Assembly (NCBI GenBank): GCA_963716395.1 | Contig: OY970309.1 | Location: forward strand, 1,152,001 to 1,216,000 | Source of the DNA: an uncultured Fibrobacteria bacterium | Lineage (GTDB): Bacteria; Fibrobacterota; Fibrobacteria; UBA11236 | Reading direction: 5' to 3' | DNA: 64,000 nucleotides | Shown here: piece by piece, positions 1 to 64,000 of the stretch | Position numbering within the stretch: position 1 is the first letter of the stretch | Layout: each line of letters opens with the position of its first letter | Position numbers and translations under genes: made by a program | The notes under the pieces: generated by a model | The model's input: only the letters and a program-made list of their open reading frames with translations | Told to the model about the DNA's origin: nothing | The model's database searches: none

Positions 1-1
1 C

Positions 2-196
2 CAAGCGGGGCTCGATCCGGCGCCTTGGCATTTTCACCTGCAATTTGCGCCGCCCGTGCGCTCCGCCGACACGCTGAAATACCTGGCCGGATTCGAGACG
101 GGGGGAGGGAACATCATCAATCCGTCCCGGCCCGAGGAATCGGCGGAAGAGTTGCGGCGCGCCGGTGTAAGTCGCGTCACGGAAGCCCCGGTATGA
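2..196 (+). CDS. galT: Galactose-1-phosphate uridylyltransferase, C-terminal part (runs off window start)
   Basis: Own translation from position 2: ...WHFHLQFAPPVRSADTLKYLAGFETGGGNIINPSRPEESAEELR..., a typical GalT C-terminus; its TGA overlaps the galK ATG (ATGA). Confidence 0.8.
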   Translation, partial: QAGLDPAPWHFHLQFAPPVRSADTLKYLAGFETGGGNIINPSRPEESAEELRRAGVSRVTEAPV

Positions 197-1389
197 ACGG
201 GCTGGAGCAAATCCGCCGGACGTTCCGCGCAGAATTCGGAGCCGATCCCGATCTCGTGGCCTCGGCCCCGGGCCGCGTCAATCTCATCGGCGATCATACC
301 GATTACATGGGCGGCCTGGTTTTGCCGGCAGCCATCGATCGGCAGGTGCTGTTCGCTCTGCGCCAGGCTCCGGGAGACATCGTCATCGGGTATTCCCTCG
401 ACTTTCGCGAAAAGGTCCGCTTTCGCGTGGGCGACTTCGATCCCGGCCATCCCTGCCGTTGGCTGCGCTATATCCTGGGCGTGCTGCGCGAGCTGAGCCT
501 TGCCGGGATCGAACCGGGCGGTTTTTCCTTCTGCGTTTCCGGCAACGTGCCCCAAGGCGCCGGGCTTTCTTCTTCGGCCGCGCTGGAAGTGGCCACGGCC
601 CGGGCCGTGCTGGATCTGCTGCAACATCCGCTTCCCAAACAAGAAACGGCGCTGCTTTGCCAGCGGGCGGAAAACGAGTTCGTGGGCATGCGCTGCGGAA
701 TCATGGATCAGTTCATTTCCACCTTGGGCATCGCCGATCACGCCCTGCGGCTCGACTGCGCCACCTTGGAATTCGAGGCGGTGCCCGCCGCCGTTCCCGG
801 GCACACCTGGATGGTTATCGATTCCGGAAAGAAACGCGGCTTGGTCGATTCCGCATACAATTTGCGCCGCACCCAATGCCAAAGCGGGTTGCAAAGCCTA
901 CAAGCGCGGCTGCCCGCGCTGCGGCAACTGGGCTTGCGCGCCCTGACCGCGGAGGCTTTGCATGCCGCTTCGCCGGAGATCGATCCCGTCATCGCGCGCC
1001 GGCTCCGGCACGTCGTCACGGAAAATCTGCGCGTGGAACAAGCCTGTGCGGCGCTCCGGCGCGGCGACCTCGACGCCTTGGGCGAAAACCTGTACGCTTC
1101 GCATCAAAGCCTGCGCGATGATTTCGAGGTTTCCTGTCCCGAGCTGGATGCCTTGGTGGAAATTCTCCGGCGCGTGCCGGGAACCGTGGGCGCGCGTCTC
1201 ACCGGCGCCGGCTTCGGGGGCTGCGTTCTCGCCTTGTTGCGCGACGACGCGGTGGAGCCGGCCGTCGCCGCCATTCAGCGCGAATATCCCGCCAACTTCC
1301 CCGGCTCCCAACCGGTTGCCGCCTGGCCCCTTCGTCTGGCCGACGGAGCGAAAACCATCTTCACTTCCACCCCGTCGCTCCGTCTCTGA
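193..1389 (+). CDS. galK: Galactokinase
   Basis: APGRVNLIGDHTDY, GAGLSSSAA, CGIMDQ and GARLTGAGFGG GHMP motifs; ATG at 193 preferred over TTG at 25. Confidence 0.95.
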   Translation: MNGLEQIRRTFRAEFGADPDLVASAPGRVNLIGDHTDYMGGLVLPAAIDRQVLFALRQAPGDIVIGYSLDFREKVRFRVGDFDPGHPCRWLRYILGVLRELSLAGIEPGGFSFCVSGNVPQGAGLSSSAALEVATARAVLDLLQHPLPKQETALLCQRAENEFVGMRCGIMDQFISTLGIADHALRLDCATLEFEAVPAAVPGHTWMVIDSGKKRGLVDSAYNLRRTQCQSGLQSLQARLPALRQLGLRALTAEALHAASPEIDPVIARRLRHVVTENLRVEQACAALRRGDLDALGENLYASHQSLRDDFEVSCPELDALVEILRRVPGTVGARLTGAGFGGCVLALLRDDAVEPAVAAIQREYPANFPGSQPVAAWPLRLADGAKTIFTSTPSLRL

Positions 1390-1426
1390 AAGCGGCGGAT
1401 AAACCCACCCACGCGAGGAAATCGGC

Positions 1427-2956
1427 ATGCAATTGAATTGGATCGATTGGTCGGGATTTGCGTTTTTCTCCGTGATCGTGGTGGTGTATGCCATGTACAA
1501 GTCACGCCGCGAAAACACCTCCCAGGATTATTTCCTCGGCGGCCGGGGCATGGGCTGGATTCTGGTGGGGTTCTCGCTGATTTCTTCCAACATCTCTTCG
1601 GAACATTTCGTGGGCATGTCGGGCCAGGCCTTCGGCGGCGCGGGTCTCGCCATCGCGAGCTATGAATTCATCGCGGCCGCGACCTTGGTGTTCATCGCGT
1701 TTTTCCTGCTGCCGCTGTACCTGAATCTCGGCATCTACACCATGCCCGAATTCCTCGAATACCGCTATGGCCCGGCGCCGCGCACCTTGATGGCTTTTTA
1801 CATGATGATCGCGTATTGCGGCGTGGTTATGGTCACGGTTTTGTACGCGGGCGCCATCGCCCTCCAGGCCATGTTCGGCCTCAACCTTGCCTACGGCGTG
1901 TGGATTGTGGGCCTGTGCGCGGGTATCTACACCGCCTTCGGCGGCCTCAAGGCCGTGGCGTATTCCGATCTGCTGCACGGCGCGGCCTTGCTCTTGGGGG
2001 GAGCCGTGGTCACCCTCATCGGGTTGCACCGGGTGGGAAGCGTGGCGGAATTTTTTCATCAGAATCGCGACAAATTTCACATGATTTTGCCCGCGAATAA
2101 TCCCAGCATTCCCTGGACCGCGCTGCTTTTGGGCATCTGGATTCCCAACATCTATTACTGGGGATTCAACCAGTTCATCACCCAGCGCGCGCTGGCGGCG
2201 AAAACCGTGGCCCAGGGGCAATTGGGCATTCTGTTCGCGGCCCTGCAGAAAATCTTCACCCCCTTCATCATCGTGCTGCCGGGCATCATCGCCTATCAAT
2301 TGTTCCGCGACAAAATCAGCAACGGCGATTTGGCCTACCCCACCCTCATCCGGGAAATCATTCCCATCGGCTTGCGCGGCATGTTGCTGGCCGCCCTGGC
2401 GGGGGCCATCATGAGCAGCCTGGCCGCCATTCTGAATTCGGCGTCCACCATTTTCACGTTGGATTTCTACAAGCGCTTCTACAATCGCGAGGCCGACGAC
2501 AAAAAAGTCGTCGTCGTCGGCCGCCTCTCCACGATTTTCTTCACGGTGTTCGCCTGCCTGCTGGCGCCTCTGCCGGGGCGGTTCCACGGAGTTTTCAACT
2601 ACATCCAGGAGCTGTGGGGCTGCTTTTCCCCCGGCATCACCGCGGCCTTTCTCTTCGGTCTCGTCTTCCGGCGCGCGCCCACTGCGGCGGCCATGACCGC
2701 TCTCATCGGCGGCGTCTTCATCTATTCGTTTCAGCGGTGGATGTTCCCCAGCGTCGCCTTTCTGAACCAAATGGCCATTACTTTTGTGATCCTACTTGCG
2801 CTGATGGGCGTGATTACGGCCGTGAAACCCCTCGCCGAGCCGGTCCTGCTGCAACGGCGGGAGTTCGCCGTCGATGTGCGCCCCAGCCTTTTGGCCAAGG
2901 CCCTGGGCGTCGTGGTCCTGATTTTGGTGGCAGGGATTTACATCGTACTGAGGTGA
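1427..2956 (+). CDS. Sodium:solute (sugar/galactose) symporter, SSS family
   Basis: DYFLGGR, SNISSEHFVGMSG, YTMPEFLE.RY and NQFITQRALAA motifs; many TM helices; follows galK. Confidence 0.92.
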   Translation: MQLNWIDWSGFAFFSVIVVVYAMYKSRRENTSQDYFLGGRGMGWILVGFSLISSNISSEHFVGMSGQAFGGAGLAIASYEFIAAATLVFIAFFLLPLYLNLGIYTMPEFLEYRYGPAPRTLMAFYMMIAYCGVVMVTVLYAGAIALQAMFGLNLAYGVWIVGLCAGIYTAFGGLKAVAYSDLLHGAALLLGGAVVTLIGLHRVGSVAEFFHQNRDKFHMILPANNPSIPWTALLLGIWIPNIYYWGFNQFITQRALAAKTVAQGQLGILFAALQKIFTPFIIVLPGIIAYQLFRDKISNGDLAYPTLIREIIPIGLRGMLLAALAGAIMSSLAAILNSASTIFTLDFYKRFYNREADDKKVVVVGRLSTIFFTVFACLLAPLPGRFHGVFNYIQELWGCFSPGITAAFLFGLVFRRAPTAAAMTALIGGVFIYSFQRWMFPSVAFLNQMAITFVILLALMGVITAVKPLAEPVLLQRREFAVDVRPSLLAKALGVVVLILVAGIYIVLR

Positions 2957-2966
2957 GCCGCGTTTT

Positions 2967-5633
2967 TTAAACCTCGGTGAACACGGCATCTTCCACGTCG
3001 GGGTCGCCGCCCTCGCCTTTGGCCGGCGTGGCTTTGGGGACGCTCCCGTTGAAGAGAAAATCCCCGTCGCGGAAATCGATGGCCACGTGATCCCCGGCCT
3101 TGAGCTGGCCCGCGATCACGGCGCGGCTCAGCGGGTTTTCCAACCGCGTCTGGATGAAACGGTTGATGGGACGCGCGCCGAATTGCGGGTCATGGCTCAA
3201 TTCGGCGATGGCGCGCGCGGCCTTGGGGGTGATCTCGGCGCTGATGCCGCGCTCGCGCAAACGCTGGCGCAAATCTTCGAACCGCAGCCGGGCCACCTCC
3301 ACCAACTCCTCGAGCGACAGGGGGTGGAAGGCGATGATCTCGTCGATGCGATTGATGAACTCGATGCGAAAGAATTTTCGGACTTCGGGCATGAGTTCGG
3401 CCGCGGTCACGGGTTTCTTCGCGGCCGCGAAAAGATGCGACCCGATGTTCGAAGTCATGACCACGATGGTGTTGCGGAAGTTCACGGTGCGCCCCTGGCT
3501 GTCGGAGAGCCGGCCTTCGTCCAATACCTGCAACAGCGCGTTGAACACGTCGGGATGCGCCTTCTCGACTTCGTCGAGCAACACCACCGAATACGGCTGG
3601 CGCCGCACGGCCTCGGTGAGCTGGCCGCCTTCTTCATAGCCCACGTATCCCGGCGGCGCGCCGATGAGCTTGCTCACCGAATGCTTTTCCATGTATTCGC
3701 TCATGTCGAGGCGGATGACGTACTCCTCGCTATCGAACAGAAATTCGGCCACGGCCTTGGTGAGCTCGGTTTTGCCCACGCCCGTGGGGCCGAGGAATAA
3801 AAAGCTGCCGATAGGGCGATGCGCGCGGCCCAGGCCCGAGCGGTTGCGCAAGATGGCATCGCTCACGGCCGCGATGGCGTCCTTCTGGCCGATGACGCGT
3901 TTGCCCAGATGCGCGGGCAGAGTCAAGAGCTTGTCCTTTTCGGTTTCCTGCAGCCGGGTCACGGGAATGCCGGTCCAGCGCGAAACCACCTCGGCGATTT
4001 CGTCTTCGGTCACCTCTTCATGGAATTCCGAAGCGCCCACCCGGCTTTGCGCCGCGCGTTCCTCGGCTTCCAGCAATTTTTTCTCGGCGTCGCGCAAGGT
4101 CTTGTATTTCAGCTCCGCGGCGCGGTTGAGATCGTATTGGGCCTCGGCCTGCTCGATTTGGCGGCGGATGGAATCGACTTCGCTTTGACGGGCGCGCACG
4201 TCCTGGATGAAGCGGGCGCGCGCCTCCCATTGGCGTTTCATGCCTTCGACCTGCAGGTTCAAATCGGCGATGTCTTTTTGCAGGACCTGGAGCCGCTCGC
4301 GGCTCTTGTCGTCTTTTTCGGATTTGAGGGCTTTTGCTTCAATCTGGTATTGGAGCAGCTTGCGCGACAGCGAGTCGAGCTCTTCAGGCATGGTGTCGAG
4401 CTGGGTCTTGACCATGGCCGCGGCCTCGTCCATGAGATCGATGGCTTTGTCGGGCAGAAAGCGGTCGGCGATGTAACGCGACGATAGTTTCACCGCCGCG
4501 ACGATGGCACCGTCCTGAATGCGCACGCCATGGTGGCGGTCGAAGCGCTCTTTGATGCCGCGCAGAATCGACACGCTTTCTTCTTCCGATGGCTCGTCGA
4601 CGGTCACGGGCTGAAAGCGCCGTTCCAGGGCCGCGTCTTTTTCGATGTGCTGTTTGTATTCGTTCAAGGTGGTGGCGCCGATGCAATGCAATTCGCCCCG
4701 CGCCAGCTTGGGCTTGAGCAGGTTGCCGGCGTCCATGGCGCCGTCGGCCTTGCCCGCGCCCACGATGGTGTGCAGTTCGTCGATGAAGAGCAAGGTGTTG
4801 CCCTGGTCACCTTCCAATTCCTTGAGTACGGCTTTGAGCCGCTCCTCGAATTCGCCGCGGAACTTGGCCCCGGCGATGAGGCTGCCGAGATCGAGGCTGT
4901 AGACCTTTTTCCCTTTGAGCGATTCGGGTACGTCGCCGCGCACGATACGCTGCGCCAACCCTTCCACGATCGCGGTTTTGCCCACGCCCGGTTCGCCCAC
5001 GAGAACCGGGTTGTTTTTGGTCTTGCGCGACAAAATGCGGATCACCCGCCGGATCTCCTCTTCGCGGCCGATGACGGGATCGAGCTTGCCCGCGCGCGCC
5101 AGGGCCACGAGGTCCTGCCCGTATTTCTCCAGCACCTGGTATTCGTTCTCGGCGTTGGCTGAATGCGCGCCCGGGGCTTCCTGGCCGCCGGAGTTTCGAT
5201 TCCGCATGATGGCTCCCTTGAGGGCGTGAAAGTTCAACTGGTGTTTTTGCGCCACGCTTTTCCACTCGAACATGTCCGAGCGATCGACGAGCGCCAGCAG
5301 CAAATGCTCGACCGTCACATAGCTGTCACCCAGGTCGCGGGCGATGGCCTGCGCGCCGCGCAGCACCTTGTGTACGTCGGGGGCAACCCGCTCTTCGCCG
5401 CCGGCGCCTTCGACCTTAGGCAGCCGCCCGACGGCCGCTTCGGCGTCTTCGGCCAGGGTGATGGGCTGCACGCCGCAATCGCGCAGCGAGGCGTCGAGCA
5501 CATCGAAGCCGACGCGCAAAACGCCGCAGGCCAGATGCAAAGACGTCAATTCGACGTCGCGGTTCTTGTCTTTGATCTCCTGGGCTTTTTGCAGCGCCTC
5601 TTGCGCCAGATGAGTCAACTCCTGCATATCCAT
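2967..5633 (-). CDS. clpB: ATP-dependent chaperone ClpB
   Basis: Two AAA+ modules ([16 protein letters not shown]), [11 protein letters not shown], long middle coiled coil, [13 protein letters not shown]. Confidence 0.95.
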
Positions 5634-5902
5634 AAAAGTGAGCAAAGGCGATGCCGGAACGGTGAAAATCTTGCCGCTGCAAATCCGAACCGATCCGGCC
5701 CATCGGCGCAGGAACTAAAAGATTCTGCCGACGGCTGCGTTCGACATCGTAACGTCCATTGCGACAAATGACTAAAACCGTGCAAGAATGACACGAATCG
5801 CCTTCGGCAGGCGGACGGAAGGAAATTCCTACAAGTCGGAGAAGTTTTCCCTTCAGCTTTGGCTTACAGCTTCGAAATCCCGATTTTCGGCCGGCTTAGG
5901 AG

Positions 5903-5917
5903 TGGTATGGAAATTGC
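5903..5917 (+). promoter_or_regulatory. Putative sigma-54 (-24/-12) promoter of flgB
   Basis: TGGTAT-GGAAA-TTGC with exact GG-N10-GC spacing just upstream of flgB. Confidence 0.6.
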
Positions 5918-5931
5918 CTTGATCCTGGCCT

Positions 5932-6357
5932 GTGAATATACGCGACTACCTCTTCGGCGGTTTGACCCGGCAAATGGAGTATAAAAGCCTGGACGCCGGC
6001 GCCTTGCGCAACCGGGTCATCGACGAAAACATCGCCAACGCCACCACCCCCGGGTATCAGCGCAAAGAAGTGGTCTTCGAAGACGAATTGAAAAAGGTTT
6101 TCCAAAAAAAAATCGCGGGCAACGCCGATCAGCCTGACCAGATGCCCATCCCCACCGGCGCCGATGTCGCCAAAATCCAGCCCCAGGTGGTGGTGCCCAA
6201 AGATGCGACCTTGCCCGGCGAAATCAACAATGTGGACATCGACAAGGAAATGTCCAAGCTCGCCGAAAACCAAATCCAATACGATTTCTCGCTGCGCTTC
6301 GTGACCTACGATAACTCCCAGTTGCAATCGGCCATCAGCGGCAATCCGCCGCAATAA
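5932..6357 (+). CDS. flgB: Flagellar basal-body rod protein FlgB
   Basis: NIANATTPGYQRKEV.FE and NNVDIDKEMSKLAENQIQY motifs. Confidence 0.9.
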   Translation: MNIRDYLFGGLTRQMEYKSLDAGALRNRVIDENIANATTPGYQRKEVVFEDELKKVFQKKIAGNADQPDQMPIPTGADVAKIQPQVVVPKDATLPGEINNVDIDKEMSKLAENQIQYDFSLRFVTYDNSQLQSAISGNPPQ

Positions 6358-6559
6358 TTCGCCCCGGGGATTCCGTCATCGCGCCGAATCCGGCGCCGGC
6401 AACTCGCGGCAGAAGCGGGACGAATTTTCGCGGTGATTTTTATTGCAGTCGCGTTGCAAATTCGGTTTCGTTGCCTGTGAATTTCAAAAAACTCAGTTGC
6501 GCCAAACTGGCACGCCGCGGCGGCAAAGCCTTGCGGAAAACGCCGTTATTTTGTTCTGC

Positions 6560-8053
6560 ATGATACAGACGTTGACCCAATCAAAGGGCGAGGTTTCCCT
6601 ACCAACGTTGTTTGCGCGCGTGCGGGAAATCCGCGATCATGTTGCGGCCGAAGGCCAAGCCATGTTCCTGCGGTGGAAGCCGCGCATTCGCCGCGCTTCG
6701 TTTTTGCCGAGCGCCTTGAACTTGGCGCATTACATTGTGCTGCGCCGCATGGATTTGCGGGAATTGCAAACCGATTTGCCGCGGTTCGGCTTGTCTTCGC
6801 TGGGCCGCTGCGAATCACGCGTGTTATCCAATCTCGATGCGGTGCTGGCCACCTTGGCGGCGTTGGCCCAAGATGCGGGCACACCACGCCATCCCACGCG
6901 CGATGAATTTCTGCGCGGCGAAAGCCGGCTCGATCGCGAGGCCCGGCGCGTGTTGGGGCCGAACCCCGAACCGCAGCGCGTACGCATCATGGCAACGTTG
7001 CCTTCCGAGGCGGTGAGAACTGCTTCGCTGATTAAATCGCTGCTGCAACGGGGTGTGGATTTATTCCGCATCAATTGCGCGCACGGCGACCGCGACGAAT
7101 GGCGGGCCCTGCTGCGCGCGGTGCGCAGGGCCGAAAAGGAAACCGACCGCAAAAGCCGGATCTTCATGGACTTGGCGGGTCCGAAAATCCGCACGGAAAC
7201 CGTGAACGCGGTCCGGGGCAAAAGGGTGTTCGTCGGCGACACCCTGTTATTGGCTCGCCGTCGGGAGGACGCGGAGCGCTTTTCCGCCCCCAGCGTAACG
7301 TGTACGTTTCCTGCAATTTTCGCGTCGCTGCGCCCCGGATCGGAACTCTGGTTCGATGACGGCGTGCTGGGCTGCCGGGTGGAAAAAATCCAGCCCGCCG
7401 GTGCCTGGCTGCGCGTGCGACAGGCTCCTCCCGACGGCAAAAAGCTCAAACCCGACAAGGGCATCAATCTGCCGGGGCTGGAATTGCCCACGGGTCCACT
7501 TACCGACAAGGATCGCGAAGACCTCGATTTTCTCATGTCCGCGGCCGACGTCATCGGATATTCCTTCGTGCAAAACGCCGACGACATCCGCGACTTGCAA
7601 GAGGAGATGGCTTTGCGACTGCGGCCCGGCCAGGTTGCTCCGCCCCTCGTGGCCAAAATCGAAACCCGCCAAGCCGTGCTCAATCTGCCCGAAATCATGG
7701 TGCAGGCCGCCGGCCGCGGGCCCTTCGGCCTCATGATCGCCCGCGGCGATTTGGCGGTGGAGATCGGCTATTTGCGTCTGGCCGAAATCCAGGAAGAAAT
7801 TCTGTGGCTGGCCGAGGCCGCCAACGTGCCCGTGATTTGGGCCACCCAGGTTTTGGAAAAACTGACGCGCGACGGCGTGCACTCACGCGCCGAAATGACC
7901 GACGCGGTCATGGGCGAGCGGGCCGAATGCGTCATGCTCAACAAGGGGCCGTTTCTTCCCGAGGCCGTCAGCGCACTGGCCGACGTGCTGACGCGCATGG
8001 AGGCACATCAGCACAAAAAGACGCCACGCCTGCGGGCCTTGAAATCGTGGTAA
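6560..8053 (+). CDS. pyk: Pyruvate kinase (variant with N-terminal helical extension)
   Basis: RINCAHG, DLAGPKIR, AKIE, MIARGDLAVE, IWATQVLE and AECVMLNKG motifs. Confidence 0.88.
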   Translation: MIQTLTQSKGEVSLPTLFARVREIRDHVAAEGQAMFLRWKPRIRRASFLPSALNLAHYIVLRRMDLRELQTDLPRFGLSSLGRCESRVLSNLDAVLATLAALAQDAGTPRHPTRDEFLRGESRLDREARRVLGPNPEPQRVRIMATLPSEAVRTASLIKSLLQRGVDLFRINCAHGDRDEWRALLRAVRRAEKETDRKSRIFMDLAGPKIRTETVNAVRGKRVFVGDTLLLARRREDAERFSAPSVTCTFPAIFASLRPGSELWFDDGVLGCRVEKIQPAGAWLRVRQAPPDGKKLKPDKGINLPGLELPTGPLTDKDREDLDFLMSAADVIGYSFVQNADDIRDLQEEMALRLRPGQVAPPLVAKIETRQAVLNLPEIMVQAAGRGPFGLMIARGDLAVEIGYLRLAEIQEEILWLAEAANVPVIWATQVLEKLTRDGVHSRAEMTDAVMGERAECVMLNKGPFLPEAVSALADVLTRMEAHQHKKTPRLRALKSW

Positions 8054-8113
8054 CGCTTTCGTCACCGACGGATTTCGGCGCGTAGTCGCCGGTCTCTGAA
8101 AATCGCCAATATT

Positions 8114-8485
8114 TCAAATCAACTTTTTATACGCGGCCGCATCCATCAATTCTTTGGCCGTGTGTTCGACGGTCACCTTGATGATCCAGCCTTTGCCGTA
8201 AGGATCCTGATTGATGATGCCGGCATCGCCGGCTAGTTCGGCGTTGACTTCGGCCACCACCCCGGAAACGGGGGCATAGAGATCGGCCACGGTCTTGACG
8301 GCTTCGATGGTGCCGAAGCCCTGCCCTTCATCCACGCGCGCACCCACCTTGGGCAATTCGACGAAGACGATGTCGCCCAATTCGCGTTGCGCGTGGTCGG
8401 TGATGCCCACGGTCGCGGTCACGCCTTCAAGGCGCATCCACTCGTGATCTTTGGTGTACAATAGGCTCTCGGGAACCTCGGACAT
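8114..8485 (-). CDS. gcvH: Glycine cleavage system H protein
   Basis: YTKDHEW, GITDHAQ.ELGDIVFV, lipoyl IEAVKTV and NQDPYGKGW motifs. Confidence 0.95.
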   Translation of the reverse strand: MSEVPESLLYTKDHEWMRLEGVTATVGITDHAQRELGDIVFVELPKVGARVDEGQGFGTIEAVKTVADLYAPVSGVVAEVNAELAGDAGIINQDPYGKGWIIKVTVEHTAKELMDAAAYKKLI

Positions 8486-8520
8486 ATATCCTCCTTGCGG
8501 AAGCGCGGATTCTTCGGGAA

Positions 8521-9192
8521 TCAGGGGGCCGATCCCAGCCGGTTCTCCGCTTTTTGCAGTGCGGCCTCGGCGGCTTGAGCCCCGTGGCGAAAATTTTCCT
8601 GTCGTTCTTTTTCTTCGGTATCGTCTTCCGATTTGAAGAACCGTTCCAAATTATGGGCGGAGGAGATCAAGGATTCGATGGCGGCGCTGATGGCGTCGGA
8701 GGAAGCCTCAAGGCCCGGAGGCAAGGCGGCCGTGACTTCGGCGAAGTGTTGTTTCAGGTTTTGCGCTTCGGCAGAATAGGCCTGGGCGTGGTTTTGCATG
8801 GTCTGATATTCCTCGTCGCTGACATCGGCCACGTCGGAAAGGTTCACCGACGCAAGATTTTGCTGCAGACGTCGCGCGGTTTGCAGCACGCTGCGCAATT
8901 GCGTCCGGCCCTGAGCCAGAGCGGTTTCGCGCTTGGAAGCGGCCAGACCCACGGTATCCGGAGGCGGAGGCGGCGGGGGTTTGGGCGCTTCGACCACCGG
9001 AGCCGGCGGAGGCGTGACCACGTCGTTCAAGGCTAGATAGCGGCTGGTGTGGAAAACCGCCGCGGCCAGACACAGGATGGCCAGCAGCGAGGAAATCACC
9101 ATGCGCACCGAATCCCGCGCATTGATGGCGCCGATGACGGCGGTGGCCGAAATGGCGTACAGCAGGGTCAACAACAAAGGTTGGGAAGTCAT
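8521..9192 (-). CDS. Hypothetical membrane-anchored protein (2 TM, Pro-rich linker, helical domain)
   Basis: ATG at 9192 (MTSQPLLL...), two hydrophobic segments, PPPPPPP linker. Confidence 0.65.
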   Translation of the reverse strand: MTSQPLLLTLLYAISATAVIGAINARDSVRMVISSLLAILCLAAAVFHTSRYLALNDVVTPPPAPVVEAPKPPPPPPPDTVGLAASKRETALAQGRTQLRSVLQTARRLQQNLASVNLSDVADVSDEEYQTMQNHAQAYSAEAQNLKQHFAEVTAALPPGLEASSDAISAAIESLISSAHNLERFFKSEDDTEEKERQENFRHGAQAAEAALQKAENRLGSAP

Positions 9193-9321
9193 GGAACCAT
9201 CTTCCTTCCCGGTTGGGAACAATCGCTGTATACGGGGGGATGCATACCGAAAAATCTTTTGGGAATATAAGATTTGGGGGTAGGGCCTACAAGCAAGAGT
9301 TTTTCGAGGCGGAGCGGATCC

Positions 9322-10671
9322 ATGCAAAAACGCCCTGAATGGCCCGAACCCATTGCGGTGCTCGGCTACGGCGTCGAAGGACGCAGCACTTTGCGCCATT
9401 TGCAGGCCTGGGGCTATCGCCGTATCGAAATTTTGGATCGCGCACCGCCGCCGCCCGACGCGCCGGCCGGAATTCCCTTCCGCAGCGGGGTGGATTATCT
9501 CCGCGGCCTCGCCGGGGTGCAGACCGCGTTCCGATCTCCGGGGATTCGTCCCTTCGGCCCCGAGTTCGAGGCTTTTCATGCCCGGGGCGGCGTGCTAACC
9601 TCGCAGGTCGAAGCGGTCTTCTCTCTGGCCGGCCGCCAACGTATTATTGGTGTTACGGGCACTTTGGGCAAGGGCACCTGCTGCTCGCTGCTATCGGCCA
9701 TGCTGGAACGCGCGGGCATCGCCCACCGCCTGGCCGGTAACATCGGTGTTCCGCCCCTCGACGCCTGGGAGACCGGGCGCGCGGAAGAGCGGCTGCTGCT
9801 CGAACTCAGCAGCTTCCAACTCTCCACGTTGCAGCCAAGCCCGGCCGGGGCCGTGGTGCTCAAAACCACCAGCGAACACCTCGACTGGCACACTTCGCAG
9901 GTGGAATATTGGGAGCACAAGGCGCATCTCACGCGCCATCAAAGGCCGGGTGATTGGTGCGTGTTCTATGCCGACGCCGAAGGGTCGGCCTGGATCGGGG
10001 CGCAAGGCGAGGGGCATAAAATTCCCGTGGGGCGCGACGGGACCATGCGCCTCCGCGCCGAAGGCATCCATTCTGCGGAATTCGGCTTCGACCTGCGATT
10101 GGAGGAAACGCGCCTGCTGGGCGCTTTCAATTTGGAAAACCTGGCCGCTGCCGCTGCCGCGGCCTTGACCCTCGGCGCATCGCCCCAAGCCGTGCGTACG
10201 GCCGCGCAGAAGTTTACGCCCCTGGAGCATCGCCTGGAATTCGTGGCCACGGTGCAGGGTGTCGCGTACTACAACGATTCGTACGCCACGCGCCCCGAGG
10301 CGGCGATCGCGGCCGTGCACGCCTTGCGCGGCGCCCCTTTGGGACTCATTCTCGGCGGCTCGGAGAAACACGCCGACTTCGGCGAATTGGCGGCCGCGCT
10401 GGCGGGCGAACCCGACCTCTGCGCCGTCGCATTGCTCGGTCAAACCGCGGAGCGGCTGGAAGTGGAATTGTCGCAAGCCGGAGCTTTGGCCGGCCGGGCC
10501 AGCCGGCGCTGCGCTTCCCTGCCGGAGGCCATGGATTTTCTGCGCCGGGAAATTCGCTCGGGCGCCATTCTGTTGTCTCCGGCCTGCGCCTCTTTCGGGC
10601 TTTTCGCCAATTATAAGGAACGGGGGAAAGCCTTCAAAAACTTGGTGGCGGGGTTGGGTTCGCAGGCCTGA
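9322..10671 (+). CDS. murD: UDP-N-acetylmuramoyl-L-alanine--D-glutamate ligase
   Basis: RSPGI, GVTGTLGKGT, ELSSFQL, HLDWH, EHRLE, NDSYAT and LLSPACASF motifs. Confidence 0.9.
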   Translation: MQKRPEWPEPIAVLGYGVEGRSTLRHLQAWGYRRIEILDRAPPPPDAPAGIPFRSGVDYLRGLAGVQTAFRSPGIRPFGPEFEAFHARGGVLTSQVEAVFSLAGRQRIIGVTGTLGKGTCCSLLSAMLERAGIAHRLAGNIGVPPLDAWETGRAEERLLLELSSFQLSTLQPSPAGAVVLKTTSEHLDWHTSQVEYWEHKAHLTRHQRPGDWCVFYADAEGSAWIGAQGEGHKIPVGRDGTMRLRAEGIHSAEFGFDLRLEETRLLGAFNLENLAAAAAAALTLGASPQAVRTAAQKFTPLEHRLEFVATVQGVAYYNDSYATRPEAAIAAVHALRGAPLGLILGGSEKHADFGELAAALAGEPDLCAVALLGQTAERLEVELSQAGALAGRASRRCASLPEAMDFLRREIRSGAILLSPACASFGLFANYKERGKAFKNLVAGLGSQA

Positions 10672-10717
10672 AGCGCGGGGTATATTATGGCATTGCTTTG
10701 CCCGGAACCGGATTTCC

Positions 10718-11224
10718 ATGCTGCCTGAAGAACACCAACGCATGATGCTGGCCTATTTGGCGGGATTGTCCAAAGAACGGCGCATGCGCACTTTGGAGGA
10801 TTTGGCGGCGTTGAATGCGCGCGAACTGCTGCTGTTGGCGCAGAAAGTCGACGACGCGGCGCTGGGACTGTTCGTGCAATTGTTGAAATGCACCCGGCAG
10901 GGAACTTCGCTGTTCGAAAGGCTGATGGGCGACCACGAAGAAGAGAACCGCTCCCTGGTCGACGCTTTTTTCAACCGCTACCTCAACTCCGTGCTGTCCT
11001 TCGCCGAAGAGACCAAGGGATACAACCCGCTCGAAGTGTACCTGCCGCCGCACGTCTTCGACGACTTGGTGTTCGTGCAAAGCCGGCAGCCGTTTTTCCT
11101 GCGCCAGCGCATCGACGTCATCAACGCCTACTTCGACGGCGTGTTCGAAGGCCGGCACGAGTTCAAACCCGATGAACAGGAAAAAGCCTGGTCGTATTTC
11201 TGGAATAAGGTGATGTCGCGATGA
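10718..11224 (+). CDS. Hypothetical protein
   Basis: Coding-like composition from MLPEEHQ; ATGA overlap with clpS. Confidence 0.7.
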   Translation: MLPEEHQRMMLAYLAGLSKERRMRTLEDLAALNARELLLLAQKVDDAALGLFVQLLKCTRQGTSLFERLMGDHEEENRSLVDAFFNRYLNSVLSFAEETKGYNPLEVYLPPHVFDDLVFVQSRQPFFLRQRIDVINAYFDGVFEGRHEFKPDEQEKAWSYFWNKVMSR

Positions 11225-11571
11225 AGCCGTCGCTCCCGGCGGCCCCGCGCGGGCAGGGAGAAGTCGCGCCGGATCGCGAGGCGTCGACCGACACCCTGCC
11301 CCAACCCGCCGCGCCTTTCAAAGTGGTGCTGTTCAACGACGAAGAGCACACGTATGATTATGTGGTGGAAATGCTGACGCAGGTGTGCAAATTGTCGCGG
11401 GAGAACGCCTTTCGCTGCGCCGTCGAGGTGGATCTCACCGGTCGCACCATCGTGTATTACGGGTCGCATACCGAATGCGGGGCGGTCTGCGCGCGGATTC
11501 TGGTTTTCGGTCCCGATCACCGCCTGCCGCAAAGCATGGGATCGATGAACGCCGAGGTTCAAGGGCATTGA
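11221..11571 (+). CDS. clpS: ATP-dependent Clp protease adaptor ClpS
   Basis: KVVLFNDEEHTYDYVVEML and AVEVDLTGRTIV motifs. Confidence 0.85.
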   Translation: MKPSLPAAPRGQGEVAPDREASTDTLPQPAAPFKVVLFNDEEHTYDYVVEMLTQVCKLSRENAFRCAVEVDLTGRTIVYYGSHTECGAVCARILVFGPDHRLPQSMGSMNAEVQGH

Positions 11572-11737
11572 ACCCGACGGCCGATTGGAACTTCTTGAGG
11601 TGAGGCGTGTTTTTAGCAGGAAAAGAAAATTTTACCCTTAAGGCTTACACAAAATTTTTCCCGCGCTTGGGCTTGCCAATACTTTCAGTTGTTATTTTCC
11701 CCCACAGTTACCACAATATGTTGGGTAGGAGGTCGCT

Positions 11738-12103
11738 TTGAAAAACATCACCAAGCAAGACCTTATCCAAGAGGCGTCCAAGTCGAGCGGACATTCCCAA
11801 ACCGAAACCCGTGCCGCAGCGGAGCAGTTCATGAAGGTGATCTCCGAAATGCTGTACGACGGGAAGTGCGTTGAAATCCGCGGCTTCGGAACCTTTTACA
11901 CCAAGGAGCGCAAGCCGCGTCCGGCGCGCAATCCCCGCACCGGCGAAGTCTGCCCGCTGGGCCGGCGCCGCGTGGCCCTGTTTCGGTTTTCACCGGACGT
12001 GCGCCACCACATCCATGAGCTTCCCGAACTGCAAGAGGCGCTGGGGATGCCCCGCGACGTCGAAGTCGAAGACGCTTTGACGGGCGCCCGCGAACTGGGT
12101 TAA
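11738..12103 (+). CDS. HU/IHF family DNA-binding protein with C-terminal extension
   Basis: ITKQDLI...VEIRGFGTF...RPARNPRTGE; GGAGG RBS before the TTG start. Confidence 0.9.
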   Translation: MKNITKQDLIQEASKSSGHSQTETRAAAEQFMKVISEMLYDGKCVEIRGFGTFYTKERKPRPARNPRTGEVCPLGRRRVALFRFSPDVRHHIHELPELQEALGMPRDVEVEDALTGARELG

Positions 12104-12165
12104 CCGCCGCGTTTCCCATGGGTTTCGCGCGTGCCCCCGCAGGCGCGAAATGATACACTCGCTGC

Positions 12166-13509
12166 GTGGCGCCGGCGCCCCGCGTTGTTTTCATCGTCTG
12201 CTCATTGCTGGCCGGCCGCGCCGCCCAGGCACAGCCTCTGTTTTTCATCGGACGCGCCGACGCCGCTTTACAGGGCGCTTTTTCTTATGAGTTTCTGCGC
12301 TCCCCCCTGGATTATCCGGCCGGGCAAGGCCAAGTCGTCGCCGATTTCAATCTGCCGGTGGATGCGGCTGGCGGCACACAGCGCTGGATCGGCCGGCTTT
12401 TCGATTCCAGCGTCGTGGTGCCTTCGCTGTTCGGACGCGTGCAGCAAGTTCTCAACGCCGGCATTTCCGCCTCGGCGCCGGTGGGCCCGGGCGTGTTGTT
12501 TTTCGCGGCCGGCGAAAACGCCAGCCTGCGCGTCACCGCCGCATTGGGTGACGCCACCTTCGCCCTCGATACCACGCTGAGCGCCGGAACGGTGCGGCTC
12601 AAGGGCAGCGTCTATTTGCCGCTGCTTTTCGACGTGCACTGGCGTTCGATGACGCTGGGCTATGCCTGGCAGCCCGCCGACTGGCTGCGGGTGGGATTCC
12701 AGGTGCACCGCCACGAGGTATTGGCTTCGGTGGGCGGCGATTTGAGCCCGGATCTTGCGGGAAGAGTGGAAACGTCGGGGTTGGCTTTCGACGTACAGTA
12801 CACTTCCGATCAGGTCTTTGGTAACGCCGACGGTACCTATCGCGGGGTGGCCTACAACCCGGAAATGGCCGTACAGGCCGGACCGGTACGCGCCGTGGCG
12901 CGCCTGCCGGCTTCTTTAAAGGCCACCGGGCAGATGGTGATGAACTACCAGGTGCCTTTTTTCATCGATGCCGAAACCTTTCAACCACAAATCACCCAGG
13001 CCGATTCCTTCCTGACCCCGGCCAATCTGAGCCGCCTGCTCAACGGCGAAACCAATGCCCGCACCTGGGTGTTTCGCGATCCGCTGCGCTTCACCCTGCC
13101 CGGCAGCGTCACCCTGGCCCTGGAACTGTGGCGAAACCGGCTGGAGCTTTCTTACACCAAAATCTTTGGTTCGCTCGGCGTCGCATCCGAAGCCTCGCCC
13201 GCCGACACCGATGCGACGGCCCTGCATTCGCAGGGATATCTCGACGCTGCGGTGGCCGCCGACAATCTGTTTCTCCTGCGCTGGGAAACGGCGTTTTTCC
13301 ACGGTTGCCTCGGCCTGCATTCCCTGAACCTTTCCTACCGCAACCAAGCCAACCTGTTGTCGGGATATTCGCCATGGGAATGGGACGGCGATCCACTGGC
13401 ACCCGTGGTGCAATTCGGATTCTTATGGGGCGACCCTTTGCAATTCCACCTGGACTTCGACATCACGCCCGTGCCCGCTTTGCGCACAGGTGTGGGGTAC
13501 CGCTTTTGA
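12166..13509 (+). CDS. Putative outer-membrane beta-barrel protein
   Basis: Signal peptide, alternating beta-strand pattern, C-terminal GVGYRF. Confidence 0.65.
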   Translation: MAPAPRVVFIVCSLLAGRAAQAQPLFFIGRADAALQGAFSYEFLRSPLDYPAGQGQVVADFNLPVDAAGGTQRWIGRLFDSSVVVPSLFGRVQQVLNAGISASAPVGPGVLFFAAGENASLRVTAALGDATFALDTTLSAGTVRLKGSVYLPLLFDVHWRSMTLGYAWQPADWLRVGFQVHRHEVLASVGGDLSPDLAGRVETSGLAFDVQYTSDQVFGNADGTYRGVAYNPEMAVQAGPVRAVARLPASLKATGQMVMNYQVPFFIDAETFQPQITQADSFLTPANLSRLLNGETNARTWVFRDPLRFTLPGSVTLALELWRNRLELSYTKIFGSLGVASEASPADTDATALHSQGYLDAAVAADNLFLLRWETAFFHGCLGLHSLNLSYRNQANLLSGYSPWEWDGDPLAPVVQFGFLWGDPLQFHLDFDITPVPALRTGVGYRF

Positions 13510-13516
13510 GGAGGGT

Positions 13517-16500
13517 ATGCAGCGTTTTGCCGCCGCCTTGATCTTGGCGCTGCCGCTGCCGGCCGCCTGCGGCGCCCTGCTGTTTCTGCAGGCGCCGCCC
13601 GCCGAGGTGTTGTCGGATTCGGCGGTGACGCTTTCGCTGGCTCCGGCTCCGGGAACCTCGGCGGCGTTGGATTCTTGCGGGGTCTATACCGCACCGGTCT
13701 CATTGGGGGCCACGCTCGGCGGGCGCTTGGCTTTGTCCGAGGTCGTGGATGCGGCCGTCGCGCAGCCGCCTTCGCTGCAACTCACCTTCACGCCGGCGGC
13801 CGGGGCGCAACTTTCGCTCGGCGTTCACTATGTGATCGCCGCTTGTCAGGACGGAGCGGCCCTGTCCCCGGAATTCCCCCTGCGCGTGGTCACGGCCGCC
13901 GCCCCGGTCATCTTGACCCCGCAGACCCAGGACGTTTCGGCGCGGCCCGAGATTTCCTGGACGCCGGTTCCCGGCGTTCCCGCGTACCATCTGCTGCTCT
14001 CCGATCAGCCCTTGCACATCGACGCGCAGGCGGGCACGGTTTCGGGCGCCAGCATCATTTGGCAGGCCATCGTGTCAGGAGATCACATTTTGTACGGCGA
14101 TCCCGATCCTTCCGGAAACTTTTCCCAAATCGAGGCTCCCCCGCTTTCGGCCGGCGTGCCATACAATCTCGCCATTCTCAACAATTACGACGGCGTCAAC
14201 CCGCTCAACACGTCGACGCGCGCCGAAGCCTTGAAGTTTTTCACTTATTCCGCGGCGGGCTCTGCGCTTTCGCCACCGCGCTGGTTGGCCCCGGCGGCGG
14301 GCACGGCCTTCGCGGCCCCGCGCGACAGCCTCCTCACTTTTCGCTGGACCTCGTCTTCGGCCGCGGGTCAAAACGCCAACACCTATCAAATCTACGTCTA
14401 CGCCTCGGCCTCTGAAAACGGCATCGCGATTTTGCGCCCGGTATGGCAAACCGAAACCACCGACACCACGGCGACCTTCGCCCCGGCGGGCGTGCTGCTG
14501 CCGGGGAATTACGTCGACAAGGTGTTTGCGCTGTCTTCCGGATCCGCAGCGGGCAGCGTCAGCGACACGAGTTTTTTCAGCTATGCGGCGGCGGTGCAGA
14601 CCCTGCAATTGGGGGCGCGCACGGTGGCGGCTTCCGGCGATACCATGCGCCTCGCCAATGTGCGCGTCACGGTGGCGGCGCTCGATGGGTCGAACTCATC
14701 GCTGCCTTTGTACACCTTGGCTTCGGGGTGGTTGAGTACGGACTTCGCCCTGGGGCAATACCGCGCGACCTTCGCCGCCGACGGTTACCCAAGCGTGGTG
14801 CTCAACGTATCGCTGACGGGCGGTGCCGCCGTGACCCTCGACCCGGTGCTCGCGGCCGCACGCTGCCGGGTGACGGGTTCCGTGGCCGACGCCTCCGGCC
14901 CGTTGGGGAATGCAACGGTGACGGCGATCGGAGCCGATGGTTCCCCCGTGACGGCGCACAGCGACGCCCTGGGAAATTTTTTACTCGGTCTTGCTCCCGG
15001 CCCCCTGCGTTTGGCTTTCACCCAGGACGACTACGACGAAACCGACACGGCCCTGACCGTGGCCGAAGGGCAGTCGGTGAACCTCGGGATGGTGACCCTG
15101 CATCCGTCGGCAGCCTCGCTGTCGGGCCTGGTGCGCACGCCGGCCGGCGTCCCGATTGTCGCGGCCGAAGTGGACCTCGAAGACACCACGGGCGCGGCCC
15201 TGCGATCCTTGACCACCGACGGCCAGGGTCTTTTCAACCTGTTTATGCCCCGCGGCGTTTACCGCGTGGCCGCGTCGCGAACCGGCTACGCCTCCGCGAC
15301 GCAAACAGTTTCGCTGACGGCCGCGGCCAACCTGGTGTTCAACCTCACGCCCGGCGCCTCGGTGATCAATGTTCACGTGACCCAAATCACGAAATTGCCG
15401 AACGGCGACAGCATCGCGGCCGATTTGCCCGGAGCGACGGTTTCGCTGCGATCCGTGTCCGGCGGTGCGGCTAACTCCGGCCTCACCGACGCCAACGGTG
15501 CGGCCGCGTTGTCGGCGGCAGACACGGGTTGGTATTGGTTGTCGGGATCGCAGGCCCAGACCTATGCCGATTCGGTCCAGGTGCACGTGGCGCTGGCCCC
15601 GTCGACGGTAACGGGTCGGTTATCCTTGCTGCGGTACGCCTCGGTGTCGGGACGGTTGCGCCTTTGGCCCGACACGACCGTCGATCCGGCGCGCCTGCAA
15701 ATCTCGCTGCTGCCCACCGGAACCGGTGCGGCGATCACCGGATCCCCGGTGGCTGCCGCCCCGGCCGACAGCTTGGGGCGTTTTGCCTTTGACCTCGGCC
15801 ACGTCGCCGCCGGAACCTATACCGTGACCTGTGGGTTACCCGGTTATGCGCCCGATTCCGAACCCGTGATCGCCGTGGCCCGGGGCCTGGGCCCCGACAC
15901 GTTGCAGTTGACTTTGCGCATAACGACGTCGCAGGCGGCGTTCCAGTTCCGCCGTGGGGCCGCGATCTTGCCGGGAACCGTGCGCCTGCGGTCGCCTTTT
16001 CCTTCCACCTTCGCGGCCGATCAGAAGCAGACCTTGGGAGCGGGCGCCTATCTCCTCGACGCCGAGCCGCAAGACACCACGGCCCTGCCCCTGCGGGCTT
16101 ACTCCGTGCTGGTGTCCGGCCCCGGACCCTTCGACACCACGGTGGCGCTCCCTTTCCCCGCTTGGCGCGACTCCGGTGCCCTGATGCAGGGCGGCCGCGT
16201 GCTGGTGCCCTACCATCTCGACACGGCGGCCGATGCGGGTTCCGTGGCTTATGCCGCGGCTGCGGGGAAATGGGACACCCTGGTCCTGGCGTCGTCGCAG
16301 CTCCGCGCCGGTATGGATACGGCGGTGTTTCCCGCGCCGCCGCAAGGCGGATGGCTGCAATACGCGCTCGACTTGCGCTTCGGCAACCGCGACTACGGCC
16401 AAGGGGCGACGGGTGCGCCCTATCGCATCGCCGCTCCGCGCGACACGGCCTTGGCCGTTTTGACCGTGGCCGAGGGTGACTCGCTGCTCCTGCCGGACGG

Positions 16501-17836
16501 CGCCGACGGCCGCATCACTGTGCATGCCTGGAGCGCAGCCGGCGACGAACTCGACGCCGGAGTGCTGCGGACCGGCACGGTGACGGCGCGGTTATCCGCG
16601 GGTTTTTCCGGAAGCCTTTCGTCGTGGCAGGGCTTGAGCGGCACGGTGCACGCCGCCGTGCCGGTTCCCAAACCCGGCGCCGTCGCGGCCACGGGCTGGG
16701 ATAGCCTGTATGTTACCGTCACCTACGCGAATCACCGCGCGTCGCTCCCGGTGCTGCTGCGCGGCGTGGCGCTGGCCGTGAACCGCCTGGCGCTGACTTC
16801 GCTGGGCGGCGGTCCGGATTTTTCCCGGCCACAACCCGTGCCCCTGCACGTGTCGGCTTTCGACACCACCACCACTCCGCCCACCCTGCTGGCGGCCAAT
16901 CCCGAATTCGCGGTGGAACCGGCGGAAGCGGGCGCGGTGCGCAACGGATCGCTGCAACTCGACAGCACCTTCCTCGGCCCGGTGCGCGTAATCGCGCGCC
17001 AGGCCGGGCCAAACGGAGCCTTGCAGGCCGAATTGTTTCCCAATCCCGATTCGTTGCAAAGCGGCCTCAATGTGGGCCAGAGCTTGCAGCCCGGCGCAGG
17101 AATACACCGCTTTCATTACACCCGCGAGGTGGAAGTGGTTTGCCCCGACAGTCTTTTTCCCCAAGGCGGGCTGCTGCGGCTTTTTCCCCATGCCCTGGCG
17201 CGTACCTTCGCCAGTCTGCCCACATCGGCGCTGCAAAACGGATTGGCCTACGAACTTTCCAACCCGAAGGGGACGGCTCTGGGCGACTCCGTCGAAATCC
17301 GGTTAACGCCGAACGCGGGATTTTCGGGCTACGCCGCCATCCGGCGTTTCGACGCGGCGCAATTGCAGTGGTTCGAGGTTACCGACACCGGCAGCGGAGC
17401 GGCGAACGGATACGGCTTGCCCTATGCGGCGGCCCGCGTCGGCGGACTCGACGGACAGTACTACGGTCTGTTCGCAGCCTCGCCGCCGCTCGGGCTGGCC
17501 GATTTCGAAGTCATTCCCAACCCCTTTTCGCCGCGGGTTACGGCCGTGCGCGACGGCAACAACCGGCCCGGCGCGCGCATTCTCTTCACCCCCGAAGCCG
17601 ACAGTAGCTCGGAAGTGACGGTGACTCTGCGCATCTACAACCTGGCCAATGAACCCGTGCGCACCTTGATCAATTACCAGACCTACCCCAAAACCCCGTC
17701 CGAAGTTTACTGGGACGGCCGCGACGACGACGGCCGGCGCGTGCGCAATGGGCGCTATCTGCTTTCGGCCATACTGACCCCGACGGGCGGCGGCAAAACG
17801 CGCTGCCTGGTGAAACCCATCGTGGTATTCGAATGA
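13517..17836 (+). CDS. Large secreted protein with repeated carboxypeptidase-regulatory/TTR-like domains and C-terminal FlgD-Ig-like sorting domain
   Basis: Signal peptide; repeated G.V.D...L..A.V...TD..G.F units; C-terminal PNPFSP...IYNL...VRTL...WDGRDD.G..V.NG.Y. Confidence 0.8.
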   Translation: MQRFAAALILALPLPAACGALLFLQAPPAEVLSDSAVTLSLAPAPGTSAALDSCGVYTAPVSLGATLGGRLALSEVVDAAVAQPPSLQLTFTPAAGAQLSLGVHYVIAACQDGAALSPEFPLRVVTAAAPVILTPQTQDVSARPEISWTPVPGVPAYHLLLSDQPLHIDAQAGTVSGASIIWQAIVSGDHILYGDPDPSGNFSQIEAPPLSAGVPYNLAILNNYDGVNPLNTSTRAEALKFFTYSAAGSALSPPRWLAPAAGTAFAAPRDSLLTFRWTSSSAAGQNANTYQIYVYASASENGIAILRPVWQTETTDTTATFAPAGVLLPGNYVDKVFALSSGSAAGSVSDTSFFSYAAAVQTLQLGARTVAASGDTMRLANVRVTVAALDGSNSSLPLYTLASGWLSTDFALGQYRATFAADGYPSVVLNVSLTGGAAVTLDPVLAAARCRVTGSVADASGPLGNATVTAIGADGSPVTAHSDALGNFLLGLAPGPLRLAFTQDDYDETDTALTVAEGQSVNLGMVTLHPSAASLSGLVRTPAGVPIVAAEVDLEDTTGAALRSLTTDGQGLFNLFMPRGVYRVAASRTGYASATQTVSLTAAANLVFNLTPGASVINVHVTQITKLPNGDSIAADLPGATVSLRSVSGGAANSGLTDANGAAALSAADTGWYWLSGSQAQTYADSVQVHVALAPSTVTGRLSLLRYASVSGRLRLWPDTTVDPARLQISLLPTGTGAAITGSPVAAAPADSLGRFAFDLGHVAAGTYTVTCGLPGYAPDSEPVIAVARGLGPDTLQLTLRITTSQAAFQFRRGAAILPGTVRLRSPFPSTFAADQKQTLGAGAYLLDAEPQDTTALPLRAYSVLVSGPGPFDTTVALPFPAWRDSGALMQGGRVLVPYHLDTAADAGSVAYAAAAGKWDTLVLASSQLRAGMDTAVFPAPPQGGWLQYALDLRFGNRDYGQGATGAPYRIAAPRDTALAVLTVAEGDSLLLPDGADGRITVHAWSAAGDELDAGVLRTGTVTARLSAGFSGSLSSWQGLSGTVHAAVPVPKPGAVAATGWDSLYVTVTYANHRASLPVLLRGVALAVNRLALTSLGGGPDFSRPQPVPLHVSAFDTTTTPPTLLAANPEFAVEPAEAGAVRNGSLQLDSTFLGPVRVIARQAGPNGALQAELFPNPDSLQSGLNVGQSLQPGAGIHRFHYTREVEVVCPDSLFPQGGLLRLFPHALARTFASLPTSALQNGLAYELSNPKGTALGDSVEIRLTPNAGFSGYAAIRRFDAAQLQWFEVTDTGSGAANGYGLPYAAARVGGLDGQYYGLFAASPPLGLADFEVIPNPFSPRVTAVRDGNNRPGARILFTPEADSSSEVTVTLRIYNLANEPVRTLINYQTYPKTPSEVYWDGRDDDGRRVRNGRYLLSAILTPTGGGKTRCLVKPIVVFE

Positions 17837-19392
17837 AACGCGCGCATCCGGTTATTTCTCCGCCGGCGGCGGGCCTTCCGAGCCTCGGCGTCCGACTCCT
17901 GTGCCTGGTGTTGGGTTGCGCCGGAACTCCGGTTCGGGCCGTCGCTTCGCAATTACCGGTGCTGATCGCGCCGCCGGTGCAGACGACGGATCCGGTTCCC
18001 GCAGGCTTGCAGGCGGCCCTGATTTTGGGCGCGGGCCAAACCGGCCGCTATGCGGCCTTTGCGGTGGAAGCGCGTTTGTCGGCGGGGAAGCTACGCCCCT
18101 GCTTTGACCCGCGCTGCGCCGAGCGCCTGGCGCGCAAAACCAAGGCCGACGCCGTACTGCTGACATCGCTGCGCCGCGCTCCCGATGGCAGGCTGCGTCT
18201 TAGCCTGGTGCTGTATGTTCCGGCCGCGGAGCATCTACGCGCCTTGCGGCGCCTCGCGACTCTCGACAGCTTGCCGGCGGTGGCGCGGGCGGCGGCCGCC
18301 GATTTGACCGCGGGGCGAAACGTCGAGGCCGAAGGCCGGTGGGAGGATGTTTCCTGGTTGTCGCCGCGTGATTCCACGCATTACGGGCGCTTCGTGCGCT
18401 ACGGTTTGTTGGCCGCGCTGGCGGCCGCGGGCGGCGTGGCCCTGGCGGAAGAACAGCAGCGCGCCGATCCGGTTTCGGCGTCACCGCTCGCCCTGGCTCC
18501 CGATTCGGGGTCGGAATCGGATTTGCGCGGGTTTTTCGCCTCGCCGCCGCTGGACGCGCGGGCACAGGGCTTGGGCGGCGCGGGCGCAGGCCTCATGCCC
18601 GAAGCCTTGGCCGTGCTCAATAATCCGGCGGCGCTGGGCCTACTCGAACATCCCGACGTGGTGCTGGCCCACAGCCAGGCGGCCGACGGCTCGCCGCTTT
18701 TGACCGCGGCTTTCGCCGCGCCGACTTCGGGGTCGTGGAGCCAGGGCGTCGCCCTGCATTATGCCGGCGACGGATTGGAATCGGAAGCGACCTTAGGTTG
18801 GGCCGGCGCCTATGACGCGGGGTCGTGGACCGAAGCGCTGGCGGGCGTGTGGTTCGGGGCCGCCGGCAAGCTGTACCTGGCCCAGGTGGGCGAAGAGGGC
18901 ACGGGCCAGGACCGCGCGCGTGGCCGGGTTACGGGACTCGGGCTGGATGTGGGCGCGGTGGTGCCGTTGGAAGAGCGGCTAAAGGTATCCTTCATGTTCC
19001 GGGATCTTCTGAGTTTCCTGTGGGAGCGCGACGATTTCACCAACGGAACCGCGTCCGAGGTTTTGCCCCCGGAGTTTCGCGCCGCCGCCGCGGCCACGGC
19101 GCCGGGGGAGCTGCGGTTTTTTCTCGAAGGCGACCGCGGCCTGCCCGAGGCTCCCGTACATATCCGCATCGGCGCCGAAAAAACGCTTTACCGCATTCTC
19201 GCAGCGCGGGCCGGATTTCACCAGGTGTTCGGCGCCCAATCGGTGCGCACCCTCACGGCCGGATTCGGCATCGACACGCGCGGCCTGCGAGCCGCCCCGG
19301 CGTTGTCGGTGGAATTCGCCTTTGAATACGGTTTGGGCGACGAACAGGACTTGGTTTCCGGGCAAGAGTTTTCGCTGGAGATGCAATTCTAG
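17833..19392 (+). CDS. PorV/PorQ-like outer-membrane protein with N-terminal extra domain
   Basis: ARAQGLGGAG...NNPAAL motif, G.GLDVGA, IRIGAE...LAARAG, C-terminal Phe. Confidence 0.65.
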   Translation: MKRAHPVISPPAAGLPSLGVRLLCLVLGCAGTPVRAVASQLPVLIAPPVQTTDPVPAGLQAALILGAGQTGRYAAFAVEARLSAGKLRPCFDPRCAERLARKTKADAVLLTSLRRAPDGRLRLSLVLYVPAAEHLRALRRLATLDSLPAVARAAAADLTAGRNVEAEGRWEDVSWLSPRDSTHYGRFVRYGLLAALAAAGGVALAEEQQRADPVSASPLALAPDSGSESDLRGFFASPPLDARAQGLGGAGAGLMPEALAVLNNPAALGLLEHPDVVLAHSQAADGSPLLTAAFAAPTSGSWSQGVALHYAGDGLESEATLGWAGAYDAGSWTEALAGVWFGAAGKLYLAQVGEEGTGQDRARGRVTGLGLDVGAVVPLEERLKVSFMFRDLLSFLWERDDFTNGTASEVLPPEFRAAAAATAPGELRFFLEGDRGLPEAPVHIRIGAEKTLYRILAARAGFHQVFGAQSVRTLTAGFGIDTRGLRAAPALSVEFAFEYGLGDEQDLVSGQEFSLEMQF

Positions 19393-19429
19393 CACCGGTC
19401 TCCATTCACCCGCGATGGGCTGGAGCTGT

Positions 19430-19450
19430 CGGGCCCTTCGACAGGGCCCG
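19430..19450. repeat. GC-rich hairpin (possible terminator or degenerate REP-like palindrome)
   Basis: CGGGCCCT-tcgac-AGGGCCCG downstream of the 12166-19392 operon; no U-tract. Confidence 0.4.
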
Positions 19451-19515
19451 GCGAAAACCGAGCCCGCCGAAGCGCGCGGCCAGGCACAACGACGGCTTGT
19501 TAAACTTCCCGGGGT

Positions 19516-19992
19516 ATGCTACCGGCGCAAACCGAAGCGTTTCTTGCCGATTATCTCGGATCGGAGCATTTTCTTTTTGTCGATCCGGGCTTGAAAGAAT
19601 CTGCCGAATCCGTGTTGCGCGCTTTCTTTTCCTCGGCTGCAAACCGCGGAGCCGGAACGCTGGAAGCGTTGACGGTCAAGGCGGCCGAAGCTGTGCTCAT
19701 GCAGGATTTGGGTCGGCTCGATTTGCCCGCAGCGGCCAAACGCGCCGTGCCCGATTTGCTCGGGGGTTTTTTCGGGTATTTGCACGACACCGGCCGCTAT
19801 CCCGCCGCCGGAGCCTGGCGCGAATGCGTGGAGGCCGCGGCGCCGCGCTTTTGCCGCGCCTTGCGCGACGATGGCAGCGTGCGCGGCCAGACCTTCAAGA
19901 AACAATACACCGACGTGGGGCGCAACGATCCCTGCCCCTGCGGCAGCGGCCGAAAATTCAAGAAGTGCTGCGGACCCCTGCTCGGGGTGTAG
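19516..19992 (+). CDS. SEC-C metal-binding domain protein
   Basis: C-terminal [19 protein letters not shown]. Confidence 0.85.
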
Positions 19993-20073
19993 CCGCCAGG
20001 TTACCTACGCCGGGTGCGGGCAAGTTCCAGCGTGGCCGGGGCCGCCGGCCGGGAGGATTGTACTTTTCGCCGC

Positions 20074-21066
20074 ATGCCCGACGCCGCCGGCCCCGATGAA
20101 CCGCTGCTGCGCGTCGAAAACCTGTCACTGGGGTTCCGCAACGGCGACCGTATGGTTCCGGTTACCGAGGGCGTAAGCTTTGAAGTGCGCCGGGGCGAAG
20201 TGTTCGGCCTGGTGGGTGAATCGGGCTGCGGTAAAACCGTGACCTGCCTGGGGCTGCTGCAACTGCTGCCGGGCGGCGCCGAAGCCGTGATCTCCGGACA
20301 GGCCCGATTTGCAGGTCGCGATTTGCTACGCCTGCCCCCGGAGGAAATGCGCGCCGTGCGCGGCGCCGAAATCGCCATGATTTTCCAGGAACCGTCGGCG
20401 GCCCTAAATCCTCTCTTGCCCGTCGGCCGCCAATTACGGCTGCCCTTTCGCTACCACCCCTTCGCCGGCGACCCCGATGCCCGCATCGCCGAGCTGCTCC
20501 GGCGCGTGGGTTTTTCCGAACCCGGCCGCGTGCTGCAAGCCTATCCCCACGAGCTGTCGGGCGGCATGCTGCAACGCGTGCTCATCGCCCATGCCCTGCT
20601 GCTGCGGCCCCGGCTGCTGCTGGCCGACGAACCCACCACCGCCCTCGACGTCACAGTGCAGGCGCAGATTCTGGATCTTGTGGCCGAACTGCAGCGCGCC
20701 TCCGAATTGAGCGTGATATTAATCACCCATAATCTCAATCTCGTGGCCCAATACGCCCATAAAGTGGCGGTGATGTACGCCGGCCGCTTGGTCGAAGAGG
20801 CGCCGGTAGCGGCGTTTCTGGAACGGCCGCTGCACCCTTATGCGCAGGGGCTGTTGCGGGCCCTGCCCTCGCCGCGCAGTGGCGAACCGCTGCAACCGAT
20901 TGCGGGCACCGTGCCGCCTCCGGATCGCTATCCCACGGGCTGCCGTTTTCGCGATCGTTGTCCGCGGGCCTTCGACCGCTGCGCTCTCGACCCCCCCTGG
21001 ATCCGGGTGGAGGCGGAGCATCGCGTGGCCTGTCACCTCTTCGGACCCGGCGCTCCGGACCTCTGA
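20074..21066 (+). CDS. Oligopeptide/dipeptide ABC transporter ATPase (OppD/DppD type)
   Basis: GESGCGKT, YPHELSGGM, DEPTTALDVT motifs and C-terminal C.F..RC...C. Confidence 0.92.
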   Translation: MPDAAGPDEPLLRVENLSLGFRNGDRMVPVTEGVSFEVRRGEVFGLVGESGCGKTVTCLGLLQLLPGGAEAVISGQARFAGRDLLRLPPEEMRAVRGAEIAMIFQEPSAALNPLLPVGRQLRLPFRYHPFAGDPDARIAELLRRVGFSEPGRVLQAYPHELSGGMLQRVLIAHALLLRPRLLLADEPTTALDVTVQAQILDLVAELQRASELSVILITHNLNLVAQYAHKVAVMYAGRLVEEAPVAAFLERPLHPYAQGLLRALPSPRSGEPLQPIAGTVPPPDRYPTGCRFRDRCPRAFDRCALDPPWIRVEAEHRVACHLFGPGAPDL

Positions 21067-21098
21067 TTCGCCGGCCGGAAAAGGTCGTCTTTTGCCGA

Positions 21099-22487
21099 TC
21101 AATACGCAGCGAGGTTCTTTCTGACGACCTTCGCCCCGGCCCGGAATTCGAGGATGTAACGGCCGCGGGAAAGCGATGCCAGCGGCAATTTCACTGCGTG
21201 ATTCCCCGCCGGCAGAAAAGCCTGGATCAGGTTCGCGACGACGGCGCCCTGCAGGTTCAAGAGCCGCAGGGTCACCGAAGACGCGTCGGGAACGCGATAA
21301 TGGATCACGCCCGCCTGCACCGTCAGCCCATTCAACAAAAAAATCCCATTGGGGCCGGAAGGCCGGATGCTCTCGCTGGAAAAGCTTCCGGATTTGGCGC
21401 CGGCCACGATCGCCTGCGCGATGGTCGGAAAATCCCAGGAAGGCGGGTTGGTCTTTCTGTTCAGGAGGTGAAAAGAGGCGCCGTCATCCCACCAGACCGG
21501 AAGCATGCCGTAGATCCGGCATTGTTGCGCGTAATAGAACGCATGCTGCACGCGCGAATTCAGGTCATCGCAATTCTCGGTGCCCCATTCGCCGACGATG
21601 GCGGTCCCATGCTTCGTGGCCACCATGCCTTGCTCCGATTGCAGATCGCTTCGGATGCCGGCCGAATCGGAGGCGGAACCCCAGGTGTTCGGACTGCAAT
21701 TCATGGAATAATTGACCGGGTCATAGGTGTGGATCGAGACGATGATATTGTCATCGACCATGGGGATGGTGCCGACCGAGACCGCGATGGGGGAGGCGGA
21801 AATGCCTTGCAGCACGATCATGCGGGTGGCGTTGTTCCCCCCCGTGGCGCGGATGGCGTTTACGGCCGCCTTCTGGTAGGCCGCCAGATTGGCGCGGCTG
21901 GCGGAATCCCCTCCGCCATACTCATTGGGGGCCCCATTCTGGGGTTCGTTGAAAATCTCGAAGACGACGTAATCTCCATAATCCTTGAAAGCATTGGCGA
22001 TCTGCGTCCAAATCGCGGCCACCTCGGTTGAAATCGCGGGCACTTGCGCGGGGGTTGCATTCAAGGGAAACCAGCCGCCCGTTGTCCCGTCATGATGGAT
22101 ATTGACCATGACGTACATGCTGTCATTGAGAGCGTAGTTGGCGATGGTCACGACCCGCGCGAGCCAGGTCGGATCGATAGTGTAGTTGGGAGCGCCGCCG
22201 AAATGGCCTTGCCAGGTTACCGGCAGCCGCATGAATTTGAATCCCATGGCATGCACCGCATCGATCATCGCCTGCGTCGTCACGGGATTGCCCCAACTGG
22301 TTTCATCGGGGGTGGCATCCATGGTATTGCCCAGGTTCCAGCCGACCAGCATATCCTGGACATATTGCTTCGGGGTCCAACCCCGCATGGGGGCATAGGC
22401 TACGCTGGCGGCGTGGAGATGGGGTACGCCAAGAGTTGCGATCAAGAAAAAGCTTAGCGTTTGGCGGATGGATACCCCTTTAGACAT
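21099..22487 (-). CDS. Secreted GH5 endoglucanase (GH5_4-like) with T9SS-like C-terminal tail
   Basis: GWNLGNTMD, ETSWGNP, RLPVTW, NIHHD, FNEP (acid/base), HTYDP, VGEWG (nucleophile), WWDDG; tail ...LNLQG.VV...G.YIL. Confidence 0.9.
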   Translation of the reverse strand: MSKGVSIRQTLSFFLIATLGVPHLHAASVAYAPMRGWTPKQYVQDMLVGWNLGNTMDATPDETSWGNPVTTQAMIDAVHAMGFKFMRLPVTWQGHFGGAPNYTIDPTWLARVVTIANYALNDSMYVMVNIHHDGTTGGWFPLNATPAQVPAISTEVAAIWTQIANAFKDYGDYVVFEIFNEPQNGAPNEYGGGDSASRANLAAYQKAAVNAIRATGGNNATRMIVLQGISASPIAVSVGTIPMVDDNIIVSIHTYDPVNYSMNCSPNTWGSASDSAGIRSDLQSEQGMVATKHGTAIVGEWGTENCDDLNSRVQHAFYYAQQCRIYGMLPVWWDDGASFHLLNRKTNPPSWDFPTIAQAIVAGAKSGSFSSESIRPSGPNGIFLLNGLTVQAGVIHYRVPDASSVTLRLLNLQGAVVANLIQAFLPAGNHAVKLPLASLSRGRYILEFRAGAKVVRKNLAAY

Positions 22488-22859
22488 GGTAAACCCTTCG
22501 CAATGATTAGATGTTGGTTTCACCTTCGACTCGGTAAAATCCGGTGCCCCGATGGGATCGACCTTTCTACAACAGTATCTTGTAGCGGCTTCCTCGTTCA
22601 AAGCCTTTGGAAAGCTCGGCTAATTTTTTCCCTACCGTAGCGCCGAAGCGCTGTTTGTGCAGGGCTTTTCTAGGCGTGGACGCACGGGCGGTTTTTCCAC
22701 CCGGGTCCGCGCTGCGCCACCCCGGCTACATCTTCGGTCGATCAGGAAGGATATTTTCACTCGGGGGCCACAAATCACTTCTTCACGCATAACGGGTAAG
22801 TCCCAATCAAACCACGGTAAAACCGCGGACGCACGCCGCTTCGGGCGGGAACCTTGGCC

Positions 22860-23831
22860 ATGACTTCCGTTCCTCTGCTGTCCGCGCGCCGATTCCGCAC
22901 CTTCTTTCCCATCACCGGAGGTTTGTGGCGCCGCACCGTGGGGCAGGTTCAGGCGGTGCGCGACGTTACGTTGGCGATTTTTCCCGGCGAAGTGGTGGCC
23001 TTGGTGGGCGAATCGGGTTGCGGCAAAAGCACCCTGGGGTTTTCACTGCTGGGTCTGGTGCCGCCCACGGCGGGCGAACTTGAGCTCGACGGCCGGCGCG
23101 TCGATCTCCGCAAACCGTCTGCGTGGAAGCCCTTTCGCCGCGATTTTCAAATCGTCTTCCAGGATCCCTACTCCGCGCTTAACCCGCGCCTGACGGTCTT
23201 CGAACTTTTATCCGAACCTCTGCGCGTGCACAAACTGGTTCCGCCGGCGGAATTGCGGCCCGCCGCGGCGGAATTGTTGCGGCAGGTGGGCCTGGAGCCC
23301 GAAATGCTCGATCGCTTTCCCCATGCCTTTTCGGGCGGACAGCGCCAACGTCTTTGCATTGCACGCGCCTTGGGCCTGCGTCCCAAATTGCTGGTTTGCG
23401 ACGAAGTTGTGTCGGCCCTCGACGTGTCGGTGCAGGCGCAAATCGTCAACCTCTTGCTGGAATTGAAACGCCGCCATCATTTGGCTTTGCTCTTCATCAC
23501 CCATGATCTGTCGCTGGTGCGGGCCATCGCCAATCGCGTGCTGGTCATGTATCTGGGTCGCATCGTCGAAAGCGCGCCGGCCGAGGCCTTATTCCGCGCT
23601 CCCGCACACCCCTATACGCGGGCCTTGCTCGACGCCATTCCCACCTTGGATCGCGACCGCCGGCCCAAGCCTCTGGCCGGGGAAATTCCCTCGGCCTCCG
23701 ACCCGCCGCCAGGCTGTTCCTTTGCCGGCCGCTGCCCCCGCGCTCAGGATCGCTGCCGGCGCGCCAGCCCCGAATTGCATGAGCTGGGTGGCGGCCGCGA
23801 GGTCGCCTGTTTCGACCCGTTATCCGGGTGA
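22860..23831 (+). CDS. Oligopeptide/dipeptide ABC transporter ATPase (OppF/DppF type)
   Basis: GESGCGKST, VFQDPYSALNPR, FSGGQRQR, SALDVSVQAQ and HPYT motifs. Confidence 0.92.
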   Translation: MTSVPLLSARRFRTFFPITGGLWRRTVGQVQAVRDVTLAIFPGEVVALVGESGCGKSTLGFSLLGLVPPTAGELELDGRRVDLRKPSAWKPFRRDFQIVFQDPYSALNPRLTVFELLSEPLRVHKLVPPAELRPAAAELLRQVGLEPEMLDRFPHAFSGGQRQRLCIARALGLRPKLLVCDEVVSALDVSVQAQIVNLLLELKRRHHLALLFITHDLSLVRAIANRVLVMYLGRIVESAPAEALFRAPAHPYTRALLDAIPTLDRDRRPKPLAGEIPSASDPPPGCSFAGRCPRAQDRCRRASPELHELGGGREVACFDPLSG

Positions 23832-23994
23832 CGAAGGCCGTATCAAACTTGCGGCCAAAGGGTTCGTGTCAAATGCCGAACCAAATTCTGGAATTCTCGC
23901 CGTTTATCGACTGTGATTTTCCCTGCCGCCCACGTGCGTGGATCGAAGGTATTTTACCAAGACGAGGGGGCGGATTTTCAGCCAGGGGGAAGTC

Positions 23995-25440
23995 ATGGGT
24001 AATAAAAATTTTGGCACGGCGCTAACGATCCTTTTTGTGATGGCTGTCATGGGGTTGGCCGCGCCTTTGCCGACAACGGTGACCTTCACCAATTTTTTCG
24101 GAAACCAGGTCACCTTTCAGAATCCGCTGTATTTCAGCGAGATGCCGGGGAAACCCGGATATTACGTCGTGCTGGAGCAATATTTGGGACAGGTCAGCGT
24201 GGTGCACAAAGAGAATGGAACCTGGGTCAAAACCGTGATGGATACGGTAACCCTTGGTCCCGATGTCACGGCGCAAAATGAAATGGGTCTTCTGGGCATC
24301 GCCTTTCATCCCGACTACGCGACGACGCACAAGTATTATCTGACCTATAATCCCACTACCGCGGCGACCTGGTTGGTGGCCCGGCAAGCCGACACGTCGC
24401 TTATTCGCCGGGACACGACCGTGGCTTCGGTGCATTTTCTCACCATCAACAAGCCCTACACCAATCACAATGGCGGCACCATTGGATTCTCGCCCAAGGA
24501 TACGGGCAGCTATCTGTATTTCGGAACCGGGGACGGTGGCGGCACCAATGGCGATTCACTCAACCGAGCGCAAAGCCCCGATTCGCTGCAGGGAAAATTC
24601 CTGCGCATCGACGTCGATCATCCGGCCAACGGCAAACCTTACGGCATTCCGGCCGACAATCCCTTCATCGACAGCGCCGACTATGCCCCGGAAATTTTTT
24701 CGCTGGGCGAACGCAATCCCTGGAAATGGAGCTTCGATCCGGTGACGGGAATCATGTGGCTGGGGCATGTGGGGCAGGATTTGTGGGAAGCGGCCACCGT
24801 GGTTCCCAAAGGCAGCAACCTCGGCTGGCACGTGGTCGAAGGCGGGCATTGCTATGACCCGGCCACCGGCTGCAGCATGGCCGGCTACCAGATGCCCTTC
24901 ACCAGTTACGAACACGGCGCCTCGACCCTGTTCACGGGATATTGCGTTATCGGCGGTTACGTCTATCGCGGCAATCCGAATTCACCTTTTTACGGCGTGT
25001 ATTTCATGGGGGATAACAACAACGGCAAGGTGTGGGCGGTAAAAACCGACGGCGTGTCGGTGCAAGACAGCGCGTTGGAAGGCACGGTCAGCAATCTCAC
25101 TTCCTTTGGAACCGACTTGGCCGGCAATTTGTACGCCGTAAGCCGCGACGGACCGATCTATGCCCTGGGGGGGCCGGATCTCGTCCCTTCGGCAATTTCC
25201 CAGTTCGCGAAATCCACCCGTCAAAATTTTGCAAATACCACATTAACCTCTCCGGGGGCGCTACTGCCCACAAACTTGTTCGGCTCTTATATTTACGCAA
25301 ATCTGTATTCCCTGGCCGGGAGGCGAGTCGCGATCATCGAGCGAAATAACGCAATAGTCCCTAAAGATATGAAGGCCGGAATGTATATCTTGAAAACGGC
25401 TGGAAACAATTTGAAACCAAGCTTGCTGGTGGTTCAATGA
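23995..25440 (+). CDS. PQQ-dependent sugar dehydrogenase (GSDH beta-propeller) family secreted protein with T9SS-like tail
   Basis: EMGLLGIAFHPD, NHNGG, GDGG, GKFLRIDVD, PEIFSLG.RNPWKWSFD, VIGGYVYRG and SFGTD motifs. Confidence 0.88.
   Translation: MGNKNFGTALTILFVMAVMGLAAPLPTTVTFTNFFGNQVTFQNPLYFSEMPGKPGYYVVLEQYLGQVSVVHKENGTWVKTVMDTVTLGPDVTAQNEMGLLGIAFHPDYATTHKYYLTYNPTTAATWLVARQADTSLIRRDTTVASVHFLTINKPYTNHNGGTIGFSPKDTGSYLYFGTGDGGGTNGDSLNRAQSPDSLQGKFLRIDVDHPANGKPYGIPADNPFIDSADYAPEIFSLGERNPWKWSFDPVTGIMWLGHVGQDLWEAATVVPKGSNLGWHVVEGGHCYDPATGCSMAGYQMPFTSYEHGASTLFTGYCVIGGYVYRGNPNSPFYGVYFMGDNNNGKVWAVKTDGVSVQDSALEGTVSNLTSFGTDLAGNLYAVSRDGPIYALGGPDLVPSAISQFAKSTRQNFANTTLTSPGALLPTNLFGSYIYANLYSLAGRRVAIIERNNAIVPKDMKAGMYILKTAGNNLKPSLLVVQ
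24913..25179 (+). repeat. 267-bp direct repeat, copy 1 (left island boundary)
   Basis: Identical to 35746-36012 except one base (T25107 vs C35940), by manual alignment. Confidence 0.97.
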
Positions 25441-25450
25441 ATCGCCGGAT

Positions 25451-28400
25451 CTACTGTTCGTAGGCACCCATATCAACCCGGCCCGACTGCACACGCCGAG
25501 CGCCCGTGATATCGGTGGCGGGAAGATCCGCGGTATTGGTGTCGCCGGAATTGATACAAGGACTGTGGGCAAAGAGATTCAAGCCATCATCGGATGTAAA
25601 GTATTTTCCATCGAGGCCGGTGGGGGATGCGGAATTCTTAAAAAGAGGGTTATCTACTATGTTACCGGCCATCGATTGTATAACCCCCGCACCAATCTTT
25701 TGAATGGAATTTGTTCCGCCAGTAATGTCGGAATAACTAATTGATAAGCTATCGATACCTTCGGGGACAGATGCTGTATCTGACGCGACAACGATGCGAT
25801 AGATATCGCTTCCCCAAAAAATCGAATTCTTTACAGTAGCTTGCATGGCACTACCAGTCGGTGAATTTAGATATAAATCGCCACCGCTATTATTCATTGA
25901 GGAGTTATTCATAAATGTGCAATTACTCATATTTAACGTTGAAGCACTGCCATAGATCGCGCCTCCCGTTGACGCCGAGTTTGAAGTAAATACACAATTT
26001 TCCAAGGTTAAGTTTACCGATCCAGTAAAAGATATTGCGCCTCCTGACGACCCTAAATTCCCGGCATTTCCGGAGAAGAGGGTGTTCAATATTGTGGTGT
26101 TTCCGGAATTGATTCGAACCCCTCCGACACCGCCTGTTGATGAAGGATGGTTACTAATGAATTGACAAGACATAATGACAGGTGTGCCATCTTCGATATC
26201 CAAAGCTCCTGAGGGTCCTGTGTTGTCTTCGAAAATGCAATTGGATAAAGTCGGCGCCCCTCCTGATAAAACAACCGTTGCATATGTTTGGCTTGAATTC
26301 CTTAGGAAAATGCAATTCTGGATATTAGCGTTGGAACCACTATTCAGCATCGCTCCGCCTCCGTACTGCTGTTGTACATTATTATTGTCGCGGAACGTAC
26401 AATTAAACACTTGAGGTGAAACAAATGCGTTTTGCATTGCAGCATTGTATTCATAACCAGCCGTATATGCCTTTTCCAACACAAATCCATCCAAAGTCGC
26501 ATTATCGGCCCCGAAAACAATGATTCCCAAATTATCCGTACTGTCATTGGGATTGCCGCGCTCCCCGCTCAAAGAGGTTTCATTACTAACCCAGTCCCGC
26601 AGAGTACGGTCGTCCTCTTTACCTGAAAACCCGCCGTACATATTGACACCCGTTTTCATTACAAAGCTGGTGTCAAAGGTATCACTGTCGGAACGCCCTG
26701 CAGCAGGCTTATAAATCCCTTTGGCGACCCACAACTCCTGACCGCTTTGAGCTCGACCCAACGCTGTTTGCAAATACTTGTAGGCGGATGTCCACGAATT
26801 TCCATCGCCACCGGCAATGGCCGCGGCGTTCACGAATAGCACATTGCTTCTACGCGTCACGGTAATCGACATCGAACTCGAATTGCCCGCCGAGTCGGTA
26901 GCTGAATCTGCAATGACATTTACCCCTTCATTCAAAGACTTTGTTCCCGCAGCTTGCACAACACCATCGACACTCCATTGAACCTGCACGCTGCTTTGAT
27001 TGGTCACCAAGCTATCCGGGGGCGAAATAATGACAATTTCCGGCGGCGTAATGTCGATTCTGGCGATTCCACTGCTGTCCGGGGCCGACCAATTGCCGGC
27101 GACATCACGCTCCTCGATGTAAAGCACATGCCGCCCTTGGGAAAGATTTGAAGCGGGGGTAAACGACGAATCGGCTTTCCCCACGGTGTCCGAAAAAATC
27201 GCGGTGTCGAGTTTAAAGCGGTAATATCCGCATCCGCCGCTTCCACCCGATTTCCAGGTCCATGTCGGTTTTTGGTTCTTCGTTAACCCTGGAGCCGTAA
27301 CCGAGGGCTTATTGGGCGGCGTCTTGTCCCAAGTCACGGTGATGGAATCCGAAGCCGCATTGTTGGTCAAGGTATCGTGGTAAGTGCGCGTGATGCCGTT
27401 TTGCCCTTCTTTGGAAAAATGCTCGGTGGTGTCGCTGGTTTGCGCCGCGCCGTTCACGCTCCAACGCACGATAACAATGCTGTCACGCGTAACATAGCCG
27501 TTTGCAGGCGAATTGATCACCACCTTCAAGACACGAACCGAGTCGGCGATGCTGAGCTGGAGGGTCAGATGCGACGATGCCGGAGGCTTGTGGCTGTCGG
27601 TGGAAGTAATGGTCACGGTTTTCGCCCCCGAGTCCGAGAACGAAGGCGTGAAAGACCAAGTGAGCGGGTTTTGGCTGATGGAGCCGAGCGAAGCCGCGAA
27701 TGAAACCGAGTCGCCTTCGGCATCGCCGAGATACAGGCTGTCAAGCCGAAGCGACATCACCTTGCCTTGCTTGCCGGCGAGGCTTGCTGAATCCGCTTTC
27801 CACTTGGGCGCGCTATTCGAGTCAAGCACCGTAACCTGTATGTCCAGAGTGTCATACAGCGGGGGATGGCTTTGATCTTCGGTCACGAAATTAAACGTGG
27901 CGCTTACCGAATCGCCGCCCGAATCCACGCAGGCAAAGGCGGGTTTGAAGCTGAACGCGCCGCTGGTGGTGTCATAGCTCGGGTTGCCGCAGGCGGAGGG
28001 CAAGGGGTTTTGCAGATGCAGCAAACGCGCGCTGTCTTGGGCATTGGAATCCTTGGCCATGACATGCAGGGCAAGGGTTGCGCCTTCGTTGATTTGGAAG
28101 GAGGTGCTGCCGCTGTCAGGCAGGGCCAACCACATCAGCGGCTTATGATTTTGGGTATGCGCCGTGTCCGGCACAATCAACGTGTCGAGCTTGGGCGCAC
28201 CTGCCTTGCCGTTGGTGAAGGGCAGCTCCAACATAATGGCCAGGGAATCATGGCGATAACCGGTGAGGACGATTGTGAAATTATTGGAGGGCAAATGCCC
28301 GAGATTCAGGTTTTGAAGTTGCGAAGAGTCTTTGTAGGCATCATGGAAAACGACTTTTTGATTCGTGGTGTCGGTGCCATTGACCACCACGGCTTTGATT

Positions 28401-28555
28401 TGAATGGAGTCGTATTTACCTGCCGTGGCTTTGAGAGAATCGCCCACGGTCAGGGTCAGGATGGTATCTCCTCCGGAATTCGAAACATTGCAGGTCCACG
28501 CGAAAAAGGCCAAGGAGGCAAAGAAAACCAAGCGAATGAAATTTTTGCGAGTCAC
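25451..28555 (-). CDS. Surface lipoprotein: Ig/cadherin-like repeats plus right-handed beta-helix with choice-of-anchor-Q-like end
   Basis: Lipobox-like FAWTC; D.TPP Ig repeats; DG.SW..AY..LQ.AL, GGA repeats, N..F..N.S; ends SPCINSG...DITGARR...VDMGAYE. Confidence 0.8.
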   Translation of the reverse strand: MTRKNFIRLVFFASLAFFAWTCNVSNSGGDTILTLTVGDSLKATAGKYDSIQIKAVVVNGTDTTNQKVVFHDAYKDSSQLQNLNLGHLPSNNFTIVLTGYRHDSLAIMLELPFTNGKAGAPKLDTLIVPDTAHTQNHKPLMWLALPDSGSTSFQINEGATLALHVMAKDSNAQDSARLLHLQNPLPSACGNPSYDTTSGAFSFKPAFACVDSGGDSVSATFNFVTEDQSHPPLYDTLDIQVTVLDSNSAPKWKADSASLAGKQGKVMSLRLDSLYLGDAEGDSVSFAASLGSISQNPLTWSFTPSFSDSGAKTVTITSTDSHKPPASSHLTLQLSIADSVRVLKVVINSPANGYVTRDSIVIVRWSVNGAAQTSDTTEHFSKEGQNGITRTYHDTLTNNAASDSITVTWDKTPPNKPSVTAPGLTKNQKPTWTWKSGGSGGCGYYRFKLDTAIFSDTVGKADSSFTPASNLSQGRHVLYIEERDVAGNWSAPDSSGIARIDITPPEIVIISPPDSLVTNQSSVQVQWSVDGVVQAAGTKSLNEGVNVIADSATDSAGNSSSMSITVTRRSNVLFVNAAAIAGGDGNSWTSAYKYLQTALGRAQSGQELWVAKGIYKPAAGRSDSDTFDTSFVMKTGVNMYGGFSGKEDDRTLRDWVSNETSLSGERGNPNDSTDNLGIIVFGADNATLDGFVLEKAYTAGYEYNAAMQNAFVSPQVFNCTFRDNNNVQQQYGGGAMLNSGSNANIQNCIFLRNSSQTYATVVLSGGAPTLSNCIFEDNTGPSGALDIEDGTPVIMSCQFISNHPSSTGGVGGVRINSGNTTILNTLFSGNAGNLGSSGGAISFTGSVNLTLENCVFTSNSASTGGAIYGSASTLNMSNCTFMNNSSMNNSGGDLYLNSPTGSAMQATVKNSIFWGSDIYRIVVASDTASVPEGIDSLSISYSDITGGTNSIQKIGAGVIQSMAGNIVDNPLFKNSASPTGLDGKYFTSDDGLNLFAHSPCINSGDTNTADLPATDITGARRVQSGRVDMGAYEQ

Positions 28556-28903
28556 GGCGATTCAAATCACAACCAAAAATCCAATGCGATAGAATAAAAG
28601 GCCGGGATGCCCGACTTCTCGGAAACGCCGAGGACATGTTTGAATCCGCCGAAGGCGGACGAGTTCGACAGGCCTTGCCGAGAAGTCGCCGACCGGCCCC
28701 GGGCATTTAGAATATGATTCGAATTCATTGAATGCTCCCAAGCTCATTTCACCACCTTAGGCCCGCCGCGGTGCAGGTACAAAACACTTGTTGGAAAGCC
28801 TAGAAAATTGGAATCCCGAGTGCCATTTCGAGTTACACAGTATCACGGCTTCGCAAATAAGAATTTTTTCAACCGAACGCATTCAAAAATTGGCGCTTTT
28901 CAG

Positions 28904-28919
28904 GGTGACGTAGGTCACA
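28904..28919. promoter_or_regulatory. CRP/FNR-type box upstream of the PAAR gene
   Basis: GGTGA-cgtagg-TCACA, ending 64 bp before ATG 28984. Confidence 0.5.
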
Positions 28920-28983
28920 ATTCACAGGATTGGTGAAGGGTTACCTTTTTCGGGGAACTTCGTAACCTAACCTCGGAGGCAAC

Positions 28984-30813
28984 ATGGGCAAACCCGCGGC
29001 GCGATTGACCGACAGCACAGCGCATGGCGGCCTGGTCACCGGCCCGGGCTGCCCGACCGTACTCATCGGCAAAATGCCGGCCGCCACCATGGGCGACATG
29101 CACGTTTGCCCCATGCTGACCCCGGGCGTGCCGCCCATTCCCCATGTGGGCGGGCCCATCACCTTGGGCAGCACCGGCGTATTCATCGGCAAGAAACCCG
29201 CGGCGCGCTTGGGCGATATGTGCGTGTGTGTAGGTCCGCCCTCGACCATCATCATGGGATGCATGACCGTGCTCATCGGCGAGGTGGGCAGCGGCTCGCA
29301 GGCCGCCAGCGCGGCCTCGGCATTAGCGGCGCAAGCGGCTAAAGCCACGGGCCCCAAGTCTTTGAAAGCGGGAGATCCTCCGCCGGTGCCGGAAGTGGCC
29401 ACGGAAAACCACATCATCGACTGCGAATTCACCGACGCGGCGGGCAAACCCTTGGCCGGCGTGGGCTATCGCATCAAAGACCCCAACGGAATGGAAATCG
29501 CGGGCGGCAGCACGGTGGAAGGCAAAGGGTATCATCCGGGTTACGCCAAAGCCGGGAGCTTCGAGATTCACGTTTTGTCGCTGAAGAACGCCAAGTGGAA
29601 GAAGAGCAAGGTGAAGATGGGCGAGGCCGCCGAGTTTTCGGTAGAAGCCGACTTGTTCGGAGACCACCCCGAAGTGTATGTGAACATCTACCAGTGCCGG
29701 GGCGGCCTGCGGCGCTGGGTGGCCAGCCAGGTGTTGCCGGTAAAAGGCGGCAAGGCCGAAGGCAAATGGCAGCCGAGTTATGAAGAACTGGGGGTCGAAG
29801 AAAATGACGCGGACGCGGCCGACGCTACGGATGCGGCGCCCCCGACCTATTCGGATCCGGCCACCTATGAATTCGTGTGCGACGGCAACGGCGTCATCGC
29901 GTTATCGGATGACATGCATTTTGTCGACGACCTGGAGATCGAGTTGTTGGACGCGAAGAACAAGGGTGTTCCGAATGCGGATTACGAAGTGGAATTCCCC
30001 AGCGGCGAGGTGAAAAAGGGAAAACTGGACGGAAGCGGCAAGGCGAAGCTGACCGAGGTGGAGCCGAGCCATGTCAAGATTCGGTTTCCGGGTGAAGACG
30101 AAAAGCAGAAGGAAAAGGAGAAAGCGGCGGGTAGTCCATCAAATTCATCAAGTGGGAAGAACAAAAACGAGACAGATGAAAAAGAAGACACTGGCGCGGC
30201 AAAGAAAAAACCGCCTGACAAGTTGGATATGCGCTTCCCGTTAGACGTGGACTTGCGCGAGATCATTAAAACAAAATTTTCATACCGCGAGGGAGAAAGG
30301 CAATTTGGAGCGCCCAGGAATGGTGGCAAGAGAGCTCATGCGGGTTGCGATTTATATGCCCCACTTGGAACGCCGATTTATGCAGTCGCGGACGGGACAT
30401 TCGCCAGATATGCAAATTTTTATGATCAAACCTGGGAAATCGAAATTAATCATGGGGAATTTACAGTTAGGTATGGTGAAGTGCAACCTCCTTGGAATCA
30501 GGCGTCCGAAATGTACGATTACCCTCCAGATCAAAACCAATGTAAAGGCATGCCCCATTTATTTAAACGAGATGAAATAATTAGCAAAGGTCAGTTGATT
30601 GGTTGGATTGGAGAATTACGCAAAGTTGATCACAATGGAAATGTTAAAACTATTAGACCTATGCTTCATTTTGAAATGTATTATAATCAAAGCCAAGGCC
30701 TTTTGACCGACTATTCAAATCTCACTTACGACTTTGTATCAGAAAAAAAATATATGCGAAGAAAGGACTTGCTCAATCCGGCAACGTTTTTGGATCAATC
30801 TTCGGATGCTTGA
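28984..30813 (+). CDS. PAAR-domain polymorphic toxin: PAAR, transthyretin-like domains, Ser/Lys linker, M23-like peptidase tip
   Basis: KPAARLTD, MPAATMGD and KPAARLGD repeats; LEIELLD...VPNADYEV...GKLDGSGKA; RAHAGCDLYAPLGTPIYAVADG...MLHFEMY; GGAGG RBS. Confidence 0.9.
   Translation: MGKPAARLTDSTAHGGLVTGPGCPTVLIGKMPAATMGDMHVCPMLTPGVPPIPHVGGPITLGSTGVFIGKKPAARLGDMCVCVGPPSTIIMGCMTVLIGEVGSGSQAASAASALAAQAAKATGPKSLKAGDPPPVPEVATENHIIDCEFTDAAGKPLAGVGYRIKDPNGMEIAGGSTVEGKGYHPGYAKAGSFEIHVLSLKNAKWKKSKVKMGEAAEFSVEADLFGDHPEVYVNIYQCRGGLRRWVASQVLPVKGGKAEGKWQPSYEELGVEENDADAADATDAAPPTYSDPATYEFVCDGNGVIALSDDMHFVDDLEIELLDAKNKGVPNADYEVEFPSGEVKKGKLDGSGKAKLTEVEPSHVKIRFPGEDEKQKEKEKAAGSPSNSSSGKNKNETDEKEDTGAAKKKPPDKLDMRFPLDVDLREIIKTKFSYREGERQFGAPRNGGKRAHAGCDLYAPLGTPIYAVADGTFARYANFYDQTWEIEINHGEFTVRYGEVQPPWNQASEMYDYPPDQNQCKGMPHLFKRDEIISKGQLIGWIGELRKVDHNGNVKTIRPMLHFEMYYNQSQGLLTDYSNLTYDFVSEKKYMRRKDLLNPATFLDQSSDA
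30037..30131 (+). repeat. 95-bp pre-toxin homology arm (parent copy)
   Basis: Matches 31371-31465 at 88/95 positions by manual alignment. Confidence 0.95.
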
Positions 30814-30814
30814 T

Positions 30815-31321
30815 ATGCACAGACCCTTTAAAAAGGTTGTAATTATAATTACAGGAGCACTTTATATCTTGGCCAATGCAGCCGATTATTCTTTCAAAAT
30901 TCTTTCTAAAGACAATCCTGATCACCTCAAAGAAATTAAAAGGATGTACGTCGAAGGGAAATTAAAGCCCGAAGAAAATAATAGTTTCGGAGATGGGAAG
31001 AGAACAGATCTGGGCTATGAAATAATTTCAGAAAAACCCGATCTATGGTGTTTATGTTTTGCTTATTATCCGGGTCCAAGTCCGGATTCAAATCGGGTGC
31101 TTGACGCAATCGAGTGGAAGTCGAAAAGAGGAATTTTCATTGATATTACAGATTGTGCTTCCAAGCTCAATATCAACGAGATAATTCCGGCACTAGTTAC
31201 CAAAAAAAACGGAAAGACTATTGTTCTTAGGGCATGGGTAGGCAATCCCATGACTGAAAAATTCGAGGCCGTCCCAAAATCGGCTGTAAACTGTAGAGAC
31301 GAAAACGAAGACGAAGATTAA
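30815..31321 (+). CDS. Putative periplasmic immunity protein for the M23 tip
   Basis: Directly follows the toxin stop; signal peptide (KKVVIIITGALYILANA); several Cys; AT-rich. Confidence 0.7.
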   Translation: MHRPFKKVVIIITGALYILANAADYSFKILSKDNPDHLKEIKRMYVEGKLKPEENNSFGDGKRTDLGYEIISEKPDLWCLCFAYYPGPSPDSNRVLDAIEWKSKRGIFIDITDCASKLNINEIIPALVTKKNGKTIVLRAWVGNPMTEKFEAVPKSAVNCRDENEDED

Positions 31322-31370
31322 TGGATTAGAGTTCATCACTAGGTAGAAGCGGAAAAGTTTGGATACCCAA

Positions 31371-32016
31371 GGCAAGGCGAAGCTGACCGAGGTGGAGCCG
31401 AGCCATGTCAAGATTCGGTTTCCCGGCGAGGATGCGAAGCAGAAGGAAAAGGAGAAGGCGGCGGGGGGTGGGTCGGGAGATTCTAACAAAAAAACCACCA
31501 TGGCTACAAATTGCGGAAGATGAAGCACGGAGATGGAAAGGACAATTAGAATCAGAGATTTCCAAATCCATGAATTATCATCAAGAAGTTGGGGTTAACA
31601 TTCCTAATCTCATCGGGAACGATCATCCTTGGTGCGCGTCATTCGTTAATTATTGTCTGCAAAAAACAGGGTTTAAAATTTCCCATCCTCCTGCACTTGC
31701 CCGATCGTTTTTAAACGATCCGAACTTTTTGTTGCTTGACCAGCCAATTTTCGGGGCAATTGCAGTAGTCGGAAACCATCACGTGGCTTTCATATACGCT
31801 TATGAATCGGCGACACGACTACCGATACTTCTCGGCGGTAATCAATCAGATCAAATCAATTTCAAAAGATTTTCAGGAGGAATAACCTACCACATTCCGG
31901 TGGATTATCATTACCACGAAGAAACGCTGACGGCTCTCAAAACAACATCGGCTGCGAAGTTAAATACTGCATTCGGAATCAGGCTTAACATTAAAGGATC
32001 CAACAGCACTAGGTAG
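31371..32016 (+). pseudogene. Orphan toxin module: homology arm plus TIGR02594-type (NlpC/P60/CHAP-like) peptidoglycan hydrolase, one base out of frame
   Basis: Arm encodes GKAKLTEVEPSHVKIRFPGEDAKQKEKEKAAG; the +1 frame gives KPPWLQIAEDE...PWCASFVNYCL...HVAF...LLGGNQSDQI; no own start or RBS. Confidence 0.8.
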
Positions 32017-32023
32017 AGTGGAA

Positions 32024-32635
32024 ATGGGAAACAAATTCCTTCTTCTTACACTTTTTATTGGTACCGGATCTATTTCTTTTGCAGCCCCGCAGGTCGACAC
32101 CTCCCTATCCGTTCCCCGACAGGTTATCGCAAAAGCCGACGGTAAAATCGAAGGGAAATACTCGTTTTCCGATAAAAAAGGAAACCACCTTTTAATCCTC
32201 ACGAGAACTGCCCATTCAAAATCCGATGGTTCCATTTTCGTAAGACTCCAAGCCATTCAATTTTTGAACATGGGTCAGGATTGGATCGAAGAATGGACAA
32301 TCAAGGATTTCCTGAATTGCGAAGGACTTGATATCGATGCGGACTTTTTAACTTCGTTGACATCCATATCCGATTTGGATGCCAACGGAATTGATGAATC
32401 AACCGTCGCCTATCGCGTAGCTTGCTTCGGCGGCCTCGATCCTAGACCGACTAAAGTTATAATGAGGGAAGGAACAAAAAAATATGCGATTCGAGGAGAG
32501 TCATTGATGCAAATTGGAGGCCAGCCCCCTTATGGTGGAGATTTCAAAGCCGATTCCACGCTGGACTCAATACCCATTTTCCGTAAATATTTGCTTGCGA
32601 TTTGGAAAAAGGCGGCAAATATCGAAATTAAATAG
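32024..32635 (+). CDS. Putative periplasmic immunity protein for the TIGR02594 module
   Basis: Signal peptide (KFLLLTLFIGTGSISFA), starts 7 bp after the toxin stop; DLDANGIDE motif; two Cys. Confidence 0.7.
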   Translation: MGNKFLLLTLFIGTGSISFAAPQVDTSLSVPRQVIAKADGKIEGKYSFSDKKGNHLLILTRTAHSKSDGSIFVRLQAIQFLNMGQDWIEEWTIKDFLNCEGLDIDADFLTSLTSISDLDANGIDESTVAYRVACFGGLDPRPTKVIMREGTKKYAIRGESLMQIGGQPPYGGDFKADSTLDSIPIFRKYLLAIWKKAANIEIK

Positions 32636-32646
32636 TTCGTATTCCG

Positions 32647-33186
32647 TTGGGAACAGGAACGAAGAATTCGAGGAAGGCGGCGGCCGGGTCAAAAAGCAGC
32701 GGAAATTCAGGACAAAGTGATAGTGCCGCTGAAAGTTCGAAAAACACGGGTGACGGGAAAAGCGATAAGTCCAATTCAACAGAAAATTCCGATGATCTCA
32801 AAAATTATGACGTGGACAAAGCGATCGCTTATTTAAATGCTCAAGCGCTAAAAGTTCCCCCAAAACCAGGTCAGTGCGCAAAATCTGTTCGAAAATCGTT
32901 GTTGGCGGGCCACATCAATATCGATCCACATCCATTGCTTGCCAAGGAATATGGACCTTACCTGGAAAAATATGGTTTTGTAACGATCGTGGACAGTAAT
33001 TACTTACCCCAAAAAGGAGATATTGCCGTCTTTCAACCATATATTGGACAACAATCACAGGCCGGCCACATTCAAATGTTTAACGGAGAAATCTGGGTTT
33101 CCGATTTCTTTCAATATCATCCAGGCATTTATCCAGGACCAGATTACCGGCAGCAAAAAGTATCCTATGAAATTTACCGGCATTAA
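32647..33186 (+). CDS. Orphan toxin module: Tae3-like peptidoglycan amidase behind a KAAAG-Ser-rich linker (probably no genuine start)
   Basis: DKAIAYL...GQCAKSVRKSL...AKEYG..L...GF...PQKGDIAVFQ...GHIQMFNG..WVSDF.Q...YPGPDYR...YEIYR, the Tae3 pattern with catalytic Cys and His. Confidence 0.8.
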   Translation: MGTGTKNSRKAAAGSKSSGNSGQSDSAAESSKNTGDGKSDKSNSTENSDDLKNYDVDKAIAYLNAQALKVPPKPGQCAKSVRKSLLAGHINIDPHPLLAKEYGPYLEKYGFVTIVDSNYLPQKGDIAVFQPYIGQQSQAGHIQMFNGEIWVSDFFQYHPGIYPGPDYRQQKVSYEIYRH

Positions 33187-33751
33187 TACAATTGCATTTT
33201 TTTCTCTACTGATATCAGGAAATTCATTTTCCGATGACGTAAACCGATATGTCATGAGCGACCCCTTCATGGCAATTCATTATGATCCTGAAATTGTGAA
33301 TTTTGAAAAATGTCCGCAATGGATTATTTCTCAAAACGGCGGAAACGCTGAACCGAAGCAATGGATTTTCGCTATGTGCCCACAGACGAAAGACACCCTC
33401 TACATCGTTTCAGGTTTGGTCAAATTTTGGGACGAAGGTTCTCAAAAACTAGTCGATAGCATTCTGGATCCTGATTTTGGAGCAATTATTAAAACGAGCG
33501 GCAGAAAGGTGAAAGCCCTCGGAACTCCCGACGGAATGATGAGCAAATATTCAAACCTGCCGACCAAAGATGGCCTTTGTTTAGTAAAAGATGCAGTAGA
33601 GCGATATTTAATAGCATTCGGTGGTCCCGAAAATCTTCAAAAGGAAATCCTCGATCAAGGAATTGATACGGAAACCGTGGAGAACCCCGCTCTTGTCAAT
33701 GAATTCAAAAAGAAAGGCGTTTTTATACCGCTGATAAAAAAATCGAAGTAA
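33167..33751 (+). CDS. Putative periplasmic immunity protein for the Tae3-like module
   Basis: ATG overlaps the toxin end; signal peptide MKFTGINTIAFFSLLISGNSFS. Confidence 0.7.
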   Translation: MKFTGINTIAFFSLLISGNSFSDDVNRYVMSDPFMAIHYDPEIVNFEKCPQWIISQNGGNAEPKQWIFAMCPQTKDTLYIVSGLVKFWDEGSQKLVDSILDPDFGAIIKTSGRKVKALGTPDGMMSKYSNLPTKDGLCLVKDAVERYLIAFGGPENLQKEILDQGIDTETVENPALVNEFKKKGVFIPLIKKSK

Positions 33752-33773
33752 ACTTCACGAAGCCTCTTTGACA

Positions 33774-33899
33774 GGACACGCCACAATGTTTACGGACTCC
33801 TTATGGATATCGGATTTTATTCAAAGAGAAATGCGGGGCGGTCCGGATTATCGCGATTTGAAACCACCACACCAAATTTATCGTTGGCAAAATGAGTAA
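33774..33899 (+). pseudogene. C-terminal remnant of a second Tae3-like amidase
   Basis: Own translation GHATMFTDSLWISDFIQREMRGGPDYRDLKPPHQIYRWQNE*, colinear with the end of 32647-33186. Confidence 0.8.
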
Positions 33900-34392
33900 G
33901 CTCACCATCTCTATTTTCTTTCTATCCGTATCCATCTCCTTTTGTGATCCTAGGCCGATACCATCTCCGGAATCCTTTATACGAAACCTCTACGATTGCT
34001 ACGTCCATAATCAAATCCCGGATTTTCTGGGTCAAGCAGGGGACACCTTGTTTTCGCAAAGAATGCTTGATATTATGCGGGCACGAAGCAGGATCGGTTC
34101 AGAAAAGCATGGAATCGGTTATGATCCCCTTTGTCAATGCGATGATTCAACTTTTCCCGGTTACAATATTTCCAAATACGACTACAAATTGGTTCGTCAA
34201 AAAAACGGCGAATATCTTGTAAAGATCGATATTTTCGTGGGCGGTTTCGCCAATGACGTTCAATTGAAACTCGTTGTTATAGGAAATCATTGGGTGATTG
34301 ATGACATCGCTACACATGAATATCCGAGCTTGTTTCGCTTGTTGAGATATGAAATTCGCCATTTAAAAACACCGGGATCTGTTTCCAAATAG
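33892..34392 (+). CDS. DUF3828/Tai3-like immunity protein
   Basis: Signal peptide; PESFIRNLY..Y, FS, YDPLCQCDD and LKLV...WVIDDI pattern; overlaps the Tae3 remnant stop. Confidence 0.7.
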   Translation: MSKLTISIFFLSVSISFCDPRPIPSPESFIRNLYDCYVHNQIPDFLGQAGDTLFSQRMLDIMRARSRIGSEKHGIGYDPLCQCDDSTFPGYNISKYDYKLVRQKNGEYLVKIDIFVGGFANDVQLKLVVIGNHWVIDDIATHEYPSLFRLLRYEIRHLKTPGSVSK

Positions 34393-34564
34393 TCGAATAT
34401 CCACCGGCCAGAAGATTGCTCAATCTTCTTCTCTAATCTTCGATCTTCCCCTGGATTTTCAGGCCGCTATCCACTTCACCCAATGATATCAAGCATGAAA
34501 CGTGTTTTTGGTATAAATTTAGCCCAGGAAAAACGGTGAATTTACCAAAAAACCCTGGAGCAAC

Positions 34565-34975
34565 ATGTACCGGAAAAGTTTCGAAGGTGAAGATCAACTT
34601 TCATTAGAACTCGGATCATTTAATAACCCGTTTTCAAAACATTTGGACCCGGAAAACCGCTGGGTTAAACTTTCACGGCTTATCCCATGGGAGAAATTCG
34701 AGAAGCAGTATAGTGATAAATTCCGACTAGTGGGCCGGCAGACTTATCCATTCCGGATGACCTTGGGCGCTCTTCTGATAGAGACCAAGCTTTCCATCAC
34801 GGACAGGGAACTTGTGGAACAGATTTCGGAGAATCCGTATCTTCAATATTTCCTTGGCATGCCGGAGTATTCAAATCGTTGTCCTTTTGACGATAGTACG
34901 GTAACGCATTTCCGCAAGCGTAGAATCGTGAGTTTGTGTAAGCCGCATGTTCGTCCGATTATTCGGGGGAAGGCG
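34565..34975 (+). mobile_element. IS5-family transposase remnant (DUF772 N-terminus plus internal RIVS...HVRPIIRGKA segment, internally deleted)
   Basis: LDPENRWVKL...IPW...LGALLI...TDRELVEQISENPYLQYFLG...PFDDSTVTHFRKR joined directly to RIVSLCKPHVRPIIRGKA. Confidence 0.85.
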
Positions 34976-35395
34976 GCGGAGGGAGGGGCTGGTGGGTCGA
35001 ATAAGATATCGCCGATAACATCCGACTCTAAAGTGTATGATTCAACTACGGGTGGTTCTGACAAAAGGCAAAGTGAGGATTCAAAAAACGATAATCAAAA
35101 ACCGCCTTGGTTACCAATCGCTAGAGAAGAAATTGGGGTGCAAGAAATTCCTGGTCCGCGAAACAATCCCAGAATAATTCAATATGATGCTTCCACAACC
35201 CTTAAAGCAACCAGTGACGCTGTGGCCTGGTGTTCCGCCTATGCAAATTGGGTTATGCAGCAGGCAGGATACAAAGGCACTCAAAGTGCAAGGGCGCTTG
35301 ACTGGTTAAACTGGAAAGAAGGGGCATTGATAGATAAACCAGCTTATGGCTGCATTGGGGTTATTGAAAAGAAACCCTTCCGAGGGTTATGGTAG
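34970..35395 (+). pseudogene. Truncated TIGR02594-type toxin module fused in frame to the IS5 remnant
   Basis: KAAEGG-linker-KPPWLPIAREEIGVQEIPG..NNPRIIQY...AWCSAYANWV...SARA..W...PAYGCIGV, then ends without the HV.F/GGNQ part. Confidence 0.8.
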
Positions 35396-35745
35396 CATTT
35401 ACTAATGAATGCGATGACATATGGACTTTTACGACATGAAAATCTTGATTTTAAAGGGTGAAAGCTGTGTCGAATGTCTAAATATCAATGCATTTGTTAG
35501 TATCCGAATTGCGCCTGCGAAACATTAACGGATTTGACTTCAGAAAGAATAAAGCAGCTTCAAACTTGGCTGGACGGCACGGAAGAAGGAGATGTATGTG
35601 CAGGCAGTTACCAAATTTAAAACCGAATGAAAAACCAGTGACCCCACCTCTTCAAAAGAATAAAGGGTTCAATTGACAAACGGGCGGGTATAAAAAGCCG
35701 ACGAAAAAGGAAAGAACAACTGGGTATGGGTCGGGTGGCTCGACG

Positions 35746-36012
35746 CACGGCGCCTCGACCCTGTTCACGGGATATTGCGTTATCGGCGGTTACGTCTATC
35801 GCGGCAATCCGAATTCACCTTTTTACGGCGTGTATTTCATGGGGGATAACAACAACGGCAAGGTGTGGGCGGTAAAAACCGACGGCGTGTCGGTGCAAGA
35901 CAGCGCGTTGGAAGGCACGGTCAGCAATCTCACTTCCTTCGGAACCGACTTGGCCGGCAATTTGTACGCCGTAAGCCGCGACGGACCGATCTATGCCCTG
36001 GGGGGGCCGGAT
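35746..36012 (+). repeat. 267-bp direct repeat, copy 2 (right island boundary)
   Basis: 266/267 identical to 24913-25179. Confidence 0.97.
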
Positions 36013-36204
36013 TTGCCGGCGGTATCCTCGGTGTTGCCGGGGCGGAAAACCGGCATGGCCCCGCTCTCTCTTTCCGCCTTGCAAGCGGCGAATCTGCCGC
36101 TGCGCGACCTGACGGGAAAACGCGTGAATAGCGTCCAGGGGGACGGCGTTTACATCTATCAGGAAAAGGGGAAAGAGCCGGCCTTGGTGCCAGTGCTGAA
36201 ATAG
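35746..36204 (+). pseudogene. Displaced 3' end of the PQQ-dehydrogenase gene with an alternative GC-rich T9SS-like tail
   Basis: The repeat continues in frame into PAVSSVLPG...LRDLTGKRV...GVYIYQ...PVLK*; no 5' half or signal peptide. Confidence 0.8.
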
Positions 36205-36213
36205 AGGTTCGCC

Positions 36214-36933
36214 TCAGCGAATCATGGGCCCACGGGCCAGGTACCTTTTGCGTTCCCGCTCGGGAAATTTCTCGATGGCGTAGCGCAGCATGGTGCGCGG
36301 CATGACGGCCGCATACCGATCCAGAAACTTCCGCTCGGCGGCCGCGTCGCGTTTGCCGATTTCGCGCAGCATCCAGCCCACGGCCTTATGGATGAGATCG
36401 TGTTCATCGTGCCGCAGGAGTGCGCAGATTCGCAGGGCCAATCGGAACTCTCCCTGCTTGATGAAGTGAAAGGTCGACAACACGGCCACGCGCCGCTTCC
36501 ACAGATTTTTGTCTTGGGCCAGACGCAGCAGCACATCCAGCCCTTTTTCCCGCATGTGCGGTCCGACGATGTATTCGGCGCTGGAATCCACCAAGTCCCA
36601 ATTGTTCACGCGCTGCAGCTTGCGCAGGTAGAACCTGTAAATTCGATCCCGTTCGGCCGCATTTGCGGTTAGATGTTTTCGCACCAACAACAGCAGGGCC
36701 AGCAGCCGGTCTTCATGCCATTTCGAGTCGAGCAGGGCTGCGACGTCACGCAACGGCAAATGCGAATAGGCGCGCGCCAGTTGGCGCAAAACCGGAACCG
36801 TGAGGCCGCGAAAATGATCGCCTTCGCCGTATTCCCCCGGCCCGGTTTTAAAAAAACGCCGCAGCCCGGCCGACTTCGCTGGACTGGAAAGCGATCGCAA
36901 TTTTCGGCGCAGGTCGTTGATAGTTCCGGTCAT
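36214..36933 (-). CDS. DNA alkylation repair protein (AlkD-like HEAT repeat)
   Basis: RFFKTGPGEYGEGD, NNWDLVD, HKAVGWMLREIGKRD and MPRTMLRYAIEKF motifs. Confidence 0.9.
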   Translation of the reverse strand: MTGTINDLRRKLRSLSSPAKSAGLRRFFKTGPGEYGEGDHFRGLTVPVLRQLARAYSHLPLRDVAALLDSKWHEDRLLALLLLVRKHLTANAAERDRIYRFYLRKLQRVNNWDLVDSSAEYIVGPHMREKGLDVLLRLAQDKNLWKRRVAVLSTFHFIKQGEFRLALRICALLRHDEHDLIHKAVGWMLREIGKRDAAAERKFLDRYAAVMPRTMLRYAIEKFPERERKRYLARGPMIR

Positions 36934-36949
36934 CGCATTCGCCTCCTTT

Positions 36950-37825
36950 TCAAGCCGCGGTCAGGGCGGCCCGCAAGGTCGGGTAACGCGCCGGGAACTG
37001 CGGGGCATCGCCAACGGCGCGTTGGCCGTGCAACAGCAGGTCGGCCATTTCGCCCAAAACCAGGCGCAGCGCCTTTTCCGGAACGCGGAGCAACAAGGGG
37101 CGGCGAAACGCCGAAGCCAAAGCGCGGGCAAACTCTTTTTGGGTAAGGGGTTCGCCGGCTACGGCATGCAGCGGTCCGTCGTAGCGGGAATCGGTCAGGG
37201 CGCGGGCATATAGCTCCACCGCATCGTCGCGATGGATCCACGGCCAGAATTGCCGGCCCGATCCGAATACCGCGCCCAGACCCAGGCGAAATGGCCGAGT
37301 CATGGCGGCCAAGGCCCCGCCGCCTGGGTGCAACACCATACCCTGACGCAACATCACCACCCGCAGACCCAGTTCGCGCGCAGCGCAGGCTTCTTTCTCC
37401 CAGGCCGCCGCCAGCCGGCCGAGAAAATCCGCTCCCGGTGGATCGCCCGCGCGAACTTCGCGATCGCCCGCGTCTCCGTAAAAGCCCATGCCGGATGCGC
37501 TCACCAATACCGCGGGCCGGGGGTTTTGCGCCGCGATTTTTTCCATCAGCTTGCGCGTCACGGCGACGCGTGAATTCCAGAGGGTTTGTTTTCGCCCTTG
37601 GGACCAGGGCCAATGCGCCAGGGTCGCACCGGCCAAATGGATGACGGCGTCGCCGGGCTCCGGCCAAGGGTCGTCCCATGCGAGCGGCCGCACGCCGGCC
37701 GGCAAGTTTCCGGACGCCGTGGCGGGATTTCGCGTCAGCACCGAAACGCGGTGACCCGCACGTAACAGGTATGTTATCAAGGCGCGACCGATGAATCCGG
37801 TTCCGCCGGTGAGGACGACGTGCAT
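36950..37825 (-). CDS. TIGR01777 family NAD-dependent epimerase (YfcH-like)
   Basis: TGGTGFIG, VIHLAG, SASGMGFYG, WE, GSGRQFWPWIH.DD motifs. Confidence 0.88.
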   Translation of the reverse strand: MHVVLTGGTGFIGRALITYLLRAGHRVSVLTRNPATASGNLPAGVRPLAWDDPWPEPGDAVIHLAGATLAHWPWSQGRKQTLWNSRVAVTRKLMEKIAAQNPRPAVLVSASGMGFYGDAGDREVRAGDPPGADFLGRLAAAWEKEACAARELGLRVVMLRQGMVLHPGGGALAAMTRPFRLGLGAVFGSGRQFWPWIHRDDAVELYARALTDSRYDGPLHAVAGEPLTQKEFARALASAFRRPLLLRVPEKALRLVLGEMADLLLHGQRAVGDAPQFPARYPTLRAALTAA

Positions 37826-37867
37826 GCCACCCAAATAGAGAAAACCGGCGCTCCGGCCGGGCCCGGC

Positions 37868-38302
37868 TCAGGGCAAACCGATTCCCCGGGCCATAAGCAC
37901 CGCCAGCAGGGGAATTATGAAGATCAGGGTCAATTCGAGGCGCAGGCACATCTTGATACTGCGCGGCACCGGCACCGAATCGCCCCCGGCTCCTTTCCGG
38001 TTGCGCAAAAAGAAAATCGTGGGATGAAGCGACAACAGGGCGGCCACGGCGAACAGCGTAATTTTCGCCATGAAGACCGGATTGCGGCTATAGAAGCTTG
38101 GCGGCTTGTCGCCGCGAAACCACATCCACAATCCCGCACCCAAAACCAGCGCCGCGGCCACGCCGAATACGGCGTCGATGCCCGCAAGCTTGCGCAGTTC
38201 GGCACGGGTCAACGCGGGCTTCACCAGCACGTGTTCGAGCACCAGCGCGCTGCACAAGGTGAAAATGCCGATGAAATGCAAATAACGGAAGAGAATGAAC
38301 AC
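37868..38302 (-). CDS. DUF2214 family membrane protein
   Basis: YLHF, D..FG.AA, K...FY..NP.F..K, PTI.F and LAVLMARGIG motifs. Confidence 0.8.
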   Translation of the reverse strand: MFILFRYLHFIGIFTLCSALVLEHVLVKPALTRAELRKLAGIDAVFGVAAALVLGAGLWMWFRGDKPPSFYSRNPVFMAKITLFAVAALLSLHPTIFFLRNRKGAGGDSVPVPRSIKMCLRLELTLIFIIPLLAVLMARGIGLP

Positions 38303-38472
38303 CTTAGCCTCCCGGGGATATGCGGTCGCGCAAGGCATCTACCGCCGACGGCATGCACGGCAAATTAGGAATCGCCTTTCCCCAGCGGTTACAGTTGCAA
38401 GTCAGGACGGAAAGCTTGCAAGGAATCCGGCGTGGGAAGGCGTCGATTATGAACCGTGTCACTGGTTGCGCC

Positions 38473-39561
38473 CTACTTGGCCGGCGACTCGTCCTTCGCC
38501 ATATAGATCGTGCGGGTGGGAAAGGGAAAGCCTATACCCATGCCTTCCAGACGGGTTTTCAGGCCGAAATTGATCTCCTGCATGATGTCCATGTAGCGAT
38601 TGTAATCGGGGCTTTCCACGTAGAACACCGATTCATAGTTCAAACTCGAGTCGCCGAAGTCCCGAAAATGCGAGCGATCGAAGGTGGTGCCGGAAATGGA
38701 TTGGACCAACTCTTTGACCACGCCGGGGATGGCCCGCAACTGGGCCTCGGTGGTTTTGTACTCGACGCCGAAGACGAAAACCACGCGGCGCCGCGTCATC
38801 TCTTTGTAGTTCTGCAACTGGCTGTCGGTGAGATGTTTGTTCGACATCACGATGAGTTCGCCCGACAGGCTGCGCAGGCGGGTGGTCTTGAGCCCGACGC
38901 TCTCCACCACGCCCATGAAATCGCCGACTTTGATGAAATGGCCGGGTTGAAAAGGACGGTCGAGATAGATCACGAAATACGAGAATAGGTCGCCGAGCAC
39001 GGCTTGCGCGGCCAAGGCCACGGCGATGCCCGAAATGCCGAGGCCGGCCACGAAGGTCGAAACCTTGATGCCCAGGTTGTCGAGCACAAGAATGAAGGCC
39101 AGCACCCAGACCACGGTTTTGACCAGGGCCAGAATTCCCCGCAGGCTGCGTTTTTCCTGCTCGACGTCGGCTTCGGCGCCGGCGCGGCGCGCGACCTGGC
39201 GTTCGATCAGCTCCTGCGCGATGCGCAGGAAGAAACGCACCGACTGTACCGCCACGAAGATGGTAATCACATCGCGCAGACCGTTCGCGACCGCATGGCT
39301 CATGGCCAAATCGCGTAATCCCAGGTACACCACCAGGGCATACAAAGCGGGAATCAAATATCGCTCGATACTGTCGAGAAAAAAATCGTCGAGCGTGGTT
39401 TTCGTGGCCCGGGTGAAGCGCACGATGGCCCGCAACGCGAAATGTTTCGCGAGCCACATGATCGCCAAACCGCATACGATGGTAAGCAGGCAGTTGAGAT
39501 ACGCCTGTACACTATTGCCGAGGATTACGGTTTCAAGCCAGGAATGCGCCGCGTTCTGCAT
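38473..39561 (-). CDS. Small-conductance mechanosensitive channel (MscS family)
   Basis: AGLGISGIAVALAAQ..LGDLF...DRPF..G..I...G.VE..GLKTTRLRSLSGE. Confidence 0.9.
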   Translation of the reverse strand: MQNAAHSWLETVILGNSVQAYLNCLLTIVCGLAIMWLAKHFALRAIVRFTRATKTTLDDFFLDSIERYLIPALYALVVYLGLRDLAMSHAVANGLRDVITIFVAVQSVRFFLRIAQELIERQVARRAGAEADVEQEKRSLRGILALVKTVVWVLAFILVLDNLGIKVSTFVAGLGISGIAVALAAQAVLGDLFSYFVIYLDRPFQPGHFIKVGDFMGVVESVGLKTTRLRSLSGELIVMSNKHLTDSQLQNYKEMTRRRVVFVFGVEYKTTEAQLRAIPGVVKELVQSISGTTFDRSHFRDFGDSSLNYESVFYVESPDYNRYMDIMQEINFGLKTRLEGMGIGFPFPTRTIYMAKDESPAK

Positions 39562-39587
39562 GGGAATCCTTTCGTGTCGCGCAAAAA

Positions 39588-41960
39588 TTACAACGAGGCC
39601 GCCGGCGTGGCGACGGGGGAAATATCGACGAGCAGCGGCAGATGATCCGAGGCCACGCGGGTCAAATGCGTGCGCGGAACCTGCACGGCCTCGGCGCGCA
39701 GCTCCGGACTGAGCAACACGTGGTCGATGCGCGTCATAGGCAGGCTTCCGAAAAAAGTGTTGCGCGGCCGGTGTCCGCGGCCGCGCTGGGCGTCGTGCCA
39801 GTACCGGCCCAGGCGCGCCAGCGGCGGCGAGTCGGGACCGGCATTGAAATCGCCGGCCAGGATGAGCGGCGCGTCGTCGCCCGCGAGTCGCGTCTGCAAC
39901 GCGCGGGCCTGGGCGTCGCGCTCCGCGGCGGTAAGACCGAAATGCGTGCAGCACAAACGCAGATGCCCGCCGTTCCGAGGCACGACGGCACCCAGCGCCC
40001 CGCGCGCTTCGCCGCGGAACCCCGGAGGCATCGGAAAGGTGAACTGCCAGACTTCGGCAAAGGGAAAAATCCCCAGCCAGGCATTGCCGAACCCATCGTT
40101 GACCACGTCGAGGGTTTCGGGGTAGCGATAGGACGACACTAGGCGATCGCGCACGCGCCGCGCCTGCGTGTGCCCGTGATCCTCGTAACATTCCTGTAAA
40201 GCAATAAGGTGCGGACGGTAGGCCGCGATGACGCGGGCGATGCGATCCGGCGACGAGCGCCCGTCCATGCCCACGAGCCCGTGCACGTTGTAGCACAGCA
40301 CGCGCAGCCGCGGTTCCGAGGGAAACGGCAGCGGCGGCACGGAAGCAGGCGCGGCCGGCTGCCGAGCCGCCTGCACGGCCGCGCGCAGGTCGAGATGCCG
40401 GGCCGGGTCGGGCAGAAAGCGATGCCGGGGCAACAGGGCAAAGGCGCGCGTTTCGAAGAATCCCGGACCGCCGTGCGCGCCGTTTTCAAAGGCGAAGGTC
40501 ACGCAGGGGCCGCCGGGACGCCAACCGCATACCACGAGATCGCCGGCGTCGGGGTGGCGGCACAGCGTGACCAAATCCGGCCCGCACCAGGGCAGAAACG
40601 GATGGTGCGGAGTCAGCACTTCTGCGGCGTCGCGGGGCAAAAGAAAAATTCCCCGTTCGGTGTAAGCCCGCGCCGTCCCGTCGCGTAAGTCGGCCAAAAC
40701 CAGGGGCGCCCCGCTTGCGACCAGCTTGCCGGCCACCGCACCGACGTCGCCGGAAAAATCCGTGGGCAGATACACATGCGCCACCGGACCCAGGGCCGCC
40801 ACCTTGAGACCGCGCCGCTCCTGCGGAGATTCGGCCACAGAAGGACGGCGCCGCAGCAACAGGTCTTCAATCCGTTGGCCGGTGGGATCCTGGCTGCGCA
40901 TCACGCGATCCGAACCGCTGCCATCGGGGCGGGTGTCCACGCCAGCGGCCTCTTGTTTCACTTCGGCTTGCACGCAACGGGCTGCGGCCTCCGCCAGGGT
41001 TTCACGGCGTAGGCGCAGAAAAGGCACGGCGTGCTCCTGCCCGTGGTCGGAATAAATCCACACCTCGTATTCGCGCGCGCCGCTGCGCTCCGCGGCCCGG
41101 AAAATGCGGCGGATGCTGCGATCGATGCCACGCAGCCCGAAATGGGCCAGCGCCGAGGAAGGGCCGCGGCGGTGCGACTGCTCGTCGTACCCGTTGAAAT
41201 TCACCTGCACCATGGGTAACCCGCGGGTAACGTCCAGGCAGGCCATGGCGGTGATCACTTCGCGCAGGCCCACGCACACGAACACGCGCGAAAACAGAAA
41301 CAGGAATTCGTAACGGTATTCCCCGCGCCGAATTCCGCCGCGTAGTGCGTCAAACACCGCCAAAAAAGCCTCGACCCCGAGTAGCAGGCCGAGGCTCAGC
41401 AGTCCGCCGAGATTGAGCGCCGCTACGGTGACCATGCCCCAGGGGCGAATGGCCTTCATCAAGTGTGCGGCCGACAGGCGCGACGCGCAGAAATGCGCTT
41501 CCTTGGCGCCGCCGGTGTATATGTTGGAATAGCTGCTGCCCCCGCCCAGCAGAGGTTCGCCCTCTTGCTCCAAGTCGGCTTCCACGGCTGCGGCGCAGTC
41601 GCCCTTGAGCATGTTCATCAGCGAACCGTCGCTGCGGCGGCGAAAGGCAAAAGCCGGTACGGCGCAGGGCCGGCCGTAGAACAGCTCGGCTTGCGCCGCG
41701 GGCGTGGTCGAGGGCAGGCCCGAATACAGATTGTGCAATTCATAGCCGCCGCGTTGCACCAGGCCCCGCAAAAAGCGCATGCGGCCGCGCCGCAACGCAT
41801 GTTCCAATTGCACGCGGGCCAGGCCGTCGATTTGGATCAGCACCATGCCCGGCGTTTCCGACGGCTCGATCTTGGGCAGGCGCAACAGGCGCAACGACCA
41901 TTCGTTGCGCGACAGCGCGCGGCGGAGGCGGCGCGCCCCGCGTTCGATCCAATCGATCAT
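39588..41960 (-). CDS. Fusion of alkaline-phosphatase-superfamily domain and endonuclease/exonuclease/phosphatase domain
   Basis: N-terminal IQIDGL, PSTTPA, YDE.SH, SDHG, HGG; C-terminal YNVH, ALQE, THFGL, GDFN, RIDH, SDHLP. Confidence 0.85.
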   Translation of the reverse strand: MIDWIERGARRLRRALSRNEWSLRLLRLPKIEPSETPGMVLIQIDGLARVQLEHALRRGRMRFLRGLVQRGGYELHNLYSGLPSTTPAAQAELFYGRPCAVPAFAFRRRSDGSLMNMLKGDCAAAVEADLEQEGEPLLGGGSSYSNIYTGGAKEAHFCASRLSAAHLMKAIRPWGMVTVAALNLGGLLSLGLLLGVEAFLAVFDALRGGIRRGEYRYEFLFLFSRVFVCVGLREVITAMACLDVTRGLPMVQVNFNGYDEQSHRRGPSSALAHFGLRGIDRSIRRIFRAAERSGAREYEVWIYSDHGQEHAVPFLRLRRETLAEAAARCVQAEVKQEAAGVDTRPDGSGSDRVMRSQDPTGQRIEDLLLRRRPSVAESPQERRGLKVAALGPVAHVYLPTDFSGDVGAVAGKLVASGAPLVLADLRDGTARAYTERGIFLLPRDAAEVLTPHHPFLPWCGPDLVTLCRHPDAGDLVVCGWRPGGPCVTFAFENGAHGGPGFFETRAFALLPRHRFLPDPARHLDLRAAVQAARQPAAPASVPPLPFPSEPRLRVLCYNVHGLVGMDGRSSPDRIARVIAAYRPHLIALQECYEDHGHTQARRVRDRLVSSYRYPETLDVVNDGFGNAWLGIFPFAEVWQFTFPMPPGFRGEARGALGAVVPRNGGHLRLCCTHFGLTAAERDAQARALQTRLAGDDAPLILAGDFNAGPDSPPLARLGRYWHDAQRGRGHRPRNTFFGSLPMTRIDHVLLSPELRAEAVQVPRTHLTRVASDHLPLLVDISPVATPAASL

Positions 41961-43234
41961 GCGATGAACGCCTCCGACAGGGCCGAAGCTTTGGCGCCGA
42001 TCAACTTCCATTCCGCCTGCAGGCGCCGCAACGACCCCTGCCACGGGCTTTCGTCGCTGACGGCGAGCGGGCTTTCACCGCTCAGCGCCGTCCGGTACAC
42101 GGAGAGCAATCTCTCCAGGCACGCGGCGCGGTCGAAACCGGCCGCCGTAGCTTTGGCGTTACGGCGCCAGGCCGCGCGCACCGCCGCGGGGGCGGCTGGT
42201 AGCGCGCCCAAAGCGGCGGCGAAGGCCGGCGCGTCGGAGCGGGGCAACAGGCGGCCGTTCCAGCGATCGCGCACCACTTCCCGAACGCCCGGAGCATCCA
42301 GCGCCACTACGGGCACCCCGGCTGCCATGGCTTCGGCCAGCACCAGGCCCTGGGTTTCCGAAGTCGAGGCAAAGGCGAAGACATCCATGGCCGCATACAC
42401 GTCGGCCAAGTCCGATCCGCGCAGCACGCCGGCGTGGAGAACCTGGGCCTCGACGCGCGCGCGGCGGAAGATGCGTTCCAGGGTTTTCTCTTCGGGCCCG
42501 ATGCCGACCACGAGAAAGCGGGATTGGGGACGCGCCGCCAAATGCTGCGCCACCGCCCGCCCCAGAAAGGCGAGGTTTTTCTCGCGCGCCAGCCGACCCA
42601 CGTGGCCTACTACAAAAGTTTGGGCCGTCAATCCGAAGCGTTCGCGGCCGCGCCGCCGATCTCCCGCAGCGAAGAAGGCGGTGTCGATGCCCGTAGGGCA
42701 GACATGCACGGGTTTGCGCACGCCGCGCCGGCGCAGCAGTTTGGCGATGCTCTCGCTCGGCGCTATCACCCTATCGCACAAATTGGCGTATTCGGTGGGC
42801 AATTCGCGCGCGAAGCGCCGCAAGGCGGGAAATTCCGGCGCCAGGTAATGCGTGTAGCGCTCGTACAGGGTGTGGTGGGTGAACACCAGCGGCAGGCCGC
42901 GTTCGGCGGCGATGCGCACCGCGGTGTCGCCGAGCAGAAACGGGTGATGCGAATGCACCAGTTGCGGAGTAAAGGCCTCCACCGGTTCATCCAGCAAGCC
43001 CGGGACGGGAAGGCCCACCGAAAAATCGCTGCCGTTGAAATTGTGGATGGCGGGCACGCGGAGAACCTCGGCGTCGGGAACCATATTGTCGAATTCCGGC
43101 GCCACCACTTTCACCACATGGCCGCGGGCGCGTAAACCTTCGGCCATGGTGTGCACGGCATGCGCCACGCCCCCCACATGGGGCAAATAGGTGTTGGTGA
43201 ACATGAGAATGCGCAGGCAAGCGGCGTCGGACAT
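41957..43234 (-). CDS. GT4 glycosyltransferase
   Basis: TYLPHVGGVA, HSHHPFLLG, HHTLYE.Y.HY, VGRLAREKN and SETQGLVLAEAMAAG motifs. Confidence 0.9.
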   Translation of the reverse strand: MSDAACLRILMFTNTYLPHVGGVAHAVHTMAEGLRARGHVVKVVAPEFDNMVPDAEVLRVPAIHNFNGSDFSVGLPVPGLLDEPVEAFTPQLVHSHHPFLLGDTAVRIAAERGLPLVFTHHTLYERYTHYLAPEFPALRRFARELPTEYANLCDRVIAPSESIAKLLRRRGVRKPVHVCPTGIDTAFFAAGDRRRGRERFGLTAQTFVVGHVGRLAREKNLAFLGRAVAQHLAARPQSRFLVVGIGPEEKTLERIFRRARVEAQVLHAGVLRGSDLADVYAAMDVFAFASTSETQGLVLAEAMAAGVPVVALDAPGVREVVRDRWNGRLLPRSDAPAFAAALGALPAAPAAVRAAWRRNAKATAAGFDRAACLERLLSVYRTALSGESPLAVSDESPWQGSLRRLQAEWKLIGAKASALSEAFIA

Positions 43235-43374
43235 GGGGCCACTCAAAATATCCTTTTTCGCATGCGGTTATAATTTAGGGTGCCTCGTAAAATCGTAGGC
43301 TCCGCCTAGGGCAAACGGACCCATTTCCGGCGCATCGAGGAAGCAGCCTCCCCGGGCTTATCGGGCAGCTTGAC

Positions 43375-44088
43375 ATGATCGAAACCCAGTTACAATTCGG
43401 TTGGAACGCCGCTTTTTTGGGCGGCCTGTCGAGTATCGCGCTCATCGATCTGGTGCTGTCCGGCGATAATTCCATCGTGATCGCCATGGCCGTGCAAAGC
43501 TTGGCTCCCCAGAAACGCAAATGGGGCTTGTTGCTCGGCGCCGGCGCGGCCGCGGCCTTGCGCATCGCTTTCACCTTCGGCGCCCTTTGGTTATTGAACG
43601 TCCCCTTTCTCAAGTTGATCGGCGGCGCCCTCATTTTCTGGATTGCCGTGAAGCTTTTGTCACAGCCGGCGGAAACGGGAGGCCGCCGCGGCGGAAGTTC
43701 TTTGTGGAACGCCGTGGGAATCATTGTTGTGGCCGACGTGAGTATGTCGCTCGACAATGTGCTGGCCGTGGCGGGAGCAGCCCAGGGACATTCCGGCTTG
43801 CTGTGGTTCGGGTTGGGGCTTTCCATTCCGCTGGTTGTGTTCGCCAGCGGCCTCTTGTCGCGCCTGATGGATCGTTTCCCCGTCATCCTCATCGCCGGTG
43901 CGGTCATACTGGGCAAGGTGGGTGGAGAAATGATCGCCGAAGATCCCGCCGGTCAGCGCGCCCTGGCCTTTCTTCCCCATGCCGATCTCGTTTTGGGCGG
44001 CTTGGGCGCTTTGGTGATGCTGGGATTCGGGATTTGGCGCCGAAGGCGCAAGGTCGATTCGGCCAAGCATGAAAACCGACCGGGTTAA
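43375..44088 (+). CDS. TerC family (YjbE-type) membrane protein
   Basis: IDLVLSGDN and ADVSMSLDNVLAVAGAA motifs. Confidence 0.9.
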   Translation: MIETQLQFGWNAAFLGGLSSIALIDLVLSGDNSIVIAMAVQSLAPQKRKWGLLLGAGAAAALRIAFTFGALWLLNVPFLKLIGGALIFWIAVKLLSQPAETGGRRGGSSLWNAVGIIVVADVSMSLDNVLAVAGAAQGHSGLLWFGLGLSIPLVVFASGLLSRLMDRFPVILIAGAVILGKVGGEMIAEDPAGQRALAFLPHADLVLGGLGALVMLGFGIWRRRRKVDSAKHENRPG

Positions 44089-44689
44089 AAGCCTTCCGTT
44101 TCCGGCCGCATGCTTGCGCGGGGACACCCAGGTTGCGGCCCGGGCCCTGTTGGGAGCGGTGTTGCGCCACCGTAGCCCCGAAGGTACGGCCGCGGGGCGC
44201 ATCGTGGAAACCGAGGCTTATTTGCGCGACGATCCGGCCTGCCATGCCAGCCGCGGCCGAACGCCGCGCAACACCCTGATGTTCGGACCCGCGGGGCGGG
44301 CCCACATCTATTTCATCTACGGCATGTACCATTGCTTCAACGTGGTCACGGGTCCCAAGGGCGTGGGCGAAGCCGTGCTCATTCGCGCGTTGGAGCCGTT
44401 GGAAGGTGAAGAACTCATGGCCCGGCGCCGCAGGCGAGAGAATCCTCGACACTGGTGCAATGGTCCGGCCAAACTGGTGCAGGCGCTCGGCATTACCCCC
44501 GGCCAGAACGGCTGCGATTTGGGCCGCGGGCCTTTGCGGCTTTTGGCCGCCGAGAGCTATCCGGGTTGGGAAGCGAAAGCCGCCATTCGGGCCGGACCGC
44601 GCATCGGGGTTTCGGCGGCCGCCGACCGGCCTCTGCGCTTTTATCTTGACGGGAACCCATTTGTCTCCAATTTTGTCTCCCAACCTTGA
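44069..44689 (+). CDS. mpg: 3-methyladenine DNA glycosylase (AAG/MPG type)
   Basis: GRIVETEAY, YFIYGMY.C.NVV, AVLIRALEP, NGPAKL and PRIG motifs. Confidence 0.9.
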   Translation: MKTDRVKSLPFPAACLRGDTQVAARALLGAVLRHRSPEGTAAGRIVETEAYLRDDPACHASRGRTPRNTLMFGPAGRAHIYFIYGMYHCFNVVTGPKGVGEAVLIRALEPLEGEELMARRRRRENPRHWCNGPAKLVQALGITPGQNGCDLGRGPLRLLAAESYPGWEAKAAIRAGPRIGVSAAADRPLRFYLDGNPFVSNFVSQP

Positions 44690-44706
44690 GGCGGGAAAGG
44701 CCGGGC

Positions 44707-45489
44707 ATGCACATCCTGCTGGTGCAAAACGAAATCGAACACCTGCAACCCGAGCGCAACCGCGAACGGGTGCGGGAATTACTGCGCGCGGCGGAGGTGA
44801 AGCCTGCGGCATTGCTGGTCTTACCGGAATTGTTCAGCACCGGCGCCCTGCCCGAAGGTTTCGGAGCCGCCGAAGCGGCGGCGGTGGGGAAGGCCGACCG
44901 GCAATTCCTGGCCGACACGGCGCGCACGGCGCAGGCCTTTGTGCTGGGCGGCACGGTGGATGTCGAACCAGGGGCCTTGTGCAACCTGGCCTTGCTGTTC
45001 GATCCCGGCGGCGCAGAAATTGCCGCCTACCGCAAGGTGCATCCCTTTTCGCTGGGCGGCGAAGATCGGGTTTTTCAACCAGGTAACTCGTTAGTTACTC
45101 AGTCCGTGGAGGGCTTTTTGCTGCAACCGGCGATTTGCTATGACCTGCGCTTTCCCGAATTGTTCCGCGCCGGCCATCGCCGCGGCGTGACCCTGATTGC
45201 GTTGCCGGCCAATTGGCCCGAGTCGCGACAAATGCATTGGGAAATTCTGCTGCGCGCCCGCGCCATCGAAAACCAATGCTACGTCGTGGGCGTGAACTGC
45301 GTGGGGACCCAGAACGGCATTCGCTATGCGGGCGGGTCGATGGCGGTGTCGCCCAAAGGTGAGGTGATCGCCCACCTGGACGCCGCCGCCGGCGTGGCTG
45401 CGATCGCAATCGACCCGCGCGGAGTGGCGGCCTGGCGCCAGGCGTTTCCGGCCGGGCGCGATCGAAAACCCGATGCGTTTTGGTCCTAG
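44707..45489 (+). CDS. Carbon-nitrogen hydrolase (nitrilase family amidohydrolase)
   Basis: LPELFSTG, YRKVH, ICYDLRFPE and ARAIENQ motifs. Confidence 0.9.
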   Translation: MHILLVQNEIEHLQPERNRERVRELLRAAEVKPAALLVLPELFSTGALPEGFGAAEAAAVGKADRQFLADTARTAQAFVLGGTVDVEPGALCNLALLFDPGGAEIAAYRKVHPFSLGGEDRVFQPGNSLVTQSVEGFLLQPAICYDLRFPELFRAGHRRGVTLIALPANWPESRQMHWEILLRARAIENQCYVVGVNCVGTQNGIRYAGGSMAVSPKGEVIAHLDAAAGVAAIAIDPRGVAAWRQAFPAGRDRKPDAFWS

Positions 45490-45522
45490 CGACAAAGAAC
45501 GATCCGGCCAGGAGGAAACGTC

Positions 45523-45990
45523 ATGAAAATCGCTTTTCAAATCGAAGTGCGGGCCCCGATGGAAGCGGTATGGAAAACCTTGCTCGACTTCGGGCATTAT
45601 TCGGAATGGAATTCCCTGCTTCCCTCGGTGGAAGGCGACCCGGCTTTGGACGCGACCCTGCAGGTCGTGGTCAGCCCCTTGGGATTGAACCGCCGCCATA
45701 TTGCCGCCCAGGTGACGGGTTTCATGTCGCCCAAATATTTCAGCCTGGAAAGCGCGCATCGCTTCGGCGCCTGGTTTTACCGCGAAGAGCTGGTGTTTCG
45801 CATGAAAGAAAAGGCCGACGGCGTGGAGTTTTTCGCCGAAGCCTTTGTGACCGGCCTGAGCCTGCGCTTTCGACGCGCTTCCGTAGAGGGCGCCTTTCGC
45901 CGCTCGCTGCTGCGCACGGCCGAGTCGCTCAAAGAACGGGTCGAAGCCGAAGGCGCGCCGGAGGCGAATCCGAACCCCCAGGCCGGATGA
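45523..45990 (+). CDS. SRPBCC domain protein
   Basis: IEVRAP.E.VW..L.DF..Y.EWN...LKERVE; GGAGG RBS. Confidence 0.8.
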   Translation: MKIAFQIEVRAPMEAVWKTLLDFGHYSEWNSLLPSVEGDPALDATLQVVVSPLGLNRRHIAAQVTGFMSPKYFSLESAHRFGAWFYREELVFRMKEKADGVEFFAEAFVTGLSLRFRRASVEGAFRRSLLRTAESLKERVEAEGAPEANPNPQAG

Positions 45991-46605
45991 TTATCGGCGT
46001 TGGGCCGCGCGCTTTTTGAGCGGATATTCCCACAGGGTTTCCGCGACGCCGGCGCGTTTCGACGCGTAGCGTGCGGCCACGAAAAACCAATCCGACAGGC
46101 GGTTGAGGTAGCGTCCCGCTTCCGGCGGAACCGTCTCCCGGCGGCCGAGCGCCACCACGGTGCGTTCGACGCGGCGGCATTGGGCGCGGGCCTGATGCAA
46201 CCAGGCGTTGGGCCAGGAACCTCCGGGCAATACGAAGGAGACGAGCGGGGGCAGCGATTTCTGCATGGCGTCCATGTCCCGCTCCAAAGCGGTAACTTCG
46301 GCGTCACCCGGCAAGGGCATGCCTTCCCAGCTTGCGCCGGCCGGGGCGGATAAAACGCAGCCCAGGTCGAATAGGCGCTGCTGGATGGCGCGCAGGTGTT
46401 TTTCCAGGGTGCGGCGATCCGCGGCCGGCAGTTTTCGATCCGCGGCCAGAGCGGCGCGGCACAAACCGAGGACGCAGTTCAATTCGTCGATGCCGCCGTA
46501 AGCCGCCACGCGCGCGTGGTCTTTGGGCACGCGCACCCCGCCGATCAACGCCGTGTGGCCGTCGTCTCCCGAGCGCGTATACACGCGGTTGATGCGCAGG
46601 GGCAT
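45991..46605 (-). CDS. Cob(I)alamin adenosyltransferase (PduO type)
   Basis: VYTRSGDDG.T, AYG..DELN, FVLPGG, CRRVER and YLNRLSD motifs. Confidence 0.92.
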   Translation of the reverse strand: MPLRINRVYTRSGDDGHTALIGGVRVPKDHARVAAYGGIDELNCVLGLCRAALAADRKLPAADRRTLEKHLRAIQQRLFDLGCVLSAPAGASWEGMPLPGDAEVTALERDMDAMQKSLPPLVSFVLPGGSWPNAWLHQARAQCRRVERTVVALGRRETVPPEAGRYLNRLSDWFFVAARYASKRAGVAETLWEYPLKKRAAQRR

Positions 46606-46608
46606 GGG

Positions 46609-47019
46609 TCAGGGTTTCGGATCGTAAAAACGCAACGGCGTCATTCTTGCGATCCGTTTGAAATCGCCGTCGGTGGAAAAAATCGGCGCCTGCAAACGCC
46701 GGGATACGGAGCAGATCAGAAAATCGGTATTCGACCCCTGAATTCCGGAAGCACGGCAGCGGTTGAATAATTCGGCGGCCGTTTCATAATCCTCAGGGAG
46801 CAGGGAGAGATCGGGAAAACTTCGCAAGCGATCGCGCAGCATCACGAATTGCGAAGGTTCTTTGATGCCGGAAAGAATTTCCTGCCGGACGGGGCCCAAA
46901 ACCAACGCCCGGCTTTCCCGAATCAGTTCCCGCAGAAGCGCGGAAACCAGGGGCGGCTCGCCTTTGGGGCGCCTCCGGAAGGTTTCGGACCAAATGCAGG
47001 TGTCCACCAAGACATTCAC
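46609..47019 (-). CDS. vapC: VapC PIN-domain toxin
   Basis: VLVDTCIW, E.LSG, DFLI and TDGDF acidic PIN residues. Confidence 0.88.
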   Translation of the reverse strand: MNVLVDTCIWSETFRRRPKGEPPLVSALLRELIRESRALVLGPVRQEILSGIKEPSQFVMLRDRLRSFPDLSLLPEDYETAAELFNRCRASGIQGSNTDFLICSVSRRLQAPIFSTDGDFKRIARMTPLRFYDPKP

Positions 47020-47216
47020 TTCCGCCGCCGTTGCCGCTTGTAATCGAAATGCGGGTCGTACTCGATTTTGCCGAACAGATCGACGATTTTCATTTGCTCG
47101 TGTCGTTGCACGTATTCCTTCAACGCCTCGGTGACCGCGGCTTTTTTGGTTCCATGCCGTCCGGCTTTTTGCGCCGCCACGATCAGCTTATCATCGATGG
47201 CCAAATTCGTCGCCAT
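47016..47216 (-). CDS. vapB: VapB antitoxin
   Basis: MATNLAIDDKLI...TKKAAV.EAL.EY; GTGA overlap with vapC. Confidence 0.85.
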   Translation of the reverse strand: MATNLAIDDKLIVAAQKAGRHGTKKAAVTEALKEYVQRHEQMKIVDLFGKIEYDPHFDYKRQRRRK

Positions 47217-47231
47217 GCCCACCTCATTTTT

Positions 47232-47260
47232 TACACATAATTCTACACTACTATTTACAC
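47232..47260. promoter_or_regulatory. Putative vapBC operator: three TACAC repeats at 12-bp period
   Basis: TACAC at 47232, 47244 and 47256 in the AT-rich region upstream of vapB. Confidence 0.5.
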
Positions 47261-47296
47261 AATTGCAAACTCAAAATTAACCTAATTTTGCACCCC

Positions 47297-47875
47297 ATGA
47301 ATTACGCCGCACGTTCACACCGCCGAGGACACAGCCGCATGCTTTGGTTTTCCATATTGTGCATGGCGGTTGCGCTGGCGGGTTGCGCCCTCCTCCCTTC
47401 CGGATCCGCGCAACCCCAGCGACTCCACATCCTGCCCAACGACCGGATTTTTCTGGTCGTCGCCCCCTTCGATTCGGTGACGCAGGCGGAGCTGACGCAT
47501 CTCGAACTCAATCCGGAAAAGCTTTACGGCGACCTCGTGTCGGAATTGCAATACCAACTGTATCTGCACAAACACGAAGAGGCTGCGGATAGCGCGGACG
47601 CCACGGTGCGCATGACCCTGTCGATCCGGCGCCTGCAACCCGGCGCTGGCAATTCCGGTACCTTCATCGAGGGATCTCTGACGGCGGAACGCGGTGGAAG
47701 CGGGCCCGAAACCGTGGCCCTGGAAATCCGCCAACCGGCGAAGGCCAATGTTCCCCAGGAATTCCTGCCGTTGCAGGTGCCGCGGGCCTTAGCCGCAGAA
47801 ATCATGGATCGCCTGGAAACGCCGAAGTCGACTTCCAGCGAGTTCACCACGCCCCAGTTGATTCTGCTTCATTAA
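47297..47875 (+). CDS. Hypothetical lipoprotein
   Basis: Lipobox LAGC after a hydrophobic stretch; start could be 47339. Confidence 0.65.
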   Translation: MNYAARSHRRGHSRMLWFSILCMAVALAGCALLPSGSAQPQRLHILPNDRIFLVVAPFDSVTQAELTHLELNPEKLYGDLVSELQYQLYLHKHEEAADSADATVRMTLSIRRLQPGAGNSGTFIEGSLTAERGGSGPETVALEIRQPAKANVPQEFLPLQVPRALAAEIMDRLETPKSTSSEFTTPQLILLH

Positions 47876-47878
47876 CAA

Positions 47879-48700
47879 TCAGGCGTAAAACCCGTTTCGG
47901 GCCAAAAACTCCGCCGAGGCGCGCAAGGCCCGTCGCCAATCGTCTTTGAAGGGATACAAATCCGGGGTGAGATCGCCGGCATAGCCGCCTTCGGTCAAGG
48001 CCGCGAACACGGCGGTGAAGTCCACGTCGCCGTCGCCGAACAGCAGGTGCCGGTGCACGCGGCCGCGGATGTCTTCAAGATGCACGTTGGAAAGATGGGG
48101 GGCGAGCGTGCGCAGGCAGGCGGCGATCTCTTCGCCTTCGACCGCACTATGCCCCACGTCGAAATTGGCGAACACTTCTCCGGGAAAGCGTCGGCACAAC
48201 GACCGCAGTTGGGCCGTGGCATGGATGAGATGCTCGGGCTCCTGCTCCACCGCCACACGTACCGAACGGGGCCGCCCCGCCACGATTTCTTCCAGCGCCG
48301 CAAACACCCGGACTTCTTCCGCGGCAAAATCCGCCGCGTGCGTCGGTAATCCCGTAGTTACGGTCATATAAGCGCTACCCAGGTTTTCCGCGATGCGGCA
48401 AGCGGCCAGGGCCGCCCCGATACGGCGGGTTCGGCCGGCCGGGTCGGGCGCGCCGAGCCCGGGCCGGTGCGCTGCGGGGCCGAGCAGGTACGGCGCGCCC
48501 AAATGCACGTTGCGCACGCGCAAGCCCCGGCTTTCCAATTCGAGGCGGAACCCGCGCCAAAACCCCGTGTCGCCGGCACGCACCAAGGTATCGGGCGTCA
48601 CCACGAATTCCACCCCCCGGAAGGGCGTGGGAAGCAGGGCGGCGGCGATTTGGGAGGCGGTGAAACCGTCGGGCAGCGAACCCGTGCTATAGCAAAGCAT
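47879..48700 (-). CDS. Sugar phosphate isomerase/epimerase (xylose-isomerase-like TIM barrel)
   Basis: E.EP, DVGH, HLED and H.HLLFGDGDVDF metal motifs. Confidence 0.85.
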   Translation of the reverse strand: MLCYSTGSLPDGFTASQIAAALLPTPFRGVEFVVTPDTLVRAGDTGFWRGFRLELESRGLRVRNVHLGAPYLLGPAAHRPGLGAPDPAGRTRRIGAALAACRIAENLGSAYMTVTTGLPTHAADFAAEEVRVFAALEEIVAGRPRSVRVAVEQEPEHLIHATAQLRSLCRRFPGEVFANFDVGHSAVEGEEIAACLRTLAPHLSNVHLEDIRGRVHRHLLFGDGDVDFTAVFAALTEGGYAGDLTPDLYPFKDDWRRALRASAEFLARNGFYA

Positions 48701-49850
48701 CCCGGTATTCCAGCAAGACCTGGCGCAACGCCGTTTCGGGCACGGGCGTCAGCACCGTGGACCCATGGGACATCGGCTCGCCGATGGCGCGCAGCAGCAC
48801 AAAGGACAACTCGGCGTCGCGCTTCTTGTTGTCGCGGCGCACGGCCTGCAGAATCTGGCCCACGGAAATATCGGCGGGCAAGGCCGGCACGCCGCGGAGA
48901 CGGCCGAGAAGCAGCGATTGCTTTTTGTATTCGACGTCGGGAAAAATTCCCAGGGCATTGGCCAGACGTCCGGCGACGTTCATGCCGTGATACACCGCTT
49001 CGCCGTGCAACATGCGGCCTTGCGACAACGCCTCCACGGCATGGCCCACGGTATGTCCGTATTCGAGCACGAGCCCGAAGCCGCGTTCGCCGGGATCGCG
49101 CCGGGCGATGATGAATTTTTGTTCCAACGATCGGCGCAGCAGCCGCCGCAACGCGTCGGGTGCAAAAGGGTTGGCGGCTTCGGCATGCCGCAGCGCCTCT
49201 TCGAAATGCGCGCCGCCCAGCAGAATCGCGTTTTTGCAATACTCCACCCATGCCGCGCGCAATTGCCGAACCGGTTCCGTGGCGTAGAAGCGGGGATCGG
49301 CAAACGCCGCTTGCGGCGTGGCGAACAATCCCAACCGGTTTTTGCCGCCTTCGAAATTGATGCCCTGCTTATTCGAAACGATGACGTCGCTTTGCGCCAT
49401 CAAGGTGGTGGGCACATGCGCGAAACGCAGGCCGCGGTAGGCCAACGAAGCGGCCAGACCGCCGAGATTGAGCACCACGCCGCCGCCGAAATTCACCACC
49501 ACCGAAGACTTGGTGGCGCCGCGATCGAACAGCTCTTTGCAAACAAATTCCAGATTGGAAAGTTTTTTTTCGTTTTCGCCGGCAGGCAGACGAATGACTT
49601 CGGGGGCGAAAGCCCCGTGTAATAGTTGCAGCAGTTCACCGCCGTGTAATTCGAAAACGCGGTGGTCGGTGACGATGAAAACCTTGTCTGGAGCCAGTTC
49701 TTGCAGCAAAACCGGCAAGCCTTCGACCGCGCCGTCGCCGAAGTGAATCGGCATGTTACCGGCGAGGGGGGAAATCCAGGTTTCCACCGATAAGACAGCC
49801 ATTGCCTTGGCCTGGGCGCTTGGCGACGGCCCGGTTTGCATGCGCACCAT
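48687..49850 (-). CDS. Sugar-phosphate cyclase of the DHQS superfamily, 2-deoxy-scyllo-inosose synthase (BtrC)-like
   Basis: GGGVVLNLGG, VPTTLMAQSD..VS.KQGIN...GKN..G.F and LEYGHTVGHAVE...HGEAV motifs. Confidence 0.75.
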   Translation of the reverse strand: MVRMQTGPSPSAQAKAMAVLSVETWISPLAGNMPIHFGDGAVEGLPVLLQELAPDKVFIVTDHRVFELHGGELLQLLHGAFAPEVIRLPAGENEKKLSNLEFVCKELFDRGATKSSVVVNFGGGVVLNLGGLAASLAYRGLRFAHVPTTLMAQSDVIVSNKQGINFEGGKNRLGLFATPQAAFADPRFYATEPVRQLRAAWVEYCKNAILLGGAHFEEALRHAEAANPFAPDALRRLLRRSLEQKFIIARRDPGERGFGLVLEYGHTVGHAVEALSQGRMLHGEAVYHGMNVAGRLANALGIFPDVEYKKQSLLLGRLRGVPALPADISVGQILQAVRRDNKKRDAELSFVLLRAIGEPMSHGSTVLTPVPETALRQVLLEYRDALL

Positions 49851-49959
49851 GAAGTCTTCCCACCTCTCCGAATAAACCAGCCAAAGGCCGATTGCTAGGT
49901 TAAAATACCCTGTACTTCGCGAATCGGCCCAGGAAAACCGGCCGGACGGACGCTAAATC

Positions 49960-51159
49960 TTGAAAAAGCCTCTCCTCACTTATTGCACCAATGTTCATGC
50001 CCTGGAAAGCCCCGAGGCCTGGCGGAAAAACATCGCCTTTTTCGCCCCCCGCATCGGCGAGCTGCTGCAGTGGCAGCCTTTGCCCATGGGCCTTTGGTTC
50101 AATGAACCCGTGCTGCAGGCCTTTGGGGACGAGGGTCTGGAAAGGTTAAAGGGCGAATTGGAAAAATGCGGCGCCTACACGTTCACCCTGAACGCTTTTC
50201 CCCAAGGCGCTTTCCATGATCCGGTGGTGAAACACAAAGTCTACCTGCCGGATTGGGCCGACCCGGCGCGGGCGCACCACACGCGTCAATGCGCCGAGGT
50301 GCTTTGCGCGTTACTGCCGGAAGAAGGGTTCGGGTCGATTTCGACCTTGCCTCTGGGATGGCGCACAGGCTGGACGCCGGAGAAAAACCGCTTGGCCGCC
50401 GCCGCGCTGATCGACACCGCGCGCTTCTTCCGGCAGCTTCGCGATCGCACCGGCAAAACCGTAGCCCTGGCGCTCGAACCCGAACCCGGCTGCGCTTTGG
50501 AAAAGACCCCGCAAGTGGTGGACTTCTGGCAAAACACCTTGCGGCCCGCGGCGGCGGCGGCCGGTTGCGCCGAAGCGGTCGAAACCCATTTGGGTCTTTG
50601 TTATGACACCTGCCATCAGGCCGTGCAATTCGAAGAACCGGAAGCGGCCTTGGAAGCGTTGCGCGCGGCGAATATTCCCGTACACAAGATGCAGCTATCC
50701 AGTGCCTTGGAGTTTCCCGCTGAATCCGAAAACGGCGAAGTGCGGTTCGCTGCCATGCGGTCGCGGTCGCTGCGGACCCAATTCGTCGAGCCGCGCTTTT
50801 TGCACCAGACCCGCGTGCGCACCGACGAGGCGGTGCTGGCCTTCGACGACTTGCCCGAAGCCCTGGCCGCGTCGCCGGATTTGTTCGCCTTTCCATGGCG
50901 GGTGCATTTTCACGCGCCCATTCACGCCGAGACCTTGCTCGATCCCGCCGCCGTGCGCACCACGCGCGACGACATGCTGCGCGCGCTGCGCTTCGCATTG
51001 AAGCACGGGATGTGTTCGCATTTCGAAGTGGAAACCTACACCTGGAGCGTTTTGCCCGCGTCGCATCGCCCGGCCGGTGACGAAGCCTTGGCGCAATGCC
51101 TGGCCCAGGAACTGAACTTCGTGCTCAAGCAGGTGCCGGGGGTATTCGGACATGGCTGA
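49960..51159 (+). CDS. eboE: Metabolite traffic protein EboE
   Basis: YCTNVH, TLNAFP.G.FH..VVK..VY.PDW, LEPEPGC, DTCH.AV.FE, K.QLS, WRVHFH.P and EVETYTW motifs. Confidence 0.9.
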   Translation: MKKPLLTYCTNVHALESPEAWRKNIAFFAPRIGELLQWQPLPMGLWFNEPVLQAFGDEGLERLKGELEKCGAYTFTLNAFPQGAFHDPVVKHKVYLPDWADPARAHHTRQCAEVLCALLPEEGFGSISTLPLGWRTGWTPEKNRLAAAALIDTARFFRQLRDRTGKTVALALEPEPGCALEKTPQVVDFWQNTLRPAAAAAGCAEAVETHLGLCYDTCHQAVQFEEPEAALEALRAANIPVHKMQLSSALEFPAESENGEVRFAAMRSRSLRTQFVEPRFLHQTRVRTDEAVLAFDDLPEALAASPDLFAFPWRVHFHAPIHAETLLDPAAVRTTRDDMLRALRFALKHGMCSHFEVETYTWSVLPASHRPAGDEALAQCLAQELNFVLKQVPGVFGHG

Positions 51160-52546
51160 ACTTCGCCCCACGGCGGTCATCAACGTGGTGGGCCTGACGC
51201 CGGATTTGATCGGCGCGCATACGCCCAAGCTCCGGGGCTTTCGCGACGCCCAGGCGCTGACGCGTCTGGAAGAGCCCTTTCCCGCCGTGACCTGCACCAG
51301 CCAAGCCGCCCAGCTCACGGGTTTGCCGCCGTCGGGGCATGGGATCGTGGGCAATGGCTGGTACTTTCGCGATCAGGCCGAAGTCGGGTTTTGGAAGCAA
51401 AGCAACGCCTTGATGCAGGGCGAGAAGGTGTATGAAACCCTGAAGCGCCGGCATGCCGATTTCACCTGCGCCAAATTGTTCTGGTGGTACAACATGTACG
51501 CCGCCGTCGATTGGTCGGTTACGCCGCGGCCGCATTACCCGGCCGACGGGCGCAAGGTGTTCGACGTCTATACCCATCCGCACGATTTGCATGATCCCTT
51601 GGTGCGCGACCTGGGGCCGTTTCCCTTTCCGGCCTTTTGGGGTCCGGCCGCGGGCATCGCCTCGTCGGAATGGATTGCGGCCTGCGCGCGTTGGGTGCAG
51701 GAACAAAAACATCCCACGCTTGCTTTGGTGTATTTGCCGCATCTCGATTACGGCTTGCAGAAATTCGGGCCGGGCGCGCCGGAAATTCCCGCCGAACTGC
51801 GGCGTATCGACGCCGTGGCCGGAGACCTGATTGAATTCTATCAGCGGCAAGGCGTGCGGGTCTTGGTGGCGTCGGAGTACGGCATCACGCGCGTGACCCG
51901 GCACACGCACCCCAACCGCATTTTGCGTCAAGCCGGCCTGCTGGAAACGCGGCCCAGCCTGAATTGGGAAATGCTCGACGCCGGCGCCAGCCGCGCTTTC
52001 GCGGTTTCGGATCACCAGATCTGCCACCTCTATCTGAACGATCCCGCCTGCCGGGATCGGGTGATCGCCTTGTTCGAAAAAATCCCGGGTCAGCGTAAAA
52101 TCCTTTTTGGGGCGGAACGTGCGCGTTACGGTTTGGATCATGCGCGGGCCGGCGACGTGGTGCTCATGGCCGAGCCCGATCATTGGTACACCTATTATTT
52201 CTGGGAAGACGAAGCCCGGGCGCCGGATTTCGCGCGCTGCATCGACATCCACCGCAAGCCGGGCTATGATCCGGCGGAATTGTTCTTCGACCCGAAAATC
52301 CCCCTGGTCAAGGCCAGGGCCGGGTTGGCCTTGCTCAAGAAGAAACTCGGCTTCCGCTATTATATGGACGTGATTCCGCTCGACGCCTCGCTGATCAAGG
52401 GATCGCATGGCACGCCCGCCGATGATCCCGACGGCAAGCCGCTGCTGATGGGCGACCCGGCCGTGATCGGAACCCGCTCCCTGCGGCCCATGACCGACCT
52501 GCGCGACGTCATTTTGGCCGCCGTCGAGGGAGAGCAAACCGTTTAA
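51152..52546 (+). CDS. eboF: Nucleotide pyrophosphatase/alkaline phosphatase family protein EboF
   Basis: NVVGLT, PAVTC, HGIVGNGWY, FWWYNM, YLPHLDY, VDIHRKPGYDP-like and KGSHG motifs; overlaps eboE. Confidence 0.88.
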   Translation: MAELRPTAVINVVGLTPDLIGAHTPKLRGFRDAQALTRLEEPFPAVTCTSQAAQLTGLPPSGHGIVGNGWYFRDQAEVGFWKQSNALMQGEKVYETLKRRHADFTCAKLFWWYNMYAAVDWSVTPRPHYPADGRKVFDVYTHPHDLHDPLVRDLGPFPFPAFWGPAAGIASSEWIAACARWVQEQKHPTLALVYLPHLDYGLQKFGPGAPEIPAELRRIDAVAGDLIEFYQRQGVRVLVASEYGITRVTRHTHPNRILRQAGLLETRPSLNWEMLDAGASRAFAVSDHQICHLYLNDPACRDRVIALFEKIPGQRKILFGAERARYGLDHARAGDVVLMAEPDHWYTYYFWEDEARAPDFARCIDIHRKPGYDPAELFFDPKIPLVKARAGLALLKKKLGFRYYMDVIPLDASLIKGSHGTPADDPDGKPLLMGDPAVIGTRSLRPMTDLRDVILAAVEGEQTV

Positions 52547-52578
52547 ATGCAGCCGTCCAGCCGGACGTAACCATCAGG

Positions 52579-54324
52579 TTACGGAACCGGCTTCAGGTTC
52601 CACATCCGGCCGTCGACGCCGGCGGCGCGGAGCGCGCCCGAAACCTGGAAACGCGCCGGAAGCCCCAGCAATTCCCCGGCGGGAGAAAGGCGTGGCGCTT
52701 CCGCATCCGATAGATGCACCGACCAACGTAGGCCGAGAGAGCCCGCCGTTTGCAACGCGAACAGGCGCGCCGAATATGGCGGAAGGTCATAGGTGAATTG
52801 GTTTTGGGTCACCGCGGCTACGGCCGTGGTTTCGGCCACCACGGCGCTGGTGGAGTCGAAGCCGAACACGCGGCCCTGGGTGATGCCCACGGGCGATGTA
52901 ACGGCAAAGCTGCCGTGCACCACGCTTTGGCTTTTATTGAGCGCCAGAATGTGGATCACATTGCCGCCGGCGTCGAATCCCGCATACACCGAAGTCGAAT
53001 CTTGGTTTGAAGTAACGGCCTGGGCGCTCAGGCTGCCGAAATTCGCTTTTTGCCCGTCGTAATTGCGAAAAATCCGGATGGCGGCATTGGGATATTTTCC
53101 GTTGGACTGCGGCCAGTAACAGGCGGCGTACACGCCCATGCGGCCGGCGATTCCGAGAAAGTCGGCCATGGCCAAACCTCCGGAAACATGGCCGGGTGCG
53201 CCGTAATTGTATTCCGAAATCGAAACCTTGGTGCCGGGAAAGTATTGATCGATGGAGGCGAAAATGTGAGGCAGCAAATCGATGGGGCCGGGTGCGCCGC
53301 CGGGTTTGGTGGTGAGATCCTGCGTGATCCAACTGGTCTCGACGTAGGTGCTGTCCCACAGCGAACGCGGAGCCTGCAAGCGCGCGGCCACGTCTTGGGG
53401 CGTGATGCTGTCGGTGGTGATGCGGTTGATTCCCGTAGCTTCGGGATACCAATGAAGGTCGAGATCATCCAGCAGCCGCATACCGGCCGCGGCGGAAGCC
53501 TTGCTCATCTGATCCAGAAAATAGTCGAGGTACCAGCCGTAATTTCCCTGCTTCTGCAAAGCGCTCCAATCCGGCGCGTTTTGCGCGTTCTGGTAGGCGT
53601 TATAGCCGTAAAACACGCCGCCGAAGATCTGGGCCGAGGCATCCACCTGCTTCACGGCCCGTGCTAAGGCGGCGTTCTTTTCCGCCACTTCGGCGGCGCC
53701 CGTTTGCTTGGGATGGATGCGCGGATGGGTCGACGGCCAAAGGGTCGGTTCATTATCGATGTCATAGGCCCATACTCCGCCCGTTCCCGAAGTGGGTCCG
53801 TATTTCTGCATGAGAAAATTCACGAACTCATCCATATATACGGCCGTATCCGAGGTATCGGGCGTCGTGGCAAAAGCGCTTCCCTTTTGGAACACCACGG
53901 TTTTCCAGCGCGGCGAAGGCGCGGTTTCGGCCGTCGACACCACCCCATTTTTGTCGGCCGCCACGTATCCGGCAGCCTGAACCGTGACCAGTGACTTTAT
54001 GCCGGCGGCGTTGTCCTGGTCCACGAAATCGGTGACCACCTTGCCCGGTGTAAGCCCGCCGCCGAGATAATTATCGCTTTCGTTCAGGTAATCGGTGCCG
54101 GCGTTCGAGGCGTTGTTCTCCCAATTGTATCCGGTCAGGCGGTTGCCGCCCAAGCGGTCCAGCGTGACGCCGTCGGCGGCGGTGATGGAATCGCCGTTTA
54201 CTCCATAGATATAGAGACTGATGGGCCGCACGGCAGTCGTCACATCCACGCTGAATTGCACATTGAGGGGTGTCGCCGCGGCGGCGGCAGCGAGGCAGCC
54301 GCAACAAAGGCGCATGAGAACCAT
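52579..54324 (-). CDS. Secreted GH44 endoglucanase/xyloglucanase
   Basis: RLGGNRLTGYNWENNASNAG.D, DNEP.LW..THPRIHP, LDLHWYPE, QAPRSLWD.TY.E.SWI and SEYNYG motifs. Confidence 0.9.
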   Translation of the reverse strand: MVLMRLCCGCLAAAAAATPLNVQFSVDVTTAVRPISLYIYGVNGDSITAADGVTLDRLGGNRLTGYNWENNASNAGTDYLNESDNYLGGGLTPGKVVTDFVDQDNAAGIKSLVTVQAAGYVAADKNGVVSTAETAPSPRWKTVVFQKGSAFATTPDTSDTAVYMDEFVNFLMQKYGPTSGTGGVWAYDIDNEPTLWPSTHPRIHPKQTGAAEVAEKNAALARAVKQVDASAQIFGGVFYGYNAYQNAQNAPDWSALQKQGNYGWYLDYFLDQMSKASAAAGMRLLDDLDLHWYPEATGINRITTDSITPQDVAARLQAPRSLWDSTYVETSWITQDLTTKPGGAPGPIDLLPHIFASIDQYFPGTKVSISEYNYGAPGHVSGGLAMADFLGIAGRMGVYAACYWPQSNGKYPNAAIRIFRNYDGQKANFGSLSAQAVTSNQDSTSVYAGFDAGGNVIHILALNKSQSVVHGSFAVTSPVGITQGRVFGFDSTSAVVAETTAVAAVTQNQFTYDLPPYSARLFALQTAGSLGLRWSVHLSDAEAPRLSPAGELLGLPARFQVSGALRAAGVDGRMWNLKPVP

Positions 54325-54426
54325 AGGAACCTCCGGCAAGGGCGATCCCAATTCTATTTCAAAGTCGCCTCGCGTGCACTCGATTCACCGAAATCGCGGT
54401 CAGGTGCCGAAATTCGCGCCGGAAAT

Positions 54427-55341
54427 TTATTCCGGTTCTTCTCCGGCCAGACGTCGAAGTTTGGATTCGTCAAAAATCGTCAAGTCGCCGTGGAGATCTG
54501 TCAGCAATTCCGCCCTTTCCCACCGGGCCAGGTAGCGTGAGACGGTTTCGCGCGTGGTTCCCGCCAGGGCGGCGATGCGGACTTGCGTGGGCCGGCGCCG
54601 CAGCAGCAAACATGCCCGTCCGGCCGCGTCTTTCCGGCGCACACCGCGGTCTTCGACCAGGGCCAGAATTGCGCTGGCCACACGCCGCGGCGCGGGTTGT
54701 TTGCAAATACCCGCGATGCGGCGCTGGCATTGGCGCATGCGCCGCGCCATTTCGGCGAGAAAATCCAGCGCCAAGTCCGGGTGCGCCCGCAGCGCGGTCA
54801 GCAGCGTATCGCGGTGCAAGATCAAAATCCGCACCGGCGTAAGGGCGCGCACGGTGGCGGGCTGCGACTCCCGATCAAACAGGGCCATGGCTCCGGCCAT
54901 ATCGCCGGGCCGCAGGGAATACAAAAGCGATTGCCCTCCCACTCCGTCTTCCCGGATCAAGGCGGCTTCGCCTTCGAGAAGCACGAAGAGATGGGAAATC
55001 TCGTCATCCCGTTGATGCAGCAGCGTTTCGTGGCGCGCGTAGCACCGCTCGCGCGCCCATACGGAAAGCCGGGCCAACTCTTCGTCTCCCAGGCGCGAAA
55101 ACAAATCGAGTGCGCGCATGCTTGCAAACAGCGGGACGCGCGCTACCGTTGCGGACACAGGGGCGCGCCGCAGCGGCGCGGGCTCGATGGCGGCGGTTTG
55201 CCAGGGCCGGCCATCGGCCGCGGGGGAATGGATGGCCAGGGAGTTTCGGGAGTAAGCGGAGTGGAGCATGGGGTCCTCGTCTTCGGTTCGTATTCTCGGC
55301 AACACGCCGTTTGCCGCTTCGACGGAAAGCCCGAAACTCAT
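54427..55341 (-). CDS. Crp/Fnr family transcriptional regulator
   Basis: cNMP-binding fold (LF..L..EEL, G..AL, ATVRA) and C-terminal HTH IAALAGTTRETVSR; start uncertain. Confidence 0.85.
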   Translation of the reverse strand: MSFGLSVEAANGVLPRIRTEDEDPMLHSAYSRNSLAIHSPAADGRPWQTAAIEPAPLRRAPVSATVARVPLFASMRALDLFSRLGDEELARLSVWARERCYARHETLLHQRDDEISHLFVLLEGEAALIREDGVGGQSLLYSLRPGDMAGAMALFDRESQPATVRALTPVRILILHRDTLLTALRAHPDLALDFLAEMARRMRQCQRRIAGICKQPAPRRVASAILALVEDRGVRRKDAAGRACLLLRRRPTQVRIAALAGTTRETVSRYLARWERAELLTDLHGDLTIFDESKLRRLAGEEPE

Positions 55342-55373
55342 TGTAACGGGACAACCTGCCGAACAGAATTTTC

Positions 55374-55439
55374 GGTGACGCAGATCACCGGAATTCGCGC
55401 ACCGGAGACAACTCCGATGGGTTGGTGACGAAAATCACA
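55374..55439. promoter_or_regulatory. Two CRP-type boxes upstream of the crp/fnr gene
   Basis: GGTGA-cgcaga-TCACC (55374-55389) and GGTGA-cgaaaa-TCACA (55424-55439). Confidence 0.65.
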
Positions 55440-55447
55440 GACAGAGA

Positions 55448-56761
55448 CTATTTGCCGATGCAGAAACCCGCGAACAGCCGCTGCAGCACGGCCTCGGGCG
55501 TCACGTCGCCGAGTAATTCGCGCACAGCCCGACCGGCTTCGCGCACCTCGAAGGCCACGATTTCCACCGCGGGATGCGTGGCCAGATTTTCTTCGGCCGC
55601 GCGCAGCCGATCGCAGGCCGCCCCCAGCGCCTGGGCTTGACGCTCGGTGGCCAACAGGACGTCTTCGCCGTCCGCGACCGGCGGAAACAAATGGATTTCC
55701 ACCGCGTGCAACAATTCCCGCAAACCCGCGCCCGTATGTGCCGATACCACCATGAAATCCGGCGGCGCGGCAAATCCGGGTCGGTCGCATTGGGCGGCCA
55801 CCTTGAGCTGGGCCTGATCGGCTTCGGCGCATTCGATGGGTGCGGCGCCGTCGACGACGTAAATCCGCAACTCGGCCTGCGCTAACTGGGCGCGCGTGCG
55901 ATCCATGGCCTGTGCGTCGAGCGCGTCGATGGGGCGGCCCAAACCGGCCGTGTCGATCAGATGCAGAACTCCGCTTTCCACCCGCAGCGGAACTTCGACG
56001 AAATCCCGCGTGGTGCCGGCGGCCTCGGAGACCAGCAAGCGATCCTGCGCCGCCAGCGCGTTGATTAAACTGGATTTGCCGGCATTAGGCGCTCCATACA
56101 CCACGGCGCGGGGCACGCGGCGCCAAGCGCGGCTGCGTTCGCAGCCCTGCAACAGACTTTCCATTTCGGCGCGCAAGGCGCCCAGGCGCGGACGCCACGA
56201 GGCGTAATCGGGATCGGCTTCTTCTTCGGCGAAGTCGGCGTCGAGTTCCAGCCGCGCCGACAGATCGACGAGAGCATCGCGCAGGGTGCGGAAGCGCCAC
56301 GACAACTCCCCTTGCAGCAGGCGCTGGGCATTGCGCAGGGCCGCACGGTTCTGGGCATGCACCATTTCGCCCACGGCTTCGGCCTGCACCAAATCGATTT
56401 TCCCGTTTTCCAAGGCCCGGCGCGTGAACTCCCCGGGTTCGGCCAGGCGCACGTCGGGAACGCCGCACAAGACGCGCAGCAGACTTTCAACCAGCAGCGG
56501 ATTGCCGTGGCAAAAAATTTCCAGTACGTCTTCGCCCGTGGGCGAACGCGGTCCGGGCAAAAGGTGAAAGGTCACCTGATCGAGTATTTCGCCGCGCTGG
56601 GGATCGCAAAACGTCGCCGTATGCAGATGGCGGGGGCGCCAGGTCTTGCGTCCCAAGCAGCGCTGCACGGCTGCGGAGCAGGAGGGCCCCGAAAGCCGCA
56701 GCACGGCCAGACCCGATATTCCGGCGGGCGTGGCGGCGGACGCGATGGTGTCGCCCGTCAT
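55448..56761 (-). CDS. mnmE: tRNA modification GTPase MnmE (TrmE)
   Basis: DTIAS.AT, RLSG, TGED..E..CHG, GEFTRRA, GAPNAGKSSL, GTTRD, DTAG and FCIGK motifs. Confidence 0.95.
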   Translation of the reverse strand: MTGDTIASAATPAGISGLAVLRLSGPSCSAAVQRCLGRKTWRPRHLHTATFCDPQRGEILDQVTFHLLPGPRSPTGEDVLEIFCHGNPLLVESLLRVLCGVPDVRLAEPGEFTRRALENGKIDLVQAEAVGEMVHAQNRAALRNAQRLLQGELSWRFRTLRDALVDLSARLELDADFAEEEADPDYASWRPRLGALRAEMESLLQGCERSRAWRRVPRAVVYGAPNAGKSSLINALAAQDRLLVSEAAGTTRDFVEVPLRVESGVLHLIDTAGLGRPIDALDAQAMDRTRAQLAQAELRIYVVDGAAPIECAEADQAQLKVAAQCDRPGFAAPPDFMVVSAHTGAGLRELLHAVEIHLFPPVADGEDVLLATERQAQALGAACDRLRAAEENLATHPAVEIVAFEVREAGRAVRELLGDVTPEAVLQRLFAGFCIGK

Positions 56762-56772
56762 ACCCGGGAGTA

Positions 56773-58539
56773 TCAAACCTTGGCGGACGTGCGGCGGGGC
56801 GGGCCGTTGGTGACGGTCGCCAACAAAGGTTTGGGTTTGAAGATCCGGGTTTGCATCAGGGTGAACAGATTCGACACCGTCCAGTACACCACCAAACCCG
56901 AGGGAAAAGAACACGAGAACACGAACATCATGATGGGCATGAGCCAGACCATGGCTTTCTGGTTCGGATCGGTGATGGTCAATTTCATCTGCGCCCACAT
57001 CGAAGCCGCCATGAAAAACGGCAGCACCGTCACGCCCAGGGGAAACAGAAACGGCACCTGAACCGCGGGCAAAATCACGTCGGGCCGAGCCAAATCGTGA
57101 ATCCAGCCGAAGAAGGGCGCATCGCGCAATTCCACCGCCCGCCCCAGCACGTTGAACAGGGCCAGAAATACGGGCATCTGCAGCATGGCCGGCAAACACC
57201 CCATGGCCGGCGCCAACGGGTTGATACCCTGCTTCTGGTAATACGCCATCAATTCGGCTTGCGACTTTTGCCGATCGCCTTTGTATTTCTCCTGGATTTT
57301 TTTGATCTCGGGTTGATGCTGCGCCATGCGCCCTGTCGAACGAATTTGGGTCACCGACAGCGGCATGGTGATCAGGCGTACCAGCAAGGTGAGCAAAATG
57401 ATGGCGATGCCGTAATTCGGGATCCAGCGGTAAAAGAGATTCAGCAGGTTGAGCACCAAGCCGCACAATTTGGGGTACCACACGTCGGCGCGAAAAAACC
57501 ATTCATAGCCCGAGAACAGAATCTGTTCGTAATTGCGCCCCATGGCTTTCATTTTTCCGTATTGCAAGGGCAACACCATCACGTCGAAATTCAACCCTTC
57601 GGGGTCATCGCCATGGCCCGACACGCGCAGCGAATAGTGCCGCGGAGCGCCGCGCGCCAAATCCGGTTCGTCCCAGGACGCCGCATCGATGCGATCCGGT
57701 ATCTCTTTGTGGAAATCGAGCAGCACGGCCACGTATTTGCGGCGCATACCCACCCAACGGATGATGCCGCTTTCGGCATTAAAGGTTTTTTCACCGGAGC
57801 CCGACCAGCGCTGCACGGTAACGCCGTTGTCGTACACCACCTGGCTGTAGAATCCCGACGTCAGACCCACACCTCTTCCCTGGGCGATCTTTTCGGTTTC
57901 CTCCAGGCCGCCTTTCCAGTTCAAGGCGTAGTTGGAAATTCCCGAGGGCAGAATCACCTGATGGCCGATGGCCGGCCGGTTGGGGTAGAAGGTATAGCGG
58001 CACGTGACTTTGCCCTGAGGCACAACGGTTGCGAATGAAATCGTGACCGAATCGCTATCGACATGCACCACGCGATCGGTATCGTCGACCCGCCAGATGG
58101 TTTTGGCCAGCGACTCGCTGTCGAGCGTGAGCGTCAGCGCGCCCGGCCCATCGGGCTCGATGAGATCAGGATTGTAAACCGGCTTGCCTTCCAGACTGGA
58201 AATGCTCAGTTCCGCAATGCGGGCCCCTTGGTTGTCGAGCACTGCGGTGAAACGCGGCGTTTCCACGCGTATCAGGCGATGCGGCACCGCGGTGCTGTCC
58301 GTCACCGGGGCGGCCGAAGCCGGGGTTAAGGAAGAAGTGGCCGAAGCCGGGGCCGGAGCGGCGACCGCGGCGGACTCCGGCTGGGGCTGGGGAGCGCGCG
58401 CGCGGGCTTGGGCCAAGGAATCAGATTTTTGCTGCTGCGAATGCTCCAGCTGTTTACGGGCCTGATCGCCTTTGAACTTGGTCCATGCCAGGAACAAGGT
58501 CATGAGCAGAATCCAGCCCAGTATGGTATTGCGGTTCAC
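56773..58539 (-). CDS. yidC: Membrane protein insertase YidC
   Basis: NYGIAIILLT..VR...P, GCLP.LLQMP.F, WIHDL..PD and SGLVVYW..SN motifs. Confidence 0.93.
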   Translation of the reverse strand: MNRNTILGWILLMTLFLAWTKFKGDQARKQLEHSQQQKSDSLAQARARAPQPQPESAAVAAPAPASATSSLTPASAAPVTDSTAVPHRLIRVETPRFTAVLDNQGARIAELSISSLEGKPVYNPDLIEPDGPGALTLTLDSESLAKTIWRVDDTDRVVHVDSDSVTISFATVVPQGKVTCRYTFYPNRPAIGHQVILPSGISNYALNWKGGLEETEKIAQGRGVGLTSGFYSQVVYDNGVTVQRWSGSGEKTFNAESGIIRWVGMRRKYVAVLLDFHKEIPDRIDAASWDEPDLARGAPRHYSLRVSGHGDDPEGLNFDVMVLPLQYGKMKAMGRNYEQILFSGYEWFFRADVWYPKLCGLVLNLLNLFYRWIPNYGIAIILLTLLVRLITMPLSVTQIRSTGRMAQHQPEIKKIQEKYKGDRQKSQAELMAYYQKQGINPLAPAMGCLPAMLQMPVFLALFNVLGRAVELRDAPFFGWIHDLARPDVILPAVQVPFLFPLGVTVLPFFMAASMWAQMKLTITDPNQKAMVWLMPIMMFVFSCSFPSGLVVYWTVSNLFTLMQTRIFKPKPLLATVTNGPPRRTSAKV

Positions 58540-58549
58540 ATGAACCTCC

Positions 58550-58795
58550 TCACACGAACCTGTTTAGCGTCGAAGGCGGCGCGGCGGGCGGCACGGGATC
58601 AAAACCGCCGCGGCAAAACGGGTGGCAACGCAACAAACGTCGGCATGCCAGCCAAAGTCCCTTGGCGGCGCCATGGGTTTCCACCGCCTCGGCGGCGTAG
58701 TGCGAACATGTCGGGTGAAAGCGGCAGGCGCCCTGAAAAAAAGCCGGATGCACAGCCTGATAGATTCGGATCAGCAATAAGGCCAGCCGGTTCAT
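58550..58795 (-). CDS. yidD: Membrane protein insertion efficiency factor YidD
   Basis: CRFHPTCSHYA and RLLRCHPFCRGGFDPVP motifs. Confidence 0.92.
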   Translation of the reverse strand: MNRLALLLIRIYQAVHPAFFQGACRFHPTCSHYAAEAVETHGAAKGLWLACRRLLRCHPFCRGGFDPVPPAAPPSTLNRFV

Positions 58796-59163
58796 GGCGA
58801 TTCCCGGCACAGGGCTTCGACCAAAGCGCGGGCGCTGGCCCGGAATTGGGCGCGGGTGGATTGCAGGGCCTGATCCGAAACTTCGAACACCACCCACGCC
58901 GGGGTCGAAAGCTGCGGACGCGCCTGGCGGAATGTTTCGCGCAAAAGGCGACGAAAGGTGTTGCGCTGAACGGCATGGCCCGAGCGCTTGCGCACCACGA
59001 AGCCGATACGGCTTTCATCGATTCCCGGGCCCCGGGCATAACGCATGGCCAGGGGAAAACTTCGCATCAAGCGTCCTTCGGCCTTGATACGCCGGTACAT
59101 TTCCGGCGAATCCAGGCGAGCGGTGCGCAACGAAAGTTTGTGCGAAGGCGGGGAAGCGTTCAA
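58792..59163 (-). CDS. rnpA: Ribonuclease P protein component
   Basis: RIGFVVRKRSGHAVQRN.FRRLLRE motif; position between rpmH and yidD. Confidence 0.88.
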   Translation of the reverse strand: MNASPPSHKLSLRTARLDSPEMYRRIKAEGRLMRSFPLAMRYARGPGIDESRIGFVVRKRSGHAVQRNTFRRLLRETFRQARPQLSTPAWVVFEVSDQALQSTRAQFRASARALVEALCRESP

Positions 59164-59187
59164 AAGAAGAAAGCGGCTAAATGTCCT

Positions 59188-59349
59188 CTAAATATCCTTA
59201 TGGGCCATGGAATCGCTGACCGTCAATTTCCAGCGTCCTTTGGCCCGGCGCCGCGCAAGCACTTGGCGTCCGTCTTTATCGGCCATGCGGGCGCGAAATC
59301 CGTGCTTGTTCACCCGCTTGCGATTGCGGGGCTGAAAGGTTCTTTTCAT
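59188..59349 (-). CDS. rpmH: 50S ribosomal protein L34 (absent from the ORF track)
   Basis: Own translation [53 protein letters not shown]. Confidence 0.97.
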
Positions 59350-59484
59350 GATGGAATCCTGTAAAAAGAGGACTCAATTTACATCCTTAAACCCTTTGGA
59401 TTCAAGGCCCTGTACGGCGTTCACGCCGGAATTTTCCCGAATTGCAGAGATTGTGAAACGATTTTTAAATCCTTTGGCAAGGCG

Positions 59485-60399
59485 GTGTTGGTTTTGCAGT
59501 TGATTTCCAGGAATTCTTCAGCGCTTTCCGCAAGCGCGCAAACTTCTCGACGCGCAAACTTTTGGGTCGATCGACTGGCCTCGGTTTTGGGAGGCCTGCT
59601 GTGGGCGACGGGATTCCGCCGTCGGGTCATGGCGCGGAATGCGAAACTCATGGGTTTCGCCGGCGAGCCGCGTTTGCGGCAAAGGCTGTGTTGCGCTGCC
59701 GCGCGCGATGTCTGTGCTCTCATCCCCGGGCGGAATTTTTCGCTGCCGCTCGTTGCGGGAGAAGCCTGTTTGCGGGCCATGCAAACCCAATCGTCGCTGC
59801 TGCTCACGGCGCATTTTCATAATTGGGAGCGCATGGGCGGAGAATTAATTCGCCGCAACGTCCCGTTGCTTTCGGCGGCTTTGCCATTGCGCCAGCCTGC
59901 AGCCGAACGCCTGCTGCAGCACCTGCGGCGGCGGCTGGGGGTGAAGACGGTGTCGCAAGACGTTCCACGGGCGGCCCTGCGCCACCTCGAAGCGGGCCGC
60001 TGCTTCGCCCTGCTCTGGGACCAGCACGCACCGCGCTCCCCTTACGAGGGGACTTTTTTCGGACTGCAAGTGAAGATGAATCCGTTGCCCTACTTTCTTC
60101 TGCGCCGTCACCCCTGTCCGGTTTTTTTCGGTGTGCCCTTGCCCGACGGAAGCTGGCGGTTGTTGCCTTTGCTGCGGACCCGGGAAAAGGGTTGGGAAAA
60201 AAAATTGACCCGTCGTTATCACCGCGTACTCGAGGTTTTGATCCGCCGCCACCCCGAATACGGATATGTTTTTTTCCACGCCCGTTTCAAAAACTTGGCC
60301 CCCTACCCGGGTCATCGCTCTACCGCGCCGGGATTCTTCAGTAACTTATGGAACAGGAAAATGTTCCCCTCCCTCCCCGCCCCCCGGATGCGCCCTTGA
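59485..60399 (+). CDS. Lipid A/lysophospholipid acyltransferase family (LpxL-like)
   Basis: LLTAHFHNWE, LLWDQ, FFG and IRRHPE motifs; start uncertain. Confidence 0.7.
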   Translation: MLVLQLISRNSSALSASAQTSRRANFWVDRLASVLGGLLWATGFRRRVMARNAKLMGFAGEPRLRQRLCCAAARDVCALIPGRNFSLPLVAGEACLRAMQTQSSLLLTAHFHNWERMGGELIRRNVPLLSAALPLRQPAAERLLQHLRRRLGVKTVSQDVPRAALRHLEAGRCFALLWDQHAPRSPYEGTFFGLQVKMNPLPYFLLRRHPCPVFFGVPLPDGSWRLLPLLRTREKGWEKKLTRRYHRVLEVLIRRHPEYGYVFFHARFKNLAPYPGHRSTAPGFFSNLWNRKMFPSLPAPRMRP

Positions 60400-60668
60400 A
60401 GTCACCTCCACGCATCCATCCTTTTTTGCCCACGGTTTCCCTGGTGCTGCTGGGCGTGGCCGTTGCCGGAGGATATTTTCTTCGCCATGCCGGGGCACAA
60501 CCCGCCATAGCCCCGCATCGCAGCAGCGTCGTGATGGTAATTGCCATTTCCTTGCTCTTCGGCGGCGGTGTGGCCTTTTGGCTGCGCCGTTTCGGTCTCC
60601 GCTATCCCTGGATTGCCGCTTTGGTGTCCACGGTTTTGGTGCTGGGGTTGTGGTGGTGGCCGCATTAA
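60348..60668 (+). CDS. Hypothetical 3-TM membrane protein
   Basis: Three hydrophobic segments. Confidence 0.5.
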   Translation: MEQENVPLPPRPPDAPLKSPPRIHPFLPTVSLVLLGVAVAGGYFLRHAGAQPAIAPHRSSVVMVIAISLLFGGGVAFWLRRFGLRYPWIAALVSTVLVLGLWWWPH

Positions 60669-60742
60669 TCAAACCTCCCGGCAAGACCACATTGCTTTGA
60701 GCTAAAATTTCGGTGTTCTGGATTTGAAACCGAGGAACGCAA

Positions 60743-61327
60743 ATGGAGTGGAGCGCGGTAATTTGGTTGGCGGTGGCGGTGATCGCGGTGGCCGCTGTGG
60801 CCGTGGGGGTACTCGGCGCTTCGCGCCGGCGCGCTCCATCGACCCCCCCGCAAGGGGAACCCGCGCCCATCTATACCAGCGGCGTCTTCTCGCTGATCCG
60901 CAAATCACCCCGCCAATCCGTGTTGGCCCGAGTTCCGGATCTCGAATCGGTGCACGCCGTACTGCGAACCGAGCCCGCGTATGGGCGCGCCAATGGAACC
61001 GCCGAACAATACCGCGATCACTGGGTACGTATGGCGAATCTTTGTATTAGTAACGTCGAACACGGAGACAAACAGGGCATCCAGACTTACTGTTATGCGG
61101 TGCCGGAGCAATGCCAGGCCACATGCGGGCGTTTCGGCGGCGACGCATATGTGACGCGGGATCAACTGCACCATCAGCCGCTGTTGATTCCGCCCTTCCA
61201 TCTCGGCTGCGCGTGCGAAATAAAACCACGCGAAGCCTGGCAGGGAGGATCCGGTGGCTGGTCTCCCATTCTGCCCGTGAACGGCCAGTACGATACGCCG
61301 GATTGGAGAACCGTTGTCCGCCTTTAG
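60743..61327 (+). CDS. Hypothetical membrane-anchored protein with Cys/His motif
   Basis: N-terminal TM; C-x3-C ... PPFHLGCAC. Confidence 0.7.
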   Translation: MEWSAVIWLAVAVIAVAAVAVGVLGASRRRAPSTPPQGEPAPIYTSGVFSLIRKSPRQSVLARVPDLESVHAVLRTEPAYGRANGTAEQYRDHWVRMANLCISNVEHGDKQGIQTYCYAVPEQCQATCGRFGGDAYVTRDQLHHQPLLIPPFHLGCACEIKPREAWQGGSGGWSPILPVNGQYDTPDWRTVVRL

Positions 61328-63752
61328 CGCCCGACCCTTTCGCGCCGCCGTCTTGACCTTCGCCTCCTTCGCCTTCCTGGCGGTGGAAGGCGTTCGCGGT
61401 CAGGAAGGATCGGCCGTGATTACCTTGGTCATGCCCGTGGGTGCCCGGCAATTGGGCATGGGTGAATCCGGTGTGGCGCTGGCCGACGATGTGTACGGAA
61501 CCTATTGGAATCCGGGCGGCTTGGCGTTCGGGCCGGTAGCCAACGAATGGCAGGTCATGCTTCCGCGCACCTATGAGCACGAAGGCGTGAAACTCAACCA
61601 CGATTTCACCGCCCTTGTCACCCGCCCGCGCACCGGCTTCCTGACCAAATCCGAAGTGTGGGCCGGCGCCAAGGACGGGCTGGTTTTCTACGACGGCAAG
61701 AATTGGCGCAGCAACTATGAATATGTGATGGAGCAAGGCGACAAGGTCGAGGCCGTGGTGCGACGCTATGCGGGCAGCGGGAAGAATTTGGATTCGCTGG
61801 TGGCCCGCGTGAAACGCTACAACCATTTGAAAACCGCCAAGGACGAAGCCGATCTGCTCACGTTGAGGCTTCCCTACAACCTGCTCTTTCCGGATCAGAC
61901 CGTGACGGCTTTGGCGCTCGACAATACCGATCGCTTATGGGTGGGAACGCCCATCGGTTTGTTCCGCTTCGACGGCCAGAGCTGGAAGTCTTTTGATGAA
62001 GAGGACGGATTCACCTACATCACCGACACCACGGCGGCGACCGCCGCCGACGCCATGGATACCCCCGATTCCACGGCGGTGAAGCCGGATACTTCCGCAT
62101 CCGCCCGTCCGGATTCAACGGCCCGCGCCGATTCACTCGGAAAAACGGCCGATTCGACCCGAGCCGCCGCCGCATCCGCCGACACGGCGGCGAAGAAAAG
62201 CCCCTATCGGCAACTGGCCATCACCGCGCTAGCCGTGAAAGGCACCAGCGTTTGGATCGGCACCAATGATGGATTGTACGAGTATGAGAAAAGTTCCATC
62301 GTACGACGCGGGGCGGATTTGCTGCCGACGCAATCCATCACTTCGATCGCCACGCATCCCGATGTCGACGAGGTGTATGTAGGCCTTTTGCACAAAGGTG
62401 TGGCCCGCTACCGCGCCCCGCGCATCGCGGGAGCGCCGGCGAAGTGGAGGCTCTTCACCGTCGCCGACGGTCTGCTCGATTCCAATGTGACCGAGGTGGT
62501 GTTGGACAAATACGGCCACGTGTATGCGGTGCATCCCGGCGGCGTCTCGCATTTCAATCTGCGCGATTGGGAGCGCTACCGCTTTCCCCAACAAAAGGTT
62601 CGGGGCGTGGCCGTCGACGAAGACAATCATGTCTGGATTGCCACCTCGGAGGGCGCCTGGAAACTGACGCCGGCGTATTCCACGCCCCGAGGCCGTTTGC
62701 TCACAGCGCGCGACACCTCGGCGCAAGCCGAGCGCAAAGGCATCGACCTGGTGCATTTTCATGTCGGCAACGGGTTGAGCAACGACGACGTGAGCGCGGT
62801 GCAAACCGAGGGCGGCGATATCTGGTTTCTCACCGGCGGCGGTATCGAACGCTACAACCGCGCCAAGTCGCAAGTGGGCTTTTTTTATGAAAGCCTGCTT
62901 CCCGTGCTTAACCTGCAGGACTTGTACCACGCCTTTATGGGCGCCACCTTTCCCATCGAAGAATGGGGGACCTTGGGCGGCTTCGTGAACTACGTTTCCT
63001 TCGGCCAAAACTTGCAAACCACCGCCGACGGCAGCACCCAATCCAATTTCGACGCCTACGAATTGGTGGCCGACCTCACCTATTCCACCCGGCTCAGTCA
63101 AAACGCGGGCCTCGGTGTGAACGCCAAATTCATTTATTCGGCTTTGAGCCAGGGCGTCACCTCGAGTGGGGAAAAATCCGACGGGATCGCCGCCAGCTAC
63201 GCGGTGGATTTGGGCTTCCTGCAGCACAATCTGGGGGGCATCAACGGGTTATCGCTGGGCGTCGTGATGCAAAACATGGGGCCGGCGGTATTCTATGTCG
63301 ATCAGGCCCAGTCCGATCCCATTCCCTTCACCTGGAAGATCGGCCTCGCCTACAACCTCATCAGCACGCCCAACCACCGCCTCACGGTCGAGACCGACGC
63401 CAACCGCGAGGCGTTCTACCGCTACGGCGATCAGGCCGCCCCGGTGTGGATCGGCGCCTGGAAGGAGTTGGTCTATCCCGGCGGCTCCGATCAGGGGTAT
63501 TCCGTGGCCGAGACGTGGATGCAGAATTTACGGCGTACGGTGTACGATATGGGCGCGGAGTACGTGTACGCCAAGGTGGTTGCGTTACGCGCGGGTTACC
63601 TGTACGATCAAAGCGGCCAACGTTACGAAGGCGATTTGGGGTTGGGCTTCATGCTGTCCGACATTCTGCAAATCGACGGAACCTTCATCAAATCGTTCAA
63701 CGCCGGCATCCGGAACGACCAGAAGCGCTTCAGCATGATTCTCAGGTTTTAG
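61314..63752 (+). CDS. PorV-family outer-membrane protein with inserted beta-propeller region
   Basis: PVGARQLGMGE.G.A.ADD....YWNPGGL N-terminal motif; internal W.GT..GL repeats; C-terminal barrel (K.IYS.L, AVDLG, QNMG, GAEY, LRAGY) ending in F. Confidence 0.8.
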   Translation: MSAFSARPFRAAVLTFASFAFLAVEGVRGQEGSAVITLVMPVGARQLGMGESGVALADDVYGTYWNPGGLAFGPVANEWQVMLPRTYEHEGVKLNHDFTALVTRPRTGFLTKSEVWAGAKDGLVFYDGKNWRSNYEYVMEQGDKVEAVVRRYAGSGKNLDSLVARVKRYNHLKTAKDEADLLTLRLPYNLLFPDQTVTALALDNTDRLWVGTPIGLFRFDGQSWKSFDEEDGFTYITDTTAATAADAMDTPDSTAVKPDTSASARPDSTARADSLGKTADSTRAAAASADTAAKKSPYRQLAITALAVKGTSVWIGTNDGLYEYEKSSIVRRGADLLPTQSITSIATHPDVDEVYVGLLHKGVARYRAPRIAGAPAKWRLFTVADGLLDSNVTEVVLDKYGHVYAVHPGGVSHFNLRDWERYRFPQQKVRGVAVDEDNHVWIATSEGAWKLTPAYSTPRGRLLTARDTSAQAERKGIDLVHFHVGNGLSNDDVSAVQTEGGDIWFLTGGGIERYNRAKSQVGFFYESLLPVLNLQDLYHAFMGATFPIEEWGTLGGFVNYVSFGQNLQTTADGSTQSNFDAYELVADLTYSTRLSQNAGLGVNAKFIYSALSQGVTSSGEKSDGIAASYAVDLGFLQHNLGGINGLSLGVVMQNMGPAVFYVDQAQSDPIPFTWKIGLAYNLISTPNHRLTVETDANREAFYRYGDQAAPVWIGAWKELVYPGGSDQGYSVAETWMQNLRRTVYDMGAEYVYAKVVALRAGYLYDQSGQRYEGDLGLGFMLSDILQIDGTFIKSFNAGIRNDQKRFSMILRF

Positions 63753-63843
63753 GAAGTCAGGCGCCGATGGTTCGCCGGCGAAAGTCCTGCGGCTGATCCC
63801 GGGCCGAGCGCGAGCGTCTCAGCCCACTGGTGGTATTCGGAAT

Positions 63844-64000
63844 TTATCCCGCTTGCGCCTGAAGAAGGGAAACCGCATCTTCCTGCGCTTTCGCTGCGGA
63901 AGCACGCGTGCGCGTTTTCGGCTTTTCGCCGGCACCGGTCAGAGCCCGCAGCCCGCGGTGCTTTTCATAGCGCTGCATGAGTCGATACACATAGGCGACC
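63844..64000 (-). CDS. Probable 3' end of a gene entering from beyond the window
   Basis: Open minus frame VAYVYRLMQRYEKHRG...AQAG* ending at 63844. Confidence 0.35.
   Translation of the reverse strand, partial: VAYVYRLMQRYEKHRGLRALTGAGEKPKTRTRASAAKAQEDAVSLLQAQAG

Follow-up and report, generated by a model that had tools for sequence, protein, structure and literature searches.

The window analysed here, a 64,000-nt stretch of DNA from an uncultured, soil-type Fibrobacteria bacterium, contains what we read with good confidence as a polymorphic-toxin locus built around a T6SS "specialized PAAR" effector. The locus has the corresponding domain content, direct repeats and a sharp break in base composition. 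The same genome holds a second PAAR locus and a T6SS, and the tips vary throughout the carrier family. From this anatomy and from knowledge of the protein families, we infer secretion, toxicity, immunity, and the direction and timing of recombination. The core reading of the initial annotation, which had proposed a PAAR-tipped polymorphic toxin followed by cell-wall-hydrolase cassettes, is supported, and the Fibrobacterota (FCB) host that it had suggested fits the source names of the homologues. All features described below are on the forward (+) strand of the window.

The effector gene (28984..30813), which we present as the expressed one, is a complete ORF of 609 aa running from PAAR to M23, as annotated initially. 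It matches PAAR_motif (PF05488; E 5.7e-20, 71.8 bits against a cut-off of 27) and Peptidase_M23 (aa 451–499; E 4.1e-8, 33.7 bits against a cut-off of 28.7). Profiles and an AlphaFold2 model give the order PAAR, disordered linker, three β-sandwiches, charged and Ser-rich linker, and M23-like tip. The PAAR domain (aa 1–100; 28984..29283) comprises the Pfam stretch 53–99 and a second stretch, and is β-rich in the model with a pLDDT of ~80. The three tandem β-sandwich (Ig-like or transthyretin-like) domains (aa 143–367; 29410..30084) are modeled with pLDDT values mostly above 90. Their best Foldseek matches are a tandem Ig-like/CnaB pilin (BcpA), the MG domains of complement and α2-macroglobulin, and Ig arrays. 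The earlier label of transthyretin-like domains was therefore approximately right, in that three β-sandwiches are present, while the closest structures are of the pilin and macroglobulin types. A 2013 catalogue reportedly includes transthyretin-like extensions of PAAR proteins. The carrier model consists of β-sandwiches only, with no YD/Rhs shell, and no Rhs/YD repeat family was found among the Pfam and NCBIfam matches of the protein, in agreement with its annotation as an Rhs-free carrier.

The variable tip (30139..30813), delimited by the Pfam profile and motif inspection, consists of a linker and the M23-like peptidase. It contains a HAGCD motif, and MLH stands where M23 has HxH, a substitution that may alter catalysis. 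In six of the nine M23-tipped family members the second motif is MLHFE, and the search pattern did not locate it in the other three. One nucleotide past the effector stop lies an ORF (30815..31321) for a 168-aa protein with a signal-peptide-like leader, immunity candidate 0 (imm0). Its family is very small, with just two members among 1.84 billion representatives. One is identical to imm0, and the other, covering the full profile length, is taken to be the copy at a further PAAR locus in the same genome, whose product is 36% identical to imm0 (E 1.8e-26).

This second locus shares a constant region with the first. By blastn, 1188 nt (window 28936–30123, genome 54725–55912) are 97.8% identical, and they include a common 48-nt leader (28936..28983) ahead of the gene. 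The homology stops at 30123, and locus 2 continues with another M23 tip, only 36% identical to the tip in the window. It also has an NlpC/P60 orphan with an open frame and 205 nt of junction homology at 89%, and an additional imm0-type gene for which no cognate tip is present. The six tips of the two loci all belong to peptidoglycan-hydrolase families (two M23, two TIGR02594, one Tae3-like plus a remnant, and one NlpC/P60); an arsenal directed at peptidoglycan had been predicted in the initial annotation.

The point at which the homology ends lies inside the first copy of a 95-nt direct repeat. This copy (30037..30131) contains the end of the last sandwich and GEDEKQKEKEKAAG. The second copy (31371..31465) is 93% identical and connects the effector gene with the first orphan module. 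The fall in GC content is located at the first copy: the constant part has 61.9% and the region 30132–35745 has 42.8%, against 59.8% for the whole genome. The switch from GC-rich to AT-rich DNA that had been noticed at ~30131 is thus borne out. Both the repeat and this composition break go further than chance would explain. Because of their low GC, the tip-immunity cassettes are probably foreign. New cassettes would have come in by recombination, for which the constant region would have offered its 3' end as left homology arm. Every arriving cassette would displace the older tip downstream, where it would lose its carrier and the toxin would decay, while its immunity gene would be retained.

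Four carrier-less tip modules lie downstream of the effector gene: a TIGR02594-type amidase, a Tae3-like amidase, a Tae3 remnant and a cut-off TIGR02594 amidase. Profiles and alignments confirm all four where start-less or decayed toxin modules had been annotated. Orphan tip 1 (31371..32016) has no start and opens with the second junction copy. It matches TIGR02594 with E 4.5e-22 and 78.8 bits (cut-off 70.55) over profile positions 5–123 of 132, and the tips of three relatives are 50–52% identical to it. Its junction and toxin frames are separated by a +1 shift at an A8 run (31487..31494), a break that the initial annotation did not specify and that could be a homopolymer assembly error. Immunity candidate 1 (32018..32635; 205 aa) belongs to the NF046077 family (E 2.6e-40), whose genes stand directly behind TIGR02594 toxin domains in five of six above-cut-off matches.

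Orphan tip 2 (32647..33186) is an intact Tae3-like amidase of 179 aa, counted from a TTG codon. It matches PDB 4hz9_A (E 8e-19 over 122 aa), and GQCAKSV aligns with GRCAEYV and AGHIQMF with HGHMAIY of that entry; the Cys and His are thus conserved. Its N-terminus retains a junction remnant of ~20 nt (RKAAAG) and a Ser/Gly linker. Immunity candidate 2 (33167..33751; 194 aa) overlaps its stop by 20 nt, and matched no known family, DUF3828 included, in Pfam, NCBIfam or the Atlas. Tip 3 (33768..33899), recognized by its likeness to tip 2, preserves 43 codons from the C-terminal end of another Tae3-like amidase. It is 46% identical to the C-terminus of tip 2 (E 4e-9) and carries no junction homology. 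Immunity candidate 3 (33892..34392; 166 aa) is a candidate member of the DUF3828/Tai3 type. The proposed DUF3828 profile check gave a divided answer: the Pfam score of 20.6 bits is under the cut-off of 26, whereas the Atlas placed it with a DUF3828 cluster at 0.95 with 200 shared features. A PDB sequence search with this gene product gave no match.

Orphan tip 4 (34945..35395) consists of a degenerate junction (HVRPIIRGKAAEGG) and a TIGR02594 amidase. It scores 79.6 bits over profile positions 1–88 of 132 only and ends before the His motif, and is therefore 3'-truncated. It is 27% identical to tip 1. No recognizable immunity gene follows it up to the end of the array at 35745. Tip 4 is read in frame behind an N-terminal remnant (~125 aa) of an IS5-family transposase (34565..~34940; DUF772, E 3.9e-15; NF033578, E 4.3e-40 over profile positions 4–106 of 419). 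This remnant was absent from the initial annotation, and tblastn and blastn found no second copy of it in the genome. The array is bounded by the right copy (35746..36012) of a 267-nt duplication. The left copy is at 24913–25179 with 99.6% identity, and the pair flanks a 10.6-kb segment that contains the PAAR locus.

Of the five tips, all but the last have an intact immunity-candidate ORF directly behind them, abutting or overlapping the tip. The four candidates carry N-terminal hydrophobic leaders, as judged by eye, and none resembles another at E<0.1, which agrees with the earlier description of four unrelated signal-peptide genes behind toxins. The linkage of tip and immunity type recurs, with NF046077 behind TIGR02594, a putative DUF3828/Tai3-type gene behind the Tae3 remnant, and an imm0 homologue at the other M23 locus. 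Decay rises with distance from the carrier: tip 1 is frameshifted, tip 2 has no homology arm, tip 3 is reduced to a 43-codon stub, and tip 4 is truncated.

The orphans, or at least the intact Tae3-like module, may alternatively be separately expressed effectors that are loaded non-covalently onto the T6SS. Free-standing Tae3 is thought to load in this way. Tip 2 is a complete ORF with both catalytic-type motifs aligned to 4hz9_A, its immunity gene is intact, and the paper on Pantoea describes secretion of orphan toxins as cargo as possible (PMC9796082). However, the tip 2 frame opens just five codons ahead of the TTG, where there is neither an ATG nor an evident ribosome-binding site, and the junction remnant and Ser/Gly linker at its N-terminus are typical of a fused tip. 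Moreover, the remaining three modules are frameshifted or truncated, and the number of sites in a promoter scan did not exceed that in shuffled sequences. We therefore consider separate expression of the orphans improbable and return to the displacement of former tips.

The same displacement can be taken further, to an array made purely of displaced tips with no offensive future, and maintained for the protection that its immunity genes would give against kin still firing the toxins in question. Every one of the four immunity ORFs is intact but only one of the four orphan toxins, and one imm0-type gene of locus 2 is left over without a matching tip. According to PMC9796082, which cites Kirchberger 2017, the same reasoning has been put forward for other immunity arrays of the T6SS. 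On the other hand, the NlpC/P60 orphan of locus 2, with its open frame and 205 nt of homology, could recombine into the expressed gene. Orphan 1, with 95 nt of homology, could do so too, since a one-base slip in the A8 run would suffice to restore its frame. A purely defensive array is thus a tentative reading, to which we give rather less than even weight, and it overlaps with the specialized PAAR effector locus rather than excluding it. Since displaced tips would decay and immunity genes would be kept, the specialized PAAR reading makes the array largely a record of past warheads and a bank of retained immunity genes. The term "swappable" in the initial annotation was too strong: at most one or two cassettes would qualify, and the rest of the array has no usable homology. 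At the locus in the window, usable junction homology is found on orphan 1 only (95 nt, frameshifted), while orphan 2 keeps ~20 nt and orphans 3 and 4 are truncated.

The carrier family has 678 matches. Among the best 120 of these, 76 are bare (347–389 aa) and 44 are tipped, and similarity to the query stops at aa ~356–370 regardless of the tip. Among the members with a precomputed Pfam family, the tips represent at least nine different families, including M23, CHAP/TIGR02594, Peptidase_C39_2, DUF4329, chitosanase, VanY, OmpA/PG_binding and calpain-like domains. A constant N-terminus with variable tips, as anticipated, is thus a property of the homologues. The expected position of the tips after KAA in relatives did not hold, since in the alignment of the 120 members the KEKEKAAG junction is confined to the study genome. 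In the same alignment no family-wide demarcation motif of the VENN or DPxGL type was seen at the carrier/toxin border, where the last sandwich ends and variable, low-complexity linkers begin. A search of 37 loci of relatives (20 + 17) revealed no orphan with junction homology; therefore, the family as a whole is not characterized by cassette arrays. The public runs with this stretch gave low-depth soil-metagenome contigs only, and no joints were found in them.

Delivery had been assigned to a machine encoded outside the window, and a genome search located the candidates. A T6SS core cluster at 3.309–3.323 Mb encodes TssK, L, M, A, B, C, Hcp, and TssE, F and G. A vgrG gene (2,676,661–2,678,817) is accompanied by a DUF2169 adaptor gene. 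The PAAR gene that relatives keep at this locus is missing, with a PG_binding_1 protein gene directly next, and neither PAAR locus is linked to vgrG or the adaptor gene in the study genome. In relatives, the carrier gene adjoins vgrG and/or DUF2169 in six of nine annotated loci, in the order vgrG-DUF2169-PAAR. TssC is present in 31/31 carrier-positive genomes and the carrier in 0/24 TssC-negative genomes, counts that take in the unpublished genome G025.

The genome also has an eCIS cluster at ~2.53 Mb (sheath, tube, Pvc16_N, AAA ATPase, spike and gp25), and its only PAAR_motif matches are the two loci studied here (0.055 and 1.181 Mb). The PAAR protein could accordingly tip the spike of this extracellular contractile injection system instead of the T6SS. 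However, no PAAR was detected in the eCIS cluster, and the PAAR loci are unlinked to eCIS genes. Pvc16_N occurs in just 10/31 carrier-positive genomes, and in 5/30 carrier-negative ones, against the 31/31 for TssC, and the gene order of the relatives points to the T6SS. Peptidoglycan hydrolases acting in the periplasm, together with exported immunity proteins, are described as a fit for interbacterial T6SS effectors (PMC6099711). An eCIS spike is therefore highly improbable. Of the two machines left open by the initial annotation, the T6SS is the likely one and the eCIS is not favoured. In the T6SS, the PAAR cone of the 609-aa protein would cap the VgrG spike, and the M23-like peptidoglycan peptidase would reach the periplasm of a neighbour on the three-sandwich stalk and the flexible linker. 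The gene one nucleotide downstream would encode the exported immunity protein.

Several known systems share parts of this anatomy. PDB 4HZ9 is the Tae3-Tai3 entry, and Tai3 is a DUF3828 protein, as given in 10.1101/2025.03.19.644130. As in this pair from Ralstonia pickettii, tip 2 keeps the Cys and His, and a candidate DUF3828 gene follows the Tae3 remnant. In contrast, Tae3 is a free protein whereas the study amidase is a C-terminal module of the PAAR carrier lineage, the intact Tae3-like tip is followed by a gene outside the DUF3828 type, and immunity candidate 3 has QCDD in place of the QDX motif described in that preprint. Like the specialized (evolved) PAAR effectors with DUF2169 adaptors, the study protein joins PAAR and an effector domain in one polypeptide, and its relatives keep the gene order reported for Tde2-type PAAR-like effectors (PMC10433429). 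However, the study PAAR genes no longer sit at the vgrG-DUF2169 locus and exist as two paralogous copies.

In the Vibrio cholerae model, as outlined in PMC9796082, incoming effector-immunity modules replace the old effector and the old immunity genes stay downstream. The surplus imm0-type gene of locus 2 is consistent with such sequential displacement, whereas at the study locus pieces of the displaced toxins also remain. The Rhs, CdiA and MafB polymorphic toxins likewise combine a constant carrier with variable tips among homologues and have carrier-less toxin modules downstream, four at the study locus and one at locus 2. Here too the orphans open with pre-toxin homology (95 and 205 nt, with short remnants on orphans 2 and 4).

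A further parallel in layout is provided by Rhs loci in general and by PAAR-Rhs "paar islands" such as that of the Pantoea agglomerans T6SS1, for which PMC9796082 describes a PAAR carrier with a variable C-terminal toxin, an immunity gene immediately downstream, and toxin-immunity modules, start-less or pseudogenised, with the potential to be joined to the main gene by recombination. The study locus shares the N-terminal PAAR carrier, the variable tip, the adjoining immunity gene and the start-less modules. Unlike these PAAR-Rhs islands, its carrier is built of PAAR and three β-sandwiches without an Rhs/YD shell, its family has no conserved demarcation motif, its homology arm measures only 95–205 nt, and its loci are detached from vgrG. 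The locus adds a new member to a known class of bacterial weapon loci.

The source genome is a single contig of 3.75 Mb with a GC content of 59.8%, and the window occupies positions 1,152,001–1,216,000 of it. The complete PAAR gene of the window (28984–30813, the expressed gene) is an open reading frame of 609 residues carrying a PAAR domain (PF05488, E 5.7e-20) and a match to M23 peptidases at residues 451–499 (33.7 bits against a cut-off of 28.7). The initial annotation had placed a PAAR domain and an M23-like tip in one complete gene, and both profile matches were indeed found there. The switch from GC-rich to AT-rich DNA that it had located near 30131 is equally clear, with 61.9% GC across 28984–30131 and 42.8% across 30132–35745. 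A promoter and terminator scan of 28500–36300 was uninformative, with 12 and 11 sites, compared with 9.4 and 9.7 in shuffled sequences.

The constant part of the protein, the carrier, was modeled with AlphaFold2 (residues 1–385, 64 aligned sequences, mean pLDDT 82). In the model, a beta-rich PAAR part (residues 1–100) is followed by a disordered segment (102–130) and three beta-sandwich domains (143–367) with pLDDT mostly above 90, and a short helix spans the EDEKQKEKEKAAG junction. The best Foldseek matches in the PDB are tandem beta-sandwich arrays, including the BcpA and EbpB pilins, MG domains of complement and alpha-2-macroglobulin, and Ig receptors. Therefore, "transthyretin-like", the earlier term for these domains, is a fair but loose label; the beta-sandwiches themselves are present in the model. 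No Rhs or YD family was among the domain-profile matches of the protein; Rhs membership was therefore dropped, and the carrier is Rhs-free as originally described.

M23 peptidases have an HxH at the second motif. In the M23 tips of the present family, H[AG]GCD is conserved and xMLHFE[LM]Y takes the HxH position (window 30643–30663 and the homologous proteins P0002, P0003, P0051, P0072 and P0074). MLHFE occurs in all six M23-tipped members in which the motif pattern matched, among nine searched. Because MLHFE replaces HxH, the catalytic activity of this putative M23 clade, in the local tip as in the others, may be altered.

A search with residues 1–385, in which 8000 candidates were scored, returned 678 proteins at E ≤ 0.001. 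Among the best 120 of these 678, 76 are bare carriers of 347–389 residues and 44 are longer; precomputed Pfam annotation of the longer members includes M23, CHAP, Peptidase_C39_2, DUF4329, Glyco_hydro_46, VanY, OmpA, PG_binding_1 and Peptidase_C2. BLAST similarity to the query stops near residues 356–370, independent of what comes after. In the alignment, the bare proteins end no more than about 15 residues from the last sandwich strand, and the tipped ones run on with variable charged linkers. The expectation of a constant N-terminus with variable tips after KAA thus held for the tips, which vary among relatives, but not for the border, as the KEKEKAAG string is not common to the aligned members. 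The full-length members are mostly from Fibrobacterota by source label, and others are from Ignavibacteria, Zixibacteria and Desulfobacterota.

The junction-bearing orphan arrays look particular to the source genome among the genomes examined, because a search for a further copy of each local carrier end, downstream of the gene, found none in 20 + 17 loci of relatives. In 9 of the 17 further loci, secondary matches lie 3' of the PAAR gene but are not orphan toxins: eight are free-standing sandwich-domain proteins of 236–310 residues that lack toxins, and one is a short frame of 95 residues. The free-standing proteins lie a few kb downstream of a bare PAAR gene (loci L068, L069, L070, L073, L075, L079, L082 and L087, in records labelled Desulfobacterota, Ignavibacteria, Zixibacteria or unclassified), and their sandwich domains share 27–39% identity with those of the PAAR protein itself. 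At another locus, L151, a sandwich protein of the free-standing type is fused to a TIGR02594 tip.

The initial annotation had called for a genome-wide search for VgrG and contractile machinery, and the T6SS core, VgrG and an eCIS were all found. TssK, TssL, TssM, TssA, TssB, TssC, Hcp, TssE, TssF and TssG are encoded at 3.309–3.323 Mb of the genome, and VgrG at 2,676,661–2,678,817; behind vgrG come a DUF2169 gene and then a PG_binding_1 protein. DUF2169 proteins are described, in the available part of a review, as adaptors whose genes precede those of PAAR or PAAR-like effectors (PMC10433429). The carrier gene adjoins vgrG and/or DUF2169 in six of the nine annotated loci of relatives, usually in the order vgrG-DUF2169-PAAR-PG_binding_1 protein. 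In the source genome (2,676,661–2,681,645; L012:6661–11645), PAAR is absent from the vgrG-DUF2169 slot, where about 240 nt are left. The PG_binding/OmpA proteins of relatives carry terminal toxin tips, such as TIGR02594, and by this token are probably cargo effectors.

The eCIS cluster (genome ~2,530,000–2,545,000; L011) encodes a sheath, a gp19 tube, Pvc16_N, an AAA ATPase, CIS_tube, a 276-residue spike, gp25 and Tail_P2_I, and no PAAR-like gene was detected inside it. We surveyed 61 genomes, the source and 60 relatives, with one unpublished genome (G025) included in the tallies. These tallies are used for direction only because kin are not independent: the carrier is present in 31 of the 61 genomes, all 31 with TssC, and in none of the 24 TssC-negative genomes, and the eCIS marker Pvc16_N occurs in 10 of the 31 carrier-positive and 5 of the 30 carrier-negative genomes. 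With the marker in just 10 of 31, delivery of the PAAR protein by the eCIS is unlikely. Within the genus, the carrier is found in none of the 11 other genomes and TssC in one (G002, 84% complete); these congeners (G001–G011) have genomes of 1.9–2.7 Mb versus 3.75 Mb. In the source lineage, the weapon set thus seems to have been either acquired or retained there alone.

The locus lies within a 10.6-kb segment bracketed by a direct duplication of 267 nt (99.6%; 24913–25179 and 35746–36012), which is part of a 500-residue dehydrogenase-like gene (23938–25440). The segment contains a new 3' end of this gene, a minus-strand gene for a 1034-residue beta-helix/Big_13 protein and the whole PAAR locus; the original 3' end has been displaced and persists as an open reading frame at 35830–36204. 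This arrangement resembles the product of a single-crossover (Campbell-type) insertion. The congeners are about 65% identical and non-syntenic at this site, and an uninterrupted site could not be traced in them.

All elements listed in the initial annotation are present in the window. Behind the expressed gene, orphan 1 (31371–32016), the first carrier-less tip module, exceeds the NCBIfam cut-off for TIGR02594, as first assigned (78.8 bits against 70.55), and a PDB sequence search with this tip gave no significant match. It begins with a direct repeat of the end of the constant part (95 nt, 93% identity; 30037–30131 and 31371–31465). The junction frame is closed by a stop at 31523; the amidase is read in the +1 frame, and the shift between the two maps to an A8 run (31487–31494). 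Orphan 2 (32647–33186), annotated as Tae3-like, bears out that identity by its alignment with PDB 4hz9_A (E 8e-19), in which the catalytic Cys and His motifs are conserved. The accessible portion of a preprint gives 4HZ9 as the Tai3 crystal structure (10.1101/2025.03.19.644130), and the available part of a review covers the Tae3-Tai3 complex from Ralstonia pickettii (PMC6099711). Tip 3 (33768–33899) is a 43-codon stub with 46% identity to the end of orphan 2, and orphan 4 covers only positions 1–88 of the 132 of the TIGR02594 profile. In the same frame as orphan 4 lies the N-terminal remnant of an IS5-family transposase (34565 to ~34940; the first 125 of about 420 residues). It probably came with the low-GC cassette DNA, because it is the sole copy in the genome. 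Outward from the expressed gene, the junction homology thus runs from 95 nt (frameshifted) through ~20 nt to none (the stub), and ends in a degenerate junction with 3' truncation.

The four genes behind toxins, candidates 0–3 (30815–31321, 32018–32635, 33167–33751 and 33892–34392), had been described as mutually unrelated signal-peptide genes. All are complete, have hydrophobic N-terminal leaders as read by eye, share no similarity at E<0.1, and each begins a few bases from the stop codon of the tip in front of it or overlaps that codon. Immunity roles are assigned by gene linkage only, and all four are candidates. An exhaustive profile search of 1.84 billion representatives found two proteins of the candidate 0 family, one identical to candidate 0 and one, of full profile length, taken to be the copy at the second PAAR locus; a word-based homologue search found candidate 0 only. 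Candidate 1 belongs to NF046077 (E 2.6e-40), named in NCBIfam [quoted passage not shown]. This family occurs in 8 of the 61 genomes, with six matches above the cut-off. Because five of these six directly follow a TIGR02594-type toxin domain encoded on their own strand, NF046077 is, judged by gene order, more likely to confer immunity than to make polysaccharide. The observation concerns window 32018–32635 and loci L150, L151, L152, L154 and L157; the sixth match belongs to a tandem pair downstream of a different PAAR effector. TIGR02594 domains in the same genomes are attached to carriers of three kinds, namely PAAR-sandwich, a sandwich on its own and an OmpA/PG-binding protein, which is typical polymorphic-toxin shuffling. 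Candidate 2 matches no known family, a PDB search gave nothing significant, and its high Atlas score serves as a lead only. Candidate 3 resembles DUF3828 below the Pfam cut-off (20.6 bits) and with a very high Atlas score, and gave no significant match in a PDB sequence search. DUF3828 is the family of Tai3 according to the accessible text of the preprint (10.1101/2025.03.19.644130); therefore, candidate 3 fits the Tae3 remnant upstream.

PAAR_motif matched only two genes genome-wide. The second (genome 54773–56491, 572 residues) has 1188 nt in common with the window gene at 97.8% identity, beginning 48 nt ahead of the start codon and reaching the junction (window 28936–30123), and the M23 tips of the two loci share just 36% identity. 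It is followed by a lipoprotein-like gene (56494–57087), a candidate 0 homologue (57297–57881; 36% identity, E 1.8e-26), an orphan that lacks a start, matches the junction over 205 nt (89%) and encodes an NlpC/P60 domain (PF00877, E 1.5e-6), and finally a leader-bearing gene. GC of the variable part is 43.5%, low here too. The orphans closest to the two expressed genes agree with each other at 93% over 113 nt of junction plus linker, an allele unlike that of either expressed gene, and this points to one putative outside source.

The locus is best read as encoding a specialized PAAR effector of the T6SS, in which recombination at the border between carrier and tip replaces one peptidoglycan hydrolase with another. 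Successive incoming tips would displace older ones, and the displaced modules would decay with distance. The stepwise outward decay of the toxin modules, with all four immunity genes intact, argues for such sequential displacement; the array is therefore mostly history and immunity bank. The word "swappable", first used for the cassettes of the window, fits orphan 1 at most, provided that its A8 run can slip or reflects an assembly error, and beyond the window the NlpC/P60 orphan of the second locus. These two, with the two PAAR paralogues, could instead form a within-genome recombination network, in which the A8 run, by strand slippage, would switch the TIGR02594 tip on and off and the array would be a phase-variable T6SS arsenal, not a fossil record. 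We consider this improbable. If true, a clonal population could switch its spike among two M23 types, TIGR02594 and NlpC/P60. A search of sequencing runs gave two soil-metagenome runs of one study, with shares of 0.06 and 0.05, and no RNA run. Their contigs are short, mostly identical pieces that lack joints and are uninformative on recombination, expression and the A8 run; one resembles the orphan junction of the second locus and differs by a few letters.

Read as sequential displacement, the locus documents the turnover of cassettes with unusual clarity. PAAR-Rhs genes trailed by orphan toxin-immunity modules, some pseudogenised, and a proposed recombination of such modules into the main gene are already set out in the available part of one study (PMC9796082), and specialized PAAR effectors are review material in the accessible text of PMC10433429. 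Our literature search, run in a collection with few subscription journals, found no account of the carrier family or of Fibrobacterota T6SS effectors, and a joint mention of Fibrobacterota and type VI secretion solely in work on another subject. What is new is the type of carrier, from a phylum that has received little study, together with the arrangement in two loci and the clarity of the decay gradient. The current understanding of T6SS effectors is not overturned by these findings. They bring into view a carrier family hardly studied so far and offer as leads the probable role of NF046077 in immunity to TIGR02594 amidases, the MLH-type M23 clade, and the candidate 0 immunity family, so far confined to the source genome. 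The combination of a carrier, an exchangeable toxin and orphan cassettes is well known from PAAR-Rhs, CdiA and MafB. The locus follows the same cassette logic, but its carrier is a compact, Rhs-free protein of PAAR and three beta-sandwiches.
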